A stretch of 64,000 nt of DNA. Origin: Salpingoeca rosetta (Eukaryota; Protista; Choanoflagellata). Numbering within the stretch: the first letter of the stretch is position 1; every line of letters starts with the position of its first letter. The position numbers were made by a program, and so were the translations under genes. A model generated the notes under the pieces. It was not told the DNA's origin and ran no database searches. It was given only the letters and a program-made list of their open reading frames with translations. Location of the stretch: assembly GCA_033442325.1 (NCBI GenBank), contig JAWQFM010000001.1:203376-267375 (forward strand), written 5' to 3'. Shown piece by piece: positions 1-64,000 of the stretch.

Positions 1-582
1 TTTCGCTCCCCCTTAGCCAACCTCCACCATATCCTCTCACAAAACGACTCAGGGGGCCGTAATCTTATAGCTCGATGCGGCATCTGGTAGCTTCTAGCGA
101 TCGACTTGTAGCGAGCTGGGCTAGTCATTTTACCTGACCCGTATTCATGGACTTGAGTACTGCACAGTGTGGCTGTAGTTGTGAGGTACTTTGCTCTCCT
201 ATCACTCAATTCCTACTTCCTTCTATGTATTACTACTACGTCACCCCACCAACCGTACACTCCAACTTTCATACATATCAATAGACGCTGTACGTCTAGT
301 TCTTTCTGTATTATTTTGCCTAGGTAGATATACTTCGGTCATGTTTGATCAAGTCCTATCATGTCTCGCTCGTACCAGTCTTCTTTGCTGTTATATGGCG
401 AGCATCTGTAACCTCCCAGTTACCAATCGTTGGTGAGTTTCTCTGTCGTTAGGATTTGTCTTCACTGTCTGTGCGTTTAACTCAGTTCTTTTATTTTTTG
501 TAGCGTGCGTGTCCAGAGTGTATAGTTTCTGCTAACCTCTGCAAATTTTCTCACGTCAGGTGTGTGTGTGTGGTGTAGTCGT

Positions 583-614
<32 letters not shown>

Positions 615-1033
615 TGTGTGTGGGTGGGTGCATTGTGTATTGCGTATGCGTGTGTGTAATGTGTGTATTGAGTGCGTGTGAGGAACATGTTGTGATGCAA
701 TTGCAATCACCGCCTCACACTTTGCTGTCATTGCCGACTGTTGCCAGCCATTGGACATGCAGTTGCTGCATATGTATTTACCTCTCGCCCTCGCCGCAAT
801 CGAGCAACTGCGCGAACGCGTGAGCATGTTGTTTCTTCGTGTGTGTGCGTGTGTGCGTGTGCGTGTGCGTGTTTGCGTGTGTGTGTGTGTGAATCTGAGA
901 TGCTTGCTGGCGTTACACATGCGGATACTGATGGCAGTGTGCGTGTGTGTGCTGTGCATGTGCATGTGTGTGTGTGCTATGTGTGTGTGTGTGTTTGTGT
1001 GTGTGTCTGTGTGTCTGTGTTTGGCTGCGACAG

Positions 1034-1649
1034 CAACAGCAGGAAACGATGGAGGACATGAGCAGCCCCATCTTCAACGATGAGCTCGCAGACTCCCTGG
1101 AGCCGCTGCTGCTGGGATCGGTGGGTGTCTGCTCGGTTCATTGCGGTCGCAGAGTTGTGTGGCGTGCAGGGTTGCGGGTGTGCCTGTGCAATTGCGAAGC
1201 TGTGCGCGTGCAGGGTTGCGTGCAGCAGGGCACTTGTTTTCCACCACACACCCACATGTACACACACACACACACACATGTACACATGTACACACATACA
1301 CACACACATGCGCGCACACACATGCGCACACACACACACATGCGCGCACACACATGCGCACACACACACGTGCATGCGATAGGCGCCGCAACTGCTGGCG
1401 CGGTTCTTGGCTGCGTGGTGGACGTACGATGCCGGGCACGTGCAGCGGGTGTGCGAGCAGTTGGCGCCCGCGTGGCCACGGGAGGCGGCGCTGGCATTCA
1501 ACTGGGCTTACCAACTCGGCACCCGACAGCAGATATTGCTGCTGCAGCACCAACAACAACAGCAGCAACAGGAGCAACCACAGCAGGGGCAGCAGCAGCA
1601 ACCACCACAATACCAGCAGCCCCCACAATATCAGCAACACCAGCAGTAG
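1034..1649 (+). CDS. Last two exons of an unidentified gene with a Gln-rich C-terminus (5' part not resolved)
   Basis: Exon ~1034-1120 ([26 protein letters not shown], then GT) joins in phase 0 to exon 1383-1649 ([46 protein letters not shown]...polyQ, TAG). No family recognised. Confidence 0.55.
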
Positions 1650-2160
1650 CGGCAATCATAGGAGCTCGAGAGTTGCAGTGACTGATCGTATCCGCGCGGG
1701 ATGACGCGGAGTGCATGGCTGTAATTATTGTTTGTTGGTTGGCCGTTTCGGGGGGGGGGGGGTTTCCCCTCTTTCCATTTGAGTGTAAGCAAGTCGTTTC
1801 AGGCACACCAGCGTTGTTATTGGATCCACGTGCTGCTATTGTTGTTGTTGTTGTTGCTGCTGTTGCTGTGTTACTTTTTTGGCCGTGTTTCGGCTGCCGA
1901 TGGTTGAGGAAGTGGTGGGTGGTGGTCTAATGGACAACACGCGAACGCATGTATACGCGTAGCTCTTGTGTGTGTGTGTGTGGGGTGGGGGTGGTGGTGG
2001 AGGAGCATCGTCATGCCACACACAGCCAAACACACAGCCAAACACACAGACACACAGACACACAGACACACACAGACACACACAGACACACACAGACACA
2101 CACAGACACACACACACACAGACACACACAGACACACACACACTACACACACACACACAC

Positions 2161-2260
2161 NNNNNNNNNNNNNNNNNNNNNNNNNNNNNNNNNNNNNNNN
2201 NNNNNNNNNNNNNNNNNNNNNNNNNNNNNNNNNNNNNNNNNNNNNNNNNNNNNNNNNNNN
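2161..2260. other. Assembly gap (other gaps at 31648-31747, 35927-36026, 45133-45544, 55227-55326)
   Basis: Runs of N, mostly next to microsatellites. Confidence 1.
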
Positions 2261-2300
2261 CACAGACACACACAGACACACACACACACAGACACACACA

Positions 2301-2364
<64 letters not shown>

Positions 2365-3338
2365 TGCACACTTTTTTCCCGGACATGTTATTTTGTGCTG
2401 TCGGCATATTAAAATTTCGTGCCCTGTTGCGGATTCGATGCTGTTTTAACCAGTTCTTCGGTGTCGCGAACGTGATTTCCGTTGTTGACGAAAAGAGAGC
2501 AATCGCAGCAAGAACAACAACGCACACGAACAACGCGCACAAATCCAAACAACCGAACCGCGAACCGCATCAACAACAACAACACCCGCCGCCTGCTAGC
2601 CCTTCCGTTGTGAGCGCGCGCAAGCACCTGCCTTCCTGCTGCTGCTACGACGCCGCCTTCAAGCAAGCCCCTGCTTCTTTTGCTTTGCTGTGTGAGAATC
2701 CCGCTCGTTGCTCGCTGCGCACCAACCAACCAACCAACCAACACCCCGAAGAAGCAACCAAACGATCGACAGAGGAGAGAAGACTGCGCATTCTACACCC
2801 CACATCGTTTGCGTGTAAGCTGTTTGTCGTCGGTTCGGAATAGCTTGTGTGACACTCGCGCCTCGGTGTGCTCGGTGTCTCCTTCCCCTCTGCTGCCCCC
2901 TTCTTCTTCTTCCCCTCTGCTGCCCCCTTCTTCTTCTTCCCCCTTCTTCTTCTTCTTCTTCTTCTTTTTCATCACCGCCACCACCATCGTCTTTGTTTCC
3001 CCGCCCCCTTCTTCTTCTTCTTCTTCTTCTTCTTCGTCGTCCTCCTTATCCTCTTCCTTTTCTCCTCGTATCCCCAACCACCTGTTGTCCTCTTGACTTT
3101 CAGCTTTTCGCGTTGTTGCTTCGCGTTGTGGTGTTGTCTTCCTTCCTTCCCGCTTGTTTGACCAAAAGCCAACACACACACACGCACGCACACGCACGCA
3201 CACACACACACACACACTCTCTCTCTCTCTCTCTTGGCTTTCGCACCTTGAATTGCAACTTGGTGGGTCCTTCGCATGTTCATCAACAAGCAACCATCTT
3301 TGTGACGCCGCCCTCTCCTTCCCCCTCGACCAATTGCC

Positions 3339-3373
<35 letters not shown>

Positions 3374-3710
3374 TCTTCTCTGGTTCATGCTCGACCTTCC
3401 TTCCCATCCTCCTCACATCCTCGTACTGTTCCTCTTTGCCTCGTACCTGCTAGGGAATCATCCTCGCCTTTCCGGCACTACGATCCATACACACACACAC
3501 ACACGCACACACGCACACACACGCACGCACACGCACACACACACTCTTCCGTCATCAACTTCGCCCATCCCGTGGCAGCTGCCTTCATACATCCATTGCA
3601 ACCGCATCTTCCCATCTCCTTCACGTCTCCACATCACCGCGTCACCCCGTTAGCTCTTGTTGGCGATCGCCATCGTGTTTGCCGCTCCGCGCGCCCTGTC
3701 AGCAACCCAG

Positions 3711-4825
3711 ATGCAGCCGCATGCCATGGGTGACACCGTGCAAGCAACCGGCATGACGCCCGAGGAGCTCCACGAGCTCATGTTTCACAACAAGGACGAG
3801 AAAACGCTCATCCTCATCGACACACGCCCGCTCTCCGATTACGTCGTGGGCCATCTTGTCAACGCACACACCGTCAAGCTCTCGAGCATGTTGCTGCGCC
3901 GTCTCGCACAGAACAAGATTGCTCTCAAGGACCTGATCAAGGAGGATGAACGCGAGGCGTTTGTCACCAACTGCAAAGCAGACAACAACCCGGTTGTCGT
4001 CGTGTATGATGCAGCCACCACCACCGCCGATGGCGCGCCCTACGACCAGAAGAACCCGCTTCACGTCATCCTCCGGTCGTTGCAACACGATGGCGTGCCT
4101 TGCTACTTCCTCAAAGGTGGGCATGGTGTCGTATGTATGTATGGATGTATGTATGTATGTATGTATGTGTGGTGTGTGTGTGTGTGCGTACATGGTGTGT
4201 GTGCACGCGTGTGCGTGTGTGTTCATTTTGAGATGCGAAAAAGCCCCTTGCTTGCTGCTCACCACGCCCTCCGTTGCCCCTTCGCACTCACACACACACA
4301 CACTCTCTCTCACACACATACTCACACACATACTCACACTCACACGGATGGCAGGTGGGTTTGAAGCAATGAAGGCGAAATACGATGTGGTTGAGGCCAG
4401 CAAAGGCAACGTGCCTGCCGGCATTGGCTTCTCGCTCCCCGTGCAGCAGCTGCAGTCTGCAGACAAGCAAAAGACTCCGACAACTCCAATTGAACGGCAC
4501 CACCGCGATGCAGAGCCGTGCGAGATTCTGCCCTACATGTATGTTGGTGCGGAGGCGCACGCGGAAAAGGAAGAAATTGTCAGGAAACACGGCATCACAC
4601 ACATCCTCAACCTCACGACCCGCTCGCCAACCCGCCACCCACACATTGAGTACTGCGTCATCGAGATCTTGGTGAGTTTGCCGACATCGCGCGCGCGCGT
4701 GTGCGTGTGTGTGTGTGTTTGCGTGCTTGTATGTTTGCTTGTGTGTGTGTGTCTGTGCGTGTGTCTGTGTGTGTGTGTGTGTGTCTGTGGCCTGTTTCCC
4801 CTTTTGTTCGACTCCGTGTCCGAGC

Positions 4826-4883
<58 letters not shown>

Positions 4884-5518
4884 CCAAGATATCTCACAAC
4901 ACCGCACACACGGTGACGTCATGCTACCCAACCACTTGCCCCATGCAGGATTCTTGGAACCAAAACCTGATTGCGCATTTTGGCGAAGCATTTGAGTTTA
5001 TTGAACGCGCGCGAGAAGCGGGTGGCAAAGTGCTGGTGCACTGCGTCGCAGGCATCTCACGCTCGCCCTCGGTGGCCATTGCATATCTCATGTTCAAAAA
5101 CAAAATGTCACTCTCGGACGCGTACGCGCTCGTCAAGGTGTGTGTGTGTGTGTGTGTGTGCGTGTGTGTGTGTGTGTCTGCGTCTCTGCGCCTCTGTGTG
5201 TCTACTTGTACATGTGCGCCCATGGTTGGATATTGCATCGCAACTGCCTCCGTGCTTCCTCCTTCACCCCTTCCTCCTCCTCCCACCTCTCACCTCCCCC
5301 ACGTGTGTCTTGCCATTGCATATGTGCCCCCCCCCCTCTCACAAACAAACGAGCAGAAGAAGCGACCGTCCATTTCGCCAAACCTGGACTTTATGGCAGA
5401 GCTGCAGCAGTACGAGAAGCAGATTAAGGCTGCAGACCCCTCGTTTGAGGCATCTGGCTGGGGCGTTGGCCTGTTTGGCGAGGAGGACAGGACATCCCCT
5501 TCATCACTCTTGGCGTAG
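3711..5518 (+). CDS. Dual-specificity MAP kinase phosphatase (rhodanese/CH2 domain + DSP catalytic domain), 4 coding exons
   Basis: Exons 3711 (or 3726)-4116, 4355-4671, 4949-5137 and 5357-5518 join in phase. Motifs: LIDTRPLSDYVVGHLVNA, KIM-like MLLRRL, FLKGGF, general-acid region ILDSWNQ, catalytic VHCVAGISRS, AYLM, RPSISPNLDFMAEL. Confidence 0.93.
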
Positions 5519-6678
5519 CACCATCGCAAGCACACGGCTGGTTGCATGACAGCCCATCACGAGGTCCTGTGATGTGACAATGTGACTCGTGTTGGTTTCG
5601 TTCTTCAATTGTTCACGGCGTGTGCTTGTCGCGTGCGTGGGTGGCTGGTGATTGACACGTGGTGCGCAAGGCATATTGCATGAGTGACAGTTTTGTCGCC
5701 ACTATTCCTTGCTTCCTCCTCTCTCGCTCAATCAAACGGATGCAAAGGGGCACATCCCCTTTCCTTGCCCTTTGGAATATGTGCCACTTGTGCATGTGTT
5801 TGAATCGATTTCATAAGGCGACTGCCAATGTGTCCACGCGCACGTGCACGTGCATTACCTTTCTTGCGCGCGTGTACGCCTGCGTTGGGCTTGGTCGTTT
5901 CATGATGTCGTTGTGTGTGGTTATCTACGAAAGTGCATTATCTCAGGAGCACATGCTATTGCTGGTTGCGTTCATTCCTCCGTGGGCTCGTGTGTGGTTG
6001 CGTGTGTGCTGTTGTGCGGCGTGCGTTGTTCTTCACGGATTTCCTCGTTCACCATCATCTTCTGTATCATGATTCTCAATTGCTGCTTGGTGTCTTAGTC
6101 AGAGCCACTCACGTCCCTGCTCTTGGGATGCATGTGCTTGTTCGCGTGTGTGAGTGTGAGTTTTACGTTTTATCTTGAGCTGTGGTTGCTGACCTTTCTA
6201 ATGTGCCTTTACATTAGTAACTGCGCCCGTTTGCGTGCGCATTTGCTTTTGTTTCGTTTCCGTATTCGGTGTCGCCCTCCACCCACCCGTCTTCCCACCT
6301 CATGCACGTGCAATGAACGCGTGCAGTGGGCACATCGCTTCGCTCCAGGGCACAGGCGTGCACGTGTGTTGCGAGGAGACGGGTGCGGTGCTTGTGCATG
6401 TGTGCGTGTGCGTGTACAGAAAGCCAAATTAGATCAACCTTCCCAATAAACGGCGTGACCACAGTTGAACAAGCAAGCAATTGACACGCTGACTCTGCGT
6501 GCGTGCGTGCGTGTGTGTGCGTGTGTGTTCTGCTGCACAACTCACAATCCTGGTCGAAGTCGATGTCATGTGGTGGTGCACAAGGTGATGCGCTAAGCAG
6601 AGTGTGATATGTAACCAGCACTGGCATATGATTGTTTGCGACTATTGCAACTGCTACGTCAAGACCTGCCACCTGACG

Positions 6679-12917
<6,239 letters not shown>

Positions 12918-13250
12918 CCCTTTGTTGCTGTACCTGGTGGCGTGTTGGTGTATGTATGTGCGTGTGTGCATGTGTGTGTGTGTGTTGTGCTGTGCTGTGC
13001 ACGAGAGACGAGAAGCAAATCGCACAACGCACGCCAGGAACACTACCAACACCACCAGCACTGGCGGTCGCACCACGTGTTGCACAGTTACAACAGCAGG
13101 TGACAGGCAGGAAGGACTCGACCCACGACCACATGCACGACAGCACAAAACGTAGCCACATGTGTTGCGTGGCGCTTGCTTGCTTGTGCTTTTTTCCTTC
13201 CTCTTTTGCCCACCATTTCCCCTCTCTTCACCACACACACACAGCTCACG
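12918..13250. promoter_or_regulatory. Probable bidirectional promoter between LYS4 and ALDH6A1
   Basis: Head-to-head start codons about 330 bp apart. Confidence 0.55.
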
Positions 13251-15083
13251 ATGTGGACGGCCACCACGACGACTGCCACGCGGGCGATGGCCCTGCCTCG
13301 CGCCTTGGCCACCCAGACCCGCCTTGCAGTGAGTATGCACATTCGTTTGAGAATGCGAGCCCTCCGCCCTCAGTTATTGATGTTCCCTACTTGTAGGTTT
13401 GTTGTTTTGTTGTTGTTGTGTGTTTCCCACTGTCTCTGCCTTGTGTTGCTGCTGCTGCTGCGGGTTGTCACAACAAACAGAGCCAGCAAGTGCCACTGCA
13501 ACATGCACCCTTTGCTTCATTTTCTCAACGCGCACGTGCTCATTTTTCCCGTCCCCCTATTTCCGCCCGTCAACCTCCCTCGCACGCATTTCTTTCTCTC
13601 CTGCCAGTCGACTACAAAGCTGTTCATCAACGGCGAGTTCCGCGAGTCAACCACTGACAAGTGGCTTCCCGTCCGCAACCCGGTACGCTGCGCCGCCACA
13701 GCCTTGTGTGTTTATTGTGTACTGCCTGTGTGATCGCAACGTGTATGCCTATCTGATCTTGCTCCGCTCACATCCCCATCCTTCGTGTGCACCGTACGTT
13801 GTTGCGATCCCATCCGTTCTTCTGCAAGGCCACAAACGAGATTGTGAGTGAGGTGCCCTGTGCCACGCCCGAGGAGCTCAACGAGGCTGCCGAGTCTGCC
13901 GCCGCGACCTTCAAGACATGGCGCAACAGCTCCGTCATCACCCGCCAGAACGTCATGTTCAAGCTCCAGGGCCTTCTCCGCGACAACATGGTCAGTGTGT
14001 GTGTTGTGTGTGTGTGTGTTCATGTGGTGTGGTGTGTTGTGTTTATGTGGTGTGTTGTGTTGTGTTGTGTTGTGTGTGTGTGTGTGTGTGTGTGTGAGCT
14101 GTGCTTTTTCATTGCCCCGGGTTTTGTGCATCGTGAATTGCATACAGCCTTCACACGCACGGCTCTGCTTTTGCTTTTTCTCACCCCCCCCCCAATTCTC
14201 CCCCACCCTGTGTTTGTCCGACAGTCCGAGCTCGCCAAGCTGATCACGCTCGAGCAGGGCAAGACGCTTGCGGATGCAGAGGGCGATGTGCTGCGTGGCA
14301 TCCAGGTAACAGCTTTGCCCGTGAAACACTTATAATGGGCAACGCCTCGCCATGTTTATCGTCTCTTGAGTCGTATTCCCATCTTTCGTGTCCCAGCCAT
14401 ATTTTTCCTCGCCCCTCGCACACACAATCACACACACACACACAATCACACACACTTACAAACACATACACTTACAAACACACGCACACACACTTACAAT
14501 CACATACACACACACACACACTCACCCACTCGGCTCCCTTCCCTGACTTGCATCGACCCCATCGTGTGGCTGCAGGTTGTTGAGCACGCGTGCGGGATTC
14601 CATCGCTTCTCATGGGCGAGACGGTTGGAAACGTCGCCAAGGACATGGACACATACAGCTACCGCATGCCGCTTGGCGTCACCGCCGGCATCTGCCCGTA
14701 TGTTGTTGGCTGCAAGCTACCATTGCTCTTGTTCCTGTGTAGGCGGGCGTGCCCTGGCGTACGGAGAGCTGGCTTGCGGGGTTGTTGGTTGGCTCGTTTG
14801 GTGTGTGTATTGTATTGTGTGTATTGTGTGCATTCTGTTTCCTGGTCGGTTTGCGTGCGTGTTGGGTTTGTGTGTTGGGTTTGCATGTTGGGCTTGGTGT
14901 GTTTTCGATTCAGCCCCTATCCAGCCCATTCTTCTTCAATATCGCCAATGACGCATGCCTGTGGCACGTTGGGTTTTGGTCAGGTTCAACTTCCCCGCCA
15001 TGATTCCCCTGTGGATGTTCCCTGTCTCCCTCGCCTGCGGCAACACCATGCTCCTCAAGCCCTCCGAGCGCGACCCAGGTCTG

Positions 15084-15124
<41 letters not shown>

Positions 15125-16362
15125 ATGTTTGTACATCGCTCATCTCCGCTCCTCTCATCAATTGCGTGCCGCGGTGTGTGTCCATGTGCAGGTGCTGCGA
15201 TGCTGATTGCAAAGCTTGCCCAGGAGGCCGGCGTCCCCGATGGCGCCCTCAACATGGTCCACGGCAGCGTCGACAGTACGTTCACACATGCACGCACGAG
15301 CACATGCACACACACACACGCACGAGCACATGCACACACACATACACCAGCTCATCATGCATGTATGTGTGTTTGCCTGGTTTGTGTGCTGTGCTCATGT
15401 GTGCACATCATTTCTCACACACGCACGAAATCGAACACGCACACTTCTTTTGCTCCTCCATCAGCTGTGAACTTTCTCTGCGACAACGAGCACATCAAGG
15501 CCATCTCCTTTGTTGGCTCTGACAACGCCGGCATGCACATCTGGAACCGCGGCTCTGGGTGCGACACTAACACACACACACACACACGCACGCACGCACG
15601 CACACACACAAACGCGCGCGCGTTTTCTTGCTGTGACGTACAAGTTTGTGAATGTGCAAATCTGTGATGTACAATTGTGCACACATCTTTCTTCTAATCA
15701 TGCTTCTATTTCCCTCCTTGTCACATGAACCTTTATCTCACAATCTCATCACACACATACACACACATGGGACTCGTTCTGAGCAGCAACGGCAAGCGCG
15801 TGCAGAGCAACATGGGGGCAAAGAACCACGGCGTGATTCTGCCCGACGCCAACAAGACGGCCACGCTCAACGCCCTCGTTGGCGCTGGTGAGCACCCTTG
15901 CTCACCACTTGTTATCACGTGTGATCGTGTACTTTTCTTCATCTGTTTGTCTCTCGTGTGTTTGTTTCATAAGTGCCCATCCCTCCTCCCGTTTCCTTTT
16001 CTGTGTCTCATCACACACCACATGCTGTCTGCTGGCTCACCTTTCCCCCTCCCAACACTCATCCTATCCCAAATGTGTCTGTGTTCTTGTCTTGTGCCGC
16101 AGCGTTTGGGGCCGCCGGGCAGCGGTGCATGGCGCTGTCGACGGTTGTGCTCGTTGGCGAGGCGGCGTCGTGGTCCGAGGACCTCATTGAGCTCGCGCGC
16201 GGCCTCAAGGTTTCCGCAGGTGCGCCCCCACTGCCACTGCTGTCGGTGTGGTTGCGCGTGTGGTTGCGTGCGCGGCTGTGTGTTTATGTACTTGTTCATG
16301 CTTGTCCACACGCATGTGCCCCATGTCACGTACTGACACACACACACACACACACACACACA

Positions 16363-16394
<32 letters not shown>

Positions 16395-17818
16395 TTCACA
16401 CACACACATCCATCCACGGGGGCAGGGGACCAGCCCGGGACGGACGTTGGCCCGATGATCTCGCGAGAGGCGATGCAGCGCGCGTACGACCTGGTTGAGT
16501 CTGGTGTGCAGCAGGGCGCGAAGCTGCTGCTTGATGGCCGCAACATCAAGGTGGACGGCTACCCGGACGGCAACTGGATGGGGCCAACCATCCTGTCGCA
16601 CGTGACAACGGACATGGACTGCTACAAGGAGGAGATCTTTGGGCCCGTGCTGGTGTGCCTTGAGGTTGACACGATTGACGAGGCCATTGAGCTCGTGAAC
16701 AAGAACAGGTGGGGCAACGGGACGGCCGTGTTTACAAACTGCGGCGCCGCTGCCCGCAAGTTCACCTTTGAGATTGAGGCCGGACAGGTGCGTTTGCAGT
16801 TTTTGCGACATGTGTGATGTGTTCTTGTATTGATGAGGTGCGCAAGGTGAGGAGAGAAGAGTGTGTGGTTGTGCGTGTGGTTGTGTGAAGTTGTGGCGGC
16901 CTGTGGTGCAGAAACCGGGTTACTGTCTCCCCCCCCCCACCTTTATCTCTTCCTTCGTCTTGTTTCCTTTGCTTGTGCTGCTTCCTTCCCCTCCTTCCCC
17001 TCCCTTCTCTGCCTCTTGACCCCCATCACCCATTGTGGCGTGGCTGGGTCGCACCTCTTGTGTGCGCCCTGTGCCTTTTGCTTTCACAAGTACGGTGGGG
17101 AACACTATCCTCCACAGTGTGCATACGTGGCTCTTTGTGTTTGCTCGCATGTGGACACACGCGCCACGCACGAGCACAGTCACGGCACATACACACATTT
17201 TCCGTCGTCTTCACTCTTTTCTTTGTTTCCTCTCGTGGTTCTCTCTCTCTCTCTTTTCTTACGCGTTTCTTTTCAGTTCAAGTGACACAAATGCCACGTC
17301 GTACTTATTCTGTCTTGCTCACTCACACTTACGCACACACTCACACACTCACACACGTGTCTGTGTGTTTGCGATCAGGTTGGCGTGAACGTGCCCATCC
17401 CCGTGCCGCTGCCCATGTTCTCCTTCACGGGCAACAAGGCCTCCTTTGTCGGCGACCTCAACTTCTACGGTGCGTGCACGCAATGTAACATTGGCCCTGT
17501 GTTGATGTGTCTGGACACAGTTACACACACACACACACACACACAACACACTACACACACGACACAACACAACACGACACGACACAACACAACACAACAC
17601 ACAAACCCCACCAACCGTTGTGGCGTGGCTGGGCTGCATGTATTGGTTCATGCGTGCCCTGTGCCTCTCGTTTTCCACAAGTACGGTGGGGGAGATGAAG
17701 CATTGATGTTTCAGTGCTGGTGTTTGCGGCTCGATGCGTGGTTGATGCAATCGCAGTGACGATCTCAACCCAGTCGCAGTGCCAACATACATCCACAAAT
17801 TACACACACACACACACA

Positions 17819-17885
<67 letters not shown>

Positions 17886-18130
17886 TCTTTCTTCCCAACA
17901 CACACTGCTGCACCATGCGTGACCAGCATTTCCAACCATCATCCATGCATCCATGCATCCACCCATGCATCCATTCACTCACCCTTGTCTGATGCCATAC
18001 TGTGCTGTGCACGGCGACAGGCAAGGCCGGCGTGCAGTTTTACACGCAGCTGAAGACCATCACGAGCCTGTGGCGCAACAGCGATGCAGATGTGCTCAAG
18101 GCCGCCACCGTCATGCCAACCATGAAGTGA
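13251..18130 (+). CDS. ALDH6A1: Methylmalonate-semialdehyde dehydrogenase (acylating), mitochondrial
   Basis: Exons encode [86 protein letters not shown], catalytic [41 protein letters not shown] and [15 protein letters not shown] at 18128-18130. Confidence 0.95.
17021..17196 (+). ncRNA. Candidate intronic box H/ACA-type RNA, copy 1
   Basis: Hairpin CCCCATC..GGTGGGG, then ANANNA (ACACTA, 17102-17107), a second hairpin GTGTGC..CGTGGCT/AGTCACG..GCACAT, and ACA at 17191-17193. Paralogous to the copy in the next intron. Confidence 0.55.
17606..17790 (+). ncRNA. Candidate intronic box H/ACA-type RNA, copy 2
   Basis: Hairpin CCCCACC..GGTGGGG, then ANANNA (AGATGA, 17693-17698), a second hairpin TGGTG..TGCGGCT/AGTCGCA..TGCCA, and ACA directly after it at 17785-17787. 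Confidence 0.6.
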
Positions 18131-18471
18131 ACACGCACACACGCCCCGGCCCTGCCGTGACGCAACACGTGCATTATTCGCACATGCGCAACCACCCCTT
18201 TACACATGCATTCTTACACAATTTCCCTTACTTCTCTTCTCTTCTTTGTCCATTCGTGCTTATCACCACCACTGCCCATCAGCTCGACCTGTTGGTCTTG
18301 TGTGGTTGTCAGTACACCGCCCCCCCCCCTCCCACACGTCAGTAAAGCGTTCAGCGTTTATTGTTTCGTTGTCAGCAAACAGACACAAGGGTTGACTAGG
18401 CGCATCGTTTCACATCGCAAACATCAAACAAAACAGGGACACAAACAAGCAAGGCAAGGTTGTCGTCATCA

Positions 18472-18524
<53 letters not shown>

Positions 18525-18534
18525 GTGTGTTCAC

Positions 18535-20732
<2,198 letters not shown>

Positions 20733-20941
20733 CCTCGGTGTGTGATTTAATGTGGCAAACAGAGACGTCGTGCCCTGGTACTTGTGGTCGGTGGCAGCAA
20801 ACAAGCAAACGGTCAGTTGCTGTGTGGCTGTGGGGGGGGGGGATGAAGCAAAGTCGCATGAGAGAATGAACCACAACCACAACAACAAACAACAGCAAGC
20901 CAGTCGAACAACAAGTCGGCGAGCCACACACCTCACATCGC

Positions 20942-20994
20942 TTCGCGCGCTCTGTCCGGCTCGTCCTTTGGCGGTTTTTTTTTTTGCGCGCCAA
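20942..20994. promoter_or_regulatory. E2F-like sites in the TYMS/PEX3-like bidirectional promoter
   Basis: TTTGGCGG at 20967-20974 and TTTGCGCGCCAA at 20983-20994, about 240-260 bp upstream of the TYMS ATG. Confidence 0.45.
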
Positions 20995-21129
20995 GAATTC
21001 TGAAAAACAAACAGATACACGACATGACAAAAGATATATACATAAACCACGACACACGACATACAGAGATATACACGGATACAGCCATCGTCTTTTTGCG
21101 GAACAGCAAGCAGCGCCTTGTTCCTCAGC

Positions 21130-24169
<3,040 letters not shown>

Positions 24170-24736
24170 GAAGACAAGAGTCAAGGAGACCTCTCTCTTC
24201 ACACGCATGATTACTCTTGGTCTTCTCTCCCCATCACACACACACGCACACGCACACACACACACACACACACATACACGAACTGCTCCTTGTTCTTCTT
24301 CTTCTTCGCCTTACTCCTCCTGGTATGCCCAGTTTGGTTTGCTTCCGCAAGTCCCCCCTTCCCCCCTTCCCTTCCACTTCTTGCTGTCCTTTTCCGCAGT
24401 CATGTACACACCGTTGATTATAATTGCAGTTACAAACCAGAACCCCGAGGGCAAATCATCCAAAAGAAAGCAGGCAACAACATGGAAGCAAGCAACACCA
24501 CAGTCGCAGGCAACACGGTGCACAAGCCATGACAAACGCAAATGACGCGGTTGAAGAGTTGCGAAAGGTCTCACAAAACACAAACATACAACCCACAAGC
24601 ACAAGCACAAGCACACACACACATACACACACAGACAAACACACAGACAAACACACACACAGAGACAAACACACACACGCACACATACCACATACCACGC
24701 ACGCACACTGTCCCTCTCTTTGTGGTGGCTCATCGC

Positions 24737-25457
24737 TCAGACGTCCTTGTACCAGAGCCTGTGAGCAAACAAAGCACAGGCGCAAACCAACCAACAGCGC
24801 ATGCGTGAGACGTCGCGAATGTATCACAGCAGAAAGCCAAGCCACACACACACACACACGCAACGCACACGCAACGCACACGCAACGCACACACATCACG
24901 CACGATTGTTGGTAGTCGTCGTTGCCCGGGTGTTGTTCCAGGATCTGCTTAATCTTCAAGGGCGGGTTGAGCCCAAAGGCTTGTGCACGCTTCCACCGCT
25001 CCATGCGCGTGATGCCGACGCAAGGCCCAAACTCCGAGTTGAGATCGAAATCACGCAGCACCGTCAGGTGCTGTTCCAGCTGCAACGTGGGCTTGGCCAC
25101 AGAGCGCCGCACCTTACCTTGCTGCCCAGCAGCTCCCGTTGGTGGCGACGTTTTGGCTTTCAGGTGCTGTGCCTTGCGCAGACCATAGCTGCTGCTGCTG
25201 CTGCTGCTTTGGTTCTTGTGTCCGCCAGCAATCACCTTGGCTTTGCCGTACATGGACGTTGTCTTGCCTTGGTGGAACGCAGCTTGCTTTGCGCGCTGGT
25301 GGTTCCTCGCAAACGCGTCCAACGAACCCGCCGGCGATGATGACGACGCCGCAGAAGCCGAAGGAGAAGATGACAACGACGAAGAAGAAGGGCGAGCAGC
25401 GCTGGCCTTTCGGCCCTCCGCGCCCCTCTCACTCTTGTACTGCTCAAACAAACTCAT
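24737..25457 (-). CDS. POLD4: DNA polymerase delta subunit 4 (p12/Cdm1), about 191 aa, 2 exons
   Basis: Exon 25457-24904 encodes LRDFDLNSEFGPCVGITRMERWKRAQAFGLNPP. The microexon 24758-24737 completes ..QQSLWYKDV*, matching the p12 C-terminal SLW. Confidence 0.88.
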
Positions 25458-25797
25458 CGCTGGCGTTGTTGTTGGCACTCGCGTCGACTGTGTTGTGTGT
25501 GTGTGTGGTATGGCTTCTTGCTTGCTTCACCTCTCGCTTGCTTGCTTGTTGCTTTTGTTTGTGCGGCAAGTCTCAGCTGCTTCACAACTTGTCCAAACAC
25601 GTCTGTGACTGAAGCCTTGCCGCGCAAATTTTCAAACGAGAGGAGTTTTTGCCTGACCAAATTCCTACTCTTTGTGGTGTCGCCATTTGATTGAGGCGCG
25701 AGCGAGCGGACGACAGAAACGGAAACGCCTCCACCTCCCACAACTGCCCTCGTCTTCCCACACACACCTTTCCACCACCTCTTCGCGAGCCTGTGCG

Positions 25798-34966
<9,169 letters not shown>

Positions 34967-35529
34967 CCCGCGTTTTCGTGTGTCTGTATGTGTGTGTCTG
35001 TGTGTGTGTGTGTGTGTGTGTGTCTGTGTGTGTGTGTGTGTGTCTGTGTCTGTGTGTGTGTGTCTGTATCTGTGTGTCTGTGTCTGTGTTTGTGTCTGTG
35101 TCTGTGTACTGCCATTGTTCAACATGCGTTGACGTTATCCTTGCCGCCAGGCGCTGACTAATCGTGAAACGAGTGTGCTCTTGTCAATTTCACACTGCTT
35201 TTGACCCACCCCCTCCCCCGACTTGGCTTCTTGCCTACGCTGCTGTGTTCTTGCCGGGCGCATTGCTTTCTGGCGTTTTCCTTGCTTGCCTTTGACTGTT
35301 CATTGTATACACAGCACCATTGCTTCAAATGCAAACCAGCACACCATGAGATATGAGCACTTGGGCTCGTTTTGTACAGGGCAATTAGAGGGGGAAAAAC
35401 GAACACATGGTGGTGGGGAGTGGTGGTGGTGGGACGATGAATGAATGCAGCAAAGGAGGAAGGAGAATGGGGATGACGAAAGCACTTTCACCCACGCAGG
35501 TCACGGTGGGCTGATGGCGACCAGGCACA

Positions 35530-39633
<4,104 letters not shown>

Positions 39634-39953
39634 CTTTGCTGCGTGGTCGTTTGCTGCTGGTTTCCTTGTTTCTGCCTCTTGTTCTTTTGCTTCCGTGTTG
39701 TTTCTTTTCGCACCATTTCCTCCTCTTCGCACTGCCTTGCGACCTCTCTGCCGTTGGCACGCGCGCCTTCTGCCCCTGCCGGTTGCAACCGATTGATTGG
39801 GTTTATTCACTTTTGATGCTGGCTGCAGCTGCTGCGAACACCAACAACAACGGCAACAACACCAACAACGGGCGTAGCAATCATCACACCACCTTCCATT
39901 CGAGTCTCACACAGGCACAAGACACACACACAAGAGAAGCAAGCGGGCGTGAC

Positions 39954-42274
39954 TCAGACGGAGGTGAGGGGCTTGGGCTCAACAAAGCCGGTCTTGGCCT
40001 TGGCCTTGGCGGCCTTCTTGCCGGCCTTCTTCTTGCTGGAGAGGATGCCGTGGAGCTCGTAGAGCTTGGCTGTGTCGGCGCGGGGCTTCTTGAGCACCTT
40101 GACCTTCTTCAGGAAGACGTTGTGCAGGGGGTAGATGCTCTGTTCGTTGGCGTGTGCGTTTGTTGGCGCAAGGGGGAGGGGTGGGGGAGCGAAGTCAAAC
40201 AAGCCGTCGTGAGTTGAGGAGCAACACAGCACATGACATGACCGCAAAAGGGAACGCAAACCGCAAGCACGAGCACAACACGGCGACAGACAACGACGTG
40301 AACCGAACCGAACCGAACCGATTCATGCTTGGTTCGGTGACTTCGTTGTCACCCACCAACACACACGCACAAGCACTCAAACATACATTACATGGGCATA
40401 CGCCTCCTCCTCCTACCCCCCCCCTTCCCTTCCCAAACGCACACACGCCCTGTCTGGCAACAACAAGGAACCAGTGCTCACCTTGACGGCCTTCTCAATC
40501 TCGCGGCCCATCTCCTCTGTGATGAGGCGGCCAACAAGCTGCTTGAGGTCGCAGGTGGAGGCCTCGTTCTGGACAACATCGCGCATCTTCTGGCGGATGG
40601 CCTTGATCTGGGAGGTTTGTGCGTATGCCGTCTTCTTGGTGGAGTGCTTCTGCCTCTTGGTGAAACCAATGCAGAACACACGGAGAACGTAACCGTCCGT
40701 CGTCTTCACATCAACAAAGGCCTGGATCATCGTCTGCCACTTCTTGACGAGGCTGCGCTTCTTGTCGGCGGTGAGGTCCATGCCTACAAACGAAGAGGCG
40801 GTAGAGGGAGAGGGAGACAGACAGAAGGGGTGGCAGGAAGGGATGGCCGCCAAGCGCAACCGCAAGGCAGGACAGAATGTGAGCATGGCTGAAATCAAGA
40901 AGAAAAGGGAGCAGACAAAAGCAGCCAAGCTCGAAACGAGCAGGCCAAAGGCACAACTCCAGAGAGAATCATAGCAGGCTGACAAGTATTCACACGCGCA
41001 CACGCAAACGGCATGAGCATGTGCGAGAACAAAAAGGAGCTCAGACGCACCGTGGAAGTTGAGGAGGAGGTCGCGCTCGTACACGTCCTCGCAGACAAAG
41101 CGGACCTTGCGGAAGGTGTTGTCATCGCCGTTCAGGTCACCGAGGGCAACCTCGAACACACGGCCGCGAAGACCGTCGGCAGCGAGCTTGGTACCAACAG
41201 AGCGGGTGACGAGCGTCTTGCCGAGCTGGCGCTGCTCAATGGCACGCACAAACAAAATAAACCACAACAGCACACAGAAGAAGAAACAAATGGTGAACCT
41301 CAGGCACGACGAAACTTCGTGTGTTGTTGTTGTTGTGGTGGTGGTGGTGGTGGTGGTGGTGGTGGTGGTGGTGGTGGGGTGATTGCCGACGTGTTGTGCA
41401 AGCGTGTTGTGCAAGCGTGTGATGCGTCGGCTGATGCTTGTGTGCTGCATCAGTGAATGGCGTATGCACACACGAACAAAGGGTGTTGTTGCTGTGCACG
41501 TACGTTGTTGAAGTACGCGGGGGCCTTCACGTCATACCACTCCTTCTTGGTGAAGACGTCGACGACCTTCTTCTTGGAGCCCTTCTTACCCTTGGTAAGA
41601 CGCTGGGCAATGAATCAAGCAGACAAGGCAAGCACGTGCGGGTGTGAGTGTTGACGAACGAAAAGTGTTGGTGGGCTACGTGTGATGTGTGTATGGTATG
41701 GTTGAATGAAACAACATCATCGTCCCATGTTGTGGCTGTTGCGGCAGCGTGTGAAAAGCGCTTCTGTCGCTCATCTTCGCCAAACGCGCTTCTTCTTCTT
41801 CTGCGGATTTCTTAACCGCACTCGCTGCTTGCTCATCAACCAAAGCTGCCAGTGAACTTGTCTCCTTGTCGCTTCCCGTGCCACCCCACTGAGTGCTGTT
41901 GAGGCGAACGCTGTGGCATGTTCTTCAAAAGCGCACTTGCACGTCACCGCCAGCGTTCTTGTCGCATCCACTCATCCACCCGCATGCACACCAACGCGTG
42001 TGTGTACGTATGTATGTGTGTGTCGTCGATGCTTCTTCGTCGCGTGTTCGCGTCACCCTCAGTCGCTGCTGCTGCTGTTGCCGCCATTGTCACCAGAACC
42101 AACCCCGACGGCAAACGACGTTCATCTTCACAGCGTCAGCCATCGCGCTACGCACGTCCTCGTGTGTCGCTCGTGTGTCCCCGAGCACCACTCTCAGAGC
42201 ACCGACCACCACACCACCACACCACCACACCACCACCACACGCATGCACCAACCTTGTTCTTGCCAATCGCCAT
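39954..42274 (-). CDS. RPS3A: 40S ribosomal protein eS1 (S3a), 5 exons
   Basis: MAIGKNK|[73 protein letters not shown] and [18 protein letters not shown]. Ends [11 protein letters not shown]. Confidence 0.96.
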
Positions 42275-42308
42275 GTCTGCCGGTGTGGATCTCGTGGAAG
42301 CCGCGTGT

Positions 42309-42323
42309 GAGAGAGGAAAAAGG
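42309..42323 (-). promoter_or_regulatory. Candidate TCT initiator / 5'TOP tract of RPS3A
   Basis: Minus strand reads CCTTTTTCCTCTCTC, starting 49 nt upstream of the ATG. Confidence 0.5.
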
Positions 42324-42542
42324 CACAGCACAAGCACGCACACGAGCGAGAGCACAGACCATTTTCCAGGAAATGCCACACTCTTTTTACGAACGTTGGC
42401 TCTTGTTGAAAACAAGCAACACTTTTCTGATCCCTGTCAACGTTGACAGCCGAGTTGAGCGCCGCCAAACTTGAAATTTTCGTTGAGGACGGGGATACGG
42501 ACGACAACACACAACACACGAGTGAGTCAAGCGGTGGCAAAG

Positions 42543-47100
<4,558 letters not shown>

Positions 47101-48057
47101 CATGACGTGAGGGTCAACACTTCAGCCGGTGGGCTGGGCTGATCAAGCAGGCTCGCCGTCACCTGACACATGCTCTTCGCATGCCGGTTTGCTCCTCTTT
47201 GCGCTTTTGCGTTCCTCTTGTGTTCCTCTTGCGTTCCTCTTGTTCCTCTTGTGCCTCTTCTTGTGTTTGCCTTGCTGCAGAGAACCATGCCTTTGTTGTG
47301 TTGGACCTTGTGTTGGACCAGCGCGAAGCTGCTGTGCTTTTCTGCCACAGCACGTACGGTGCCTCCTACTTCATCTCTTGTTACACGCCATTCTTCCTGT
47401 CAAGGAAAGGCCCTTGTCCAGGCCGCATCACACCACCATTCACTATTGTGTCTCCTCACACAATGAAGTGACAGCTCCTGCAAGTGCAAGCGTGTGTTGT
47501 GTGTGTGTGTGCGTGTGAGGAGAAATGGGGCAGGAAAGCAAATACACAGCGAGTTGGAAAGCACCAAACAAACATACATGCATACACATGTACACACAAG
47601 CACGTTGGCCGAGCATCAGTGCCCCTGCGCCCAACATCACGTATGCACAGGGTGTTCATGGTCTCCTTCAAACAAAAAAGGAAGACGATTGCCCTTGCAT
47701 ATCATGGAAGGCGCAAGCTTTCATCACTTGCAAGCCACAACTAGAGGGAAGGGAACACAGAGAGGAGGAGAGGAGACACACACACACACACAAGGGAAGG
47801 AGCACACAACAGAGGCACAAAGACGCAGACGGCACACGTCACACGTCACACAGCACCTCATCTCTGCACTGCGCTCATCACGTCAAAGTCATCGCGACTA
47901 ATGCGCACGTCGTGTAAGATTCGCACACAATTTTCTGTGAGTCATCCGACTATCCACCGATCGTGAGCTGGCTTGCTGGGAGGACGACAACCGCCACTCT
48001 CGCACACGGACACACACACACGCACACATACAAACAACCACAGATAGAGAGAAAGAC

Positions 48058-50913
<2,856 letters not shown>

Positions 50914-50988
50914 GCACACCCACTTTGGATGCACCTGCTGGCAGCACTGCCGCTGTTGTTTGCAGTGATGATGGTGCTGGTATTGATG

Positions 50989-51037
<49 letters not shown>

Positions 51038-51347
51038 ATGACGTGTGCATGACGTGTGTATGGTTGTGGTGGTCATGATGCTTGTGGAGATGATCACCCA
51101 TTTCAGTGTAGGATGCGGACAGCGAGGCGCATCTTAAGGGCGCGCGTGGGCGAAGAGATGAGTAGCTGCGGAACAAAGCGTCTTTCCACGTTGTACACAT
51201 GCTTACTTTCTCACTCTGCCCGCTACTTCTTCTTCTGCTTCATTTGGTGTGTTGTGTCGGCACATGCTTCACCACAAGTAACTTTAAAAGGTCACACCCC
51301 TGTTGCGAGCACGCCAAGTCCAGTGAGACTGTTGTGAGACAGCTCTG

Positions 51348-51452
<105 letters not shown>

Positions 51453-51695
51453 TGTCGAAAGTTGTTGGAAAACATGTGGTGAAGTTCGGCAAACCGCGCC
51501 AATCCACACACCGCTGCTCACTGCCGACTGCGGACGGACGGTCGACCAAGCAGCCACATCCAGCAAAGCATCATGTGCGACGGTGTTGTTGTTGTTGTTG
51601 TCGTTGTTGTTGTCGTCGTCCTTGTTGCTGTGCACGCACGCACCACGCACGCACCACGCGCACAGCTTGTGCAAGGCAGCATCCAAGCTCTGTCC

Positions 51696-53465
51696 ATGTC
51701 TCCCCAACCCAAACCAGCAAACGTTTGACAACCAATCATCTGCTAACTTTCTCCTCCACTGTCTCATGTCATCGCGCTGCTCACCCCTGTCACACCACGC
51801 TCTCTTGCTTCGTGCCTCTACCACCACAATCACCACCACGACCACCACCACGATACAAAAGGCCAAAGACAAGGCGTTCAACACAGTCTCCAGCGGAAGG
51901 CACCAGTCCTGAAGAAGGCGGCGATGGTCAGTCTTTCCTCGACCGAGCACAGCTCACAAACGCATGTCGGCAGCATCTCCCTGCTGTTCCCGACTCCCAG
52001 CCACCCACTACCCACATGCCACACCCTCGACATGTACCTTGCTTCTTGCCCTTTCCCCTACCGCTAACTTCGACAATGCCCATTATTCCCCACTGATTGA
52101 TCACGCGCCTGCCTTGTTCGTGTGTTTCACTTCCTTAGATGAAGAAGTGTATGAAGTGGAGAAGGTGCTGGACCACTTTGTCTTGGAGGAAGGCGTCAAA
52201 TGCTACTACCTCAAGGTCAGCCTGTGTCTGTGTCATCTATCTGTGTATTCACCTGTCTATGTCTGTGTCTGTGTGTCCGTCTGTCTAACTATCTGTCCAT
52301 TGCTTTGTCTGTCTCTGTTAAACTATAGGTCTGTCTCTTTGTCTGTCGCTCTGGCCCTGTCGCTCTCTCTCTCTCTCTCTGTGTTTCGCCTCAGCCACCT
52401 CCTTCCCTCCCCCCCCCCTCACATACACACACGTGTCTTTTCGTGCTTGGTGCTTTCCTTACGCCTCCCTTTGGTTTTTGCTGGCTGTGTAGTGGAAAGG
52501 GTACCCAGAAGAAGAAGCAACATGGCAGAGAGAAGACGAGATGTTTGGCTGCGAAGCGCTGGTAAGGTCGGGTGGTGTTGTGCTTTGTTTGTCCCTCCCC
52601 CCCCCCCACACACACACACACGCGCATCCATCCGCTTTGTTGCACCAGCGTTTCATGTTACTCTCAACCGCCTTGAGCCCTTGAAACGTGCTCACAGTGC
52701 AGCCTGCCCCCGCCTTGCAATCCCATGCTCATGGTGTCGCACACATTCTGTAATGGTCAGGTGAAAGAGTATGAGCGGAAGCAGCGTGCGCAGGCCAAAG
52801 CCCCAAAGAGGGCGAAGAAGACCAGCACGCCGAGGAAGAGGAGATCAGCAGCAACACCAGCGAAGCAGAAGCAGTCCCAGCGTCAGCAGGAGAAGAAGAA
52901 AGAGCGCAGCCAAACAAGCAAGGCAGCGTCAACACCGTCCACAAGAGCACCAACAACAACAACAACAACATCAGCAACAACAACAACAACACCGGCGGCT
53001 ACGGTAGGAGCAAAGGGTGCCGCGGCTCAGCGGCGAAAGGCAGGCACTTCACCCAAGAAGGCAGCACCAGCACCAGCAGCGAAGGCAGCACCAGCACCAG
53101 CAGCGAAGGCAGCACCAGCACCAGCAGCGGAGACAGCACCAGCAGTCACGACGCGCCGGCGATCCCGCCAGCAGGTGCAGGCCGAAACGACAGGTGCGGC
53201 GCAGGAGGAAGCCAGCACGGGTGGGGATGATGATGATGGTGCTCGTCGTGGTGGCGGCCGTGGTGTTGAAGCGACCGCAGAGACGGGTGCCGCTGATCAG
53301 TCGAATTCGCCAGCGACGATACAACCCGACAGGACAAAAGCGGGCGCTCTTAGGAGTGCAAAGACGAAGAAGAGAAGGACAAGCACTCTGACAAAGACAT
53401 CTGTCAAAGCACCAACTTCGGCAACGCAAGGTGCAAGGAGGCCTGTCAAGGCAGCCACACCACCA

Positions 53466-53522
<57 letters not shown>

Positions 53523-53637
53523 GAGGAGGAGGAGAGCGGCGCCCAGCACGACCAACAGGCGCAAGAGGAAGCAGAAACATCGACATCGGCCCATGAGCAC
53601 CTCCCACCCAAGCGTGCGAAGACAACAGAAGCACAGC

Positions 53638-53693
<56 letters not shown>

Positions 53694-54731
53694 CCGGTGA
53701 CCTCTGGCGTGTCTTCGCCATCGTCATATGCGCCATCGGCAACTCCGCGATCCGCGATTCAGATATCGCCACTCGCAGCTGCACCGGCCACGACACAACC
53801 CACGACACAACCCACGACACAACCCACGCCACACACATCCACACCCGGCGCCTCGCGTTCCAACCTCCAGCCGTACATAAGTGTGTACGGAACGCCGGCA
53901 GCACCAAGCACGAGGAGGCCTGTGGTTGCGATGACAGCAACAACCGCGCCAACCTCCTCCTTCTTCTCCTCCTCCTCGACAGCAGCAACGCTTGCATGGG
54001 CGTCTGCTCAACCCCAATCATCCGCCCCCTCCCCGCTGTCGCCCGTGGTTGCGGGTGTGACGACGGCAGCGGTACCGGCGCCAACAACACCGAGCGCAGT
54101 GCAGCGCATATCCGCTGCTGTGCCCAACGCGGTGTCGCCCGCGCCACCCGAGCCCGCAGGGTCCAATGCCCTTGCCCTGCTGAGCGACCGGCTGGGCATC
54201 GTGATTGCTGATCTCCACGCCGCTGCGAGTTCAAGCCCCGTCATCCCACTGCTGCACGCTGCGCGCGACCTGCTCGACAAGATGCAGGCCGTGCCCGGCC
54301 ACGCAGCAGTGGTGCCTGCGGCTGTGACGGTTGTGAAGCGCGTGGCGAAGCTGGCCGATGACTTCAACCAGATGGTCAAGTTTGTGGCGGAGAGGAAGAA
54401 CACGGAGCAGCGGTGGCAGTCGGAGGTGCAGCGGCTTCAGCAGCAGTCCCGACAGCGGGAGGCAGCCATGCAGGGCCAGGTGCAACAGGCGTCGGTGGTG
54501 CGTCTGCAGCTGCAACAGAGCCAGCATCGTCAGCAGCACTTGCAACAGGCCGTGCAGCAGTCGCAGCTCAAGCTGAAGCAGGAGCAGCAACGGCGCCAGG
54601 AGTGCCTGCAGCGTATTACGCAGCTGCAACACGAAAATTCGCAGCTGCTGCTGTTCCGCACACAACAGCTGCAACACAAGCACCGGCTTGAACAGCAACT
54701 CGACCAACTGCAACACCAGCTCAACCACCAT

Positions 54732-54762
<31 letters not shown>

Positions 54763-55078
54763 AGCAGCAGCAGCAGCAGCGGAAGCCCCGCAAGATGGAG
54801 TCGTGGGGTGACACGTGCTTTGTGTGTGGCGAGCACGGCTCACTGCTGTGTTGTGAGTTCTGTTCAAATGTAGCTCACCCGCACTGCGTATCTGGGTACC
54901 CTCTCTACGCGCCTCAATTCGCCTGCGTCAAGTGCACACACCTCCTGCCTCGCCCAACCATGAAGACAACGTTCCCTTCTGGTGTTTCCACGGTATGTTG
55001 TCATGTAGGCAGATGGGCAGGGAGGAGCGTTGCGCGGAGGAGTGTTTGTTTGTCTCTGTGTGTGTGTGTGTGTGTGTC

Positions 55079-55132
<54 letters not shown>

Positions 55133-55155
55133 TGTCTGTCTGTCTGTCTGTGTCT

Positions 55156-55226
<71 letters not shown>

Positions 55227-55982
55227 NNNNNNNNNNNNNNNNNNNNNNNNNNNNNNNNNNNNNNNNNNNNNNNNNNNNNNNNNNNNNNNNNNNNNNNNNN
55301 NNNNNNNNNNNNNNNNNNNNNNNNNNTATATTAATATACCGCACGTTGGGGTTGAGGCACTGAGTGATTGTTTTTGTGTTTGTCTGTATGTATCTATTTA
55401 TGTTTTAGAACATTTTGGTTGGTTTTGTGGTTGTGTGTGTGGGTGTGTGGGTGGGTGGGTGTGTGTGGGTGTGTGGGTGGGTGTGTGGGTGGGTGTGCGT
55501 CTCTCCCTATCTCTCTCTGTCTGCGTCGCCGTCTCTTGAATTCCACCCATGCTGCTGGGGTGCTCGCATCGAGTGTGCTCTGCTGCACACGCCACCGCTG
55601 CTGCGCTCACAATCCATGCGCGGCATTGCAGGAGGAGACGCGGCTGGTGGAGGCCATGCAGAAGCAGCACGGGCCCCTGTCCCCACACGATGCCGTGGTC
55701 AAGTCTGGAAACAAGAAGCAGATCAACCAACGAATCCACTTGGTTGCGCAGATGGTGAACCGCTTGGGCTCGCTCATGTCGCGCGTCAAGACCGCTGCCA
55801 CTATCACTGCCAATGGTGAAAAGAGCGGTGACAGGGCTGACGATAAGAATGGTGACAAAGAGGCTGGCGATGAGGGTAATGACCAGGGTGGTGGTGGTGA
55901 TGACGGGAAAAAGGAGGCGAGTGGTACGACTGCTTCTGGTGACAATGGTTTGGACACGGCAACAGCTGTTGTTGCGTCATGA
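51696..55982 (+). CDS. Chromodomain + low-complexity/coiled-coil + PHD-finger protein (start uncertain; gap at 55227-55326)
   Basis: Spliced chromodomain [16 protein letters not shown]|[14 protein letters not shown]. The long exon 52761-54991 has polyQ, a Q-rich helix and the [35 protein letters not shown]. The last exon ends in TGA at 55980-55982. Confidence 0.78.
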
Positions 55983-56245
55983 TGATTTCGCACCGTGCAC
56001 CCGGTGTTCGCCACACTTTACCGTTTCCGCGTTTGTTTTGAGTGCACTGATTGCACCCTTCTTGCCTGTGCTTGAGTGTGCTTGCGGTTTGTCTGTCCGT
56101 GTCCCGGTGGGTCTGTTGAGTCGCGTGGTCGTTGGTTGGATTGTTTATTGTTCGTGCTGCGACGGATCTGTTGGCCAATAACGTGATGCGCCCACGAAAG
56201 TTAAACAAGAAACTACATAGCCTGTCATGTCAGCCTGATCATGCG

Positions 56246-59518
<3,273 letters not shown>

Positions 59519-59747
59519 CACTGCACGTGGCTTGTGTTGTTTGTGTTTGTGTGTTGTTGGGATTGTAGTTCTGACAGTTGTGTTGGTGCGATGATGTGAC
59601 GGACGACGATGCCTTTGCTACCAAATCAATGAGGACTGATCACATCACCCCTGTTATCGTTATCGTAACACAGCAGGTGGCATGACACAAGCCTTACAAC
59701 AACACACACACACAATACACATACACACGCAAAGGACAGGGGATGTG

Positions 59748-60765
59748 CTATGCAAGCGAGGCGAGGGGAAGCTCCTTGAGCAAGGCATTGAGTGCCGCCA
59801 GGTGGGATGGCGGCGTGGGCGCAATGTCCTTGAACATGAGCTCCGGCAGCTTCGCCTTGCGCAACACGTGATTGACGCGCTCGAGCTGGGTGCGGTGCTC
59901 GTTGAAGCGCGCCACCTTCACCCCGGGGCGAGTGAAACCCGCAGCAGCCGCCTTGAGATCGGCAATGGCCCCGCGCGCCACGCGAGACAGCTGCTCCGGC
60001 GTCAACAGGCTGTGACTCAAGTGCATGTGCAGAGCAACAGCAATGTAGTTGTCCACCACGTGCACGCCCAAGGCCGCCAATCTCCTCCGCTCCTCATGCG
60101 GTGTCTTAAAGGTGACCCCGTCCTCCAGCACCACGTCTTGTATGTACGCGGCTACCAGACCCTGGCCCCCAAACAGCCGATTCGCCTTTCCATGCCTGCT
60201 CCTCCGTCGCTCACCACCGCTGCCGACATCGCCTCTGCCACACGCTGGTTCTTTCCCTGCGCCGTCACCGCCACGCTCAGCTTCACCCAATACACTCGAC
60301 ACACTGACACGCTCGTGCGCACACTGCTCCTGCTGCTGCTGCTGTAGTTGTTGTTGGGCTTGCTGTAGCAGCTCAAGTGCTGTGAGCACGTCTCCTTGCC
60401 CGCTGTCCCCAAACCACACGAACCGGCACTCTGGGAAGAGCAGGGAGTAGCGCACGACGTTGCGCACCTTGGTTGAGCTGATGCGGCTGTTGCAGAAGGC
60501 GGGCGCCAGCGGGATGAGGAGTGAGTCACTCAGGTGGCCGCACAGCACAGAGGCGGTCACGCCCATGCGCTGGAGAGAGTGGAACGTGCGCCGCTCAACA
60601 AACGCGGGACGGGCCGTGACAAACGCCACACGTGTGCTCACGGCACTCAGCAGTGAAAGTGCACCAGGCAGCACCGTTCCTTTGGGGTACTTTGGCCCGC
60701 CGAGACCATACCCACTATGCACAAACGTATCTACGTGTGCGCGTGTGTGCGTGTGTGTTTGTGTT

Positions 60766-60798
<33 letters not shown>

Positions 60799-61769
60799 GT
60801 GTGCGTGTGTGTTTGTGTATGTGCATGTGTATGTGTATGTATGTGTATGTGTGTGTATGTGTGTGTGAATGCGTGGTGAGAAGAAGATGCAAGCACACAC
60901 GGACCAGCCAATGCATGTACAAACACACACGCACACGCACACGCACACGCACACGCACACACATGCACGCACACATACACACTCCGTGCTCACCATCAAT
61001 ATCAGAGAGCACGTGGACATCCGGTGGGTGGTCTGCGTGCTGCTGACGATACTTGTGCGCCTTCTCAGCGATGATGGTGTACAATCGCTGCCTCAATTGA
61101 CGGTCAGTCATGTGCTGGTCCAGGATACGTGACAGGTTGATGACGGATGACTGCAGTTGCAACTTCAGTTCAGATAGCTCCTCGGGGGAACATGACTACA
61201 ATACACGCACCAGGAGAGGCATGATCACAACAGGAGAGGCATGATCCCAACGTAGCCAAGTCCACACGAACGAACACCACGTCGAATGCAAACACAAAGG
61301 AAGAGTGGGCTTTGACACTCCACACTTGAACAGCTGCACACATACACATACACATCACACTCTCGCGCGCACTTGCGAGCATACCTGAAAGAGGCGGAGA
61401 ATGAAGAGCTCTCGTGCACCGCGTTGCCTTCTCTTCTTCGAGCCACATGCGCATTCAACCAGTCGAGCCTTTGTGGCCACGGTAAGATCGTGGCCATGAA
61501 AGTCGGTAAACTGTGCCAGCAAGTGTGTGTAGTTGAGTCCACGCCATCCGTGGTGGTCGCGGAAACGGGCTATTGGCACAGGAGATGTCACCGCGAGCAT
61601 GCACGCACGTTGAGAACAGCACGTGAATGTAACCACATGCCGCGAAAAGAGACGCATCAAGCAAGCAGACAAAGCACATCACACACACATACACACACAA
61701 AGCACATCACACACACACATCACACACACATCACACACAAAGCACACACAAAGCACACACACACACACG

Positions 61770-61840
<71 letters not shown>

Positions 61841-62263
61841 GCACATCACACACACACACACACAATGTGCCTCACCAAACGCAGTCTTGATGTCCATGTG
61901 CCGGGCAATGGTGTTGCCATCGAGCTGCAGCTCCGACATGATTCGAAGGATGTCTCGCTCATACTTGGATCGCAGGCGCCGTGCCTTGAGGAGCCGATTG
62001 ATGGCGGTAATCTTGATCGCCTCAGCCTCCGGCAACGTGTGCCAGGACCCTTGCTCATCATCGTCTTTTTCTCCTCCTTCCTCTTGGTCGTCACCCTCCT
62101 CATCCTCCACCAGCGTCAACACGTCTGTCCCGCTCACTACCAGCTCCTCGTCACCTTCGCCTTCGTCTTCACTTGGCGACGAGCTTTCCTGCTCCTCCTC
62201 CTCCTCCTCGTCCAGGTCACCAACGCTCTCGTCATCCTCCATCACAAAACCGCCATCTTCCAT
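59748..62263 (-). CDS. App1/DUF2183-like HAD phosphatidate phosphatase with an acidic N-terminus (start may lie further upstream)
   Basis: Splicing creates VLSDID|DTF (DxDxT). Also AFVTARP, STKVRN and [19 protein letters not shown]. Confidence 0.72.
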
Positions 62264-62330
62264 GGTGATTGTGTGTGCGAAATGCGCTTGTGCCAGTCCT
62301 TCCAGTGAAAGATGGACCTATCCCATGCAC

Positions 62331-62390
<60 letters not shown>

Positions 62391-63337
62391 TGTGTGTTTG
62401 CGTCGCCTTCCAGTCTCTCCACTCCCCCCCCCGACTCCTCGTCTCGCGCACGACTTGGCGAATCCATGATCGCGTGTATGGACTGGACTGGACTGGACTG
62501 GACTGGACTGATGCAAGGGCACGCATGCCTCACACACACACATACAACCAGACAAGCAAGCAAAGAAGCAGGCACAAGCAAGCAGGCAACTACAAGCGAG
62601 CGAAGGAACATGTGCATACGCACACGCACGAGCGTGTGAAGCAGCACAGCAACGACGACAACGACGACAACGACGACAACACAACAACAGAGGGACGTGG
62701 AAGCAGGAGAAGACGACGACGATGACAAGGGAAGGTGCAGAGCACGGCCGGTACCCACATAAGGATAACAGCGGGGAGAGAGAGAGAAACAACATCGCAC
62801 AAAGAGAGGACAGCCAGCGCTCATTGCACACACACACACACACATCAAGCAAGGTGTGGAAAACAAGGAAGGGGCAGCAGAGATATGAATGGCACGCTAC
62901 AAAAAGACAACAAGGTCAAGCCATCATCATCATCATCATCATCATCACTGAACGCCAGCACCGTGTCTGTGTCAGTAACACGAAAGGGAGGCCGGCCAAC
63001 AAGACACACGATGGCGACCAGAAGAACAGGTGGGAAGCGGAAAAGCACAAAAGAGTCAAATAGGTGACAAGCGACACAGGCAGGGGAGTGGGGAGGGGGG
63101 AAGTTGAACTTGACTTTCTGATGTGTGACGGGACAACAACGTAACATAAAACAAAAAGGCAAAACGGAAGGAGACTATTGGTGGCTCCTGTCGAGAATGG
63201 AAGAAGAAACTGGCAGTGCGTGAAGCAGGCAGGCAGGCAGGCAGGCAACCAACCGGCCTACCAGCTGACCAGCCAACTCGACCGACAAACCAACAAAGAT
63301 ATTGGACAGAGAGGGATGTGGCTGTGGTGGTGAGTGA

Positions 63338-64000
63338 TTACTTGCGCAAGCAGAGCTTCTTGCCCGACGGCCCCGTGGTCACGGGATGGGAGCAGTAATA
63401 ATCAATCAGCTCAGGTAAGCTCTCAAACTTCTGCTTGACAAACAACTTGTACAGCGTGCGGTTGTCGCTGGTGATGCTGGGCGTCACGAGACCGTTCCAA
63501 ATCTTGTTGTTCTCAGACACCATTGCAATGGCATAGCATCTGCACGCGCGCAAGAGCACCGAGAACAACAACACAAAGCAGGTGTGGGTAAGAAGAAGAG
63601 GGCGTCGGGGAGTGGAGAAGAGCATGTGAGAGGACTGCCACATGAATACCACAAGCACAGAAACGCAGAAAGATACAGCCACGAGCACACACGCACAAAC
63701 ACAAACACAAGCACAAGCACAAGAAGACAAGCACAAGAAGACCCGCACGAAGGCAGGCACACAACCACCACCACCACCACCACCACCATCATCATCGCCA
63801 CGCACGTACCCTGGCTGACTGGAGGACTCGCGGACAAAGAAGGTGCCGACGGGCTTCCCGCGGAGGTTCCTGGCTGCCTCCTCACGTGGGAGATCGGGGC
63901 GGTACCACGCATAGTCAAACAGCGCCGGGCGACGCACAAGCGGGTCCTCCACAACCTTGGCAGAGCCCTGCTCGCCGCCAAAGTAGCCGTCGTTGAGGAA
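63338..64000 (-). CDS. 3' end of a protein with a C-terminal SH2 domain (runs off the window)
   Basis: WYRPDLPREEAARNLRGKPVGTFFVRESSSQPG|CYAIAM..KFESLPELIDYY..LCLRK*. Intron at about 63540-63808. Confidence 0.9.
   Translation of the reverse strand, partial: FLNDGYFGGEQGSAKVVEDPLVRRPALFDYAWYRPDLPREEAARNLRGKPVGTFFVRESSSQPGYVRGDDDGGGGGGGGCVPAFVRVFLCLSSCACACVCVCACVLVAVSFCVSVLVVFMWQSSHMLFSTPRRPLLLTHTCFVLLFSVLLRACRCYAIAMVSENNKIWNGLVTPSITSDNRTLYKLFVKQKFESLPELIDYYCSHPVTTGPSGKKLCLRK

Follow-up and report, generated by a model that had tools for sequence, protein, structure and literature searches.

The 3′ end of a gene encoding a methylmalonate-semialdehyde dehydrogenase of the ALDH6A1 type lies on the + strand, at positions 16422..18130, of the 64,000-nucleotide stretch of Salpingoeca rosetta DNA analyzed here (the window), as indicated by its translation, PF00171 homologs, spliced reads and stranded coverage. 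Three exons (16422-16787, 17379-17469 and 18021-18130, the last ending in the stop codon) translate into the C-terminus of the enzyme, and stranded RNA reads confirm the strand of the gene. They are separated by the penultimate intron of ALDH6A1, intron A (16788-17378, + strand), whose junction is confirmed by RNA reads, and by its last intron, intron B (17470-18020, + strand). These introns of 551-591 nt are mostly made up of the predicted snoRNA and microsatellites. Both intron positions at the 3′ end of ALDH6A1 are kept in relatives (723-906 in contig L139; 1042-1219 and 1312-1395 in contig L147), and the introns of these relatives that lack the snoRNA are far shorter (85-184 nt). Intron A also carries a GT-rich repeat (16858-16895), in which six of ten reads from RNA run X22, and from this run only, show T instead of A at 16888. 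Loose ends also occur in this run at 16861 and 16895, and some reads carry additional (GT)n letters between 16878 and 16861; these features suggest a length polymorphism between strains or alleles. The stretch GAAGTTGTGGCGGCCTG of intron A (16887-16903) looks like the beginning of the upper stem in hairpin 1 (described below) and has the 9-mer GTTGTGGCG in common with copy 2. This likeness is probably due to chance, and the covariance model passes over these positions.

A sequence-only reading of this locus had placed one structured element in each of the two introns of a metabolic host gene, with three sequence blocks common to both. All of this holds: the gene translates as an ALDH6A1-type enzyme, and within the 64-kb window each of the blocks has two occurrences and no more (17033/17618, 17066/17656 and 17085/17676), with one set per intron and offsets of 585-591 nt between the copies. 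Both copies are on the + strand. On the basis of their homology and common two-hairpin fold, copy 1 in the penultimate intron is predicted to give a mature RNA of 176 nt (17021..17196, + strand), and copy 2 in the last intron, at the position orthologous to that of the single copy of a marine relative, one of 189 nt (17606..17794, + strand). Homology between the copies extends from the base of hairpin 1 to about 3 nt past the ACA, and outside the elements introns A and B have only microsatellite-like words in common; similarity limited in this way is the pattern expected from selection on a processed H/ACA RNA. The elements had been described as longer than typical guides, which is true of their length (176-189 nt, and 243 nt in the relative), but they still fall inside the known H/ACA size range.

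A search of the 64-kb window with the covariance model R1, which covers hairpin 1 and box H, found no third copy, and inspection of the sequence around the elements revealed no target-site duplication. Scanning JGI metagenome contigs for the upper-hairpin blocks returned 16 matches, all of them chance matches without flanking similarity. In run X18, one contig has 17613-17764 fused to foreign sequence. It was considered as a second genomic copy and rejected; its junction, at 17761-17764, is exactly GATC-GATC, as is typical of Hi-C ligation. Runs X18 and X20 are probably Hi-C libraries, as judged from this type of junction, and chimeric contigs of this kind could pass for extra genomic copies.

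In both copies, hairpin 1 consists of a 7-bp basal stem (P1, CCCCAYC/GGUGGGG), a 5/4 internal loop, the stem UUGUG/CACAA, small asymmetric loops, the stem GGC/GCC and an apical stem, which differs in sequence between the copies with its pairing kept. In copy 1 the hairpin spans 17021..17100 (+ strand) according to its minimum free energy (MFE) fold, RNAalifold on a MAFFT alignment and covariance model R1; P1 pairs CCCCAUC (17021-27) with GGUGGGG (17094-17100), and the upper stem starts from GUG (17035-37), paired with CAC (17085-87). No manual alignment is needed to recover this hairpin, which appears both in the MFE folds of the single sequences and in the combination of MAFFT and RNAalifold (26 pairs, none broken). 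The hairpin and the hexamer that the sequence-only reading had described at this place are both present; what changes is the base of the hairpin, which is the CCCCAYC/GGUGGGG stem, with box H 1 nt after it. Box H is ACACUA in copy 1 (17102..17107, + strand), a match to ANANNA located 1 nt after P1, and AGAUGA in the same alignment columns of copy 2 (17693..17698, + strand); in the relative, ACACCA is found at the matching place. Across the three sequences, A1, A3 and A6 are invariant and all of the N positions vary.

The basal loop is the most conserved internal loop of hairpin 1, and it was the comparison across species that pointed to it as the guide pocket. Its two putative guide strands on the + strand are ACCCAUU (17028..17034) and AAGUAC (17088..17093) in copy 1 and AACCGUU (17613..17619) and AAGUAC (17679..17684) in copy 2. 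The 5′ guide of copy 1 is identical in the metagenomic relative, and its 3′ guide lies inside a 16-nt block that is identical in all three sequences. From the top of the pocket to box H, AAGUAC (6 nt), P1 (7 nt) and a 1-nt spacer add up to 14 nt, and the published requirement for the distance from target to box is about 15 nt (PMC6049503). The pocket approaches this rule only if the UUGUG/CACAA helix opens its two lowest A-U pairs, and in the predicted fold it is partly closed.

Hairpin 2 spans 17117..17190 (+ strand) in copy 1, with the stems GUGUGC/GCACAU, CGUGGCU (17126-32)/AGUCACG (17178-84) and UGCUCG (17142-47)/CGAGCA (17171-76) and a 9/1 internal loop. In copy 2 it spans 17714..17788 (+ strand), with the stems UGCGGCU (17725-31)/AGUCGCA (17772-78) and GGUUGA (17740-45)/UCAACC (17765-70) and an 8/1 loop. 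The earlier observation that these stems remain paired in both copies despite the divergence of their sequences is thus confirmed, each copy having a 7-bp and a 6-bp stem in the same geometry; this configuration arises in 1.4-2% of dinucleotide shuffles. The hairpin ends in CAU-ACA-NNN in both copies, and ACAUACA is present in both directly after the stem. Box ACA is placed at 17191..17193 in copy 1 and at 17789..17791 in copy 2 (both + strand), with predicted 3′ ends at 17196 and 17794. It follows hairpin 2 directly in the S. rosetta copies and after 1 nt in the relative, and the similarity between the copies stops about 3 nt later; the genome itself is CA-rich.

No pocket with both sides open is present in hairpin 2, the loop of which is 9/1 or 8/1 and is closed by the covarying 7-bp stem. 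One-sided guide pairing is known to fail (PMC6049503), and with 1 nt on the 3′ side of the loop a substrate cannot be held on both sides. Likewise, no target of hairpin 2 was found in the stand-in rRNA described below, its best matches being no better than those of shuffled guides; the top candidate, stand-in U2446, was rejected since its yeast equivalent, 2211, is not among the published Psi sites. Hairpin 2 is probably structural, and a role in RNP assembly fits its rapid change with kept pairing and its large expansion in the relative. The lack of a pocket, a fold kept via many compensatory changes and the 150-nt branched domain of the relative can also be read as signs of a second, non-guide function of hairpin 2, such as RNA or protein binding or host-gene splicing, in a dual-function H/ACA lineage specific to choanoflagellates, which we regard as quite unlikely.

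In a structure-guided hand alignment, the two copies have 43 base pairs in common, of which 32 are identical, two show one-sided changes, nine show double changes and none is broken. Since the 3′ half was fitted by hand, the count of covarying pairs in hairpin 2 depends on this alignment; an alignment of the 3′ halves by MAFFT only misplaced the 5′ strand of hairpin 2 on a chance 8-mer and was unusable for covariation. RNAalifold on the structure-guided alignment gave the same fold, with an SCI of 0.86 and a z-score of -10.6 against column shuffles, so that the RNAalifold check proposed for the two copies does return a common fold without broken pairs. One detail of the sequence-only reading has to be withdrawn: the five changes seen in the apical stem (CGCAC/GTGCG vs GCATG/CATGC) came from a comparison that was out of register, and column by column the stem has two pairs with double changes and one with a single change. 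As several stems contain G.U pairs, the fold can form on the + (sense) strand only. The layout hairpin, ANANNA, hairpin, ACA that had been read from the two copies is present in both of them and in a second species.

This second species was found with the 122-aa exon as query. A fragment 89% identical to it (P0001) occurs on 17 marine-metagenome contigs, including one from a Tara Oceans sample, and six contigs from several marine-metagenome assemblies carry the 89%-identical exon, the same gene end and one element in the last intron (R1 E-value 8.4e-9). In contig L139 the introns are at the same positions as in S. rosetta; the penultimate intron (184 nt) is without the element, and the last intron (998-1540) contains it at 1121-1363 (243 nt). 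The relative has kept P1, the loop AACCCA/GUAC, the stem UUGUG/CACAA and the 16-nt block CACAAGUACGGUGGGG. In its hairpin 1, AGCU/GGCU takes the place of GGC/GCC, A-U replacing G-C, and pairing is perfect in an apical stem of wholly different sequence. Its 3′ domain is a 150-nt branched hairpin that ends in CUUGG-C-ACA-ACU and has no significant sequence similarity to the 3′ domains of the S. rosetta copies. Within this domain (about 1240-1250 of L139), the hairpin GCCCCCCCUUAGGGGGGC, formed by a C-run and a G-run, differs in length between L139 and the contigs L138 and L143, which may reflect an indel within the population or a slip in the assembly. In contig L147, from a more distant relative whose exon fragment matches 75% of the query at 80% identity, the introns are short and sit at the same positions, and the element is absent from these introns and from the other loci with ALDH6A1 fragments (L147-L150). 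An ortholog in a second species, together with a relative that lacks the element, shows that the RNA is conserved in two species and is not required by the host gene.

The RNA had also been called probably unannotated, and the Rfam covariance-model search proposed as a check agrees with this, as it returned no relevant family at gathering or relaxed thresholds. No Rfam model matched the window at its gathering score, and none of the H/ACA families, including the snR81, SNORA7 and U17/snR30 models, matched the + strand of the S. rosetta region or the relative at E-values up to 10. In two stranded RNA-seq runs, the libraries of which look poly(A)-type, the exons are covered 45-135x and both introns 0-7x, with flat coverage and no peak on the elements; in one poly(A)-type-looking run, coverage of hairpin 1 of copy 1 is 0-0.3x. 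Because poly(A)-type libraries would lose non-polyadenylated RNAs, the flat and low coverage of the introns neither supports nor refutes a stable RNA of about 180 nt.

Targets were searched for in a stand-in for the host rRNA, namely a eukaryotic rDNA repeat that is a contaminant in the MAG of a sponge symbiont (Poribacteria; contigs L090 and L067) and is not the host's own rRNA. Its SSU, 5.8S and LSU (3631 nt) were identified by Rfam, and the two ITS regions measure 299 and 180 nt. It is presumably not human, the human ITS regions and LSU being much longer. In viral contigs, a scan for a eukaryotic 18S motif that could lead to such a stand-in found nothing. More than 120 contigs (L017-L136) of assemblies labeled bacterial or archaeal contain the exact eukaryotic 18S motif, which indicates that contamination with eukaryotic rDNA is widespread in such assemblies. 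The analysis covered L067 and L090; some of the other 118 contigs are possibly human rDNA contamination. In one group of many actinomycete assemblies, the contigs with the motif are identical in length, at 7682 nt.

The pocket of copy 1 and of the relative (ACCCAUU, AAGUAC) forms 7+4 Watson-Crick base pairs with 5′-ACUU-[U]A-AAUGGGU-3′ at U1271 of the stand-in LSU: ACCCAUU pairs along its whole length with AAUGGGU on the 3′ side of the target U, and AAGUAC contributes 4 bp with ACUU on the 5′ side. At the same site, the 5′ guide of copy 2 is weaker (four Watson-Crick pairs and one G.U) and the 3′ guide again gives 4 bp, and the resulting 9 bp, including one G.U, exceed the published minimum of 8 bp for guide pairing (PMC6049503). 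A score of 11 was attained by six shuffled guides and by two random ones, out of 1000 each; on reversed rRNA the real guides scored only 7.5. The raw p of about 0.005 for this complementarity comes from some 27 pocket/sequence combinations tried across the three sequences, and after correction for these pockets the complementarity score alone is only suggestive. Pockets placed higher in hairpin 1, at its upper internal loops, were tried and dropped, their rRNA matches being no better than the shuffled-guide nulls. Yeast numbering was anchored on the stand-in by published modification positions (table in PMC5699541), and equating U1271 with yeast U1052 gave the best fit, placing 9 of 10 Psi sites on U and all eight Nm sites on the right base. 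Psi1052 of yeast 25S is an established modification, which the same table lists as conserved in human (PMC5699541), and snR81 guides it with 9+3 bp (PMC6049503). Taken together, a pocket at the canonical position, guide bases that are kept between species and a target that is a known Psi site render the assignment convincing, though short of proof: as far as can be judged with stand-in rRNA, hairpin 1 would guide modification of the LSU U equivalent to yeast 25S Psi1052. The target sequence predicted in the host 28S is 5′-ACUUUAAAUGGGU-3′.

The H/ACA sno/scaRNA reading proposed for these elements gains support from the layout in two copies and a second species, the box H pattern and the predicted LSU target. 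Hence, we consider it likely that both elements are intron-encoded box H/ACA snoRNA genes, which are transcribed in the ALDH6A1 pre-mRNA and whose predicted RNAs guide LSU pseudouridylation through hairpin 1. An H/ACA-type RNP RNA that does not guide modification of the U1271-type site, being instead an orphan or having a processing or chaperone role like that of snR30/U17 or snR10, seems unlikely to us. The 11-bp match would then be due to chance, and it was indeed found after many pocket definitions, with a pocket in hairpin 1 that is partly closed in the predicted fold, no pocket in hairpin 2 and a degraded guide in copy 2. However, the m1/m2 motifs of snR30/U17 are not seen in the sequence, and the bases that form the guide are the ones conserved between species. 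Moreover, the matched U is a published conserved Psi site (PMC5699541), and box H lies at the canonical distance (14 nt vs about 15 nt; PMC6049503).

The two copies and the ortholog all sit at the same gene end and no RNA accumulation is seen in the available poly(A)-type RNA-seq, as would be the case for a cis-acting intron structure that regulates ALDH6A1 splicing or expression, for example by binding a protein or sensing a ligand, without ever yielding a stable RNA. The sequence-only reading had named a splicing element or ligand sensor as alternatives; we find no support for them and regard such a role as very unlikely, as the more distant relative has the same intron positions with short introns that lack the element, so that the gene does not need it, the penultimate intron of the marine relative is also without it, and no role would be left for boxes H and ACA, for the way they are conserved or for the complementarity to rRNA. 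Hairpin 1, an imperfect hairpin of about 80 nt with a 16-nt 5′-arm block identical in both copies and a variable apical region, could also be viewed as the precursor of a small regulatory RNA (miRNA-like or a Dicer substrate), which would explain arms conserved at their 5′ end next to a variable apical loop. Choanoflagellates are, however, without Drosha and Pasha (PMC6206976), the parts conserved in the relative are the basal loop and stem rather than the supposed mature arms, and the linked box H, second hairpin and ACA would be left unexplained, which makes a precursor of this kind highly improbable. The inverted repeats at the ends of hairpin 1 and the spacing of only two copies 585-591 bp apart recall mobile or repeated DNA, i.e. 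a MITE-like palindrome inserted twice in the ALDH6A1 gene, another alternative raised earlier. Two copies are all that the 64 kb contain, without visible target-site duplication, the metagenome motif scan gave chance matches only, conservation is very uneven and accompanied by compensatory changes, and an orthologous copy occupies the same intron in another species. These findings leave the insertion of a mobile element without support and, in our view, barely credible.

If the two elements are snoRNA genes, their RNAs would be released by splicing, after which binding of dyskerin (Cbf5), Nop10, Nhp2 and Gar1 to the hairpins and boxes H and ACA would shield them from exonucleases and leave an RNA of about 176-189 nt. 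The internal loop of hairpin 1 (5′ ACCCAUU, 3′ AAGUAC) would then act as the guide and pair with LSU 5′-ACUU-[U]A-AAUGGGU-3′, so that the U equivalent to yeast 25S Psi1052 could be converted to pseudouridine, and hairpin 2, being without an open pocket, would most likely serve RNP assembly and 3′-end definition only. As the copy in the last intron is common to S. rosetta and the related marine species, it is probably the ancestral one, and the copy in the penultimate intron would be a lineage-specific duplicate that arose in the S. rosetta lineage. The guide of copy 2 may have weakened since, to 9 bp instead of 11.

The RNA pair is new within a known class and not a new kind of RNA, and the understanding of how snoRNAs work is unchanged. 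In the literature, we found no description of choanoflagellate H/ACA snoRNAs. The elements offer a concrete, predicted pairing of guide and target in the unicellular group nearest to animals, and they suggest that choanoflagellates, too, make the pseudouridine corresponding to yeast 25S Psi1052, with a guide unrelated in sequence to that of yeast. They may also illustrate the duplication of a snoRNA into a neighboring intron followed by decay of one guide, and the three sequences can seed covariance models of holozoan snoRNAs.

Vertebrate intron-encoded H/ACA snoRNAs are about 130 nt long, and like the choanoflagellate elements they are found one per intron on the sense strand and are presumably produced by splicing and exonuclease trimming. 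In contrast, the choanoflagellate elements are longer (176-243 nt), have a metabolic host gene and a second hairpin without a pocket, and match no SNORA covariance model. The guide for the equivalent human 28S site is, we assume, SNORA7. U17 is a classic case of paralogs located in successive introns of a single host gene, and U17/snR30 (E1) is a long H/ACA RNA, as are the S. rosetta copies. U17/snR30 acts in 18S processing and is defined by m1/m2 motifs in the loop of its 3′ hairpin; these motifs are not seen in the S. rosetta copies, and the Rfam U17/snR30 models do not match. Yeast snR81 has the same hairpin-hinge-hairpin-tail layout as the S. rosetta elements and the same predicted rRNA position (25S Psi1052, also numbered Psi1051), which is guided by its 3′ pocket (PMC5699541). 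The pairing is asymmetric in a similar way, with 9+3 bp in snR81 (PMC6049503) and 7+4 bp in S. rosetta copy 1. However, the guide resides in the 3′ hairpin of snR81 and in the 5′ hairpin of the S. rosetta elements, in which no second pocket for U2 snRNA is seen, and neither sequence homology nor an Rfam match links the two. As snR81 has been reported to be genus-specific in fungi (PMC5824354) and the sequences are not detectably homologous, the S. rosetta RNA would be a functional analog of snR81 and not its ortholog.
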